Source of the DNA: Monocercomonoides exilis PA203
Lineage: Eukaryota > Protista > Preaxostyla
Direction: 5' to 3'
DNA: 64,000 nt
Assembly: GCA_001643675.2 (NCBI GenBank)
Contig: LSRY02000033.1
Span: 744,001 to 808,000, forward strand
The notes beneath the pieces are model-generated. The model searched no databases. It worked only from the letters and a program-made list of their open reading frames with translations, and had not been told where the DNA came from. Made by a program: the position numbers and the translations under genes. Of this stretch, positions 1 through 64,000 are shown in pieces; position 1 is the first letter of the stretch; every line of letters starts with the position of its first letter.

Positions 1-3000
1 GATGATGAAGACGAAGCAATTCTGCTGGAGATCACAGCAGGCACTTTGAAGGCAGCGAGAACAAGAGCTGATCAGAGGCAGAAAACAGAAGGAGCAGGAC
101 ACTTCAGCTCAGAATATCATTCAGTGGGGATATTTTCTCGTTGGTCACTGCCATCTGTGAAAGATTTCCTGCTGGATGTGACTGAAATGCGGATTGAAGA
201 GAAGGAGAACGAAGGCAGCAAACAGCCAGAGGCAAGCCAGTCATCATTGAAAGACCCATCTTCTGGCGGAGAGCGCATCAGCCGTTCAACTATTGCTGTT
301 GATGTTGCACAGCCAAATCCTGATCCAAAGCCAGCGTCGATTGGCTCCCTGACCGTTGACGAGTTTGAGAAGATGGGCATCCCAAGACTAAACGAGGGCT
401 CTTTCTATGCAGCACGATTTTTCGTGCCGATTCTTGTGGTGATTGTTATGTCCTGTCAGAAGTTCGGTGTTTTGTTCTTTGCCGCCTTTGTTGTGTGCCT
501 CGTATTCATCCAAATGGGCAACGAGCTTATTCTGCACCCAGCTCTCTGGGCTGCTCCTCTCCTTGTTGTTGTGCTTCTTTTCTTCTTCCCTCTCTTTATT
601 GCTCCCTTGCTCGAGATCTTTTCTGCGCTGAAGTATCAACCAGGAATACTCAGCACCGCTCAAATCCTGGTTGTATTCTATCGTCTCGCTTTCAATTCTT
701 CCTTCCGCCTTGATACAGCCACAAAGAAGATCACTCAGCTGTCAGAGATCCAGAGGGTGATTGTGATGAATCTGGCAAAGCACAAAGCTGTGCTCCACTT
801 TCTTGCATTTTTCAGTGTGCTTCTGATGGCTCGTACAATTCATCGTGTGCCAGCAGTTTCGCTTCTGAGGAGGATTGTGGAAGAGCGAGAACTGCAGCTG
901 AAAAGGAGGTATTCTGTGTTGGGAAGAGAGCGAACTAAGGTGCTGAAAAGAAGGAGCAAAGCAGATGCAGATGAGAAAAAGTACGATGTGATGGAGGATG
1001 CACTGTTTTTAAGGTCACAAAAGATGAACGGTTCAGCAAGCCAATCAACATTCTCTGCATCTTCTGCTCATTCAACACCTTCTTCAAGACCCTTAGCGAC
1101 AAATGCAGCGATTGGAACGTATTCTCCTAACAGCAATTACAACTTCAACGATACACTGAAGAGAGCAATTAGAGCATCACGGCGTCAAATCGAGGAAGAA
1201 GCACGCAAAAACGCGGAGATGAATAAGCTGCATGTTGCCGAAGTGGAACAAACATTCATTGAAAATGATTACACCATCCCGCCAAAGGAGTTTTTGCTGA
1301 CGAAGCCATGGAACAGCTTCAAGGCATCTGTTGCTAGAATGTTCTTTACAGGCAAAGAACAACGAGAAGACATGGTGTTCAGCGAAGAGGAGCTGAACAA
1401 TGCTCCACAATTCACAATCAAAGGAGATAAGATCACTGCTTCGCAATTTGGTGCTGCAAGCGGCTCAACAATGCAATTAACATCTTCAATGCGTGCTACA
1501 CCTGCTCCTCTTCTGTCTCCATCTCCATCTCCTTCTCCTTCTCCTTCTCCAACTTCAGATGATGGCTCTTCGAATTCAATGACTTTTCCAAAAATATCTA
1601 CAGTCATCGTTTGGATTGGAATGAAGAACATCTTTTGGGGTGTGTTGTCATTTCTGGAGAGTTATGTGGATTGGCTCATTCTTTTGACATGCATATGCTT
1701 CTTCTCTATGCTGGGTTATGCCTTTGCACCCTTCTTTATTGTTGCATTGAGCACAACATCATTCTTCTGCCTCACTCCATATCCATTTATGTGGCACTTC
1801 TCTGTGATTGCATTCGATGCAGGTGTTGTCATTTTGGGTGTAGTCCAACTGATTAATGGAGATGCTTTCAACCAGCTGTGGATGGTCCTTCCTCCGTTCA
1901 TTGCTTTGTTCCTGATCCACTTTGTGAAAGAAGCCAATGGTCTGTTCTATGTTTCTCCGATGCGAGCATTCTCACATGTGTATGGAGTTGACTTAAACAG
2001 ATATCTGAAAGAAAAAGCAGAGCAGAAAAGGAAGAAGAAGGAAGAGAAAGAGCGAGAAAAGGCGTACAAAACACAGATGAATTCATCTACTGGTGTTAAT
2101 GCTTCAAAAATGCGTGCTTCAACCAAAACATCCTCCTCTTTAGTGGGAAATGAATCAAACATTCAAATGCCTGGATCAACACCATCTCCAGAAGAAGATG
2201 AACCAGACACCACTTCACTCAAAGGAAGGATATCTCTCTATTTTATGACTGCGCTTTCAGCAAAGTGCAAGTTGGGTGTGGGCTTCCAAGTGGCCAAGCT
2301 TCTTCTGGAATTATTGTCTATCGTTATTCTTCTCCTCTTCCCTTCGATGTTTACTCCACACTCTATCATCTCCGACAGCAAACCTCTTTCTTCACTTCTG
2401 AATGGAAACTTCCCTGCACTTGTGGTCATACTGCTTCTTGCGCACATCGTGATATGTGCGTTTGAGAGAGGGTGTTATGTCTCCCGCTCTCTCAGTTTCC
2501 GCGCACTTGGCACTCTTGCGGAGGCTCTTATTTTCATGTTAACGTATTTGTTCTTCTCCATCAACAACTTTGACTACTCTTCGGCTCGCCCCAATTCAGC
2601 TCGCGAATCTAGTGGGCTGTCGTTTGCTTTTTCGTTGTATTTCATCATCCGCGTTGTATCTCTGTGGCTTTCTGCACAGCAGGTGTCGCATGGATATCCC
2701 TTCGAGTCCACATCGCATATCGTTGATGGTCCAGAGTCTACTGGAACTGTCAACAAGCTTGGCTCCACAATTATCAACATTATTCCATTTGTGAGGGAGG
2801 TTTGTCTAGTGATTGATTGGTGTGTTACAGACACATCGCTGTCTTTGATGGAGTACGCACGTCTGGAAGATGCATATTCCGTGCTGTATTCCAGAAAGTG
2901 CAAACTTGCAGCGGACAAAGAAACAGAAAAATCGAACGAAGAGAAGTGGAGAAAACAACAAATGAAAAACGTTCCAAAGGAGCAGATGAAAGGCACCTTT

Positions 3001-4536
3001 GAACCAGAGAAATTTACTTTGAGTCCACCGCCTTCTTCATTTGTGGGAGAAGCAGTTTCAAAAGTTGTTCGACTGGCAATCGGCTTTGGCATTGTGATAG
3101 GTGTCATCGCTCTCATTTGGGTTCCACTTGCGCTTTTCTCTGATTTGGGGATTGGAGTGACAGAGAATCCAGTTGAAAGCGGTCAGCTTGCTGTGACATT
3201 CCCGTCAGTTCCGCAGTTGTTCACAACATACACAGAGTCTGTTGCAAGATACACTGAAAATGATGTTGGAGAAAGCGGAATCGACCCTGCGCTTTTGACA
3301 CCCACAGAAAAGAAGAGTGTATATCGGATTGACTTCGCATCGTCGTCTGCAACGTATTTTGATCTAACTGCAACGGCAATGAAGGAGCTGAAGGAGAGGC
3401 TTTACAAGCGTGCAAAAGGTCCAGAGAAGGAAGATCCGATCAAAAAGAAGGAGAATGAAAAGAATTTTGCTGTTGAATTCAATTTTGCCGTTCGACGTGC
3501 GAATCAGATGAGCAATGAATCAATTCACATTGTCAATCGACACTCGCTCAGCAAAGAAGAAACATTTTGTTTGTATCGGCTGTTGGAGTATCCATCGCCA
3601 ACACCAATATGTTCTTTATCTCTTCCTATCCACAGAGTGTATATGCTTACTCCACAGGATACAGCAGTTCCAATTAACCTCAAAAATGGTGGTGACACAA
3701 TATCTCTTAATTTGGGTTATCTTGAGGAGGAAGAAAACGATTGGATTGCAGGTGCAAATGCAGATATGGAAAATTCGGAGTATTTGAATGAAAGCATACA
3801 CAACACTTTCCATTCTTCATCTTCATCCAAAGTGAAGCGTTCCAATGCCGGAACAGGACGTTACTTCTTCTCTTTATCTCCAGCCATTGATTTGAAAGTC
3901 ATTGCACAACCAACTCCACAGAAGCTGCTGTCTTCTCGTGGTCTGATGGGTATCTACTTGACGTATGTTCTGTTGGTGTCAAGTTCTCTCCTCCGACCTG
4001 CTTTGTCTGGCTTTACATCCTCCTTGCTCCATACGCAGTTGGGTTGTGTTGATGGACTTCTTGAGTTTTGTGCCTCGATCTTCAGAAAGAGAAGAAAAGG
4101 GCAGTTGAGAGAAGAAAACGTGATGTATCATGTTCTTGTTGAGATACTCAGGAATCCTCTGCTTCTTCTTGCAATTACGGAGCCATCGTCTCGTCCGAAG
4201 TGGATGGAAGTGCTGGCTGAAGTGGAGGACGAAGAAGGAGTTCAGGGAAGCCAAAATGGAAGGAGACGTCGTGGCAACAATCTTGACGATGGAGAAGACG
4301 ATGATGGTGACGACGACAATGACAACTTCGGATTCTATGGTGGAGTAGAAGAACATTTTGAAAATGAGAAAAAGAATGTGAATGGAAGCACTTTCCACGG
4401 AATCAAATCCGAAGAGGAAGAGACACAAAACGTTACAAAAAGGAATGACATTGTAGCAGAAAAAGCAGAACAAAAGGAGACTCAAATCCTTCCACAAACT
4501 CTTTCGGAAGAAATCGAAGCAAAAAAGACTGAATAG
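1..4536 (+). CDS. PIEZO: Piezo-family mechanosensitive channel, C-terminal part (open at the window's 5' edge)
   Basis: Frame 1 is open from base 1 and has many TM segments. It carries the Piezo anchor signature PF(x2)E(x6)W (IPFVREVCLVIDWCVTDTSLSL, 2785-2820), the outer helix (GFGIVIGVIALIWVPLALFS), a cap domain, the inner helix (GLMGIYLTYVLLV) and the CTD (EENVMYHVLVEILRNP). Confidence 0.9.
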   Translation, partial: DDEDEAILLEITAGTLKAARTRADQRQKTEGAGHFSSEYHSVGIFSRWSLPSVKDFLLDVTEMRIEEKENEGSKQPEASQSSLKDPSSGGERISRSTIAVDVAQPNPDPKPASIGSLTVDEFEKMGIPRLNEGSFYAARFFVPILVVIVMSCQKFGVLFFAAFVVCLVFIQMGNELILHPALWAAPLLVVVLLFFFPLFIAPLLEIFSALKYQPGILSTAQILVVFYRLAFNSSFRLDTATKKITQLSEIQRVIVMNLAKHKAVLHFLAFFSVLLMARTIHRVPAVSLLRRIVEERELQLKRRYSVLGRERTKVLKRRSKADADEKKYDVMEDALFLRSQKMNGSASQSTFSASSAHSTPSSRPLATNAAIGTYSPNSNYNFNDTLKRAIRASRRQIEEEARKNAEMNKLHVAEVEQTFIENDYTIPPKEFLLTKPWNSFKASVARMFFTGKEQREDMVFSEEELNNAPQFTIKGDKITASQFGAASGSTMQLTSSMRATPAPLLSPSPSPSPSPSPTSDDGSSNSMTFPKISTVIVWIGMKNIFWGVLSFLESYVDWLILLTCICFFSMLGYAFAPFFIVALSTTSFFCLTPYPFMWHFSVIAFDAGVVILGVVQLINGDAFNQLWMVLPPFIALFLIHFVKEANGLFYVSPMRAFSHVYGVDLNRYLKEKAEQKRKKKEEKEREKAYKTQMNSSTGVNASKMRASTKTSSSLVGNESNIQMPGSTPSPEEDEPDTTSLKGRISLYFMTALSAKCKLGVGFQVAKLLLELLSIVILLLFPSMFTPHSIISDSKPLSSLLNGNFPALVVILLLAHIVICAFERGCYVSRSLSFRALGTLAEALIFMLTYLFFSINNFDYSSARPNSARESSGLSFAFSLYFIIRVVSLWLSAQQVSHGYPFESTSHIVDGPESTGTVNKLGSTIINIIPFVREVCLVIDWCVTDTSLSLMEYARLEDAYSVLYSRKCKLAADKETEKSNEEKWRKQQMKNVPKEQMKGTFEPEKFTLSPPPSSFVGEAVSKVVRLAIGFGIVIGVIALIWVPLALFSDLGIGVTENPVESGQLAVTFPSVPQLFTTYTESVARYTENDVGESGIDPALLTPTEKKSVYRIDFASSSATYFDLTATAMKELKERLYKRAKGPEKEDPIKKKENEKNFAVEFNFAVRRANQMSNESIHIVNRHSLSKEETFCLYRLLEYPSPTPICSLSLPIHRVYMLTPQDTAVPINLKNGGDTISLNLGYLEEEENDWIAGANADMENSEYLNESIHNTFHSSSSSKVKRSNAGTGRYFFSLSPAIDLKVIAQPTPQKLLSSRGLMGIYLTYVLLVSSSLLRPALSGFTSSLLHTQLGCVDGLLEFCASIFRKRRKGQLREENVMYHVLVEILRNPLLLLAITEPSSRPKWMEVLAEVEDEEGVQGSQNGRRRRGNNLDDGEDDDGDDDNDNFGFYGGVEEHFENEKKNVNGSTFHGIKSEEEETQNVTKRNDIVAEKAEQKETQILPQTLSEEIEAKKTE

Positions 4537-4862
4537 GTTTTGATGAGTGTGTTATTGTTTTTATAACCAGAATTGGTTGATTATCCTCTTTTCATAATTA
4601 TTTAAAAATTGTTCGTGTGAATTATTTTGTTCTTGCTATGTTTTTGTTCTATTTCTTTTTATTTTATTTTATTTTAATTATTGTTAGTTTAAAAATCTGT
4701 ATGAAAAAAAAAAAACGAGGTTTATAAATAAATATTTCTTTTTTTTCCAAGAAAGATTTTTTAAAAAAACAAAGATTATTGGCAAATATTGTAATCTTAC
4801 ATACGAATAGCGATCGTGAAGTGATATATAACACTGTTAAAAATTCACATAGCAATAATTCA

Positions 4863-7800
4863 TCATCCGATAGGTTCAATATCATCATCAATCAAAGAAG
4901 GAATTGCAACATATGACTGATGAAATGAACGAGAATCTTCATCTGTCTGTTTACGTTCTATTGGAATATCAGTAAGTCCGATATCTTCTCCTTCATCCTC
5001 CTCATCCTCATCAAACATGAAGGATGACCTTTTCGTTGTTGCCCATTTGACAACATGAAGAATAGAAGACAACGGAACATATGTTCGAGTTGCAGCCCCA
5101 CGACATACGGATGATAGAGGCAAAGATGGAAGAGCAGGATTCCAGAAAGAACAACTCATGCATCGGGTTGAGAGGAATTTCAGCGATTGCGCAGAAAAAA
5201 GTGAAGAAAACGCAACTTTTGATACGATTGGCGCTTTTAGTTGTTCAATCTTGTTTACAGGTGGAGGTGCGACTTTTGGCAGAAGCTTGGCTGCTTCTGC
5301 CTTTGCATTCAACTTTTGCTCTCTCATTTTCTGGCCAAGTCTTGTTATTTTACTGATGACTGAATTCTTTTGCTGCGACAGAGCAGGCAATGGAGCTGTC
5401 GAAGAGCCAATTTGAGTAGAGGAAACATTCAAATTCTGAGAAAAGGATGAAGGAGTGTTTGTATTCATCGCTCTTTGTGTAAAAATTGGCTGGGATTTCT
5501 TTGGAGAGGATGGCGGTGACCGGATGGGAGATGATAAGAAAGCAGATTGAGAAAAAGTGTTGTGAATTTGAGTATATTTCATAGGATGAGTCTCTTGTGC
5601 TGTTTGTGGAGGAACAAAAAGTGTGAATTCAACGTTTGGGATGAGTGAGAAGAGAGACAAAAACGGAAGTATGTCTGTCATAAACTCCTTTGAAAGGGAA
5701 CTTGTTGGATGCAACTCTCCAAATGACACACTCACATCTGTGCTAAGAGTGTTGAATGAAAATGATTGCATCTCGTAATGTTTAGAAGACGGAGAGAATC
5801 GCTGGACAACAGAAGTCCTTGTCATTGGAGCACTGTTGGCTGCAGCAAGTGCCACTATTTCCTGCTTGTACTCCTTCAACTCATTCGCAGCATGGAAAAA
5901 TTGAGGCTTGTTCAGCGGCTGCAATGCAGTGAAAGAAGAATTCGATGAATGAACGGGATCACCTGATGTATTCAGCAGAAGACGCTTTTGGTTTTTTCTG
6001 CGCCCACAAACACAGCCCCATCCCAAGAGGATAAGCGGAAGAGCTGCAATTGCATGGGATAGTGAATATGAAAGAGAAGAGGCGACAGATGTGTTAGAAG
6101 GAGAAAGAGAGGATGACGTGTATGAAGTGACTGTCAAGCTGTCTGCCAGAAGCAGTGTGTCTGAAAGAAGATGTGTGAACACTCCGAACTCGGCAGTCGT
6201 TGCAGAAGAAGGGCTGCTCATGTACTCTTCAAAGAAGGACGAATGAAATGGCAAAAATGAAGTGCTGTTGTTGAATGTGAAAGGTTGACATGAGAAGGAA
6301 GATGAATACGATGATGTGGATTTATACGACGCAATGGTTGAGTTGTGAGATGTGTTGAATGAAGTGGCAGGTGCTGATGTGGTGATAGGCTGATACAAAG
6401 GATAGTGCTCGTGAATGAACAACGCAAATGACTGAAATGTGACAGAGCTGGAGAGAAGATTCTGATACACATCAATCGTCTGCACCGGTTGAGAAGCACT
6501 GTCAGATAGAGGAATCGATATTTCAGATGCACCAGAATCAAACGAAAGAAGATTAGAAAAGGATTCATTGAAGTGAAACGAGCTTTCAAGTTCCTTGACT
6601 CTTTGCTGGGCTGCCTTCCAATCGTCTTCATCATCCAAAGTGAAATTGGCCTCATACCATTCTTTCATTCCCTTTGATGAAAACTCTCTTTTCCTGTCAG
6701 ATGCTTCATGGCTCAGCTGATGAAAAGGATAAAGCAGTTCGTGTTTCCATTCATTTTTATGAGAGCAAAAATTCAGCTGCGAGTTCTGTCCAGTCATCTG
6801 AGTTGCTTTGAATGCTGCTTCCACTTCGGCTGCAAGAAGATCGTCGAATTCGTCTTCAAACTTAAATTCCTCCTTTTCTGACTGATGTGGAGAAAACCTC
6901 ATTCCAACACTTGCAATCTTGCTGTCTTTGAATGAGACATCAGAACTTTGCTTGGAAGGCTTTTTGGCTGTTTTTGTTCTCTTTGTTTGTCTATTTTCTT
7001 TGGATGCTGAGCTTTTCGATGGAGAATCTTGCGGTTTATTCTTTGATTGTGTTGTTTTTGAATCTTCTTCAGTTTTGTTCGCGAGAAATCTTGCAACCAA
7101 ATGAAACAGCTCAACAGATGAGTCTTTGCCCACAATCGACCGAAGAGAAGATGAGATTGAAGACGTGCTGCTTTCTGACTTGGAAAAAAGCGCATCTTTC
7201 AGCCGAGATGACAGAAAGGATGAAGAAATCTGTTGTTGTTGAGGTGCCGACCGAGACATTGAATGAAGAAAAGAAGGCTGAGTCAACGAAGATGGCAGTT
7301 GGGTTTGCGGAAGATATGTCAATGAATCCTCTTTCGGAGGTGTGTTTGCAAGTGCAGAAGAAGAAGAAAATGATGAGGATGATGATATTGGAGACTTCTT
7401 TTGATTTGGAGGTGTGAGAGTGACAGTTTTAGGCGAAAATGAAAGCATAGAAGCAGAAACTGCCACTGGAGAATGAGACAAAGTCGATTTAAGTGGAGAG
7501 TGTGTTGCATTGACAGAGCCAGTTGGTGATTTAGTTGATGAATGAGAAGAAGGTGAAGAAGAGAGAGAAGAAGAAGAAGAAGATGATGATGATGATAAAG
7601 TGGCTGTCTGACTTCCTTCAGAGTAAAGTCCCATCAGCCGAACATTCCATCCGCCTTTCATAAGCTCTGAAAGGGACATCACACTCTTTTTGCTCTGTTT
7701 TTGATTCGAAGGAGAAGACGATGCTGAATTGCTCTTTTGGGAATTTGATGTGAATGACTTTGAAAATGAGACAGAAGGAGGAGATGACGAGGCAGATTTT

Positions 7801-9023
7801 GCTGATTTGTTCCTGGCAGATGGCGAAGGCTGTGCAGGGAATGAAATCAAACAAGGAGATGGAGGAGGAGACAGCGATATTTCAGACGACGCACTTTTTT
7901 TGGAAGCCTCATCCAATTTTTTTGCTTCTTTCATAGAATTTTCTGTTTCAAGTGATTTTTTGATTGCTTTTATATATTCTTGTTCTCCTTCATTTTGCTT
8001 GCTCCTTTCTGCAGATGATCTTTCTATTGCTTCCCACACAGAAAGCGCGTTAAGTGCATTTCTGATGTCACCTCCAGCAGCATCAACGATAAGAGAGACA
8101 ACATCAGAAGACGGTTTTGTAGAAATGTTGGCTTTGATGTGCTCTGCATTCGCCTTTTCTACAATTCTTTTCATCAAAGTTGGGGCGACTTCATTAAACC
8201 TGTAAGAAATAAATGTTATGGAATGGTAATAGTTAAGAATAACAGATAATCAAATAACACAACTTTATCAAGCGGAAAAAATTTCTTTGCCCCTTCAATT
8301 TTGAGATTAAAAAATCATCTTCGGTTGTTGAACGTGTTGTAGTCAGAATGAGAACAAGTCCAATAGTTGAATTTGGCGAAGCTTCTATAAATGAACTTTG
8401 CTGATAGGAGCATGAAAAAGCTTCAAGTTCAGAAATAAACTTTCGTTGATCTTGAAGAGAAGAAAAAAGTGGAAGTCCGTCTATCAAGAGCATTGATCTT
8501 TCATCATTTCGCGCAGTTAAAGAAGCCTTATGAGAATGCTTTGGACGACTCATTGAATTTGTTGAAGAATTTGACGATAATGGAGAATCATCGTCAAAAG
8601 AAATGTCAAGAGAAGAATAACTAAAATTTCAAGAAAAAGGAAAAAAATAATTTAACATTTCCAATAAAACATATTACTCATCACAAAAATAGAAAAATAC
8701 CGTTTTCCTTGAAAAAGAAACTCGTGAATTCGTTGAATCTTTGATGAATAAAGAGAAGTGAACTCATCGTATGGTTCGTTATGTTGGACACCCGAAGAAA
8801 CATCTTCCCATTCACGTATAGATATGTTAAATGTTTTGCAAAGAGCACGAATACAACAAGTTTTCCCAGAGCCAGTTGGACCATAAACAACAAGAATGCC
8901 TTCTGGACGAGCCAAACTACGCTTTTCCAGAACACTAATTTGTTGTTGAAACCAACTTTTAACTTCTAACACTTTTTTCTTATGTATATCTAAATCCTCC
9001 TCATTTATCACTCTATCATTCAT
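4863..9023 (-). CDS. RAD17: Checkpoint clamp loader Rad17/Rad24; complement(join(4863..8199,8261..8620,8701..9023))
   Basis: N-terminal DLDIHKKKVLEVKSW, Walker A GPTGSGKT, a KYxxL-like RYSSL formed across intron 1, LFNEVAPTLMKR formed across intron 2, GGDIRNALNAL, KDSSVELFHLVARFL and an acidic DDDIE tail. Both GT-AG introns (80 and 61 nt) keep frame. Confidence 0.85.
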
Positions 9024-9301
9024 TTCAGATCTATTATTCCCTTTCAATTTTTGAAATCAAATGGTTTTTCAAAAAATGAAAAATTGCAGAAATGAAAGAG
9101 AAATATAATATTAACAATGATTTGAAAGTTTGCAATATGAATTTTTATAAATTATCGACCATAATGAGAAAGCAAACAAATTTTTAAATTGCTATTCTCT
9201 GAATAAATTTTGGATAAGTCAAAAAGTTAAAATTGCACACTGTTTAATTTTTATTAGTTTCTTTCTTTTTTATATCGTAAGTTATTTTTCTATCTTTTTA
9301 G

Positions 9302-12300
9302 ATGTCATCTCCGATAATTAATCAACTTCTTCAAACAAAACAGGAAGGATATTCACGATTACATCAAGATCCACATTCTCCACTGCAACCTTCTATTTCT
9401 CTTCAGCCAAATACGTTTCAAGCTGAAAGGACGCAAAATGAACAAGATTTCAAAATAAGAAACAGTAAATCTCTCCTTGGAAGAGTCGGACAATTTCTGG
9501 AACAACGAAGACAACTTGAAGAAAAAAATCGTCCTGGAGGTACTTGTGAACATTTGTTACCAAATATCATTTTGGCTTCGATTGAAAACAGCGAAAAAGA
9601 AGAAATACTTCAACCTGAAGAAATTGATCCATACACAGAAAAAAACTTGGTAAGCGACCAACTTTTAATTCGTAAGGATTCTTCTCATCCATTGGACACA
9701 CTTACGGAAAGAGACAGCGAAGAGCAAGAAATTGATGAAATTGAAAAAGCAAACAAAGACTCTCCACAAAAAAGATCAAAATCCCCTTTCAAAAATAGAA
9801 ATAAAAGGCCATTTCCAAGATTAGTGAAGCGTAAGAATAAACCAAAACGACAATTAAAGCCGTTTTTCGAACGTTTAAAAGATGATGAACACGTAAGAGA
9901 AGAAAAAATGAAAAGACTTCAACAAGAAGAAGAAGAAAAGAAACAAAAGGAAATTGAACAGTGTTCATTTAAGCCAACGATAAATGAAAATAAGAAAAAA
10001 GAACATTCACAAACATTGCATCAGAAAGAATTATTCGAAGATGAATCAACTATTCCAACACAGATGAATTTACAGCAGCTTCATCTTCCTTCAGGATTTA
10101 ATGGCATTCCATTCGGTTTTACGAATCCATCGTCAATGATTTTAAACTCATCCACTCAAAATACTCAATCAGTTACACAGCCAAATTCGATTCTTGGGCA
10201 CTCTCAAATGTCAACAACGGACACAGCCACAGTCCGTCAAAACGTGCCTCCTGAAGAAAGATTACTAAATTGGGGAAAGAAGCGAGACCAACGAAATGAA
10301 GAGCTGAAAAGACTTTTTGAAGAAAAAGAAATGGCAGAAGCGACTTTCACACCTGAAACTACACCATTGCCGCATCCAACAACACCTCGTTCTATATCAC
10401 ATGGAAGTACAAGAACAACGCCAATCAAAAACAGTTCAATGGATGAAAAATTTCAGAAACAGCAGCTGTCTGCAAGACTTACTGCGCGCTCAAGTTTTAA
10501 AGATGCTTCAGAAAAGAATGGAGAAGATGGAGCGATTAGTGCACAAAGTCAAAAAGAAAAAGAAACTAATGAAGAAGAATTCTCTGAAAACGAGGAAATT
10601 TCAGAGAATCATCGAGAAGAAACACAAAACAAAACAAAGAAGGCACAAGGCAAGCCCTCTTCAGTTGATGCCTATTTGCAGCTCAATCCATTTTTCCGAT
10701 TGACACACATTTCTCGTCCACGAGATGCTCAAACGCTGCTTCAAATGGAAGAAGAGGAAGAAATGAACAAATCAAAAGAAAGTGATGATAAAGCGAATTC
10801 TACAAAAGAAAAATCATTTCCCGATGAAAATGAGTTGAAAATCAAAAGGCTTCTCAATCAAGAAGTCAATAGCTCTCTTACAACATCAGTTTCATTCCCA
10901 ACTCCATCCAAGTCTCCCAACATAACAATGCAGACACCTTCTTGGCAGCATCCATTTGTTCCGCCGCTGCATCTCTCGCCTCAGCAAGGAAGCTCATTAA
11001 CATCTCCATCTTCGCGTTCTCTACAGGCTCAGCATCAATCATCTCTATCTAACACACCATTCACTAACACTGGTTCTGTTCCACAAAGGCGTCCAAATAA
11101 TCAGAATGTCTTTCAGCAGTCACAGCCACCTCAAACTCCCATGTCTTCCTCTCGTTCCATTTCATCCGCCACTTCAATGAAAACTCCTGTTCAGCTTATT
11201 TCTTCGCAATTCCCTCCTCTTTCTTCTGGATTGCCACAAATACCTCTTCTTTCGTCGAATTTATTCACTCTTTCGCTCTCTTCGAACACTCCATTCACGT
11301 CAGCTGCTTCTGTCTCTCCTTCTCACATGTCCACTCCAATACACCCGCCTCAATCTAATCAATTTTCCACATTGTTGACTCCTCAAACAGACCGTCCGCT
11401 TTTTTCGTTTGACGCATCTTCTGCTCCTCAGAATGACTTCAGTCAATCTATTCCTCAATCAACCACACCAACATATCAGCAGACAAATGCATCAGCTTGT
11501 TCATCTCGCAGCATGCGACCTCAGTCAGCCCGAAGAAGCACAAGAACAACACCCGAGCAGACAAACTCTCAAAGACGTGGGCAGATGTCATATCGCAGCT
11601 CAGCCATGACAACTCGAACAGCCTCATCCGCTTTGACAACACCCAAAATTAGTGTGCCAAAGAATGCTGCAAATGCACAGAATGAACAGAAGAATGGACC
11701 TCCAGCTTCGCCTGGATGTCGTCGCCCGCACACGGCATTTACATCTCCTTCGACTTATTCTCCATCTTTTGTTGCATTTTTGGAGAGGCAGGAAAAAGCA
11801 ATGAGACAGCTGCAGAAAAGGAAATATGGAGAAGAGTTGGCAAACATAAAAGAAAAAGAAAAAATGAAGAAGAAGAGGAAAGAAGAGAGAAGGAAGGAAA
11901 GGGCTGAATGGAGAGAGGAAAGAGAAAGAAGGTTGAAACTGTTTCAGAAACACGAAGAAAAAGAAAGAAGAAAGCAAGAAAAAATGGAGCAATTGAAAAA
12001 AAGACAGGAAGAACGAGATTCTACTCATTTGGATCCAGAACAACAGACTTCAGGGGAAGAAAAAGAAAAAGAAAAAGAGGACGAATACGGAAGCAATGAA
12101 TATGAAACAGATGATGAATCTGAGGAAGAGCTTCTGTCGCTTCTCACAGCAACTCCAGATTCGCTCCAGTCTTTGAGCGAAGAGTCGAGTCTTTCTTCGA
12201 CCATTCTAAATGAATATGACAATGAAGACGATTCAGACAGCAGGATGTGGCGCTCACAACGCTCAGTGTCGACAAGGCGAATGAGCAACAGCCAGAAAAG

Positions 12301-12796
12301 AGGGGTGGATGCTTTGAGTCAAGGCGATGAAGAAAGGAAATGGAGAGAAAGAAAGATGGCTGCAGAGCGAGTTGCAGAGGCAGAAAGCTCGAAGACGCCT
12401 TTCCGTCCATCCATTGATGAAGCAGCTAAGAGAACAGAAGGGAAACTCAGCAGATTTTTTAAGAAAGTGAATGAAGCGAAATCAGAACAGAGTCAATTTG
12501 AGGAAGATGCAGACTACGAAAACATAACTTCAGAAGGGCAAAATGGAACGAATAGAAGGCTGTCAATTCCGTCTGTCCACAAAGCGAGCCCAGCAAGTTC
12601 AGAAGTGATTGTTGGTGTGAAAGAGGACTATTTGGAGTGGGTGAAAAAAGAAGATGAAAAAAAGCAGAAGGTCAGAGAAGCTGTTATTAAAGAAAGAGAG
12701 AAAAATGAGTTGAGCCAGTGCACTTTCCATCCACGCATAAACAAAGGAACAAGAAGAACAACTGTGCTTGTTCAAGCTCGACTTGCTGATATTTGA
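9302..12796 (+). CDS. Hypothetical low-complexity/coiled-coil protein with four dispersed [TSP]FxP motifs
   Basis: 1164-aa uninterrupted ATG-TGA ORF between AT-rich flanks. Motifs: CSFKPTIN, ATFTPET, TPFRPSID, CTFHPRIN. Confidence 0.7.
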   Translation: MSSPIINQLLQTKQEGYSRLHQDPHSPLQPSISLQPNTFQAERTQNEQDFKIRNSKSLLGRVGQFLEQRRQLEEKNRPGGTCEHLLPNIILASIENSEKEEILQPEEIDPYTEKNLVSDQLLIRKDSSHPLDTLTERDSEEQEIDEIEKANKDSPQKRSKSPFKNRNKRPFPRLVKRKNKPKRQLKPFFERLKDDEHVREEKMKRLQQEEEEKKQKEIEQCSFKPTINENKKKEHSQTLHQKELFEDESTIPTQMNLQQLHLPSGFNGIPFGFTNPSSMILNSSTQNTQSVTQPNSILGHSQMSTTDTATVRQNVPPEERLLNWGKKRDQRNEELKRLFEEKEMAEATFTPETTPLPHPTTPRSISHGSTRTTPIKNSSMDEKFQKQQLSARLTARSSFKDASEKNGEDGAISAQSQKEKETNEEEFSENEEISENHREETQNKTKKAQGKPSSVDAYLQLNPFFRLTHISRPRDAQTLLQMEEEEEMNKSKESDDKANSTKEKSFPDENELKIKRLLNQEVNSSLTTSVSFPTPSKSPNITMQTPSWQHPFVPPLHLSPQQGSSLTSPSSRSLQAQHQSSLSNTPFTNTGSVPQRRPNNQNVFQQSQPPQTPMSSSRSISSATSMKTPVQLISSQFPPLSSGLPQIPLLSSNLFTLSLSSNTPFTSAASVSPSHMSTPIHPPQSNQFSTLLTPQTDRPLFSFDASSAPQNDFSQSIPQSTTPTYQQTNASACSSRSMRPQSARRSTRTTPEQTNSQRRGQMSYRSSAMTTRTASSALTTPKISVPKNAANAQNEQKNGPPASPGCRRPHTAFTSPSTYSPSFVAFLERQEKAMRQLQKRKYGEELANIKEKEKMKKKRKEERRKERAEWREERERRLKLFQKHEEKERRKQEKMEQLKKRQEERDSTHLDPEQQTSGEEKEKEKEDEYGSNEYETDDESEEELLSLLTATPDSLQSLSEESSLSSTILNEYDNEDDSDSRMWRSQRSVSTRRMSNSQKRGVDALSQGDEERKWRERKMAAERVAEAESSKTPFRPSIDEAAKRTEGKLSRFFKKVNEAKSEQSQFEEDADYENITSEGQNGTNRRLSIPSVHKASPASSEVIVGVKEDYLEWVKKEDEKKQKVREAVIKEREKNELSQCTFHPRINKGTRRTTVLVQARLADI

Positions 12797-13094
12797 GACA
12801 TTGTAATATTCTTTCTTTGATTATTTATCAACATCCATTTCAAACTTGTGATTTCCAATTAATTCAGATCAAATTCATTTCATTTATGTAATTAATTTTA
12901 TGTGTAATTTTAGAGGAAATTCAAAAATCTTTCTAGTTTGTTCATTTTTATGTTCAATTCACTTTAAATGTAATAATAATCCTTGAAAGCCTTCATTTGA
13001 ATTAGCATCTGTTAACAACAAAGAATTTGGAAAATGAGAAACAACAACAAAATATTACTATTTCTAATAAAAAAACAACTAAAAAAAAATATTT

Positions 13095-16000
13095 TCAATG
13101 TACACAAAAACCGTTGAAAAGGGTTCTGAAAAAGATTTCAAATATTCCTTTGTTATTTTGGGCATCGTCTTCAGGAGATGTTGAGGCTTTAACGATTTCG
13201 TTGAATTCATTGATTTCTTCCATCATTCTTCCTCTTTTCTCTTCTGCTTCATTCTGCTTCGCTTTTTGCTTGGCCATACAATCATTTGTACGAGCTTTTG
13301 CATTTTTTATTGATTCAATCAAAAATCGAGATAAATCTTGTGGTTTAACCACATCAATTCCAACAATTTGATCTGTTTCGATATTCCAATCGAGAGAAAT
13401 CTGGAGAGATGAAGACGAATCGTTGGGAGAAGCAGAGCCAATTGTGACATGAAAAGAAAAAGAAACAGATTTACCCGAAGGAGCGACTGACAACAAAGAC
13501 AAGGATATTGGCAATTTTTGATTGAAAGGAAGAAATTGAGTATTCGAGAAGAAAGAAATCTGGCTAAAGAAGCTTGACAAGCATGAAAACGGAAGCTGTA
13601 GCAACGATAAAAATGATGAAAGAGGAAGATTGAAAGGAAGCGTTGTGCTTAAAGAAACCATCCGAAACAGTGCATTCCATGACATAAGAGAGACGTTCTC
13701 GAAAAATGATGGTAGAGCATTTGAAGTTGAAGAAAATGAATGAATCCTCAAGAAATGTGTTTGAACATGAGCTTTATTCTCTTTCATGGGCGATGACTCC
13801 CATCCAACAGCCATAAGCATGAAATTGCCTGAACCAAATGGAACAGATAAGACTGGAGACTGATTCAGCTCGTTTGAGTAATTAATAGAAATAGGATTTG
13901 ACAATTGTCGTTGAACAGAAGTCAAAAGCAACCGATTCCAAATAAGAGCAGAGGAAATAAAAGATGGAAGAAACGATGTGAAAATGAATGAAAGTGCAGA
14001 ATGAGAGAGAGAGATCGTATTTGCAGCAAGTTGAGTGAACTTCAACTCTGAGGAGCATTGTGCTTGCAGAAGTTTAATGAAGATTGAAACATACAATTCT
14101 TCGTTTTGTGGCTGTTGGTCTAATTTCTGTGTGCATTCATTGAAAAGCTTGAGCAAAAGTTGCTGCCGAGTGTTGGGGGATGGAACAAGATGAGGATTTA
14201 TCATGTCTGTGAAGCGAGAGTAATGAGATGTAATGATAGTCACTGAGATGTCTGATGAAATGAGCTCAGTTGGAGAAGAGACAGGAATTGAAATGACGAA
14301 GAAAGGAAGAGAGCAAAGAAGATATGCAGCTGACAACTTCTGCTCAAACGAAGCAAGAGGAGAAGAGAATGCGGTTTGACTTGCTTTGTCTGAGTAAGAT
14401 AAAGCAATGGAAAACATATCTCTGGCATTTTTCAATGAACTGATTGAAGGAAGAAGAGAAAGAGAAGGAAATGATGCAAGAAAATCAGCCAATGGCGTAA
14501 GTTGTGGAACATAAGCAGAGCTATTGCCATTCTGTGAAGAATTGAGAGAAGTGATTGAAAACTGAAAAGTTTGATGTTGAGAAAATGCTGATAAGAAATT
14601 GAGCTTGTGTGCGATCGAAGACAAACGAGTGTGCAATATTTGAGTTGAACTCCTTTGATCTGAGAGAAGAGATGATAACAGCTCAATTGAGAATCTTGGA
14701 AGTTGCACTTGAACAGATTCAGGCAAAAGAGGAGACAAAAGATGATGAATGCTCAGAAGAGATGTGGCAGAATCCATTGGAGGAGAACCACTCAGTTCAT
14801 TCATTAGAGACTTCAGCAAAGAAGACGAATAATTTGCATTTGATGAACGTATTGCCCAATCATAGCAGCATAAGCAGTTGTCAGACATCAAAAGGGAATA
14901 AGGTTTGAATGATGGAACAAGACTTATTGTGATTGTGTCTTTTAAATGGAAGTGCTCAGCATGTTGCAGAGTGATTGAAAGCGGAGTTGAAGAAGCTATT
15001 CCAGTCAAATCAGAAAATGACTCCTTCAAAATTCTCTTCATGCGACTCACTTGGCAAACTCCGAGCAAACAAATAAATACTTTTGCAATGCCATATTTCA
15101 ATTCTTCAGACCATTCATTGCTTAACTCACCATCTTTAGCATCATCTACCATCGAATTCTCATTTCTTATGTCCTCTTTCATATCATCTGTCTGCTTCAG
15201 AAGCACATGTATTATCATTGTTGTCTCATTCCAGTCGATGCAAGTTCCTTCGTCTATCCATTCTCTTCTCATCTCCATTTGCCTTTCTGATGCATTCTCC
15301 ATCTTCAGAACAGCATCTATCCAATATTGCTTTCCCAATTTTGGCTGTTTTGGTTTCGAATCATTAACTTCAGCTTCATCCATTTCCATTCCATTTGACG
15401 GCATTCCATTCTCTTTTGATTGTTGAGGTGTCTGTTGTATTTCCCAACTTGATGGAAAATAAAGTCTTCCTCCTCCGACAGACCTGGCACCCCATCCACC
15501 CAGTCGAAGAAGAGCCTGCTGCGATGAAATGAAAAGTGAGGTGTGAAGGGCAGATGATATGGATGATACTGAAGAAGAAGAAGAAGAAGCTGAGTTCATT
15601 TCAGAGTGTGCCGTGAATGTTGTGTATGGAGGAGGAAGCTTTTGGAGCATTCCAGATGAGGTTGGAGATGAAAGAGGAGAAGAAAAGGGGAAAAGAAAAG
15701 GTGAGTCTGGAAGAGACAGAAGAGCGGTCTGATTGAATGTTGACATACTAGGTGAAGTGAGAGAAGAAGAAGAAGAAGAAGACGGTTCTGCAGCTGAAGC
15801 GGCTTTCTGGTTGTCTTGAGAAGATGCAAGCGATGAGTTTAATGATTCTGAAGTAAAAGCGTATGTTTCATTGTTATTTGAGTGAACAATATGAATCACA
15901 GATGAAAGAGAGACAGACAAAGAAGAAGAATGAATTGAAGAAATAAGAGCCAACAGCATTTGAGAAGAAGGAGTGGAAGATAAGAGCGATTGGATGTGTT

Positions 16001-19000
16001 TCTGTGAATCTGATAAATTGTTGTTGACTGAAGAAGTTGCAGAGGCTGATGCATCAAAAGAAAGAGAAGAAGAAGAAGAAGAAGAAAACAACACCAGAGA
16101 CTCAGAAGCTGCAGGTGTCAAAGGAGGATTCAGAAAAGTCAGTCCACTTTTTGACAGAACAGAAACCATTGATGTTCGAAGTGTGCAAAGAATGTCAGAA
16201 AATTGAGTGGAAAATGCTTTGTGAACAAATTGTGCGACTGAAGTGATGAGAGAAGTGCTGTTTTTGTCAGCTGAATTGGAAGATGTGTCTGAAGATATCG
16301 ATTGAGCAGTCTGTGTATTTGAAGAGGAAGAGGAAGAGGGAGAAGAAAGAGAAGAAGCAGAAGAATTGCGAAATGGATATAAAATGGAAGAGGTTGTGGT
16401 CGATGTGAATGAGTGCAGCAGATAAGCATCAACAAGCACAGCTGCGTTTGAAGCAGAAGGCACAAACAGAAGAAGAAAGACATCATAAACAGCATTTTCT
16501 TCATCTGATTCAGGGCAAGATTCATCCATTGTCACTTCTTTAATGCGAGGGCTGAATGCAACAGAAGCATAAAGTGTCGAAATGTGAGTGAAAGGAGAGA
16601 GGAGAGGAGAAAACGGGGCAGAAAGGGCAGAAGTGGCAGAAGGCTGTGAAATTGTGGGCAGTTTGATCTGAGGTGATGTGGTGCTTGTGAAGAGAAGATG
16701 GATGGGGAGACATTCAACAGACAGAACTTTGCCAGAGGAAGAGGCAGAAAAGGAAGGAAACATCAGACGAGAGCTGTCAGGCAATGAAGAAGACGACTGA
16801 GATGAGCGACTGAACGATGAAGACTGCCCAAAATCAACCAAAATGCGCTTCATCCGCTTTTCGCATAGGACAAAAGGAGAGTTTGTGTAAATTGAGCTGT
16901 GAAATGAGCAAGGCTGCTGAGATGGATCGCGACGAGAGCCGAAAGGAGAAAGAGAGCCAGTGGAAGGGAAGAGGAGGAGAGAAGTCCGAAGCACCTCGAT
17001 CCAGCAGAGGAAGCGCAGACGAGACAGAGTGCTGACAATCCTTGGGAGGGAAGAGGAAATAGAGGCAGAGACAGAGAATGAGGACGGAGAGAATGAAGAG
17101 GCAGAAGAGGAGGAAGATGAGGAGGAAGAGGAAAAATGAGCGAGTGTGGAAAGATCAACTGGAGAAAGAGAAGAAAATGAATAGGTTAAAATTGGTGGGT
17201 TTTCAAATGAATTAGATCGAGATGTTTTCCTGCTTAATTGTGACCTGGAAGAAGGAGAGGAAGAAGAAGAAGAAGAAGGCAGTGATGGCAAAGGGGAAGT
17301 TGGAGATGCGTCTGAAGATTGAGAAGAAGAAATTGATGAGATTGAAGATTTTTCATCAGAAGTCTTTGCTGATGATGCGTCAGAAGGTGATGATTCAGTT
17401 GCACTCTTTGAGCCATCTGCATTTGGCGTCTGCTCTTCCATTGGCTCATCCAATGCACCCATCATCCACAGCGTAGAAACAGACGCTGCTTCACTCCATT
17501 CCATTTCAATTGGATTGCCTTTGATTTTTGTGTGGGTTGTGAACTTTTGTCTCTGACTTGTCAAGGGAGTGATGGAAAGAGGCAGAAAAGACGATAAACG
17601 CAGTGCAGATGCAGATGACACTGGAGCAGAAGAGGAAGAAGAGGAAGAAAAAGGAGAAGAAGAAAGAGAGAAAGATAACAAGAATGAATGAAAGGGGGTA
17701 AAGTCCATCGTGACAGAAGGAAGAACAGAACTGAATTGTTTGCTTTGCATTCGATTAGCAGAATCCAAAGAGGAAGCAGAAGATGAATCAAAAAGGAGAG
17801 GTTTGTTGAATGAGTATCGAAACGGAGCAACAGAGCCAATTGAATGATCCACCAAAAGACTTCGTATTTCCTTTGATGAATCAAAATTATCAGTCATGCC
17901 ATCATCAGCAGTATCAGTTGAATTTGAAGAATTATCAGAAGAAGAAGAAGAAGAAGAAGAAGAAGAAGAAGATGATGATGATGATGAAAGCGATGCTTCA
18001 TTCACAGCAAGCGAAGATTCTGAGGCATGGCACACAGCATCAACAAACCTGAGGACAGAGAAGAGTCCATTCGATGCAAAAAGAGCAGCAGAGTGGAGAA
18101 TGACATGCATCAAAGAGGCAGAAAACACAGGGCTTGCAGACAAACGAGCAGATCGCTCAATCAGAGCAGAGGCAGTTGTTGAATTCTGTGAAGAAGAAGC
18201 TGTGAAGGTGAGGAGTCTTGATTCAGGTGAGTTGGCAAGTGTGAGCGTGTCTTCTGAAAGTGCAGGAGAAAACGACAAAATGGCAAGAGAACGAGAAAGA
18301 GGTGGAGAAAGAGCAGATGAGGAAGAAGAAGAGAGATGAGGAAAGACAATCACAACAGACGGCAGATTAGACGGAATTGTTGATGACTTCTTGTTGAGAT
18401 GGGCAAATGACACGATGAGGCCTTCGTATGAGGAGAGCAGCGAAAGAGCATCGCTTTGGCTGAAAGTGGGAGACATTGTAAACATTCCTGGCGAAGGCGA
18501 CTGGAACGGCGAGGGAACAGGAAATGTTGCAACAGACTGAGCAGAAGGCGAAGATGGACTTTGGGTGGATTGTGCTTTTGAAGGAGAAGGAGATGAAGAT
18601 GAAGATGAAGATGAGGCTGAGGCAGAAGCAGAAGCAGAAGCAGAAGAAGTTGTTGAAGTCAAAGCAGCAACCGGAAATGGCGACAGAGACGGAGTGGAAG
18701 ATGGAGACAGTCCTCTTGCTGATGCTGCAGCAGAGCCGAGTGTTGAGATGATGCGTTCTCTTTCCTCGTCTGCCTCTCTCTTCAGCATCCGCTCTCGAAT
18801 GACGTCTTCTTCGCGGTCTGTCCTTCGTGAGCGCCGCTGCTCGTCTGTCAGAAAGGCGTCGTCCAGAGTGACAGGCACAATCGTCTGGGCAGGCAAAGCA
18901 GACGCTGCTGTAGATGGACGAACAGAAGGCGAAAGGAAAGATACAGAGGAAGAGGAAGGAGACAGGCTGAAGCTGAAAGGAGAAGGTGCGGGTGTTTGGA

Positions 19001-20387
19001 AGTTCCGAATGGAAGAAGGTGTAGATGGAATTGAGTCAGATGGCATCTTAACAGAAGATGGAGTTGTGATAGCAGCAGGAAGAAGAGGCATTGCGGTTGT
19101 TGGGACAGCAGGTGTGACAGCAGTTGATGCTAATAGTGTGGCTGTGGAGGATGATGCTATTGCAGGTGATGTTGTGAACCGGCTGAGAGTGAACGGAAGA
19201 GCACTTTCGGATGACTTTTGAGTAGCAGCAAGGATGAAGAGACGAAGTAGAAGAGAAGAAACGAAGCTTCTGAGGCAGCTATGGAGAACAAGAAGGCACT
19301 GCGAAGGTGAAGATGACAGGATATGAGCATCTTCTTTGTTCTTCTCCAATGATTTGTCTGTATTGCTCACTTCAGCACTTGTTGAATTGCTATCTGAGCT
19401 TGTTTCGGCGCTTTTTTCTTTCTCAATTTCTGCGTCTCGCTCTTTTTGTGCCTGCTTGAGAATCACTTCATTCACTTTCTGCACAACATTCTGCTCTTCT
19501 CTCGCTGATAGAGTCACAAAAAATGTTCTGTCTGACAAAAATCGATCGATTTTGTTACCATTTTCAGTTCCTGTCTGTTGTCGATATTTTGCACTTCGCA
19601 AATTGTGAGGAAAGTTGCATTCCTTTAAAAATAGACGAAAAGTCAATACTCTAAAAAAGCACAGAGGCGGTGTTGGTGCATAAGGTGAACTTAACGGGAA
19701 AAGTGTCACTTCAAATTCATCCTTCTGAATAAAATAAAGTAGTCCATTTGCTAAACAATCTTATTTAAAGTCTTATAAACTGAAAACATTTGAACAAACA
19801 TATTTTTAAACTAAATCCTGGGCAAAACGGAAGAGTGTACCTTCCCAAAAGAGATTTTATCATTTGCTCTGATTCTTCTTTTAATGATAAAGCACTTTTC
19901 ACTGAAAGTGTTGTTTGCTCTAATAGATCTGCTCCAATATCTTTCACAATTTCTGGAAAATGAGGATAAGATCCTGAAGATAAAACATCAGCTGCGAGAG
20001 GGATGACAAATGGCGGCATTCTATACTGTACTAAACGTTCATGAAGGTAAAATAAACGATCAGGAATTGATGTTGACGTGGCATCGAGAATTGACATGGA
20101 CTTATATGCCGACTGAAATAAAATTTAAATGCAAAATCAACGAGAGAAACATCTTCTAAATAGAAGCGGCATACGTCGCAAGCCTCCACATTTTGTGGTT
20201 GCTTCAGCCATCGAACAAGAGCAACAAATTTGCGAATTATTGAGGCGTGCCGAACAAAAAACCCTTGGATCTCGTTCACTTTATCTTCAGGCGTCATTCC
20301 TGCAACCACTGCAGGAAGTCTTCGAAGTTCTGCAGCAAAACAACTTGTTTCCCTTTCAAGCAAGAACGAAAGAGTAAGTTGTTCCAT
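13095..20387 (-). CDS. MED14: Mediator subunit Med14 (conserved N-terminus, very divergent Ser-rich remainder); complement(join(13095..19750,19800..20112,20175..20387))
   Basis: Med14 N-terminal domain motifs: LSFLLER...IRKFVALVRW; DRLFYLHERLVQYRMPPFVIPLAADVLSSGSYPHFP (cf. [24 protein letters not shown]); and ISNGLLYFIQKDEFEVTL formed across intron 2 (cf. VANGRVKFRVEGEFEATL). The 62- and 49-nt introns keep frame. Confidence 0.8.
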
Positions 20388-20620
20388 CGAATCATGGGTT
20401 AAATACTTCCAAAATGACTTAAATCTTTTATAGAAATTTTTGAAACATTTAATAAATAAAATAGTTTTTTAAAGTTAAAATAATATTCTTCAAAAATTGA
20501 TAATTGATCTATCCCGCTGACATACATTGTTTTGTCAGTTTTTTTATTTTCTTTTTTTGTTTCAAGACGCAAGCATAACCTTACGCATTAACGTTTTTCA
20601 TAAACGTTATAAAATAAGTC

Positions 20621-23600
20621 ATGATTCAATCAATTCTAAATATGTCAGCTGAAGAGCTGAGCGCTGAAATTGGAGATCAATCAATTTGGCACGCAATAAA
20701 GGCTAAACAACAAAAAATGACCGAAAGAAATTCAAGGAGTATTCATCTTCAACAAGGAGATTCAAGTTCAGATTCTGAGCAGCAAAAGCATAAGCCTCAA
20801 ACAATGATTATTGAAGAACTGGAACAAGTTCCCATCGAACTTCTTGAAGGACTTAAGCGTACAAATAATGAAGCATTCAGAAATTTAATATATACATGGG
20901 CGCCTTCATTTTTTACTCCAGAGCAATTGCTCCAGATCAAAGCTGTAGAAAAAGAAGTTGAAGATACTGATCAAAATGATAGTAACAATGATAATTTAAC
21001 ACCTTCAGAGATGGGGGAACAAAACAAACGAAAGACTAAAAAAGTGATTGTCGTTTCTCCACTTCTTTCTAAAGAGCAACTTGCATCATTAGATTTTCAC
21101 ACACGACCAACTCAGGCGCACCTTTTCTTATCGTTGCTTGAAGTTGACGATTTAGAATGGCTAAAAATGGAGATGACTGGAATGAATGATGAAGAGCAGA
21201 TCATAAAAGCTCAAGAAACTTTAAATAAGGAAGCTTGTCAATCCTATCAATATGATGGTTCATATTCAAGTCAACAATGGAGAAAAGATCTTTCGATAAA
21301 TCTTGATTCTTCCCGAACATCAGCGAGAGAAAGACAAATAGCAAGCGCAAGGTCTTTTGATGGCCGCCAGCAACAGTCACAAATTCAGCGTTTATCACTA
21401 CCAGCAATTGCATCTCCGATTTCTGCCAGCGAGTTTAACTCTTCTCCTTCAGCTCCAAATTCACCTGGATCCAATGGATTTCACACTGGCCGCAGCACCA
21501 CTGTGTTTAGTGTTGCCCAGTCTTCAGTCGAGGCGCAGCGCCTGCTGTCACTTGATGCTGCTAAGAAGTCGATCATTAGGCGGCTGTGCATTGAGCATGA
21601 GAACGAGGAAGGAAGAAACAGAAAGAGGCAGAATGAAGGAAAAGAAAATGGAAGCGGTATAGCAGAAGAAGATGAGGAAGATATCGACATGGAGACGGGG
21701 GAACGGGTGATTGGAGAGAACGAGATTAGAAAACGGAAGGAGAGAGAGAAGGCAGTTTTCCAGGAGAAAAAGAAGAGAGACGAAAGAAGAGTCAGAGCAG
21801 CACAAAAACTGGAGCAGGAGATAAGAGAAGAGCAAAGGAAGGAAAAACAGAGAAAAGAGGCAGAAGGAAGAGAAAGGGCGCTGAAGGAAAAAGAGGAGAG
21901 AGAAAGAAAGAAAGAGAAAGCAGGGATGGCCAAAGTGTATATGCCAGTGGCTGAAGTGAGGCAGACACTCAAAATACCGCAAAAAGGCAAAAGCGAAACA
22001 AACACTGAAGAAAATGTGACTGAAAGAAGCTTTTCCAAAGAGGCCATTGAGCTTCCACCGCTCATCAGGGAACTTTCACAGACGACTTCGCTTGAGCCAG
22101 AGGCCGAGTCTGCTCTTATTCGACTGCTTTCAACAACACCACAGCCACAGCAACACCACCAGCAGCAGCAGAAACAGTTTGATCATCTTCTGCTATCTTC
22201 CACACATTCTCTCTCAAACACTTCATATTCGCATTTGCCTTCTCATTCTTCCTCTGCTTCGTCTTTTGTGTCTCCGCCGTTCACACGTCGTTCATTATCT
22301 TCTCTCTCAACCACTGCCTCTGTCTTCCGCTTTGCTCCTTATTCCACTCGATCCTTTGAGAAAGAGAAGGAAACAATGAATGAGAAGAAGGAGAAAGAAA
22401 AAGAGAAAGAGAAAGAGAAAGAGACAGGACAGCTAAAGAGCTGGGATGCTGTTGTGGAGGCGAACAGACTGAAGTACAAGGAAAAGCAGATGAAGGCAAA
22501 AGCGAAGTTTGCAGAGAAGCTGAAGGAGCTGTCGAAGGAAGAGAAGATTTCTGGAAGAGAAGATGATGCTGAAACTGATGATAGAGTCAAAAATGATAAA
22601 ACAGAGAATCAACCAGAAGGTGAAGAATTAGACAAGAAGGGATGTGACCAACATAAAGATGAAGTTATCCTTAAAGAACATGCAGAAAAGAATGAGATTG
22701 TGATTGGAGCAGATGAGAAAGTTGTTGGAACAGAAAATTCAATTGATGCTAACAACCAGTTGAATGTGAGTATTGCAAAGGACAAAGCTGGATCAGAAAG
22801 AGCTGAGCTGAGAAGAAGCCAGGCGAAGCAAAAGAAGAAGGACTTTGGCGAAGCACGGGGAATCTTGCAGTCGTTTATGCCTGAAAACACACTCTATTTG
22901 CGTTCTGTGTTTATTCTGCCAGCTGAAAAAGAGAAGATTTCTTTTTCTTCGATGCGGATGTCGAAGGAGAAGAGGATGGAAGACCTGAAAGAAGTTGTTC
23001 GTTGGGAAGAGTCAGACTTTCTGAGGACATCACTTGGAGAAATAGAAGCACACAAAAGAGATGAAAAAGAAGAAGAAGGAGAAGAAGAGGGAGAAGAGAA
23101 GGAAGAAGAAGAAGAGGAAGAGGAAGAAGAGGAAAATGTTGATAGAAAAAATAATCAGCATCAGCATCAGTCATCTATTCATTCTGATGGTGCTTCACAT
23201 GAAATTGATAACAAAAACATGCTTTCACCTGCAGCTCTTTCGCATCCGCCTTCTTCTCTTATTTCTTCATCACCAATTGCAAATACAGTCAGCAGAACTG
23301 CCTCTCTCTCTTCTCTTTCACATCTCCCACCTTCTCCTCTATCGCACAATCAGTGGAAGAATCGTGATGTTGAGAATGGTTTGACCAGTCTGACTGAAAA
23401 TGCATTGACTGATGGAGAGAATGAGGAAAAGGTCGTTGAACGAGATATGTTGGATGAGGGCAAAAAACATATTTCTGATCTTATTTCTGGTGGAAAAGAA
23501 GAAGAGGATGAAAATTCATTGAAAAACAAAGAAGATGAGGAGCATAAGGAAGATGATGAGCATCTTCAATCTGTGAAAGAAGAGGAGAGGAAGAAAAAAT

Positions 23601-25741
23601 TGGAAGAAGATTTTGACTCTGCCACAATTGAAGGAGAAGTCCTGTTCTGTCGCAGATTCGACGAGCCACATGCTTCATTGGTTGAAGGACAGTCTGTTGC
23701 ACTTTCTTTGACTTCTGGCAATGAAAATACTGCAACTGAAGATAATCACGATAAGCAAGCATCTTCTTCCTATGCTAATGCTTCTGTTGATGATTTGAAC
23801 TCTTCAACTCACTCCTCTGACAAATTGGATGAAGACAGCAAAATGACAGCAAAGAAAACGAAAGCAAAAGAAACGCAGCTCAAATCAGGATTTGACAAAG
23901 CTCTTCACAAAGAGGAGAAGAATGACGAGTCCAAAAATGCACTGAGCAGCCCAGAAACAGCAAAGAATGCTCAAATAAATGCACCTTATCGTCCTCCCAC
24001 GCCAACATTGCCACAGAACCCGACACAAGAAGACATCGACAAATACATCGAGTCCATTACAAATGCGTCTGCTGCTTCAAAAAATTTAAAGAATTCTTCT
24101 TCATCATCATCATATTCTTCTTCTTCTTCTTTGAATGAAGCAAAGATGAGCCTCCCCTCGATCTCAATGACAGGCGCAGTGGAGCTGTCACTCCTGCGTC
24201 TGTCGCAGCGTCTGCAGCACATGGAAGAGAGGCGCAGGCAGACACGAGAGGCGAATGCATCATTTGGCAATGCGAATAGAGGAGGAGGAGGAGGGGCAGT
24301 GTATGGCAAGAGGAAGATGCCGAAGTATGGCTCGTCGTGGTATCTGCCGCCAGAGCTGTGGGATCATTGGAACCAGTGGAATGAGCTGCAGAGTGCGAGG
24401 GAGCTGGGAGAGAGGAGGCTGAAGGCGATGGAGCTGGGCGATGCAGAAGCAGCGAGAGAAAGAGAGACAAGAAGAGAGGCAATGAAGAGGCAGAAGATGG
24501 CTGAAAAGAATGGAATGGCTTCTTCTTCTTCTTCTTCTTCTTCTTCCTCGTTTTCAGCACGATCTTCATTGGGATTTAATGAAAGACAGAACTTCAAAGG
24601 AGTTGATGATATGACAAAAAGAAGTCTTGTACAGCCGCAGCAGACAACACGAGCATTCTATTCAGCACAGCCAGACCAGCTGAGCGTGTCTGCTCCGTCG
24701 TTGCCAAACAACATTTCATTGCAAAAGCAACAAAGAACAGCACAATCACAGCAAATCCGTCAAACACAGCAGCTCCAGCCATCCACAGCTGCACGCCATT
24801 CCATTCCTCCATTGACTCTTCCGCCAAATCTGCCCTTTCGCCAGACGAAATCTTCACTCGGTTTTTCTTCGACATCGCAATTGAATACAACTCGTGATGA
24901 CGACACTTTCTTCCGCGATGCGATGAATCAGAACAGAAAGCATCCATTTCCTTCTTCTTCTTCTTCTTCTTCTTCTCTTTCTCCTTCTTTTCACAAGGCA
25001 CACATAACAGTCACTCCATCCTCTCGTTTCATTCCGCTGGAGACGCATCAGACAGGCCTAGCCAGTGCCCAGCACAACACCTCTCTTCCACTCCAGCGCT
25101 TCACGTTTCTGCAGCACGAGCAGGCGCCTCGTATTGTCCTCCCGCATCTCATTCGAAGTGGGACGCCGCTGCCGAACGAAGCAAGTGGAGAAGGAGGAAA
25201 GGAGAGGGGAGGGAGCAAGCTGACAGATGAGGGGATTCCAGGAGAGAGGAAGATGCTGATCCACACTGCGTCTGAGACAAGAAGGGCAGACAAAACAGGA
25301 GAAGAGAAGCAGAATGGAGGAGAAGAGGCAGTGGTTGAGCAAGGGAAGGAGAAGGAGAAGGAGGCAGCGCAGAAGAAGACTCCAGAGCAAGAAATGAAGG
25401 AGTTGGAAAGGGAATACAAAAAGATTGAGAAGAAATACGGTGTTTCGAGTGTTAACAAAGAGGAAGATGGAGAAAGAGAAGAAAGCGAAGAAGAGGAGGA
25501 GGAGGAGGAGGAAAAGGAGAAAGAAGAGGCGAAAGAAAATGAGAAAGAAAATAATGAAAACAAAGAAGAGAAAGAAGAAAAAACAGATTCCAAAGTCAAA
25601 GAAAGAGAAATTGATATTAAACATACAAAAGACGAAAATGGAACAAATCCAGGAACTTCAACACCAAAGCATGCAAACACACCATCCAGTCACACTTCAT
25701 CCAATGCACACACATTCACTCCTCATCATTCATCTTCTTCT

Positions 25742-25773
<32 letters not shown>

Positions 25774-27187
25774 CTCCTCTTCTTCTTCTTCTTCTTCTTC
25801 TTCCTCCTCCTCTTCTTCTTCTTCTTCTTCTTCCACTTCTTCTTTATCTCCTCTGCAGAACCCCTCCTCTTCGCTCACTGCCAAGTCTGAGCACATCAGC
25901 CAGCGTGTGCCTGTGCGCTATGTCGACCAGCGCATTGCCTCTCGCCAGAAGCTGTCGTACAAACGGTATGCTGCCCTCACTCGCCTTCTCTCTCTCTTCT
26001 TCGACTCCGCCGAAGTGAAGAGCAAAAGAGACGCCTTCGTCGCAGAGAGCGGTGCTCCTCTCTCGATTGCAGAGTCCCTCTTCCCTGACCCTGTGCCTGT
26101 GGTGAAGAACAAGTGGCTCCTGACGACGCTGCCGCAGCTGTTTGCGCAGCTGAAGAGAGACGGTGTGTGGGACAGGACACAGCTGGAGGCGAGGCAGGTG
26201 ATTGCAGCAGAAGAGGAGATGGCGCAGGGGAGAGGAGGATATGGAGGAGGAGGAGGAGGAAGTGGTGGTTGCGGGCAGGAGAAGTCACTGTGGGGCAATG
26301 CAGAGAGGATGAAGAGGGCTGGGAGCAAAATGGCGCTGCAGAAGACGAATGGGAGGAGGAAGAACAAGAATAAGAGTGGGATGAATGCAGCTAATGATAA
26401 TAAAGAAGAGAACGAGAAAGGAAAAAGAACAAACCAGAAATACAAACAAAAGCCTTCACAAAGCGACTTCCCCTCTGACCATGCAGATGAAGACAAGCAG
26501 AAGCACCTGCAGCTGCTGAAGGAGAGGCGCTCCACATTCTCACAGGCGACGCTGGAGTGGCTGGCACATACCTCACTCGACAGAGGAAGGAGTCTTGGCC
26601 CTCCCACGACACGTTCGGCTGCCTCTGGCTATTCCTCCTCAGCTGCCACCAGCCGCAGCGATGTGGCGAGTGGCTGTGGCTGTGGCTCTTCTGCCTCTCT
26701 GGCTGTCTTCTCTCCCTCTGCCACACGACGTAGCGGAGTCTCATCGGCGTCTCCTTCACCCAGAAGACACAATGTGAGTGAGAAAGAAAGGGCTCTTTCT
26801 CTTTCTCTGGCACCTGATGCCTTCTCTGCTCTGGTGGACTATGTGTCGACAGCTGCACTGGGAGGCATCACAACACTCGAAGCTCATCAACACGCAGATC
26901 ATCCGGCTGCTGTTAGCTCTCGCAGCACTGTTTCTACTACTCTGCCTTCATCTTCTTCTACATCATTGTTGTCTTCTTCTTCTTCCTCTTCTTCTTCTTC
27001 ATTGGGCACTTCATTCTCTGCCCGTCTTCCTTCTGCGTCTGTCTCCTCTTCCTCTCAACGGGACAGCCCGTCTTGGTCTTCTTTTGACACTGCCGTCGTG
27101 TCTGAATACAATTCATCCACGAAGCCTTCTGATTGCTTTGCTATGAAACTGTTTGAAGCTTGGGAGAAGGAAACTGGGAAGCTGTAG
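20621..27187 (+). CDS. Very large low-complexity hypothetical protein (2188 aa; charged coiled coils, poly-S/E/G)
   Basis: Uninterrupted 6.5-kb ATG-TAG ORF, divergent from MED14. No family recognised. Confidence 0.7.
25730..25834 (+). repeat. Coding TCT/TCC trinucleotide tract (about 35 consecutive Ser codons)
   Basis: Directly visible; the longest of many such tracts in the window. Confidence 0.9.
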
Positions 27188-27515
27188 GATGCTCTTCTAT
27201 GTTTTATTTGTTACATACATGTTTGATGCATTTCACGTTATATTATTTATATTTATTATTGCATATGTAGTGTTGTGATAGATTTTCGCAATCTATGTAT
27301 TATTTTTTTGTATCTGGTGCAAAAGTTGATTGAGTAAATTGTGTGGTAGATTATTTTTATTTATAAATGTCTTTATTCTTTTTTGAAAAAGAAGAAATAC
27401 TCATTATTCAATTCGAATTGTTTCAAATAATTGCAATATCTTTCAAGAAAAAAAATATTTTAATGATCTGATACCTTCATAAATTATATCAAAATAAAAA
27501 TCATTGTTTGCTTCA

Positions 27516-29803
27516 ATGGCATTGATTTTAAGGGAGTCTGGGAAAAAAGATGAACAAGGAATGGATGATTTTTCTGATTGCTATCATTTTCATCCTCAAA
27601 CAAAGACGTATTCACTTGTTCTTCGATGGCAACCACTTTCTCAGCTTGAGTTGATGACCCTTTCAGTATGTTTGGGAGGCAAAGAAAAAATAGTTGATAC
27701 TTTAGATATTGGAAATTCTGGAATTGGTTTGATGCATTATCTTGCTCTTTGAAGATTTTAACTTAATTTTTTAGATGCAAAAGCGATGATAGGAATTTCA
27801 AACACTCTTCGCTTAAATCACACTCTTGTAAACCTTGATCTTGGGCACAACAAGCTTGGTGTTGTTGGTGCCAAAAGGCTTGCAGAAAGCTTAAAAGATA
27901 ATACCTCTTTGGAATATCTGAATGTTGAATGGAATAGAATTGGAACAGAAGGATTTGTTTCCATCATAAAGGCTCTTATGGATAATCCTCGTTCTCATTT
28001 ACAAGTTCTGGATGCTCATAGTAATCAAATTGAAGCAGAAGGTGCTTTCGTATGCTTTAAATAATTCTTTTCAAAATTCTTATGATAAAAAATACATATT
28101 TTATCTTTTTAATTTTTTGAAAAAAATAATCGAAATAAACAGATGCTTGCAACCTATTTGAATCGTAACCCTATTATGCGTTCGACTAACGTTCGATTCA
28201 ACTCAATTGGCGATGATGGATGTGCTGCTCTTGTTGAGACACTGTCAATAAACACGCATTTGGAAGATCTTGATCTAACAAAATGTGGTGCTGGCTCAAT
28301 GACAATGAAAGCATTTTTTGAAACATTTGTTCTTATTCATGCTGGAATCGAAGAGGAAGAAGAAGATCAAGCACCAAAATCAATAAACAGTCTAAGAGAA
28401 GGATCCCGTCTTGCTCTGTCATCTTCAACAACTTCTCTAGCTCCTCCTCGTGCTGCTCTGTTGACCCACACAAGATCCGTCTCTTCATTGAATTTGACTG
28501 AAAATCGTTCTTCTATCAAAACCACTTCAGCATCCTCAACGTCATCCACTTCTATCAAAAAACCATCTCGCCCACTCTTCAGATCTTCGTCTTCTCTTTC
28601 TGCATTTCAGTCAACACTCAAACAATCCTCTGCTCTTCACACTTCTCCCTCCTCTCCTTCTTCTGTCTCTCCTTCTCCTTCTCCTTCTCCTTCTCCTTCT
28701 CCTGTTTCAGTCTCTGCCTCATCTTCAATGAATGCCCTTCCCTCAACGGAGCATTCTGTGCTTGAAAGTGACTCCTTTGTCTATCCTCCTCTGCCTCTCC
28801 CTTCGTTCATTCCGCATCTCGTACCGCTCATCCCCCAGCACTGCTTCATCCACCCGCTGCGCTCTCTTCCACTGGAGCTCAACGACATCTCCCCGTTGGA
28901 CTTGTACTACTTCGCATTCGGCCTGATGCTGGCCCTGCGCAACACTCGACTGCAGACACTCTCTTTGAGAGGGAACAGGGGAATGACACAGACAGCCAAG
29001 GGAGTGCGTGTGGATGGGCTGACGCTGCTCTCAAAGATCTGCCTGAGCGAAGGGTGTAGATTGGTTACGGTTGATTGTGGGAAGTGCGATCTGGGTGATG
29101 CTGGTGCACTGGCACTGATAACTGGGCTGGGAGTTGCGAAGACGCTGAGGTTTCTGGTGCTGGATGAGTATGTTGGTGGAGATTGGAGTGATGGAAGAAG
29201 TGAATTTTATGTTTTGATTAATTGTTGAGGAAAGGAATTTTTATTAGGTGTTTATTGAATGGACTTATTATTAGCGTCACTTTTGTATTCCTTCAATTTC
29301 TTGTGACAATTGATCTTTCTGTGTATTTTATAGAAATGGACTGACAAATTTGACAGCAAAGACGCTTCTTGATGAGTTTAAAGACAATCAGATCATCGAG
29401 GAAATCGATCTGCGCTTCAACAAAATCACAGAAGAAGGTTTGTTTTCTTCGATAAAAAATAGAAATTCGTTTTATGCATTGAAAACTTTTATACTTTTCA
29501 AATTGTCATTAAATAATCCATATTTTGTATTTAATGTCATGTTCTCTGTTTCAAATGATAACCATCCTCATTCACAAATGTTCCCCTTTGTGTCTGTTCT
29601 GAATGGCAGGGATGATATCTCTCATTGAGCTGGTCTCCTTCAACACATCTCTGAAGCTGATTGATCTGAGAAGGAATCAGCTGTCTCCACGCTTCAATCC
29701 AACCAAATGGAAGAACGAGCATTGCCCGTCTGCAAGACTGAATGTCATCGTGTGGGAGGAAAAGTATGGATGTGAGTGTGTGAAATTGGAGATTTATTGT
29801 TGA
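27516..29803 (+). CDS. RNI-like (NLRC3-type) leucine-rich repeat protein; join(27516..27726,27775..28049,28143..29167,29334..29437,29610..29803)
   Basis: Repeats of LxxLDLxxNxIGxxGAxxLAxxL (e.g. LVNLDLGHNKLGVVGAKRLAESLKDNTSLEYLNVEWNRIGTEG). Four GT-AG introns join the ORF fragments in frame. Confidence 0.8.
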
Positions 29804-29816
29804 TTGACTAAAAATC

Positions 29817-29852
29817 ATATATATATATTGAGAGAGAGAGAGAGAGAGAGAG
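29817..29852. repeat. (AT)n followed by (GA)n microsatellite in the LRR gene 3' flank
   Basis: Directly visible: atatatatat-tg-agagagagagagagagagagaga. Confidence 0.85.
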
Positions 29853-30040
29853 AATTTTTTATTTTTTTTCTTTCAAAATTTTATCATTGTTTTGTTGTTC
29901 CTTAATGTTGTTTCTAAACTGTGTTTCATTTTATTTTCTTTTCTTTTTTCATTTTGAATTTTTTTGTTTCTATCTTCAATTCTTATTTGAATGACTGTTC
30001 TTATCGATTTATTCTTATTCGAAGAAAAAAAACAAAAGAA

Positions 30041-30896
30041 ATGGAGGAACTCACAAAAAGAGTCACATTTGATCCAACTCCTCAAAAGGCATGTTATTTT
30101 ATTCATTTTTTATCTCTTTTTTTTTATTGAAGTTCAATTTTTTCATTTTTGTTTTGTCATTTTCCATACTCTTCATCCATTTTCAATCATTTTTTTCTTT
30201 TTCCTAATGAATGTTTAGATAAAAATGTCACATGCATTTCTTGATGAGGACACATTTGAAGAGGAAAACGAAAGTGCTGCTGATGGCACCATCACTCCAT
30301 TGGATCCGGAATCTCTCAGAAAAGAGAGAGATTCAATGGCTCAGAGTGAAAACACGAATAGTTCTGTCTCTTCTCCAGCTGAATTAGCCGCTTCATCTTC
30401 ATCTCATCCAATCACTTCTTCAGTTCACAACACTTCAACAGCCACGTCATACACTTCATCTTTATCGTCTTCTTCTTCTTCCTCCTCCTCCTCTCTTTCC
30501 TCTTCTGAGCACAAACACCCTCCTTCTTCATCACCTGTCTCAACAAATAAATCAGCAGACATGTCATCTTCATCTTCTTCCCTTTCCTCATCTGCCATTT
30601 CTCCTTCACTCTCCTCTTTTCCTTATCCATTCAACCTGTCTTCTTTCCTCTATCCTGCCTGCTACCCCTCTTCTCGTTTCGAACAGAGCATAACTTCTCA
30701 TTCATCTGCTTCTTCTTCTTCTTCTTCTTTTTCTTTTTCTCAGACACAGACAAAACCACTGGCTAATCCCTTCTCATTCACTCCAACAGAAATAGAGGAG
30801 TTCAATTTGAGCAAGTCGAATTACACTTACCGCCAAGCAGTGATAAAGCCGAAAATCGCACGAAAACCCATTGGATGGAATTATTCGTTTAAATGA
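30041..30896 (+). CDS. Ser-rich hypothetical protein, probably with an N-terminal KRVTF motif; join(30041..30088,30219..30896)
   Basis: A 16-codon upstream exon (MEELTKRVTFDPTPQK) is followed by GCATGT, a pyrimidine-rich stretch and TTTAG at 30214-30218, joining in phase to the 30225 ORF. The main exon is well supported; exon 1 is inferred. Confidence 0.55.
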
Positions 30897-31135
30897 GTGA
30901 TTCTTTAAGAGTATATGATATTTTTACAAATAACTTTAATTTTTGAGTGCTATCTCAATTGTTTGTGGATATTTTAAATATTTGTTGGGTCGATAATGAT
31001 TAATTTTTCTTTTTTTCAAATTTTTCTTCTGTGGACAATGATATTGTGTTGCAGTTTTTTGTGTTTTGATATTTTTGTGTTTTTTCTAAATCAAAACAAT
31101 AATTTTATTTTCTTTCCCATAAATAACATCTTCAA

Positions 31136-32220
31136 ATGTCATCTCGCCTTCTTTCTCGCAGATTGAATTTTTTGGAATATCAAAAGCCTTTAGATGATAC
31201 TGAAATTAATGATCAAATGTTATTTGAAATTGTTTGATATTTGTTTAAAACTAGCTTGATTTATTTTGATTAAATATTTCAGGTGACTTGGCTTGAAAGA
31301 ACTTATCTGTTTCAATTAGAAAAATCTCCCCTTCCAACGTTTTTTGATAACGTTGCAAGCTGGAAAAAGGAATCGTTAGAAGCATATCTTGATGTTTCTG
31401 GCTTTCAAATGGTAAAAACATTTATTTTGTTTTTTGAAAGAAATGTTTTTCAATGATTTTAAAACTAATATTAAATTTTATACATGTGTTGCAGGATGAG
31501 AAAACAACAAACATATCGATTCTTCTTCACCTTACAAGCTTGGCAATTAATGAAGAATATAAAAAGAACAAAGACAAGTTTGTAGTTTTCTTTTATTCAT
31601 GAAAGCAATTTCGCGTTGCTATTTGTACAAAAATATTTAGATTTAATTCTGTGGTTGAAAAGATTGGACCTTCTGATGAATCAGTTCCTGTTCCAACTCA
31701 CCCTGAACTTATTGATTGTGTAAATCGTCTTGGATCTGTTTTATCCGTTCCACAGTTGCCTCAAAGCGCAACTGAAAATGATATCATTGCTCATCTCGAA
31801 GCGTGCAACGAAAAAATAAAGGCTGTTTACGAATCATCTTCGGAATTATCAGCATCATCTTCATCATCACCATCGGCTGATAAATCGCATATTTCTCCTT
31901 TAGGAGCTTTTGCAAAAGATGTTTCTCCGGCTTCGCAAAAGAGTGCAGCTAAAGCTGTAAGAGAGACAATTCAGTTATTTGAATCTCTCAGATCTGGGGA
32001 TCTTTCGCTTGGAATAAATTTGGCATCTAATTCAGACAAAAAAGGGAAAGGGACTGAGCAAAAGGGAAAGGAATGTGCCGAAGCAGTTGCTGTGTTAAGA
32101 ATGCTTTATTTGAAAGAATTAACAGAGACACAAACTGCAATCAATAATGCTCTCTCTCAATTACAGGAAATGACAGCGAATCCTAAAACAGATATTTCTC
32201 TTGGAAAAGTTGGAAAGTGA
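31136..32220 (+). CDS. RTRAF: RTRAF/C14orf166 (CGI-99), tRNA-ligase complex subunit; join(31136..31231,31283..31411,31495..31577,31641..32220)
   Basis: N-terminal RRLNFLEY...IVTWLE, and C-terminal AVAVLRMLYLKELTETQTAINNALSQLQEMTANPKTDISLGKVGK matching the family terminus (LRLLHIEELRELQTKINEAIVAVQAIIADPKTDHRLGKVGR). Three in-frame introns. Confidence 0.88.
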
Positions 32221-32609
32221 ACGAAAATCAATTTCGATAACGCAAACAGTTTGACGTATTTGATGAAAATTACTCTAAACTCAATTTTTTTAAAAGAATC
32301 ATTTCACTTTGTGAAGAATTTTAATTTTTTTCAGGTTATTTTTTCTTTTAAATAATGTATACCTTATATTTTGTATTAATTTGCAAAAAAAAGTAGATTG
32401 AGTTTGAAAAGCCTGGTTAATTGAATGTTAAAAATCTTCAATTTTTATTATTAGTATGGGTAGAAAATTTATTTTTTTTCTCAATTTTTGAGTTTAGACT
32501 TTGTATAGATAAATACAAAAGCGTTAAAATATATTGTTTCGCATTCTTCAATATATTTAAATTCTAAAACTTTTTTAGAGCGCAAATATCCTGAATTAGA
32601 ACAAAATGA

Positions 32610-35166
32610 ATGATAATGGAAAGTGAAAAGTTAATTGTCAATGAACAAAATGAAAAACCTAGTTATTTGATGCATTCTTCAGGTAAATCTCTTTTAATTA
32701 TAAAAATTATCTTTGAACTCTTTTTTTCACTTTTTATTAAAAAAAGGAAAATCTTTTCGATCGATGTTATCATCCGATTTTGCTTCAAAGATGCTGTCTA
32801 CAGAATCATCTTTTCCATTCATTGGCAGAATTACAAATGATAATTATTCTATATCAAAACCAAATTATTTTCTTGAATGCCAAAAATTGTCTCAACATTA
32901 CCAACATAGAGAATTCCCCAATATACAGCGCAAACTAAGTGCTCAAGACGATTGCTTGCAATGCAATTTAAGTCTATCAAAAAGTGATGTTTATCCTCAA
33001 ACAGAAGTATTTGCGCAGAATCAATATTTTAATGTTGAACTTGATGGATATTCTTTGCATAACGACAAAAAACGAGCTTGTGAACAAAATTATTCTCGAG
33101 ATTTTGACAACCCAAGTTTAAAATGCGACTTAACATTTGATTCGAGTGAAATTCCATCTCAGGCTAGAAGTTCAACTTTTCTTCGAAAATGCGATAAGGC
33201 AACACGCAATGATCTTCAAATCCCAAGTGATGAGCCAAGCACGACCCCTGCAAACAAAACAGCAGAAACTGAAAATATACAAAAGGATATGCTGCAAGAT
33301 GAAACTCATCAAATGGATAATTCACATTTTTCAAATAGTCATTCATCTGCTTTTATAGAGGAATTTGCATCTGCACAATTGCATGATTCTTTGGTTATCT
33401 CTAAAGACAAAGAACATAAAAAAGAGAATCATAAAGGATCCCGCATTGGGATCGTTTCTGATGAGGATGTTGATGGCTTGTCGACAATCTTGTCTGAGAG
33501 TTCTTCATTATCTTCGTCTGAGACAGCATCCTCAGCTGAACTCTCTCAGCTGATCTGTTCTGCCCCACCAACGATGAGCCTGTGGAAGTATGGGACTGAT
33601 GTGGAAATTGATGTTGATGGCACCAAGTTGAGCTGTGTTATTGAGGCGTCTCGAAGAGAGATGGAAGACAGGTGGCTGCAGGAAGACACGGCATTGGAGA
33701 AGAAGCTGCAGGATGAGATGAAAGGAGGGAGAATGCAAAGTGTTGTGTTTCTGAGAGAAGAAAGAGGAAGAGAAGAAAAAGAAGAAGAAGGGAATGAGCC
33801 TAAAGAAAGACAGAGAGAAATGAGCAAAGCGAAGCAAAGGCTTGTGAAACAGCAAATTGCAGAGGCAAAGATTTTTGAAAGGACGTTTGGAGAGTTTGTG
33901 CGGAAAAAGTGGATTGTGGACAAGGAGGAAAAGCAGATGTGGGACAGAGTCGAGATGAAGAGCAGGAATAAGAGAGAAGAAGAAGAAAGAGAAATCAAAG
34001 AAGGAAGAAGTCATCAGCTAACGCTGGAGGAGATGAAGAATTTGGCTATTCACAGCGAAAGTGTATCTGGAAACAAGGAGGTTCTCGAAAAGCTGAAGAA
34101 AAAGATTGAAGAAAAAGAAAGGAAGATTCAAGCAAAACAGAGATTGAATGAGATGAGTGATTTGACACGATATTTCACTGTGTTTTCAAAGGATGTCAAG
34201 AAAATGAAACAAAAAATGATGAAAAATCCAGCAAAAGAAGAAGCAGAGATAGAAGCAGATGCAAGAATGCATTCGAAAGAAAGCATCGCATCAATTCCAG
34301 CATTTCCAGATTTGTCTGTTAATTCATCAGGCAAAAAGCAATTTCCTCAGATCACAATTCATTACTCCACAGCTGCTGGTGTGTCATCCTCAGACTTTAA
34401 TAAGAATCATCGCAGGTTTCTTTTCAGTGAGTCAGCCGTTTCGAATTCGATGGCAGACAGCCATTTGCATTCAGAATTCGATTTTGGTATAAAGAAGCAA
34501 TATTTAAATGACATTGTGCAGTTTCCACAAAAATCTAATGAGAGAAGCATCTTAACAAAAGAGGAAGCAAAGGAACATATTGAAAAGGAAATGAGAGGAT
34601 GTTCATCGATTGTAAAATCAAGTGGCATTATTGCCATTCAAAAAAATGAGCCTGGATTTCTCAATTTTGATCTGAATTTGCTGCATTTTAATCCTTTTCC
34701 AATTTCAAAAAGCCAAGCAATCAGCACAACACCTATTTTTGAGCAATATACAAATGATTCATCTCCGATGTTAGTTGCTTTGAATAAAAAACGATCGGAT
34801 TCGAAATGGGAATATTCACCTTTATCAGCTGATTTGACAGCTTCTGATGATGAATGCACAGAAACCTTAGATTCTGCGCAGTTGGTCACATATCTGTACT
34901 TTGGAATTCATCCCTTGTCAAATAACAAAACCGTGAAACATCAACTTCGTATGAAAAGGCAAAGAAATGATCTTGAGAGTTATCATAAAATTAAAGATGC
35001 AATGATAAAACGAATGCTGCAGCGCACGTCGCCTCAAAGAAAGTGGATGTGGTGCTTTGATGAAGGAACAAGAAACTACAAAAAGGAATGGAAAAATTGG
35101 TTTTACGGGATAATGAATCGAAGAAAAAAGGCGCTGCCTTCAAAAACATATGTCAATAATTTTTAA
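32610..35166 (+). CDS. Hypothetical protein, lineage-specific family member A; possibly join(32610..32682,32747..35166)
   Basis: Long ORF 32713-35166 with an uncertain start (alternative ATG at 32764). Shares a conserved block with the 49391-51661 ORF. Confidence 0.6.
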
Positions 35167-35364
35167 CTGAATGATTTTTATTGTTTTATTTGAAAAAAAA
35201 TCTTGAAAAATAATTGTTCATTTTGATCCAACCCAATTTATTTTTATATTAATTTGAATTTGAATGTTAAAAATGAGCTTGAACAAAGAGCCAGGTACAT
35301 TTTTGCCAAGTTTTTTGAGAACTTGATTGTAATTTTTGCTTTTTCATCAAAATACATTAAGAAA

Positions 35365-38300
35365 ATGCAAGCCGTTTGGAATCTTCTGATTCGAAGGAAG
35401 AAGAAAATGAAAGCAATGAAAGAGTTTGCAAAAGCTGTTTTGCTCATATTATTTTTGTATCATTGTATATTTTTAATATTAGACTGTTGCTGCTCAAGCG
35501 TTATTTCAATGGATTCTTCAGTTGCATTCTCTAATTCAACAATTTCCATGTTTAACTGAAATTTCTCAGCCAACTGGAACAAAAAGCAAAGGTTTTATTC
35601 TATTAATATTAAATGCATGGACGTAAATGTTGTTATTTTTGATTTAATTCATCAAAGGCTTCGCAGAAAAATTTATTGAGATCCTAGAGAATACATTTCC
35701 TGAATCGTATCACGTTAAAGCAATAATGAAGGCCGTTTCAATATGCGTACACATACTTTCAAAGGCTTCAACAAAGACAATAAATGAAAGCAAAGAAATT
35801 GTCAAAAATGAGAATGGATCAACATCGACTGCTTTGGTTAGCAAAAAAACTTATGAAATGCAACAAAAAATAGTTATTTCATTAATTGCCGAAGCATATT
35901 CTGTTTCAATTGAGCAAAAAAGGGATAATGAAATTCTTCAGGAGCGAATAAGTCATTTAACAAAGAAAACAACAGTTAAAACTCCTCCGAAGGGAGAAGT
36001 TTTATCTGGTTCAGTTCTTGAAGGTCTCCAACTTTTGAGATTGAAAAGATTGCATGCACTCCAGGAAAAGATGGCCGAAAGCGGTCAGTCAGTGCCAAAT
36101 AATGAAACATGCTTGGGTGAGGATAATAACGATGCAAATCAAGAAGTGACTCAGTTTGAAGCTTCTTTGAGATACTTTTTGGAGGAAAACGGAATACAGT
36201 CAGAACAAATTGATCAGCTTACAAAATTAAGCGGAAACGATAGAAAAAAATACATTGAGCAATTAATGCCTGAGGAGAATGGTAATGTTCTTGCATTGGG
36301 TGCCTTTCGTTCAACAGTTATTAATGAGAAGCAAATTGATAGCTATACTCAAAATCAGACAAAAAATAATGTCCTGCTTTCATCTCCTCAGTGTTTAATA
36401 TCTCCTTCGGCTACTTACACTTTATCGCCTTTTTCTCCATCTACCTTTTCTCCTGCATCATCGATTTCTCGCTTTTATACGCAATCTCCAGTCAAAAGTC
36501 CGATAGCATACTCACAAACGCATACTCCTGAGCAACTAACTCGTAAATCACCTTTGTCAACATCCTTTTCATCTCCTCTATCTTCAACACCTCTTCATTT
36601 GTCGAGTTCTCAACTTTCTTCACCTTCGGCTAGCGTTTCTTTAACATCTTCTAATTTTCCGTCTCCTTCTGAACATTCAGGCAGGTTATCTCCTTCTTCA
36701 ATTTCTATGGCAAGTTGTAATTCAAACTCTTCTGCTTCTTCATTTTACTCACCTGTTCCATCATCTTTGTCTCCTGCCTCATTCACTTCATATCCTTCAT
36801 ATGCTTCTCTAAAGAACAGTTGGCCAAATTCACCAGTAACTCCTTCATCTTTGTCTACAACAAGAAGTTCTCTTTTATCATTTCCTGAATGTTCTGAATC
36901 AAAAAGTGCATCTGAACTTCCTTGCACCAATCAAAGCCCTCCTCAGACGGTACTAAATCAATCTTCTTCAGAATTACTCAAGCCTATTTTAAAAGAAGTG
37001 CCATGCACTTCACCTTTTTCAACAAAAGACTTTCCAGTATCATTCTCTTCGACAATGTCTTCCGTATCGTCTCGTGAGTCAACTATATCTTCTGTTGAGG
37101 AAATGATGCTAATGATAAATGGGAAAAAATCATGCTCAAATTTCTCACCTGCTTTGACGAAGTCTGTTGCTTTATCGCCTCTTGCTTCTCCATTGACAAA
37201 AGTTACAAATTCACAAAGTGTAATGAATACTTCGAATACAACAAACATCACAATTGTGTGTGGAGAAAACCAAATGAATAATCTTATTTGTAATGCGCAA
37301 AAGAATGAAATGGTAGACACTGAGTGTCAAACAGAAATTGTTAGCGAGTTTAATAATTGCTCAGGTGGTAATGAAAATATAACTGAAGACGAAAGAAAGG
37401 AATTATTAAATAAAGGAAATGAAGATAATTCTATTGCTCCGAATGAATTTCAACAATTTGAAACATCACTTCTAACAAAACTGTCTTCCGAACACTCTCA
37501 ATTCGGAGAATTAATTCCCCTTTTGACAACTTCAGAACAACTTGTATCTTCCATTTCCTTCACACCATCTCGACCTTCAATGACAAAATTCACTTCGCCT
37601 GCGCCAATTGTTAGCACTTTCATTTCATCCACTTTGAGTAATTCTTCTGCTTCATCATCATCTTCTTCTTCTTCTTCTGAAGCATCAACTACAAATAGTG
37701 CTGAGTCTTTATCCATTTCACCATCAACACCATCTGATTGTGATCAATTAACAAACTTTTCAACACCCGAATCAAAGAAAAAGCGACAATCTTCATTTTC
37801 AACTCCCTTAAATCTTACTGACGCTTCTCATATTGAAAAGAATAATCATTTCGAAAATGATGATAGTAATCAATATGCCTCTTCTCTTCTCCCTCTGATA
37901 TTGTTTATAAATAATTCATCTTCTCTTCATCAATTTACTGATTCATCTTCAGCAATCTCAGCATTTCTTCTGAGATTTCTCGTTCTTGTTTTATATTCGT
38001 TCTCATCTGATGTTAATCAGTTATCATCAAATTTAAAGTCTGCAACATTGCCATTTTTCTGTGCACAAAAGCAAAAAGAAAAAGCAATGAAAGAGTTGAA
38101 AGCAAGATTTTGCACGATGTCAAACGAATTAAACGGAACTAGTAATGTTCAAAGCGACGTTTCACAAGAATGTATCAAACAGGAATTCGCAAACAGCTTA
38201 GAGACAGAGAATATTAGAGCTGACCAAATAATGCAAAAGAATGAATCGATTAAGGAAAAGATAACAAATGCAGATTCTGAACAACATTCAAATGGAAGTT

Positions 38301-38725
38301 TAATTTCAAATGGTCCTTTATTAATGTCCTCACTTCTTTCCTCTTTGCTCTCAACAATTAAAAATTCACAAAAGAGAATGGAAGAATCTTCACAAACAAA
38401 CTGTGAATGTGCTTTTGATCAAAGCAGCGAATTTGCAGATATTCTACCTCTTCTTCGATCCCTTGCACTTTGCATTCATTTACCTCTCAGTTCATTGCAA
38501 CAATTGTTATTATCTTTGAAGCAGACAGTGGAAGTTGCAGAATATTCGGTTGCAACTGAAGGGGAATGGATAAATGATGTGAACAAATGGATGAAAGAGG
38601 CTTCAGAAACTTTATCTGAAAGCATGAAACAAATGGAAAAAGCAATTTTACAAATGCAAGTTAAAAAAGATGCCAAAAATAACAGAAAGAAAGTTGCACG
38701 GAAGACAGAAATATCTGGAAAATAA
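35365..38725 (+). CDS. Ser-rich/coiled-coil hypothetical protein; probable join(35365..35436,35483..35591,35658..38725)
   Basis: 999-aa ORF from 35726. Two upstream GT-AG introns can join it in frame to the ATG at 35365; the upstream exons are tentative. Confidence 0.55.
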
Positions 38726-39119
38726 TTTTTAATTCCATGAAAAAGAAATTGAATAGTTAAATATCGAATGAATACAACTTAATTGATACATATAAATACC
38801 AGCGGAACATCTCTAAAGTTGAAAGAGATTTTGTTTTTGTTAATTCAATATTTTAGAATAATTTTTTTAAAAAAATTGAAGGATGTGTTTTATTTAAAAG
38901 CTAGTTTTATTAGTTTTAACTTTGAAAAATAGGTTGAGAAACTAAATGGGTCTTATTTTTTTCGTTGAAACTTTTAAAAGTACTATCATTGGCTCAATTG
39001 TTTTGACCGTTTAATTCAGAAATATGCAGAAATGTGATAAATGCTTTTGAAATAAGAAATAGAACTAAAATGGAAGAAAACAAAAGCATCACTTTTTTGA
39101 AACGTTAAAGGCTAATGAA

Positions 39120-39860
39120 TAATCATTTATCCACATTCTGTCTCTTTCTTTCTTTCTTTTAACACTTCATCATCATCTGTCATTCTTCTCAATCTTCTGA
39201 ATTGTTGGAGAAAGACTTTAAAGTAATTATTTATTATCTTTTCTTTTGATATTGATTTGGGACGATATTTTTTGCTTTATGAATTTTGTTCCGTTCTGCT
39301 CATTTAATTAATTTCTCAGTTTTGAAATATTTCCTATGTTTTTTGACATGAGAATGAAAGATTTCTCATGATAAGGTTGTGGAAAAAGTTTGGAATAAAT
39401 TGTTGTTTTTTTCATAAATGAAAGAATTCTGCCCCATTTATAACGCTCCTCCTTTAGCAGATCATTGCTCCACTCTCAAACAAAACATCAACTCTTTCAG
39501 TTGCTCGATCAGTCATTGTTTGAAAAACAGAAACGTATTTTTCATTAATTTTCTTTCGTTCTCTCTTTTTGCTCTGCACAAACTGACATAACAATGAATC
39601 GGTTCATCATAATCCTCTTTCCACAATTTGCTTGAATGAAAAACCACTTCGAATAAACATATCAATCTCCATATTATCCTCACTCCTTTCATTTTATCCA
39701 CTTCATTTCCTCTTTTCCCCCAATCGATTCGCTTTGAAAGCTCATCCATTTCATTTGTCGCTTCTCTCACAAAATGAAGATCGTCTATCGTCTGCTCATT
39801 GAACTTTTCATCGAAATAAAGCCCATACGTAAAAAACATCCTTGCAGATCGATATGACAA
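39120..39860 (-). pseudogene. Decayed fragment of a helical multigene-family protein
   Basis: 115-aa ORF without a proper ATG (DDLHFVREATNEMDELSKRIDW...) followed by frameshifted, stop-interrupted coding-like sequence. It resembles, from memory, an expanded oxymonad hypothetical family; unverified. Confidence 0.4.
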
Positions 39861-40675
39861 CTAAATCAAATTTCGATGTTCTTGATAGTATCTAATGATT
39901 TCAGTTATGTCCTTCAGATAAAGTCTAATTTGTAACCAATATTCATCAAAAAGAAGGGTCGGAAAAATCAAAATCTACAAAATTTCAAATTCAACAATTA
40001 TTGCAAACCAAAATACTTTTCTGTCAATGGAGTTTTTCATAAAACCCAAATCTAATCAAATATATCAAATAATCACAATTGTAAAAAGTCTTTTTGGAAT
40101 TGCATTGACGACTACCCATTGAAAATATTGCTAAAATCTGATTTAAAAATTGAACATATTTCTTTCACCTTCCTTTTCATTCATTTTCAGATTGCAATTG
40201 AAAAATTCGAAACAAAACACTTATGAATATCAAATAATAAGAATAATTCGATCAAAAATCAAAAATTTTCACGAAAGTGAAAATCATAATTGAACAAATT
40301 CAAAAAAAAACAAAAAGAATAGGAGAGATGAAATACACAATCAACTAAAAGAATAAGTGGAATTCATGCTGGGTCATTCGTCAAACACTTTTATTTTGAA
40401 AGTTTTCATTAATTCATAAGAAAAAAGAATGAAAATCTTTCATCACTTCAATTCCAGTTGGAAACAGAAAAAGTGTAAGTAAAGTTATCGTATTCACATC
40501 CAGGAACATATTCAACAACAATAAACATATCTTTTGTGAACATGTTATTAAAATATAATATATTCGATCAATGAAAAATATTCGTTTGTTTCAAAATTAA
40601 AACAGCAACATCAAACGATTTGCAACCTCTCCAATTTACACAAAAAAAATTTTAAAAGAAAAGTACAATTTTTAG

Positions 40676-40681
40676 AAAAAA
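40676..40681 (-). terminator. Pol III oligo-T terminator of the tRNA gene
   Basis: Six T residues on the minus strand immediately after the discriminator base. Confidence 0.75.
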
Positions 40682-40753
40682 TGCTCCCTGTGGGGGTCGA
40701 ACCCACGACCATTGCCTCATAAGAGCAAGACTCTACCTCTGAGTTAAGAGAGC
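40682..40753 (-). tRNA. tRNA-Ile(UAU), intronless
   Basis: Cloverleaf: GCTCTCT TA ACTC AGAGGTA GAGT C TTGCT CTTATGA GGCAA TGGTC GTGGG TTCGACC CCCAC AGGGAGC A. Anticodon TAT; no encoded CCA. Confidence 0.93.
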
Positions 40754-41339
40754 TCTTGAAAAACAGATTTTTTCAAATAAAATTTAATAATAACAATTAT
40801 TAACTCATTTTGTTTTGTTTTTGTGAAATTTTGGATTTTGTTAGTCTTTGTTCAATTCTTTTTTAGATTTTTTTGGATTTCGTCATTCAACGTTAGGCAA
40901 AAGTCAATGTTCAAATTAAAAACTTTCTTTATGAGATGTTAAAAAAAATTGATTTTTATTTCTCAATGTCAGTTTGATTAATCACTTTTAAATTCAGACA
41001 TTCTTTCGATTTTTGTTCAAAAAATCTTCCATATTGTGAACAAAGATAATAATGATGCTTACAAAAAACAAAAAATGATCAAAATTATTCCATTCAAAGA
41101 TAATAAAACAATAAAGACTCCAACAATATCGACTTTTTAGAAGAGGATCAGTCATTTCCTTTTTTTCACTCAAAAAACAGCACTAATCTATAAGTTATAA
41201 ATGCAAACGTATGTTCGATGAATATTTTTTTTCTATTGATATTTTCACTCTTTTATCAAAACAAATGGAAAAGATCACTGTATAATCATGTTTGCCTTTT
41301 CGTTGTTTTGATGATTATCATTTTATTGAAAGAATTTCT

Positions 41340-42472
41340 ATGAAATTGCTTCTTTTTGTGCTATATTTTTTTGTTGGTTTTTGTGATTATATGGGGTCTC
41401 ATCCAGTTTATTCGTTTATGTCAACTCAAATTCGACAAGCGGTTGGAGCAGGAAGATGGTTCGATTCAAACGGAGCATCATTGAAAAGGGAAGTTGAAGG
41501 ATATATTAATTCTGCTGCTGTTCCTGAAATTAGTGGTAGAATTGTCGTGGGACTTGCACCACATGCTGGCTTTCGTTATTCTGGCCCAACAGCTGGATTT
41601 ACTTTTCGAGCTCTCAGAGATCAGCCAGAATCGATGAAACCAGATGTTCTTGTTATTGCAGGTTTTCCTCATCATGCAAGTTTAAGAGGCTGCGCGGTGA
41701 TGGATGGAGATGCAATAGAAACTCCAATTGGGCGACATCCAATAGATATGGAATCAGCAACTTTCCTTTGCAGTTTTCCAAGTATTGAGTTCGCATATAA
41801 ATATCACAATGGAGAGCACAGCGCCGAAAACGAGATTCCTTTTGCCCAATGTGCTCTTCCAGGTGTACCAATTGTTGTCGTTCTTGTTGGTGATGAAGGT
41901 TCAGTTCCGCTAGCAAACGCACTAATAGAATTAAACAAAAAGAAAAAAGTCTGTGTAGTATGCAGCACTGATATGTTGCACGATGAGGATTATGACAAAG
42001 TTTATAAAGTTGACGCAAATACCTTAGAGTTGACAGAAAAAATGGATATTGAAGGATTGAAAAAGAAGTGGTCTTATGATCATCAAATTTACTGTGGAAT
42101 GAAACCTGTTATGGCAGGAATGTTGTTTGCAAAAGCATTGGTGTGATGTTATTATATACAATCACATAATATTAACTTTTCAAACAAAATTTAAAATCTT
42201 TTTGTAATTTCTAACTTTCTAGGGCTGCACAAAATCTACAATATTAAAGCATGCATGGTTTGCATTTGTATTTTCTAAAAATTATTTAATATTATGAAAC
42301 ATTAAATTTTTTTCTCGCTTTTATAAATGTTATTTCGAACAAAAACTGATTCAAATTTTTGACGCGTTGATGACAAACAAAAAATTAATCATTATTCATT
42401 TTTAGTTCAGGGGATGGAAAAGAAGATCGTTCATACAACGTTGGCTACGGTTCTGTTGTTATGACAATCTAA
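41340..42472 (+). CDS. MEMO1: MEMO1/AmmeMemoRadiSam protein B family; join(41340 or 41418..42140,42223..42257,42406..42472)
   Basis: Motifs IRQAVGAGRWF, APHAGFRYSG, GFPHH, ETPIG, HNGEHSAENEIPF, STDMLH and YCG, plus C-terminal CSGDG..NVGYGSVV assembled across two in-frame introns. Confidence 0.88.
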
Positions 42473-42806
42473 GGCAATGTTAGAGATGAAAAAACAAATG
42501 TTATTCGTAAATCAACTCGATCTTATCTTTTTGCTCTCTCTTCTTGTTTAATGTTTCATTTCATTTTACAACGTTTCGTTTCTCATCATTCTAGCTTTCA
42601 ATCATTCGCAATTTTAAAAAAAAATCAAAATATGAAAAATCTCAAATACAACAAGCATATCTTCTCAAGTCTAAATTTTTTTACTATTTTAATGTATTTC
42701 ACAATATTTACAAAAACAATGAAAACTTAAAAAAAAAACGAAAAAGAAGGAGGTGGAGAAGGAGAAGGAGAAGAAAAAGGATGAAATGGAAAGGATAGAG
42801 AAAGAT

Positions 42807-43878
42807 TCAAGAATAGAAGATCCACGATGCAGCGCCTCGATCAGCACCAGAAAATGTGCCTTTCTTGCTGCTCACATGTTGCTCTGTATGCACATAAAAA
42901 TTGTCAAAAAAGAAAGAAAGAAGCAATAAAGATAGAACAGTTAATTAGCAAATCCAAAACAACGGCAAGCATATGTTCATATAAGTTGATAGCGTAAGCT
43001 TAAAAAAAAGAAAGAAAGAAAGAAAATATGTCACACCTCGCGGCTTTTCATAATCTGCTGGGCCAGGTGTATGTTCTTTGGGAGGCGTGTCTCTCCTCGC
43101 TTTTCCAATTGTTGCTCGAAATGCTCGCGGAGAAGTGACTTCTGGCGCAACAGGGCCAATTGGAGGTCCAGAAACGGATGTGTCTCGAATCAACGATGAT
43201 TGCTTTGGTGCACGCCCAATTGTTGCCCGAGGGGACTGTGGATGATAAGATGCCTTGGTTTCATCTGGGCTAAATTCTCCTGGTCCCGGAGAAATAGTTG
43301 TTTTATTTGTTGTTCTCTTTTCCGTTCCAATACGAGCAGCCGGAGCATGAGGAAGTATTTTATCTACACTTTCCCCAGTGTTATATACTGGTCCTGGTGA
43401 TCGCTCAAATCGATCGACAGTGTGCTCAAATCTTCAAGGGATGAAAAGCAAAAGAAAAGAAGTCAAGTAGACCGTTTTTGGCCCAATACTTATGAAATTT
43501 AGGTAAAAACTTAATATAGCGCAAACAAAGGATCTGTTGGATCCATAAAATTCCTAGTTTTCAGAGCTGGATCCCTGCCCCGTGAAGAAGATCGGGACCG
43601 TCTTGTTCCTCGTGAAGAACGCGTCATTGAATTTGACCTTTCACGGGATCGAGAGCGTCTATTTTCTCCATCACGAGTTCTCGCTGAACGTGATTCTGAT
43701 GTTCTAGGAGATTCTGTTCGTGGAGGATATTCCACTGGGTTTGATTCTTCAACTTTATTATCAGACTTTATTCTGTAGGTTCAACAATTGTAAATTGTCG
43801 AAGTATATTCATTCAAAAAGGATGTTCACATTAAATAATTGTAATAAAATCAAACCCTTCGCATTGTTCGCTGCTCAT
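42807..43878 (-). CDS. SHIPPO/ODF3-like PGP-repeat protein, copy 1; complement(join(42807..42883,43037..43431,43527..43772,43856..43878))
   Basis: Mirror image of copy 2, with the complete coding region inside the left arm. Confidence 0.7.
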
Positions 43879-44108
43879 TATTTCTTTTCGGTTTTATTTT
43901 GCTATACGCGAAGTTATAAATTGTTATTTTTAACTATTTTCCTAATATTATGGTTGTCAAGTTTTCATCATTTTTTTGTTATTAACAATCATAAATACAT
44001 CATTAGCGAAAGATTCATTGTAAAAGATTACAACCATAATATTAGGAAAATAGTTAAAAATAACAATTTATAACTTCGCGTATAGCAAAATAAAACCGAA
44101 AAGAAATA

Positions 44109-45180
44109 ATGAGCAGCGAACAATGCGAAGGGTTTGATTTTATTACAATTATTTAATGTGAACATCCTTTTTGAATGAATATACTTCGACAATTTACAAT
44201 TGTTGAACCTACAGAATAAAGTCTGATAATAAAGTTGAAGAATCAAACCCAGTGGAATATCCTCCACGAACAGAATCTCCTAGAACATCAGAATCACGTT
44301 CAGCGAGAACTCGTGATGGAGAAAATAGACGCTCTCGATCCCGTGAAAGGTCAAATTCAATGACGCGTTCTTCACGAGGAACAAGACGGTCCCGATCTTC
44401 TTCACGGGGCAGGGATCCAGCTCTGAAAACTAGGAATTTTATGGATCCAACAGATCCTTTGTTTGCGCTATATTAAGTTTTTACCTAAATTTCATAAGTA
44501 TTGGGCCAAAAACGGTCTACTTGACTTCTTTTCTTTTGCTTTTCATCCCTTGAAGATTTGAGCACACTGTCGATCGATTTGAGCGATCACCAGGACCAGT
44601 ATATAACACTGGGGAAAGTGTAGATAAAATACTTCCTCATGCTCCGGCTGCTCGTATTGGAACGGAAAAGAGAACAACAAATAAAACAACTATTTCTCCG
44701 GGACCAGGAGAATTTAGCCCAGATGAAACCAAGGCATCTTATCATCCACAGTCCCCTCGGGCAACAATTGGGCGTGCACCAAAGCAATCATCGTTGATTC
44801 GAGACACATCCGTTTCTGGACCTCCAATTGGCCCTGTTGCGCCAGAAGTCACTTCTCCGCGAGCATTTCGAGCAACAATTGGAAAAGCGAGGAGAGACAC
44901 GCCTCCCAAAGAACATACACCTGGCCCAGCAGATTATGAAAAGCCGCGAGGTGTGACATATTTTCTTTCTTTCTTTCTTTTTTTTAAGCTTACGCTATCA
45001 ACTTATATGAACATATGCTTGCCGTTGTTTTGGATTTGCTAATTAACTGTTCTATCTTTATTGCTTCTTTCTTTCTTTTTTGACAATTTTTATGTGCATA
45101 CAGAGCAACATGTGAGCAGCAAGAAAGGCACATTTTCTGGTGCTGATCGAGGCGCTGCATCGTGGATCTTCTATTCTTGA
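44109..45180 (+). CDS. SHIPPO/ODF3-like PGP-repeat (axonemal-type) protein, copy 2, 246 aa; join(44109..44131,44215..44460,44556..44950,45104..45180)
   Basis: Exons sum to 741 nt in frame. Repeats: SPGPVYN...APAARIG, SPGPGEF...SPRATIG, RATIGKARR...TPGPADY. Arg/Ser-rich N-terminus. Confidence 0.75.
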
Positions 45181-45745
45181 ATCTTTCTCTATCCTTTCCA
45201 TTTCATCCTTTTTCTTCTCCTTCTCCTTCTCCACCTCCTTCTTTTTCGTTTTTTTTTTAAGTTTTCCTGGTCTATGTTGTTATAGTTATTTATTTTATTC
45301 ATTTCAAATTATAAAATCAAGTATAATTATAAGCGATGAAAGCTTAAATTACTTTTTTATCACAAAAAAATACTGAAATCGATCAGGCGATCATGTTCAA
45401 TGATGACTTGTTGCTGGGAAATGAATATAAAAATGATTGGAAATTTTTAACTATTGAAAAAATGTTGGAAGAAAGATAACTATCCCTTAACTTTCATTCC
45501 AGTTGACTCCATAATCTGAAGAACTATTTGAAGAAAGAATGCACGCATACAAAAATGAGAAACCAAGATTCAAAGAGAAGAAGAAACACAACAAAAAACC
45601 GAAAGTTAAAATGTCTCTTAGAACAAAATATGAGTCCCACTTTAGAAGATTAAAAATGCTTGTTGTTTGATTTGGCATTGTTGAGGCAATGAATAAACTG
45701 AATGATGCTGAACACACGGGCCCAAGTGCAACGAAGTCTATCATT

Positions 45746-48700
45746 TTATTTAGGCAAGTTTTCTACAATCGGCTGTGGTACCATGCAAGGCTTGATGTTC
45801 CAAATCTTCTCTGAATAGTCGATGATGGAACGGTCAGAAGAGAACTTGTCCATTCTGATTGATGTAAGGATTGCGCGCTTGCCCCACTCCTCCTTCTTCG
45901 CCCAGTCCTGCTCGATCTTCCTGTGTGTCTTGATGTAATCCTCGAAGTCCATTGACACCAAATAGTGGTCGCTGTGTCTGATTGTATCTGTGAACTGCGA
46001 GAAGTCTGATGGGTTTCCAAACATGCCTCCGTCAATCGCATCCAGTGCAGCTGCAAGTGACGGTGGGAGTGTGTATGATGGAGAGTGTCTTCTCCCGCGT
46101 GCCTCGTCGATCTCTTCTGCTTTGAGTCCAAAGATGTATGCCTGGTTCGCTCCAATCTCTTCCACAATTTCGATGTTGGCTCCGTCCCATGTGCCCACGA
46201 GCAGAGCACCGTTCATGCAGAACTTCATGCAGGAGGTTCCTGATGCCTCATAGCCAGCAGTTGAGATCTGTTCTGAGATATCAGCAGCAGGGATGATGAT
46301 TTGTGCAAGCGAAACACAGTAGTTCGGGATGAACACAATCTTCAGAGCATCCATAATAGACTCGTCCTTATTCACCACATTGCCCACTGCGCAGATAAGT
46401 TTGATCGTCTTCTTCGCCATGAAATAGCCGGGTGCTGCTTTGCCACCAAAGATAACAACTTTCGGCGGGCGTTTCAAAAGTTCAGAGCGGCTCAGTTTCT
46501 TCAGCTCCAAGTATTCATAAATGCACCTCAGGATGTTCAGACTCTGGCGCTTGTATTCGTGCAGCCTCTTCACATGCACATCGAAGATCACATTGTCCAG
46601 CTCCTCTCCTCTTCTCATCACAACACCTGCTGCAGCTGGGTTACCTTGTCCGCACTCACGCTCAATCACCTCTGCCAGCTTCTCCTTGGCCATCCTCTTT
46701 ACATTCCAGAACTGTTCAATGAATGCTTTGTTGATCATCCCTTGTGCCTCAATGCGGCGTAGTACTTTGTATGCCACTGTCCATCTGCTTCCAACTTTGG
46801 AGTCATAAAGCTGTGCAAGTGGTGGATTTGCCTCGAGCAGCCAACGTCTTTGAGTTACTCCGTTTGTCACATTCAGGAATTTCTCTGGGAATATTTCATA
46901 GAAGCGCTTGAAGATTGTCGTTTTCAGCAGCTGTGAGTGAAGCTCGGCCACACCATTCACTTTGGAGGAGGTGACAATGGCAAGATTAGCCATACGAATG
47001 CACTTGACTGGATATTCCTCCACAATTGAAAGCTCTCCCATGAATGCATCGTATTTCCCTTTGATCGACTCCAAGAAGACGTGGTTGATGAGATAGATGA
47101 TCTCCAGATGTCTTGGCAGCATCCTTCCGATCAGGTCCACTGGCCATTTCTCGAGCGCTTCTGGCAGCACGGTGTGGTTAGTGTATCCAAAGCATCCCTG
47201 AGTGATCTTCCATGCCTCGTCAAATTCAAAGCCCTTCTCATCCATCAAAATGCGCATAAGCTCAGGAATTGCAAGGACTGGATGTGTGTCGTTGCACTGC
47301 ATCATGATCGACTCTGGAAGTGAGGAATAAGGCTTTCCTTGCTTCTCAAAGCGGCGGATGATATCTTGCAGCGAGGCGCAAACAAAGAAGTACTGTTGCT
47401 TCAGTCTCAGCTCTTTGCCGGCTGTGAATGCGTCGTTCGGGTAGAGCACTTGTGTAATCGTCTCTGCCTGCTGCTTCGCTCTCACTGCATCATCGTAGCT
47501 TCCTCTGTTGAAAGAGGATAAATCGAACTCGTGTGAAGGGACAGATTCCCAAAGACGCAAGTTGATTGTGTTCAGTGTTCTGAATCCGGCAATTGGCACA
47601 TCGTACGCACGTGCAACAACTTCATCTCCACCAACCCATCTCTTTCTGATGCGTCCTGTCTCTTTTTCGATGTTTTCTGTGACTTCTACCCATTCGAATT
47701 CATCGTCTTCATCGTCACTGGCTGAGGAAGGAACTGACGATGACGATGCGCCAAGTTGTGCGCGTGGGAGTGGAGCTGAGTCAGCAGACATCATCTGTGT
47801 TGAGAAGCTGCTCGAGGAAGCAGCATATGTTGATGGCAACGCTGAAGCTGATGTTGAAGAAGAAGCGGATCCACATGAAGATGCCTTCCTTCTTCTCACC
47901 ATTCTTTGTTGAGGTTCAATTCTTTTCTCCTTGTATTCTTCCACGTGTCCAAAGTATCGAACGTTATATTTCACATCATTTCTCTGAATTTCCCAGGGGC
48001 ATTCATTTTCCAGCCAGTAATCTGGCATTTCAATCTGATCGCCATCGGGAGAGATCTTTTGTTTGAACATTCCGTACTGATAGCGAAGGCCATAACCCCA
48101 CGCCGGCAGACGCAACGATGCCATTGAGTCCAAGTAGCATGCAGCAAGACGCCCAAGACCTCCATTTCCAAGTCCCATATCTATTTCCTGCTCAGCAACT
48201 TCTTCCATCTTCAATCCAATCTGTGAAAGAACACTGGTGTATTCATTCATCACAGTAAGGGATAACATGTTTGAGCGCAAAAGTCTTCCGATCAAATATT
48301 CGATGGAAAGATAATAGAGTCTTTTGGGATTCTTTTCGTGAAAGTGACGATTTGTATCATTCCACAATTCTGTTGATAATGAATTGCAATTTTTTAGAAA
48401 AGCATTGTAATTTAAAACAAAAAAAAATTAAATCATACCAATCAATCTATCACGGATGCTTAGGGCTGTTGCTTGATATGCAACACCCAAATCGAAAGAC
48501 CATTTTGTCCTTGCACATCTGAATTCAACATGATCGCAAATAGATTGAAGAATTGATTTGGTGTCTAAACAATTTATAATTGTAAACAAATTCACGTAAA
48601 TTTTGGATCATAAAAAATTTTTATTTATAATAAACAGAAAATTGACAGAAAAACCATTTTGCAAATATTGTCTTCTCATTGAAAAAAGAAGATTAAGCTT

Positions 48701-48954
48701 TTGCTTTTCCTCTGGATTATCTCGGTTAGCAATTGTATTTACACGAGGCAACAATCTTGTACCAGAAGATATTCTTGTTAAGAATCCTTGACTTGGGGAC
48801 AAGGATTCAGACATATCAGTGGCTCTAAATTCTAAAACACACAATAAAACATGCAAGATCGAGAATATATACGCATGAAAATACTTTCTTCTTCTACAGG
48901 GCGTTGGCGTTGTCGTTGAGCAATGCTGTCGGCGTAAGAATACGGAGTTGTCAT
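45746..48954 (-). CDS. PYG: Glycogen/alpha-glucan phosphorylase (GT35); complement(join(45746..48369,48439..48564,48655..48831,48885..48954))
   Basis: Motifs YYLSIEYLIGR, GLGNGGLGRLAAC, YGLRYQYGMFKQ, NDTHP, YTNHTVLPEALE, VKRLHEYKRQ, the PLP-lysine motif EASGTSCMK and FSSDRSI. Upstream exons give AYQATALSIRDRLI. Confidence 0.96.
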
Positions 48955-49390
48955 TTTTTGCAAAAGATCAAAGTTGTAATTCTACAATTTTTTGAAAAAA
49001 ATTTTTTTTTCAAAATATTTATTTATTATCTCAATATGAAATTTTCTGCTAAATAATTCAGAAGGGAATATAGCGTCATTATTATCCAACAGCCATACTA
49101 AATTTTTTATGAATGCAAATGGCTTAAAGAAAGTATTTAACGTTAATAATGTCAACAGAAGCAATAACATCAACTGTTTGTTGTGTATATATTAATTTTA
49201 TAGCTATTAATTGTGTTTATTTCATTAATTTACTTTTCAAATAATTTATAAAAGTTTTATAATTCTTATGTTTGCAATTTGTTTTACTCATATATTTTGA
49301 TGTTATTGGAATATTAATCGTTTTCATAATTGTTATTAGAACATTTTTGAAGCACACTCTAATTATGAATGGAAAAGTGAAAGTATTGAA

Positions 49391-51661
49391 GTGCCTGAAC
49401 AAACATCGCGGCTTATTTCGAATGAAAATGATAGTCCAAAAATTACGGTCAGTAATATGTTGAATAATCGATTTTTAAAAGCAAATATTCTTCCTGTTGC
49501 ATCTGAACTTTTATTTTCTTCGGCATCTTCAACATTTCAAGGTGCAGGTTCATCAAATAGTTCGAGAGTTGATCCATCCTTAGAAGTAACTACATATTTG
49601 AATAATTATAAAATTAAAAAACAGACTCCAGTTGATTCTTTAATGGATAAATCAATCCATTATTTTCCTTCTTCTTGCACATTTTTATCTTCCAAAGATA
49701 ATGAAGATGTCCAATTATCTTTATCACCAAATAATCGAAAATCTGGAATAACAACTTCTAGTCATGGGCAGCCAACTTTATCAATTGACAATCTCGGGCT
49801 ACAAATGGAGGAAACTTACGAACCTCGTGTTTTGCCTGAAATTTCTGAGGAAGAAGCGAATGAAAAGGAGATACAGCTACTTTTTCAGAAGATGGAGAAT
49901 ACGAAGCATGAATCAGGTTGGAAAAGTGCATTTGAAAAACATGAAACAATATTAAAGACCAGGTGGTTTATTCAAGCAATCAGCGATGAGGCAAATGCTT
50001 TTCTTGGTTTGTGTGACAGAGGAATGAATCTCACAAAGAATCCAAGCGGCAATAAAACTGCTGAAGATGATCAAACAAGAGATAGGATCATAAAGCAATC
50101 AATAAAAGAGGCACGCCATTTTTACAAGCTGTTTGGTAAATGGATCTCTAAAGATAATTACATTGATGAGAAGGAGAAGAAAATGTGGGAGGAGGCAGAA
50201 ATGAAAATGATTAGAAAGAAAGAGAGAAAGGAAAAGGAAAAGGAATCAAAGCAACACCAGAAAATAACAACTGAAGAGATAAAAACAATGCTGAATATGG
50301 CAGATCCATCGACATTATCCGAAGGAGATAAAATAAAATATCAAAAAATTATTGAAAAAAGAGAGCGGAAGACTGAAAAGAAAGAGCAAATGAAGCGAAT
50401 GACGGAGCAAGTTGACGAATGCACAGTCTTTGACGCAAACAGCAAGAGTATGTCAGACAACAAAAAGCTTAAGAAATCAGAATGCATCAATGAAAATTTG
50501 ATTATTGTTACTCCATTTTGTTGCAACTGGAATGAAGCCTTTATGTCAGCACTGCCATCGTCTGACTTTTGTCAGCATAAATCTGAACTGCAAAGTTTGT
50601 TGTATTCATTAGACAACACTTCTATTCCCAATTGCGAAAAATCTGTTGATCAAAGCCAAATCTATCTTCTTCAATCATTGCAGCAAAATGATCAATCGGA
50701 AGAAATGCCTGAAAGGATATTAAGCAATGAAGAAGCTTCGAGTTCTCTGACAGATCATTTAAACTTCAATTTGCCAGAAAATATGCTACTTTGTTGTGAC
50801 TCATCATTTTATACTTCAAATTTTCAGCCATCTTCAGATTTGATGGTTGGTTCAGTTGTATTAGATGAGGAAGAACTTCTTCCAGTGAAATTTTCTCATT
50901 TGACAGATTTGTGTTCTCAAACGACAACTTCTTTCGATTCATCGTTGAAATCAGACTCTTCACTTTTTCATTCGCAAATGCGCTATTCTTTGGAGTTGTC
51001 TAATGATTCATCATTAACGATTGATCCTAATCAACAATTGAACTTTCCATCGTCTCAGTTGCTTCAGTCAAATATCCAACATATTTCCACAAATTCTGTT
51101 TTGAACAAAACGAGTTCTGAAAAAGAATCGCTTCAACAGCTCATGTCAAATCCGGTTTTTCGTAATAAACATTTAATAGATTTGAGCAATCAAAGCTCTT
51201 TGTCTGACTCTAGCACATTGGAATCAAAGATTGGGCCTAATTTTTCTTCAAGTCATTTTGCTTTGCATCTTTCACCTTCGGCTGGTGGTATTTCATCTCC
51301 TTCTTATTCCAATCAGAAAGTGTATCAATGGCCAAATACGTTGGTCGATAAGCAAACAAATTTGTCCAGCAAACTTTCATTAATAAAAGAAATTCAAAGC
51401 TCAATCAAAACATTTGACGCTTCATCTTCACCAAATGAAGTTGCGATGTTTCAGTCGGTACCAACTCCGAACACTTTTTCTTCAATTCCTTGTTCATCTA
51501 CAAATAAAGCTGATTCTGCAACATTATCAACATTTCATTTTTCATCGCCCTCGCAAGCCACATTTCAACCAACGCTTGTGCTTCAGCGTGTTCAGTCTTT
51601 GAGGGGTACAATGAGCGATGATAGCGTTGATCTATTCTCAATTCTCAGTGAACCAAAATGA
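49391..51661 (+). CDS. Hypothetical protein, lineage-specific family member B (start uncertain; first in-frame ATG at about 49457)
   Basis: 756-codon ORF sharing a ~120-aa block with the 32713-35166 ORF. Confidence 0.6.
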   Translation: MPEQTSRLISNENDSPKITVSNMLNNRFLKANILPVASELLFSSASSTFQGAGSSNSSRVDPSLEVTTYLNNYKIKKQTPVDSLMDKSIHYFPSSCTFLSSKDNEDVQLSLSPNNRKSGITTSSHGQPTLSIDNLGLQMEETYEPRVLPEISEEEANEKEIQLLFQKMENTKHESGWKSAFEKHETILKTRWFIQAISDEANAFLGLCDRGMNLTKNPSGNKTAEDDQTRDRIIKQSIKEARHFYKLFGKWISKDNYIDEKEKKMWEEAEMKMIRKKERKEKEKESKQHQKITTEEIKTMLNMADPSTLSEGDKIKYQKIIEKRERKTEKKEQMKRMTEQVDECTVFDANSKSMSDNKKLKKSECINENLIIVTPFCCNWNEAFMSALPSSDFCQHKSELQSLLYSLDNTSIPNCEKSVDQSQIYLLQSLQQNDQSEEMPERILSNEEASSSLTDHLNFNLPENMLLCCDSSFYTSNFQPSSDLMVGSVVLDEEELLPVKFSHLTDLCSQTTTSFDSSLKSDSSLFHSQMRYSLELSNDSSLTIDPNQQLNFPSSQLLQSNIQHISTNSVLNKTSSEKESLQQLMSNPVFRNKHLIDLSNQSSLSDSSTLESKIGPNFSSSHFALHLSPSAGGISSPSYSNQKVYQWPNTLVDKQTNLSSKLSLIKEIQSSIKTFDASSSPNEVAMFQSVPTPNTFSSIPCSSTNKADSATLSTFHFSSPSQATFQPTLVLQRVQSLRGTMSDDSVDLFSILSEPK

Positions 51662-51959
51662 AATTAATTTTAAAGAAATTAAAAGAAATAAGAATTGTAT
51701 TCTTCTTATATGAACGGATGAATGTTCGATGTTGTTTTGTTCTTTTTGTTTTATTTTTCTGCTACTTTCACATCATAAATTATCAAATTTAAAAAACTTT
51801 CTGTCAACTTTCAAAAGCTTTAAAATGAATTCGAAAAATGTTGTAGTTTGGTGTTTTTATTTGCACCATTTTTTATTGTTTCCAAATTTTTTAAGTGAAA
51901 AAAACCAAAATTACTGACTCAATAAGCAAAAATATTCAAAACTTAGTTAAATGGTCTTC

Positions 51960-53150
51960 TAATTTTTCTTTTTCCTGCTTTTTGATCATAAGAATTTTTT
52001 TCTTTAACATTTTCCCCTTCATCATGAAAAATTCTTCGATCAACTCATTTCTTCTTTGACTTTTATGGAAAAGTTACTTCAATAGTTCTCGGTATCTTCT
52101 TCCGTTCCAGAACATTTTGCACTTGTTCGAAAGAAAATCTCTTCTTTCACATATTTCTTATAAAGAATCGTTAGTGAGCAGTTTTCCGTTAAAATCAAAG
52201 CGATTCAAATGAGTTTGTAACGGAAATGAAGAGTATTTTGGAAATTTTCGAAAAACTGGTTTTGACTATTTAAATAAAACTCAACTTGCATCATAGACAT
52301 TCTTTATTCTGATGGAGCGAATGCAGAGTTAAGAGTTTGAGGAAGGATGACTGCAAAAGCCTTTCTGTTGGAAGAAGCAGTTGAAGATTGTGGGATTTCT
52401 ATTGATAAATTTGAAACTGATTTATGAATCACAAAAACATCTTTTTCGAAATGTTGCGAAATGTGTGTAGTGTGAGGAACAAACGTGATGACATCCACAT
52501 TCGATTCCACAAATTTTCTCCAAATAAAAGAAGTTTGCATAAGAGCTGTACGAATTCATAAATAACAAATATCTCTCTTCCGATAATTTCATTCTTTTAT
52601 TTTTTTCAAATATTAATGGAACCAGAAGCGCAAAAAAAAACATTCGAACAAAGATAAGTTCATCCAACCATAAGCATTGCTCCACATATCAAGAAAAGGA
52701 GATTAAATAAAGAGTCAACTTTTCAGGAATAATGGAACTCGACAAAAGGACAATTATTGGCAAAGAAAATCCATCCGAGGCAACAGCAGCCACAAGCGTT
52801 GCGTTTCGTACTCTCGAAAGTTCAAGACAATAGGCTGAAGGAGATTTCGAGGATGTCACAACAAGTTTTTTGCAATTATCAGATAATCTCTGTGATGTTT
52901 CATCCACATTAAAGATTAGCTCCCTTCTGTATTTGAACTTTAAATGCAAATCATCAAGCATTTCGTTCCAAGGTTTCAAAATGTCTTGACAAGATGCTGC
53001 AAGACGTTTTGAATCCAAAATTTTTGGCTTTTGCAATTTCAATTCTTGTTGATTTCGCAAGAAGGAATAAGCCGCGGATTTTGAAATTACTTTTTTTTTT
53101 GGTGAAGCATCTTCAGTAATCTCAAATTCATGATCTTCAATCGTTTTTTT
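51960..53150 (-). mobile_element. Degenerate pogo/Tigger-type (DDE_1) transposase pseudogene
   Basis: Three frameshifted fragments in the expected order: IFNVDET...ATLVAAVASDGFSLPIIVL; LLFMNSYSS (eroded LLxxDxHxSH); VDVITFVPHTTHISQHFEKDVF (eroded LPPHTSHxLQPLD). Element ends were not identified. Confidence 0.7.
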
Positions 53151-53476
53151 GGTAATTGAAGAATCAAATGAATTTTCAATTATTTATATTTATAAAACAA
53201 ATTCTTTCGTTTTATTCAATCCGGATAATTATTTTGGAAATCATAACTTTTTTCAGTTTGTTGATAGTTTGAAGGTTTCTTTCTTTTGAAAAGGGAGTAT
53301 TTTTTTCAAAAGAAAAATAAATAATAACTGTTTGATAATTCGTTGTTTTTGACAATGTTAATGAAAAATTATCTATGAACAGAGTTATTATTAGTAAGTG
53401 CTCATATGTCAATATTCAAAGTAATTAGACAAGTTATATTTTTTGCAGAAGTAATAAAGATTCAATTATAATCATC

Positions 53477-54379
53477 CATCTCTAAAACTTCCTATTTTCT
53501 TCACGCTTTCTTGAACATTTCATTTTGTTCAGCATTTCACTCTGAACAAAAACGTTAATATTTTATAATATAATTTTTATAATTTTTTATTTTCCAAATT
53601 CAATAACAACTCAACTTTTTCTGCTTTATTTATAGATTCACAACATAAAATTTTTCAATAAATTGAACTGAATATTTGATATAATTCATTGCTGTTCAAA
53701 AAATATCAACCAAAAAGTTTTATCCAAAATTTATAATTCAATTCATCGATTGAAAATGTTTTCTGATGAAGATTATAATTTTTGTTGAGTTTTTAAGCTT
53801 TGATATTCTTTTCCAATGCAAACATTAATTATTCTATTTAAATTGAAGGAATATTTTAATCGAATGAATAAGGACAAATGAACTTTTTTGAAAAGATTAT
53901 TTATTGCATGTTAATAAAAAATTACAAATTATTCAACAATTAGCACACGGAAAAAAATATATTTTCAAAAAAGTTCATTTGTCCTTATTCATTCGATTAA
54001 AATATTCCTTCAATTTAAATAGAATAATTAATGTTTGCATTGGAAAAGAATATCAAAGCTTAAAAACTCAACAAAAATTATAATCTTCATCAGAAAACAT
54101 TTTCAATCGATGAATTGAATTATAAATTTTGGATAAAACTTTTTGGTTGATATTTTTTGAACAGCAATGAATTATATCAAATATTCAGTTCAATTTATTG
54201 AAAAATTTTATGTTGTGAATCTATAAATAAAGCAGAAAAAGTTGAGTTGTTATTGAATTTGGAAAATAAAAAATTATAAAAATTATATTATAAAATATTA
54301 ACGTTTTTGTTCAGAGTGAAATGCTGAACAAAATGAAATGTTCAAGAAAGCGTGAAGAAAATAGGAAGTTTTAGAGATG
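53477..54379. repeat. Non-coding inverted duplication: arms 53477-53894 and 53962-54379 (418 bp each), 67-bp spacer
   Basis: Paired positions sum to 107856 (e.g. CATCTCTAAAACTTCCTAT at 53477 vs ATAGGAAGTTTTAGAGATG ending at 54379). First mismatches at 53476/54380 and 53895/53961. Confidence 0.93.
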
Positions 54380-55086
54380 ATTAATTTTAATGACATGTTT
54401 CATTTTTCAATTTAGTAATTTTTGGCATTCACCTGCTTTTGGAAAAAAATGAAAAAAAAACCCACTAACAAATTCGATGAGCTACTGTAGATATTTTCAA
54501 ACAAGATAATAGACGCTTAACAAAAACTCGTCACTTCAAATGAAGAAATAATGTTAAACAACCGAAAAAAGAAAAACAATAGCAAACATTTGTTCTTTTT
54601 ATCGAAAAAATTGAGGGTTCTCCAAAAATGCCGCTTTGCAAATAATTATAAAAAGACCACAACAACAATAAAAATCTTGCAAAAAAGTTCAAGTGAAATT
54701 AAAAAAAAAAAAGGCAAAGCATGGCATACTCATTGAGCCCAAAGTTTATGTAAAGTCAATAACATGATGTTTCCTTGCTATTGACTCAGCTTATTAACAT
54801 TAGCCCAGAAAAACGAATAATTTTGTTACAAAATATTATCAAATTTGAAACTTTATAAACTATTTTCTTTTAAACAAGTATTATTTCTAAAAAAATAAAG
54901 GTCACAAACATTCAAATATTTTGAAAAGGCTTTGTCTTACAACAAACGATCTTGAAAACAGCTGCTTGTAACCTTCATCCAGCCGATTTTTATTAATCAG
55001 ATCTTTAAGACTCTCCTTTAACATGTCAACAGTTATGAAAAAATCCAACCTTCTTATCCTATTCATTATAAAAAAGTCCACCTGGA

Positions 55087-56353
55087 CTACGATTTTAGAT
55101 CCATGTCTGCATCCACCCTGGACAAGGCATGTATATTAAAGTGTGCTTCATAATCAACAAATGGAATCTTTTTGCCGCAGCTGTCGCACTCAATCAAAGT
55201 CATGTCGGGATCGTCTTGTATCACAACTGGCTCAGATTTGGTCATCTTCTCTTTTTCCGGCTGCGGACTTGGCGAAGCCGCAGGCTGAGAAGCAGACGAT
55301 GCTGATGAAGGGGCAGAGACTGCCATTGCATTGCCAGTAGGAGGGTTCTCTAAGCTTTCTGCACTGGCCGGAGAAAGAGATGATGATGATGATGATGATG
55401 AGGAAGAGGAAGAGGAAGAGGAAGAAGAAGAAGATGATGATGATGAGGATGATGATGATGCCGGTTGGCTGGATGGCAGTTTGGGTGTTTCGAGAGTTGG
55501 TGGTACGGTTGCTTCTGTGGGGAGAGTCGGCAGGGAGACAGGCGGAGTGGCTGGAGGAGCAGCAGGTGTGCTGCGATAGTTGCTTGAAGCTGGGCTCAGT
55601 CGAATAGGAGGCGCAGTGAATGGGGTGTAGACAAGCCTGTTCTCAGGCAGGTTCAACCTCGTCCTGTCAGTCAGTCCAGATGCCCTCCAGTTCATTTGTG
55701 GTGTGGGTAGGGACGTCCTCAGCGGATAAACTGAAGAGAGGCCAGAAGAGCTGGCCAGCGGAGAAGATGCGGATGACATCGACCTGCTCGATGCGCGCAG
55801 AGAAGAGAATGAAGGCACCTGATCGACAAGGGGCTCGAGCTGGATGCCCTGCTGCCTGTATGTGGCGTAGCGCTCTTCGTGGCTGGGCTCAGTGGCGATG
55901 TGGTCGAGGCACCCCTGCCGCGTATCGAAGGGCTTCGAGCACAGCGGGCAGGTGTAGACCACATTGCGCGCAGGGAGAGAGGGCAGGGCAGACGACGAAA
56001 GGGAAGACAGCTCGCCGCTGTGCTTGCTGGAGACACGGGACGACGAGGGAGAATTGGCGGAGGAGTGGTGGGTGGGCTTGGAGGAGGCAGCAGCAGAGCT
56101 GGTATTCGTGCCGGATGTCCGGGTCCGTTCAGAGGGGCTGGCAGATGCTTCTATGGAAAATACAGAATTGTTGCCGGGCTGAAGAGGATAGCTGGTTGAA
56201 CTGAACGACTGCAGCATATCTGAAGAAGTCGAAAGAGAAGCAGAGGATGAGGCAGAGGCAGAGGTAGGGGCAGAAGCAGAGGCAGAAGAAGAAGGAGAAG
56301 GAGAGGGAGAAAGAGAAGAAGAAGAGGAAGAAGATGAAGGAGAAAGAGAAGAA

Positions 56354-56385
<32 letters not shown>

Positions 56386-57384
56386 AGAAGAGGAAGAAGA
56401 AGAAAAGGAAGAGGAAGAAGAAGAAGAAGGAGACAAGGAAGGCCCCGAACGCGAATGACCTGAAGACGACTCATGCTTTTTAGAATGAGAGCGAGTTTGA
56501 CTTCTATCAGGCGACGTCGAAGAAGACGAAGGATTGATGTTCTGCTGCTGAGGCTTCAAGGACGAATCAGGAGGAAGTAACTGGAAATTCTGATAAGGCA
56601 CCTGCATTGGATTTAAAGATACTGTTTGATATAAAGGATTTTGAGCATTTGCCACTTGTTGATAAGGAGGAGGCCGAGGAAACGTCAAAAGTTGTTCAGA
56701 GGACTGAGAAGTTGTTGTTTTATTCAATGACTGATTTGTCGAGCTTAATGACTGATTTACTGAGCTTAATGACTGATTTATTGAGCTTAATGACTGATTT
56801 GTCGAATTTAACGACTGATTCATTACGGGATTCATTATTGGGTTCATTATTGGATTCATTGTTGAATACATATTTTGATAATCTTGTGGATAATAATTGA
56901 TATATGGATTCATTGCAACACTCATTGATTGACTATTGCCCTTTATCGGCTCCCACAGCTTCGGGTCCGAAACAATGAGCTTGATTTGCGCGCACTTCGT
57001 TGCATCCAGCAAAGGAGTTGATTCTATCAGGCCATTTATCGCACGTTTATCTACTAAACTTATGTTTTTTCCCCTGAGGTGCTGCAAAGCATTGGCACAT
57101 ACAGATATCAGCATCAGTTCACATTTCTTTTCCAGAAGATTTTCGTACAACGAGAGGACATCTCTTGTTTCCAATGTTTCACTGATCGGATCTCTTGATT
57201 CGGTTACTCGGAACGTCAATTGTTTGATTACAAACAGAAGTCCACTCTTCATTACAATTTCAGTTATACCGTTCACACAAAGTGGAACTTCAGAAGAACT
57301 ATGCGAATACGATGACTCATTAAAATTACCAAGAAAATCTTCTAATATTTTGAAAGCGGGTTTAGATATAGTTGGATCTCCACT
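55087..57384 (-). CDS. Last exon of a multi-exon gene: helical (ARM/HEAT-like) N-part, Ser/Pro-rich linker, C2H2-like and UBZ-like zinc fingers
   Basis: TATAG acceptor ending at 57385, in frame with the 729-aa ORF. Zinc fingers: CPLCSKPFDTRQGCLDHIATEPSH and CDSCGKKIPFVDYEAHFNIH. Further small exons probably lie at 57450-58150 but were not resolved. Confidence 0.6.
56726..56865 (-). repeat. Coding tandem repeats: 21-nt units (SLSS[TIV]NQ, four copies) next to 12-nt units (MNPI/V)
   Basis: AATGACTGATTTxxxGAGCTT repeated on the plus strand, followed by TTCATTAxxGGx units. Confidence 0.85.
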
Positions 57385-58344
57385 CTATAAGCAAAAAATT
57401 AATTATTTTTTAAAAAGGATATAATTAGTACAACAAAAATAATTTTATATACAAAACTAGAAGGAGAATTGAACAGTTTTGTATATATGCGGAACGAAAA
57501 TCAAAAGCTACGTTCATATCCTCTGTACACCGTATTGCTAAACTTTGTAAAAGCAAAAGTGTTGAAACCTAAAGAATGAATTCAGAACAAAAAATTATTA
57601 ATATAGAAAAAATAGTAATGCAAACTTTAAGTTCTATATAACCACTATTATTTAAAATTTCCTCGCAAATTTTCAAGATATCATGACTCAATAAATACTC
57701 CCTGTGTGATTCTAAAATGCAATAATAGAAATGATAAATATTTTCAGTGAATCGATTACAATACTAAAGAAACGAAAAAACTTAAAGATGAAAATGCAAT
57801 AAGTTGATAAGCTGCTCTTACTGCTTCAAAATCTGTTTTATTTCTAAGCATATGAAGGAGGGGAGGTAACTGTTTTTGCAAACCAAATAGCATAGGACTT
57901 AAATGATAATTTTTGGAAAGAAATCTTTACAAACAGTATTTTCCGGTAAGCAATCATCCGTACCATCTTGCGGAAATTCAATATCTACTTTCATTGAGAT
58001 CCAGCAGTCTAATGAATACGGAATCGTAAAATTCAGATATAACATAAGTAAAATAGGTTAAATGATAACATACAAAAACTGTTTTAGAAAAAATTCGTTC
58101 TTTAACAACCAACACCAATTCTGTATCCCACAAAATTATTCTTTTTTAGACAAAGAAAAGTTCATCATATATTGTTTGATCTTAAGTTTTTAATGTTTTT
58201 GTAAAGCAATAAAGATTTGAAAAATACATGTTATTTTATGTTTTTATGAACAATATCGTTAACAACCTTTATTAATATATTGGACCTTTCAAACAAAGTT
58301 GATAATATCTTGTTTTCGAAGTTTCCGCAAAGGAAAACACTTCA

Positions 58345-61300
58345 ATGTTCATAAAAGAGTTAATAATCAACGGATTTAAATCTTATCGTCAAGCAACGAG
58401 AATTCGAGGTTTTGATCCGACTTTCACCGCAATCACAGGATTAAATGGAAGTGGAAAATCAAACATTCTTGATGCTATATGCTTTGTACTCGGAATTTCT
58501 CGATTAGAGCAGGTTTTGTTATCATGCTCCATTGAATCAGATCGAATTTTTAATTTTTCCTCGACAAAACTTTGAATAAATATTAAATTTCCAAAATTTC
58601 CTTCAGGTTCGAGCTTTGTCGCATATGGATCTTGTATACAAACAAGGACAAACTGATATTAAAACTGCAAGTGTAAGCATTGTGTTTGATAACACAGATA
58701 AGCTTCAAAGCCCCGCAGGATATGAGCAGTGCGAAGAAATAATTGTGACAAGAACTGTTTGATAAAATATTTTATTAAACCTTGAGCGTTTCATCTTATT
58801 CAAATGATTATTCAACGAATTTTTATGACGTTATATTTCAAAAATTATTAGATTCAAGTTGGAAAACAGCCAAAGTATTATTTAAATGGAAATCAAGCCC
58901 AACCAGCACGCGTCCAACAACTTTTTCAGTCAGTTTCATTAAATATAAACAATCCTCATTTTTTGATTATGCAGGGGCAAATTACAAAAGTTTTAAACAT
59001 GAAACCAGGAGAGATCCTGGGAATGATTGAAGAAGCAGCCGGAACGAAAATGTTTGAAAAGAAAAAAGTTTCTTCAATAAAGATGATGGAGCGAAAGGAC
59101 AAAAAGTTAGAAGAAATCGATCGTGTTCTGAAAGAAACGATTGAACCAACACTAGACCGGCTGGCAAAAGAGCAAGAACAATACATGCGATGGGAGACAA
59201 TTAAGGGCGAAATCGAAATAATGGAAAAGAAGTTTGAGGGAATGCAATTTTATTGTCTTGTGAAGCGGTGGGAAAAGGAAGAAGAGAAAAAAGATGAGAA
59301 AGAGCGGGCGTTTGAAGACGTAACACACAAGATGGAGGAGCTGAGAGAGACCCGAGAAGAGCGAAAGCGGGAGAACACACAGGCGCTGAGTGAGGCTGAA
59401 GATAAGATGGGGAAAGTGCTGGAGATGTTTGGGGAGCAAGTTGAAGGGAAAGAGGAGAAGCAGAAGAGAGGCGAAAAGGAAGGGAAAAGGAAGCAGAAAG
59501 CGAGCAGAGGGAAAAAGAAGGGGCAGAAAGGGAAGATGGACATTGAAGGAGAAGAAGATCAAGAAGATGAAGAAGAAGATGATGATGAAGAAAACGACGG
59601 TGATGCAGAAGATGCTAATGATACAGAAAAAGCCAAAGGGAAAGGGAGCTCCAAAGGGAAAGGGGCCGACCGAGAGAAAGAGAAAGCCGAAGAGAAAGAG
59701 CTGAACAAGTCGTTTGCAGATCTGTTTATGCGCTTCACAGAGCTGCGGATGATGACAGAGAAAAGAGCAAGAGACGCTGCGGCGGATGTGCGCGATGCAG
59801 AAAACGAGGCGGCTGAAGAAAGAAAGAGCCTCAAAGAGCTGAAGGAGGAGCTGCAGGAGCTGCAGAGGAGAAAAGAAGAAGGCGCGGAGATGGTGAAGAC
59901 ACTTGCCACGCGGTTGGCAGAGGCAGAGGAAGTGTATGAATCGAAGCAGAAGCGAATGGACGAGGTTGCGCTGTCGCTTGCCTCGTCTTCGTCGGCTGCT
60001 TCGTCTTCGGCTTCGTCGTCTTCGCAGCCATCGGCAGCAGCAAGCGGCGAAAGAGAAGAGGAAGCGATCATTCGGGTGCTGAAGGAGGAGCTGAGGGCGA
60101 TGGAAGAGGAAGTGGTGGAGTTGGATCGCGATGCAGCAGCACTGAAGAAACGCATCCACAACAGAGAGAACGACAGGCGGAAATACGAAGAGATTGCAAA
60201 GAGAGAGGAAGAGGAAAAGAAGAAAGCGGAGGCAAAAATCGAGCGGTTGGAGGAGGAGATTCGAGAAGGAAAGAAAACTCTGACGGAGTTGGCTTCTCAA
60301 TACGAAGAGCTGACAACTGCATCACGTCGCTATTCTTCAGCTTCGTCTGCTTCATCATCATCATCTGCATCATCATCTTCTGTTTCATCTCATTCATCGC
60401 CAAATGACTATCACATGCAGCTGCAAGAGAGGATGAATGCGATTCAGAGGCAGCAGCAAGACATGCGAAAGAACATAGCCCAGCTGATGGCGCAGCTGTC
60501 GATGTGCTTCTTCGAAGGAGATCGGATGTGGGATTCTCAGACAGAAATAGAAGAACAGAAGGAGAGAGAAAGACAAGGCAGCAGCGACAGAAGAGGGACA
60601 AGTGCATTGGGAATGGAAGGAGAAGGAGAAGAAGACAGAAGGCGAAGCAGGAGTGGAAGAAGAGATACAACCATTTCATCATCATCATCATCTTCTTCTT
60701 CATCAAGACACACTTCTTCCTCCTCTGCTTCATCCTCCTCTTCCTCTTCTTCTTCTTCAATCATGTCACCACTTCGCTCGTTCTCCAACATTTGCTATCG
60801 GAATGAGGAGTATGGCAATGTGTGCACGCTGTTTGAGCTGCGCAACCCAGCCACAGATGTGATGCTGGAAGTGGTTGGAGGGAAGCGGCTGTTCAGTCTG
60901 GTTGTTTCGACAGCGCTGAAAGGGAAGGAAGTGCTGGAGAGGCTGAAGAGAGAGGGGGGAGGAGGCGCTGGAAGATCAGTGGTGATCATCCCGCTGGACA
61001 AGATTCAGGCGTGGACGCTGCAGCAGCGGCAGATTGAGGTGGCAAGAGACATTTTGAGGAAGAAGTACCCAAAAGCAGCAGCAGAAGCTGGGACGTCGCT
61101 GGCAGTCTATGAAGACGTCAACTCCCCTCTGTTTGTGTGTCCAGCGCTTGATCTGATCAGATACCCGCCAGAAGTGAAGAAGGCGATGACGTATGTGTTT
61201 GGGACGACGCTGGTGACGTCTTCGATGGAGAATGCGCAGCTGATTGCGTTTGACCCGCGGGTGAGGGCGCGTGTGGTGACAATCGAAGGAGACGTGATGG

Positions 61301-63826
61301 ATCCGCAGGGGCTGGTGACGGGCGGGTCGAGGAGAGGGATGATGCACGGGGAGACGATCTTGGGCAGGCTCGAACGGCTCAGGAACCTCAGGAGAGAGGA
61401 GAAGAGAATGGAGGTTTGGAGGCGGGAGGGGAAAGAAGAGGGATTGGTGGATAAAATGTGGGGGTTTTTATTTATTTCATTTTTTGAGGAATTTATATGA
61501 ATGAGAAAGAAGAAAGATAATTTTTCTATTTATTTGAACTTTTTTTAATATCATATTTTTATTTATTGCTTCATTCTTTTTACTCTATTTTTATTTCTTT
61601 TCAATTATTTCTGATAATTTCAGAAGGAACAGCGTGATCTTGAAAGAGAACTACGGACATTGGACAACCTGCTTCGTGCGATCAGAGAGAAGTCAGCAGA
61701 TGTTGAGCTGAAAGAACACGAATTGGTGCTTTTAAAGGGAAGCAGAAGAAGAGGAGACGAGAGAGGCAGCAGCGGAAGTGACAGCTCACTTGGGAATGAA
61801 GAAGGAGGAATGAGAAGATGGGAGAGAGAAGACAAAGAAGACAAGGAGCGATTGGAGGAAGGGATGAAGAAGAGGCAGCAGAAGCAGATGAGCATAGAGG
61901 AGATGAAAGAAAGAGTGAACCAGATACAAAAATCGATTGAAGATATGAAGAGAGAAGAGAAGGAGAAAGGGATGTCAGCAAAGCGAGAGAAGGAAAACGA
62001 GCAAAGAAAGAGCGATTTGAAGAAGCGAGTACTGGATGATCTGCGGAAGGAGGTGAAGAACGAGCTGAAGACAGTTCAGAACATCAAAAAGAAGAAGGAG
62101 ACACAAGAAATGGACTTGGCAGAGATGGAGAAGAGGATAGAAGCACTGCAAATAGTTGAGATACCAGCGAAGGAGAAGGAGATTGAGGCGATCCAGAAGA
62201 AGCTGGAGGAAGAGCTGATTCCGCAGAGGGAGAAGAGAAAGAGAGAGAACGAGAGGCTGAAGGAGAAGGAAAAAGAGGTGAAAGGAGTGAAAGAAGAGGT
62301 GGAGAGGAGGAAGAGACAGATGAAAGATTTGGAAGAGGAGGAGAGGCAGAGCGAGGTTAGGCTCACACAACTGAGGATTGTGCTGAAGAAGGCGATTGAC
62401 GAGGCAAAAGCAGTGAAAAACGAAGTCGATCACAGAAGAAGAAGAAGCCCTTGGCTTTCTCAAATTGAAAGGTGTGATATTATTCACTTTTGATTCCCAT
62501 ACTTTCAATGTATTTTTTAATTTGCTCAATCAATTTTTTTTTCATTATGGATTATTATTACTCATATTCATAAATAAATATATTAATATTAATATTTCCC
62601 CATTAATTGACCTCTTGTTCTATTTATTTGCAGGCAATTTGATGTTCCAGGGAGCGACTTTGACTTCCGCGAGAGAGAGATGCCAGCGCTGGACGAGATG
62701 AAGAAAGAGCTGGTCACAAAACGAGAGGAGCTGAGGCGTCTGTCAGAGAGAGTGAACAAAAAGGGGATTGGAGTGCTGGAGAGGACAGAGAAGGAGTTCA
62801 AAGACTTGACAGAGAAGAGGAAGAAAGTGGTGGAAGACAAAGAGAAGATATCGAAGGTGATTGAAGAGCTCGACAAGAAGAAGATAGAAACACTCCACAC
62901 AACATGGAAGCAGGTCAACACGTTTGCTTTGCTCTTTTGTTATTATTATCACATTTTCTCATTCAATTTAATGTAAAAATTATTCATTTTTTTTTCCTGT
63001 TTATTTTCACTTCCTTTTTTGTATGCCCCAGTGATTTTGGAGCGATATTTTCAGAGCTTCTGCCAGGAGCCTTTGCGAAACTAGAACCTCCATCACAATG
63101 GAGCGATGATACAGCAACAGCATCTTCATCAACCACACCCAGCGGAAGAGGCGGAGGAGGAGAAGAAGAAGAGAAGATGTTATCTCTGTCTGAAACTGGC
63201 CTTGAAGTCAAAGTGGCGTTTGGCGATGTGTGGAAGGAGTCACTTGCTGAGCTGAGTGGTGGGCAAAGGTATTTTAATTGTATTTATTCTGATTTGTCAT
63301 CATCATCATTTATTTATTTATTTTTATTTGATATAACTAACCTATTTGTTTCAGATCACTTCTTGCATTATCGCTTGTTCTCTCTCTTCTTGTGTTCCAC
63401 CCAGCGCCTCTGTACATTCTGGATGAGATTGATGCTGCACTCGATCTTTCCCACACAGAAAACATTGGAAGGCTGCTCAAGACGAAATTTGGCAAAGAAG
63501 CATCGCTCAAAGCTGGGCGGCCGCCTGCGCAGTTTCTTGTTGTTTCGCTGAAGGAAGGAATGTTTTCGAATGCGAATGTGCTGTTTCAGGTGCGCTTTGT
63601 TGATGGCACTTCAACCGTCACACGGATATCTGACTCAAGCAAAGAAGGAGGAAGAGGAGGAAAGAAAATGATCACTGGCGGGCGTTCAAGTGGATCTGAT
63701 TCGCGACATTCAACAGAAGAGAAACAAAGAGACAAGAAAAAACGCGACCAAGAGGAAGAAGACGAAATTCAATTTGTTGATGATGAGGCCATCTCAGGTC
63801 CAAAGAAAAGACCAAGACTCATCTAA
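58345..63826 (+). CDS. SMC2: Condensin subunit SMC2; join(58345..58512,58607..58756,58852..61413,61624..62471,62634..62921,63032..63268,63355..63826)
   Basis: GFKSY, Walker [23 protein letters not shown]2-typical [22 protein letters not shown], hinge [45 protein letters not shown] and [16 protein letters not shown]. Six in-frame introns. Confidence 0.96.
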
Positions 63827-64000
63827 CATTACACTTCTACACTTTTTCACAGTTCGCATTTCACTTTTATGCTTGTATTTTGCGTTTTCTAGTTATATTT
63901 TTGTTGAAGTTTTTTATTTGTTGAATTAATTGAAAGACAATTACAATCGTTTTTTTTTCTTGTTAAACCGTTTAATTAATTTTTGTAGTGGGAAACAGAT

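Follow-up and report, generated by a model that had tools for sequence, protein, structure and literature searches.

How two apparently identical genes came to stand head to head around a short spacer is the question raised by a locus of Monocercomonoides exilis PA203, a gut protist without mitochondria. The locus was found in a window of 64,000 nucleotides (positions 744,001 to 808,000 of contig LSRY02000033.1), which is the whole stretch of DNA that was analysed and to which all coordinates refer.

Exact base-by-base comparison of the left arm (42721-43957, minus strand) with the reverse complement of the right arm (44030-45266, plus strand) revealed 1237 bp with 0 mismatches. The identity includes introns and untranslated sequence, the coordinates of the arms are symmetrical with a sum of 87987, and a perfect inverted match of this length is far above chance expectation. 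The repeat search gave arms of 1276 nt at 99% identity due to extension into the weakly matching flanks; the exact arms measure 1237 bp. Between them lies an AT-rich spacer of 72 bp (43958-44029; 22% G+C), which is non-palindromic, with no self-complementarity above chance, and is the presumed shared promoter region of the divergent genes. In the nanopore assembly of strain PA203 (101 contigs, 82.3 Mb), copies of the arm occur at these two sites only, as shown by a genome search, and the centre (43880-44107) occurs once. The copies are inverted and of high identity, the spacer is unduplicated, and the locus is bounded by unlike single-copy flanks (Memo and glycogen phosphorylase) and does not belong to a dispersed repeat family, which characterizes it as a palindromic (inverted) segmental duplication. 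Two identical whole genes diverge here from a short spacer and form a whole-gene palindrome.

Each arm carries one complete gene copy, preceded by 79 bp before the ATG and followed by 86 bp after the stop codon. The right copy (44109-45180, plus strand) consists of the exons 44109-44131, 44215-44460, 44556-44950 and 45104-45180, and its stop codon TGA is located at 45178-45180. For the left copy (42807-43878, minus strand), the exons 43856-43878, 43527-43772, 43037-43431 and 42807-42883 were obtained as the mirror of the right copy (sum 87987), and BLAST of the RNA contigs gave matching blocks. The ATG of the right copy at 44109 lies 79 bp into the arm, and the distance from ATG to ATG is 230 bp. 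Two adjacent genes, MONOS_17836 and MONOS_17837, are annotated in the arms and encode one identical protein of 246 amino acids, which is filed as one sequence under two GenBank and two RefSeq accessions; the right copy corresponds to one or the other of these genes. The protein deduced from the right-copy exons showed 100% identity to the 246-aa database entry.

Both neighbouring genes converge on the palindrome. On the left, a Memo-family gene (41292-42472, plus strand; PF01875, E 7.4e-33) ends with an exon at about 42406-42472, the last intron and exon being read from the sequence, and its stop codon is about 248 bp away from the arm. On the right, a glycogen phosphorylase gene (45746-48367, minus strand; 873-aa ORF; PF00343, E 5e-284) has its stop codon 480 bp away from the arm. 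A first-pass annotation, made from the letters of the window, had claimed a palindrome with apparently identical arms, a 10-nt homopolymer preserved in both, a four-exon gene per arm with the distances given above, and neighbours aimed into the palindrome from the plus and the minus strand. The arm comparison bears out the first of these claims, the A10/T10 run at 42729-42738 is the same in both arms, and the gene geometry as well as the neighbours (Pfam) agree; the splicing is backed by RNA-derived contigs, which are described below. TGA codons in GAA-rich repeats had prompted the consideration of a genetic code in which TGA is read as sense. This was rejected, as long true coding frames are free of in-frame TGA; the repeats concerned represent the off-strand of a minus-strand gene and are not evidence for an alternative genetic code.

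Four spliced Logan contigs of Illumina RNA-seq data (ERR12411572, ERR12411573, ERR12411574 and ERR12411804) support the four-exon model. They give an observed extent of the right-copy mRNA from 44048 to 45335 on the plus strand. The 5' end precedes the ATG by 61 nt, and the 3' ends are at 45326-45335, i.e. 60-69 nt past the arm in the unique right flank. The contigs are 100% identical across the junction at 45266/45267, whereas the match to the left copy ends at about 42710 with mismatches. As they reach 60-69 nt into the right flank, the right copy is expressed. RNA contigs could be assigned to the right copy only, and expression of the left copy is presumed. If the longest 5' end is mirrored, about 109 bp separate the two start points (43939 and 44048). 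Because only 18 bp of the arm lie upstream of this end, the two copies face the asymmetric spacer in opposite orientations. The pair presumably diverges from this AT-rich centre as a shared one, and any effect on gene dosage, such as the doubling from one shared promoter that the first-pass annotation considered, is equally presumptive. The poly(A) signals of M. exilis are AAUAAA and AAAUAA (M. exilis assembly paper). Exact copies of these motifs were found neither 20-30 nt before the right-copy ends nor at the mirrored left position, and since they are absent at both arms, they do not help in telling which arm is the original one.

The encoded protein was assigned to the SHIPPO-repeat proteins. 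When compared with Pfam SHIPPO-rpt (PF07004), the full 246-aa protein scored 20.1 bits in two stretches, with a cut-off of 20, and exon 3 alone scored 16.9 bits. The assignment, which the first-pass annotation had already proposed, is therefore borderline by Pfam, but it becomes firmer by the homologues, 25 of 46 of which contain PF07004 at E <= 0.001 (best 1.3e-44), and by a profile of 14 relatives, which matched STPG2 (8g2z) with an E value of 4.7e-5 and CIMAP1B with 0.0099. A single-sequence search gave a weak match to ODF3/CIMAP1A (E 0.017-0.02). The residues P102, G103, P104, Y106, G139, P140, G213, P214 and Y217 are invariant across the 14 relatives. Judged by its sequence, the protein represents an oxymonad subfamily of the SHIPPO/STPG (ODF3/CIMAP-like) repeat proteins. 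It resembles ODF3/CIMAP1A, CIMAP1B and Tetrahymena STPG2 in length (246 aa versus about 250-300 aa) and shares with SHIPPO/STPG proteins several S/T-P-G-P-x-x-Y motifs, with a stretch similar to P-R-A-T-I-G after every one of them. It differs from them in its N-terminal third, which is rich in arginine and serine, and in a conserved C-terminal K-G-T-F...W-I-F, which is common to close relatives only (four of Blattamonas). The profile of the subfamily matches STPG2 of a ciliary doublet-microtubule structure; the protein is probably tied to axonemal microtubules, i.e. a putative flagellar microtubule-binding protein.

The nearest paralogues in M. exilis show 42-55% identity and are single-copy and dispersed. 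Blattamonas nauphoetae possesses four relatives, which are likewise single, dispersed and non-syntenic, and neither paired copies nor synteny were found in Blattamonas, the nearest genome examined. Since the paralogues and the Blattamonas relatives are all single, the pair probably represents much the most recent event of this family. A second perfect palindrome, with arms of 418 bp and a spacer of 67 bp, is located 8 kb away and also consists of unique sequence. In an unbiased sample of 200 kb, three long inverted repeats were detected, all of which belong to multi-copy families; in this respect they differ from the present palindrome, which is unique.

The gene pair is almost certainly real and is a gene duplication of the ordinary kind. 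It probably represents a young and local inverted duplication, which arose when a break was repaired by fold-back or template switching in a lineage without Ku and NHEJ. Both the repair mechanism and the young age are inferred by us from the following considerations. The likeliest start would have been a DNA break or a stalled fork at the locus, whereupon a resected or nascent 3' end would have folded back or switched strands. About 1.2 kb of the own locus would then have been copied in reverse beside the original, with the 72 bp of the centre left unduplicated, and the copied end would have been rejoined to the other side. The copied unit would comprise one complete small gene with the 79 bp before its ATG and the 86 bp after its stop codon, and the product would be the identical genes MONOS_17836 and MONOS_17837, transcribed outward from their shared AT-rich centre. 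Where Ku-dependent end joining is absent, events of this kind should be favoured. A search of the genome for Ku domains gave no match, and metamonads are reported to lack Ku70/80 and DNA-PKcs (Salas-Leiva et al. 2021). The genome encodes Mre11, which speaks against a defect of the hairpin-opening nuclease, a possibility that had been considered as well.

For a young duplication speak the sharp boundaries of the arms in the exact comparison. Beyond the arms no significant similarity was found: flanks of 500 nt were at chance in local alignments, and anchored gapped alignments were not significant. A longer, diverged palindrome around the core was rejected on the same grounds, and only an ungapped, in-register signal of 17 matches over the 30 nt that adjoin the arms on the outside is left. 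This signal could represent an eroded former arm and counts against the young age. The second palindrome of unique sequence with its 67-bp spacer points to a recurring natural process. Junction microhomology amounts to 0-1 nt, so that the sequence carries no mechanistic signature. Perfect identity alone is no proof of youth, and a few genuine differences between the arms could have been lost in the ten Pilon rounds, in which short reads map to more than one place.

The first-pass annotation's two readings, a recent fold-back duplication or a palindrome homogenised by conversion, both stay alive. According to the latter, the palindrome is real but old, and frequent arm-to-arm gene conversion by intrachromosomal recombination has kept the arms identical. 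This main rival is possible, albeit rather unlikely. It would account for 0 differences in 1237 bp, introns and untranslated sequence included, and eroded arm ends could explain the 17 of 30 in-register matches that are seen outside the arms of each of the two perfect palindromes in the window. However, this outside matching is weak (z about 2.6 against local composition; gapped anchored alignments not significant against shuffles) and lacks the gradient towards the boundary that slow erosion should give. Moreover, neither an outer nor an inner shell of diverged homology is present, and paired copies are absent among the relatives, since those in Blattamonas and the M. exilis paralogues are all single. 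A mobile fold-back element, i.e. a transposon with terminal inverted repeats of 1.2 kb and a captured host gene, is highly improbable. The genome is indeed rich in hairpin-shaped elements and in transposons with long inverted ends, but arms and centre occur only here, a transposase is missing, and the ends of the arms lie within untranslated regions that belong to an ordinary gene with expression. A target-site duplication was not found, as the outer contexts AACAAT (left) and CTGGTC (right) form no direct repeat. A fold-back transposon was consequently rejected for this single locus, and a MITE or transposon at the centre was rejected, as the sequence of the centre occurs nowhere else in the genome.

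It is also improbable that only one copy is real and that the second arm was derived from a fold-back chimeric read or a misjoin, or, in a milder form, that unlike copies were homogenised by polishing. Template-complement fold-back chimeras do occur in nanopore data, and the presence of two perfect palindromes within one 64-kb window, both with a spacer of close to 70 bp, would fit such an origin. The assembly was made by Canu, Nanopolish and ten Pilon rounds with PCR-free Illumina reads, and multi-copy regions were polished less well according to its authors (M. exilis assembly paper), which also favours an artefact. Furthermore, the assembly is the only source for the centre and for the left junction (42720/42721), whereas the right junction is also present in RNA-seq contigs, namely in four assemblies of another project. 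On the other hand, the nanopore ligation libraries were native and unamplified, chimeric reads were filtered, and the data comprise about 12.9 Gb of reads with an N50 of 8.9 kb (M. exilis assembly paper), which easily span 2.5 kb. A chimeric read would yield arms running to the end of a contig, not arms of 1237 bp between unlike unique genes, and the palindrome is located well within a contig that measures at least 808 kb, with such genes on either side. The A10/T10 run lies within 20 nt of the outer boundaries, so that reads starting in the unique flanks can anchor it, and it agrees in both arms. The spacer is ordinary AT-rich genomic sequence; a nanopore adapter in it was considered and discarded, and an adapter-like match is present nowhere in the window. 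Of the artefacts brought up in the first-pass annotation, amplification is thus unlikely in view of the unamplified libraries, the unlike flanks and the right junction in RNA, while an assembly artefact keeps the small probability stated above.

A young fold-back duplication can be compared with fold-back inversions of yeast, which form at breaks or stalled forks and also consist of inverted copies around a short unduplicated spacer in a background without classical end joining (PMC10622511). In yeast, Mre11 efficiently opens hairpins with loops below 12 nt, and fold-back priming with long loops escapes it (Al-Zain et al. 2023, PMC10622511). The 72-bp spacer of M. exilis is far above this limit of 12 nt. 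The yeast events are of chromosome scale and proceed via a dicentric intermediate (PMC10622511), whereas in M. exilis the copy has a length of only 1.2 kb and continues into the normal right flank, to which it was rejoined; synthesis must therefore have stopped early, and the second end must have been captured. A short inverted repeat that seeded the event is not identifiable, because it would now be within the perfect arms. Palindromes of mammalian sex chromosomes likewise carry whole genes in near-identical inverted arms around a spacer, and conversion keeps their arms alike (PMC6790999), while it is only a candidate in M. exilis. They measure tens of kb to Mb, are found across species and are demonstrably old (e.g. 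PMC6790999), in contrast to the 1.2-kb arms of a structure that was present in no relative examined. From hairpin MITEs and fold-back transposons the locus differs by its centre of unique sequence and by its cargo, a small single gene.

The first-pass annotation had proposed that read-through would give a hairpin RNA of about 1.2 kb. Read-through of the pair itself cannot produce it, as both genes are transcribed outward from the centre. Since the pair diverges, such an RNA would need read-through of the convergent neighbours, Memo or glycogen phosphorylase. It can tentatively be suggested, although this is unlikely, that stereotyped fold-back copying makes palindromes with spacers of about 70 bp and/or that convergent read-through gives a hairpin RNA of 1.2 kb. 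Both unique-sequence palindromes may then be fresh products of a fold-back process that is unusually active in this Ku-less oxymonad, and fold-back copying may be a regular source of gene copies with ready-made divergent promoters. The genome contains four Argonaute/Piwi genes, and a hairpin RNA derived from Memo or phosphorylase read-through could, together with this machinery, tune the flagellar gene.

Palindromes or inverted duplications are not discussed in the M. exilis assembly paper, and among the hits of full-text literature searches none had a listed title or abstract on nuclear palindromes of Monocercomonoides. As an example of interstitial inverted gene duplication, the locus is small, clean and of textbook quality: it has a complete gene, a unique centre and sharp ends, and transcript evidence tells the two copies apart. 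Its main value is that of a well-defined test locus. About 65 nt of 3' flank are all that distinguishes the copies, and this copy-specific flank makes it easy to test whether a very small AT-rich promoter drives a newborn inverted copy from its reverse side, as well as whether double-stranded RNA is formed from such palindromes. Together with the neighbouring 418-bp palindrome, the locus contributes to a view of the M. exilis genome as one shaped by fold-back duplication.

The interval 42721–45266 proved to be a perfect inverted repeat: in a base-by-base comparison, 42721–43957 is the exact reverse complement of 44030–45266, with 0 mismatches over 1237 bp. This confirms the whole-gene palindrome that the first-pass annotation had proposed. 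The arms are separated by a spacer of 72 bp (43958–44029; 22% G+C), whose self-complementarity is no more than expected by chance. The distances given in that annotation were likewise correct: the ATG at 44109 lies 79 bp from the arm start, the two ATGs are 230 bp apart, 86 bp separate the stop codon (45178–45180) from the arm end, and the A10/T10 homopolymer is the same in both arms. An automated repeat search gave arms of 1276 nt at 99% identity; the excess is due to extension into weakly matching flanks, and the boundaries of the palindrome are sharp.

Each arm carries one gene with four exons. Those of the right copy (+ strand; 44109–44131, 44215–44460, 44556–44950 and 45104–45180) correspond to four alignment blocks of RNA contigs, and those of the left copy (− strand; 43856–43878, 43527–43772, 43037–43431 and 42807–42883) are their exact mirror. 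The resulting reading frame of 741 nt is uninterrupted in four Logan contigs from independent RNA-seq runs (ERR12411572, ERR12411573, ERR12411574 and ERR12411804). The gene was searched exon by exon, and the full-length protein is the database entry matched by exon 3 (P0001, 246 aa). The product is 100% identical to the M. exilis proteins MONOS_17836 and MONOS_17837; as two GenBank and two RefSeq accessions exist for this single sequence, both copies are annotated as adjacent genes with an identical product.

On the Pfam score alone, membership in the SHIPPO-repeat family would only just be reached (exon 3 alone 16.9 bits, whole protein 20.1 bits, cut-off 20). Of 46 relatives detected by a full HMMER scan, 25 possess a clear SHIPPO repeat, and with this the earlier assignment is upheld. 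Among the nearest relatives are four Blattamonas nauphoetae (oxymonad) proteins, together with proteins from sequencing-run assemblies. The closest ones share a front third rich in arginine and serine, three invariant P-G-P-x-x-Y motifs and a conserved C-terminal end (K-G-T-F...W-I-F). One relative with 60% identity, on a 1300-bp contig of Logan SRR13490893, has exons 3 and 4 fused and lacks the third intron; its arginine/serine-rich exon is still followed by an intron-like interruption. A profile built from 14 relatives matched STPG2 of Tetrahymena (E 4.7e-5), a protein seen in a structure of ciliary doublet microtubules, with a weaker match to CIMAP1B/ODF3B; the single sequence matched ODF3/CIMAP1A with an E value of 0.02. 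From these matches it is reasonable to predict that the protein acts at flagellar microtubules.

All four RNA contigs extend 60–69 nt past the arm, to 45326–45335, with 100% identity to sequence that is present only on the right, whereas their alignment to the left copy fails at the arm boundary. The right copy is therefore transcribed. Had a variant with the left flank been equally abundant, de Bruijn assembly would normally have broken the contigs at the arm boundary. Since the contigs are unbroken there, 3' ends of the right copy appear to dominate; no left-copy transcript was identified among the four contigs, and left transcripts ending within the arm are indistinguishable from those of the right copy. 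The longest 5' end lies at 44048, 18 nt inside the right arm, and upstream of it the asymmetric spacer faces the two copies in opposite orientations.

It is very unlikely that the palindrome is a fold-back artefact of the assembly. The M. exilis assembly (82,301,135 bases in 101 contigs; published as about 82.3 Mb, Canu 1.8) was obtained from native, unamplified SQK-LSK108 ligation libraries with about 12.9 Gb of nanopore data and a read N50 of 8.9 kb, and was polished with Nanopolish and ten rounds of Pilon using PCR-free MiSeq reads (PMC8767320). The reads are thus several times longer than the 2.5-kb palindrome, which lies in the interior of a contig at least 808 kb long, between two differing single-copy genes (Memo and glycogen phosphorylase). 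A chimeric read would give arms that continue indefinitely, but here they end after 1237 bp and new unique sequence follows on both sides. Furthermore, the spacer resembles normal intergenic DNA and contains no adapter-like match, and the RNA contigs crossing the right boundary, which do not derive from the nanopore data, support the arm-to-right-flank junction. Short reads that map to more than one place may, during polishing, have erased a few true differences between the arms.

A fold-back transposon was rejected, because a whole-genome search gave no further copy of the arm or of the central 228 bp and no target-site duplication was found at the outer ends; the uniqueness of the central 228 bp likewise speaks against a hairpin MITE at the centre. 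Of the remaining explanations, a recent duplication is probable, while an old palindrome whose arms were kept alike by conversion, although a more serious candidate than an artefact, is rather unlikely. The sharp boundaries, and the lack of significant homology past the arms or within the spacer in local and anchored gapped alignments, are consistent with a young event. The other family members of M. exilis are only 42–55% identical and occur singly on other contigs, and the four Blattamonas relatives are single and dispersed, with neighbours that are neither Memo nor phosphorylase. By this comparison, the gene pair is much younger than any other duplication of the family.

An interstitial inverted copy of this kind would require two joins. 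Starting from a break or a stalled fork, a 3' end would fold back or switch strand, leaving the 72-nt loop as spacer, copy about 1.2 kb and then be joined to the other side. The joins show a microhomology of 0–1 nt, so that the sequence cannot tell which arm is the copy; either ancestral order yields a plausible tandem gene arrangement. The Ku domain (PF02735) was not found in the M. exilis genome by a search that detected it in a control genome, and metamonads were reported to lack Ku70/80 and DNA-PKcs (Salas-Leiva et al. 2021). Mre11 is present (contig 34). In yeast, fold-backs with loops of more than about 12 nt escape Mre11 (Al-Zain et al. 2023, PMC10622511). Together, the undetected Ku, the losses in metamonads and the loop length would make the repair setting favourable to fold-back copying.

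A second perfect palindrome of like geometry was detected 8.2 kb away (53477–54379; arms 53477–53894 and 53962–54379, 418 bp, 0 mismatches; non-palindromic spacer of 67 bp). Its sequence is non-coding (21% G+C), and neither arm recurs elsewhere in the genome. Just outside both palindromes, 17 of 30 positions match in register (42691–42720 with 45267–45296; 53447–53476 with 54380–54409), where about 9–10 are expected (9 ± 2.4 for shifted registers). These matches are weak (z about 2.6 each), show no gradient, drop to background beyond 30 nt and were not significant in gapped tests; they could stem from erosion of the arm ends, from homeology used in the outer join or from chance. In a random 200-kb genome sample, which yields no genome-wide rate for unique-sequence palindromes, inverted repeats were frequent, and the long ones (99–99.8% identity) all derived from multi-copy families: a 2.9-kb unit repeated as inverted pairs at several places (contig 7, 602996–610000), transposon-terminal-repeat-like 410-bp ends paired at 3–13 kb on many contigs (contig 1), and arms composed of MITE-like repeats (contig 27). 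In Blattamonas nauphoetae, an inverted repeat of 516 bp with a 511-bp spacer lies directly downstream of the SHIPPO-family gene BLNAU_15409 (JARBJD010000152.1, positions 9730–11272 of the examined segment); its 99.6% identity suggests that young inverted duplications may occur there too. Palindromes are not mentioned in the M. exilis assembly paper (PMC8767320), and a full-text literature search, judged by titles and abstracts, gave none on nuclear palindromes of Monocercomonoides.

The Memo and glycogen phosphorylase genes both point into the palindrome, as had been noted before, and about 248 bp separate the Memo stop codon from the left arm. This block is flanked by two serine-rich open frames without Pfam match (35726–38725, 999 aa; 49391–51661, 756 aa). 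The hairpin RNA proposed in the first-pass annotation cannot arise by read-through of the gene pair, both genes being transcribed outwards; it would need read-through from the Memo or glycogen phosphorylase gene and could in principle be processed, given four Piwi-domain genes in the genome (contigs 8, 28 and two on 47). The gene palindrome is a clean new case of a known structure type, and the pair could at most double the dosage of its product.
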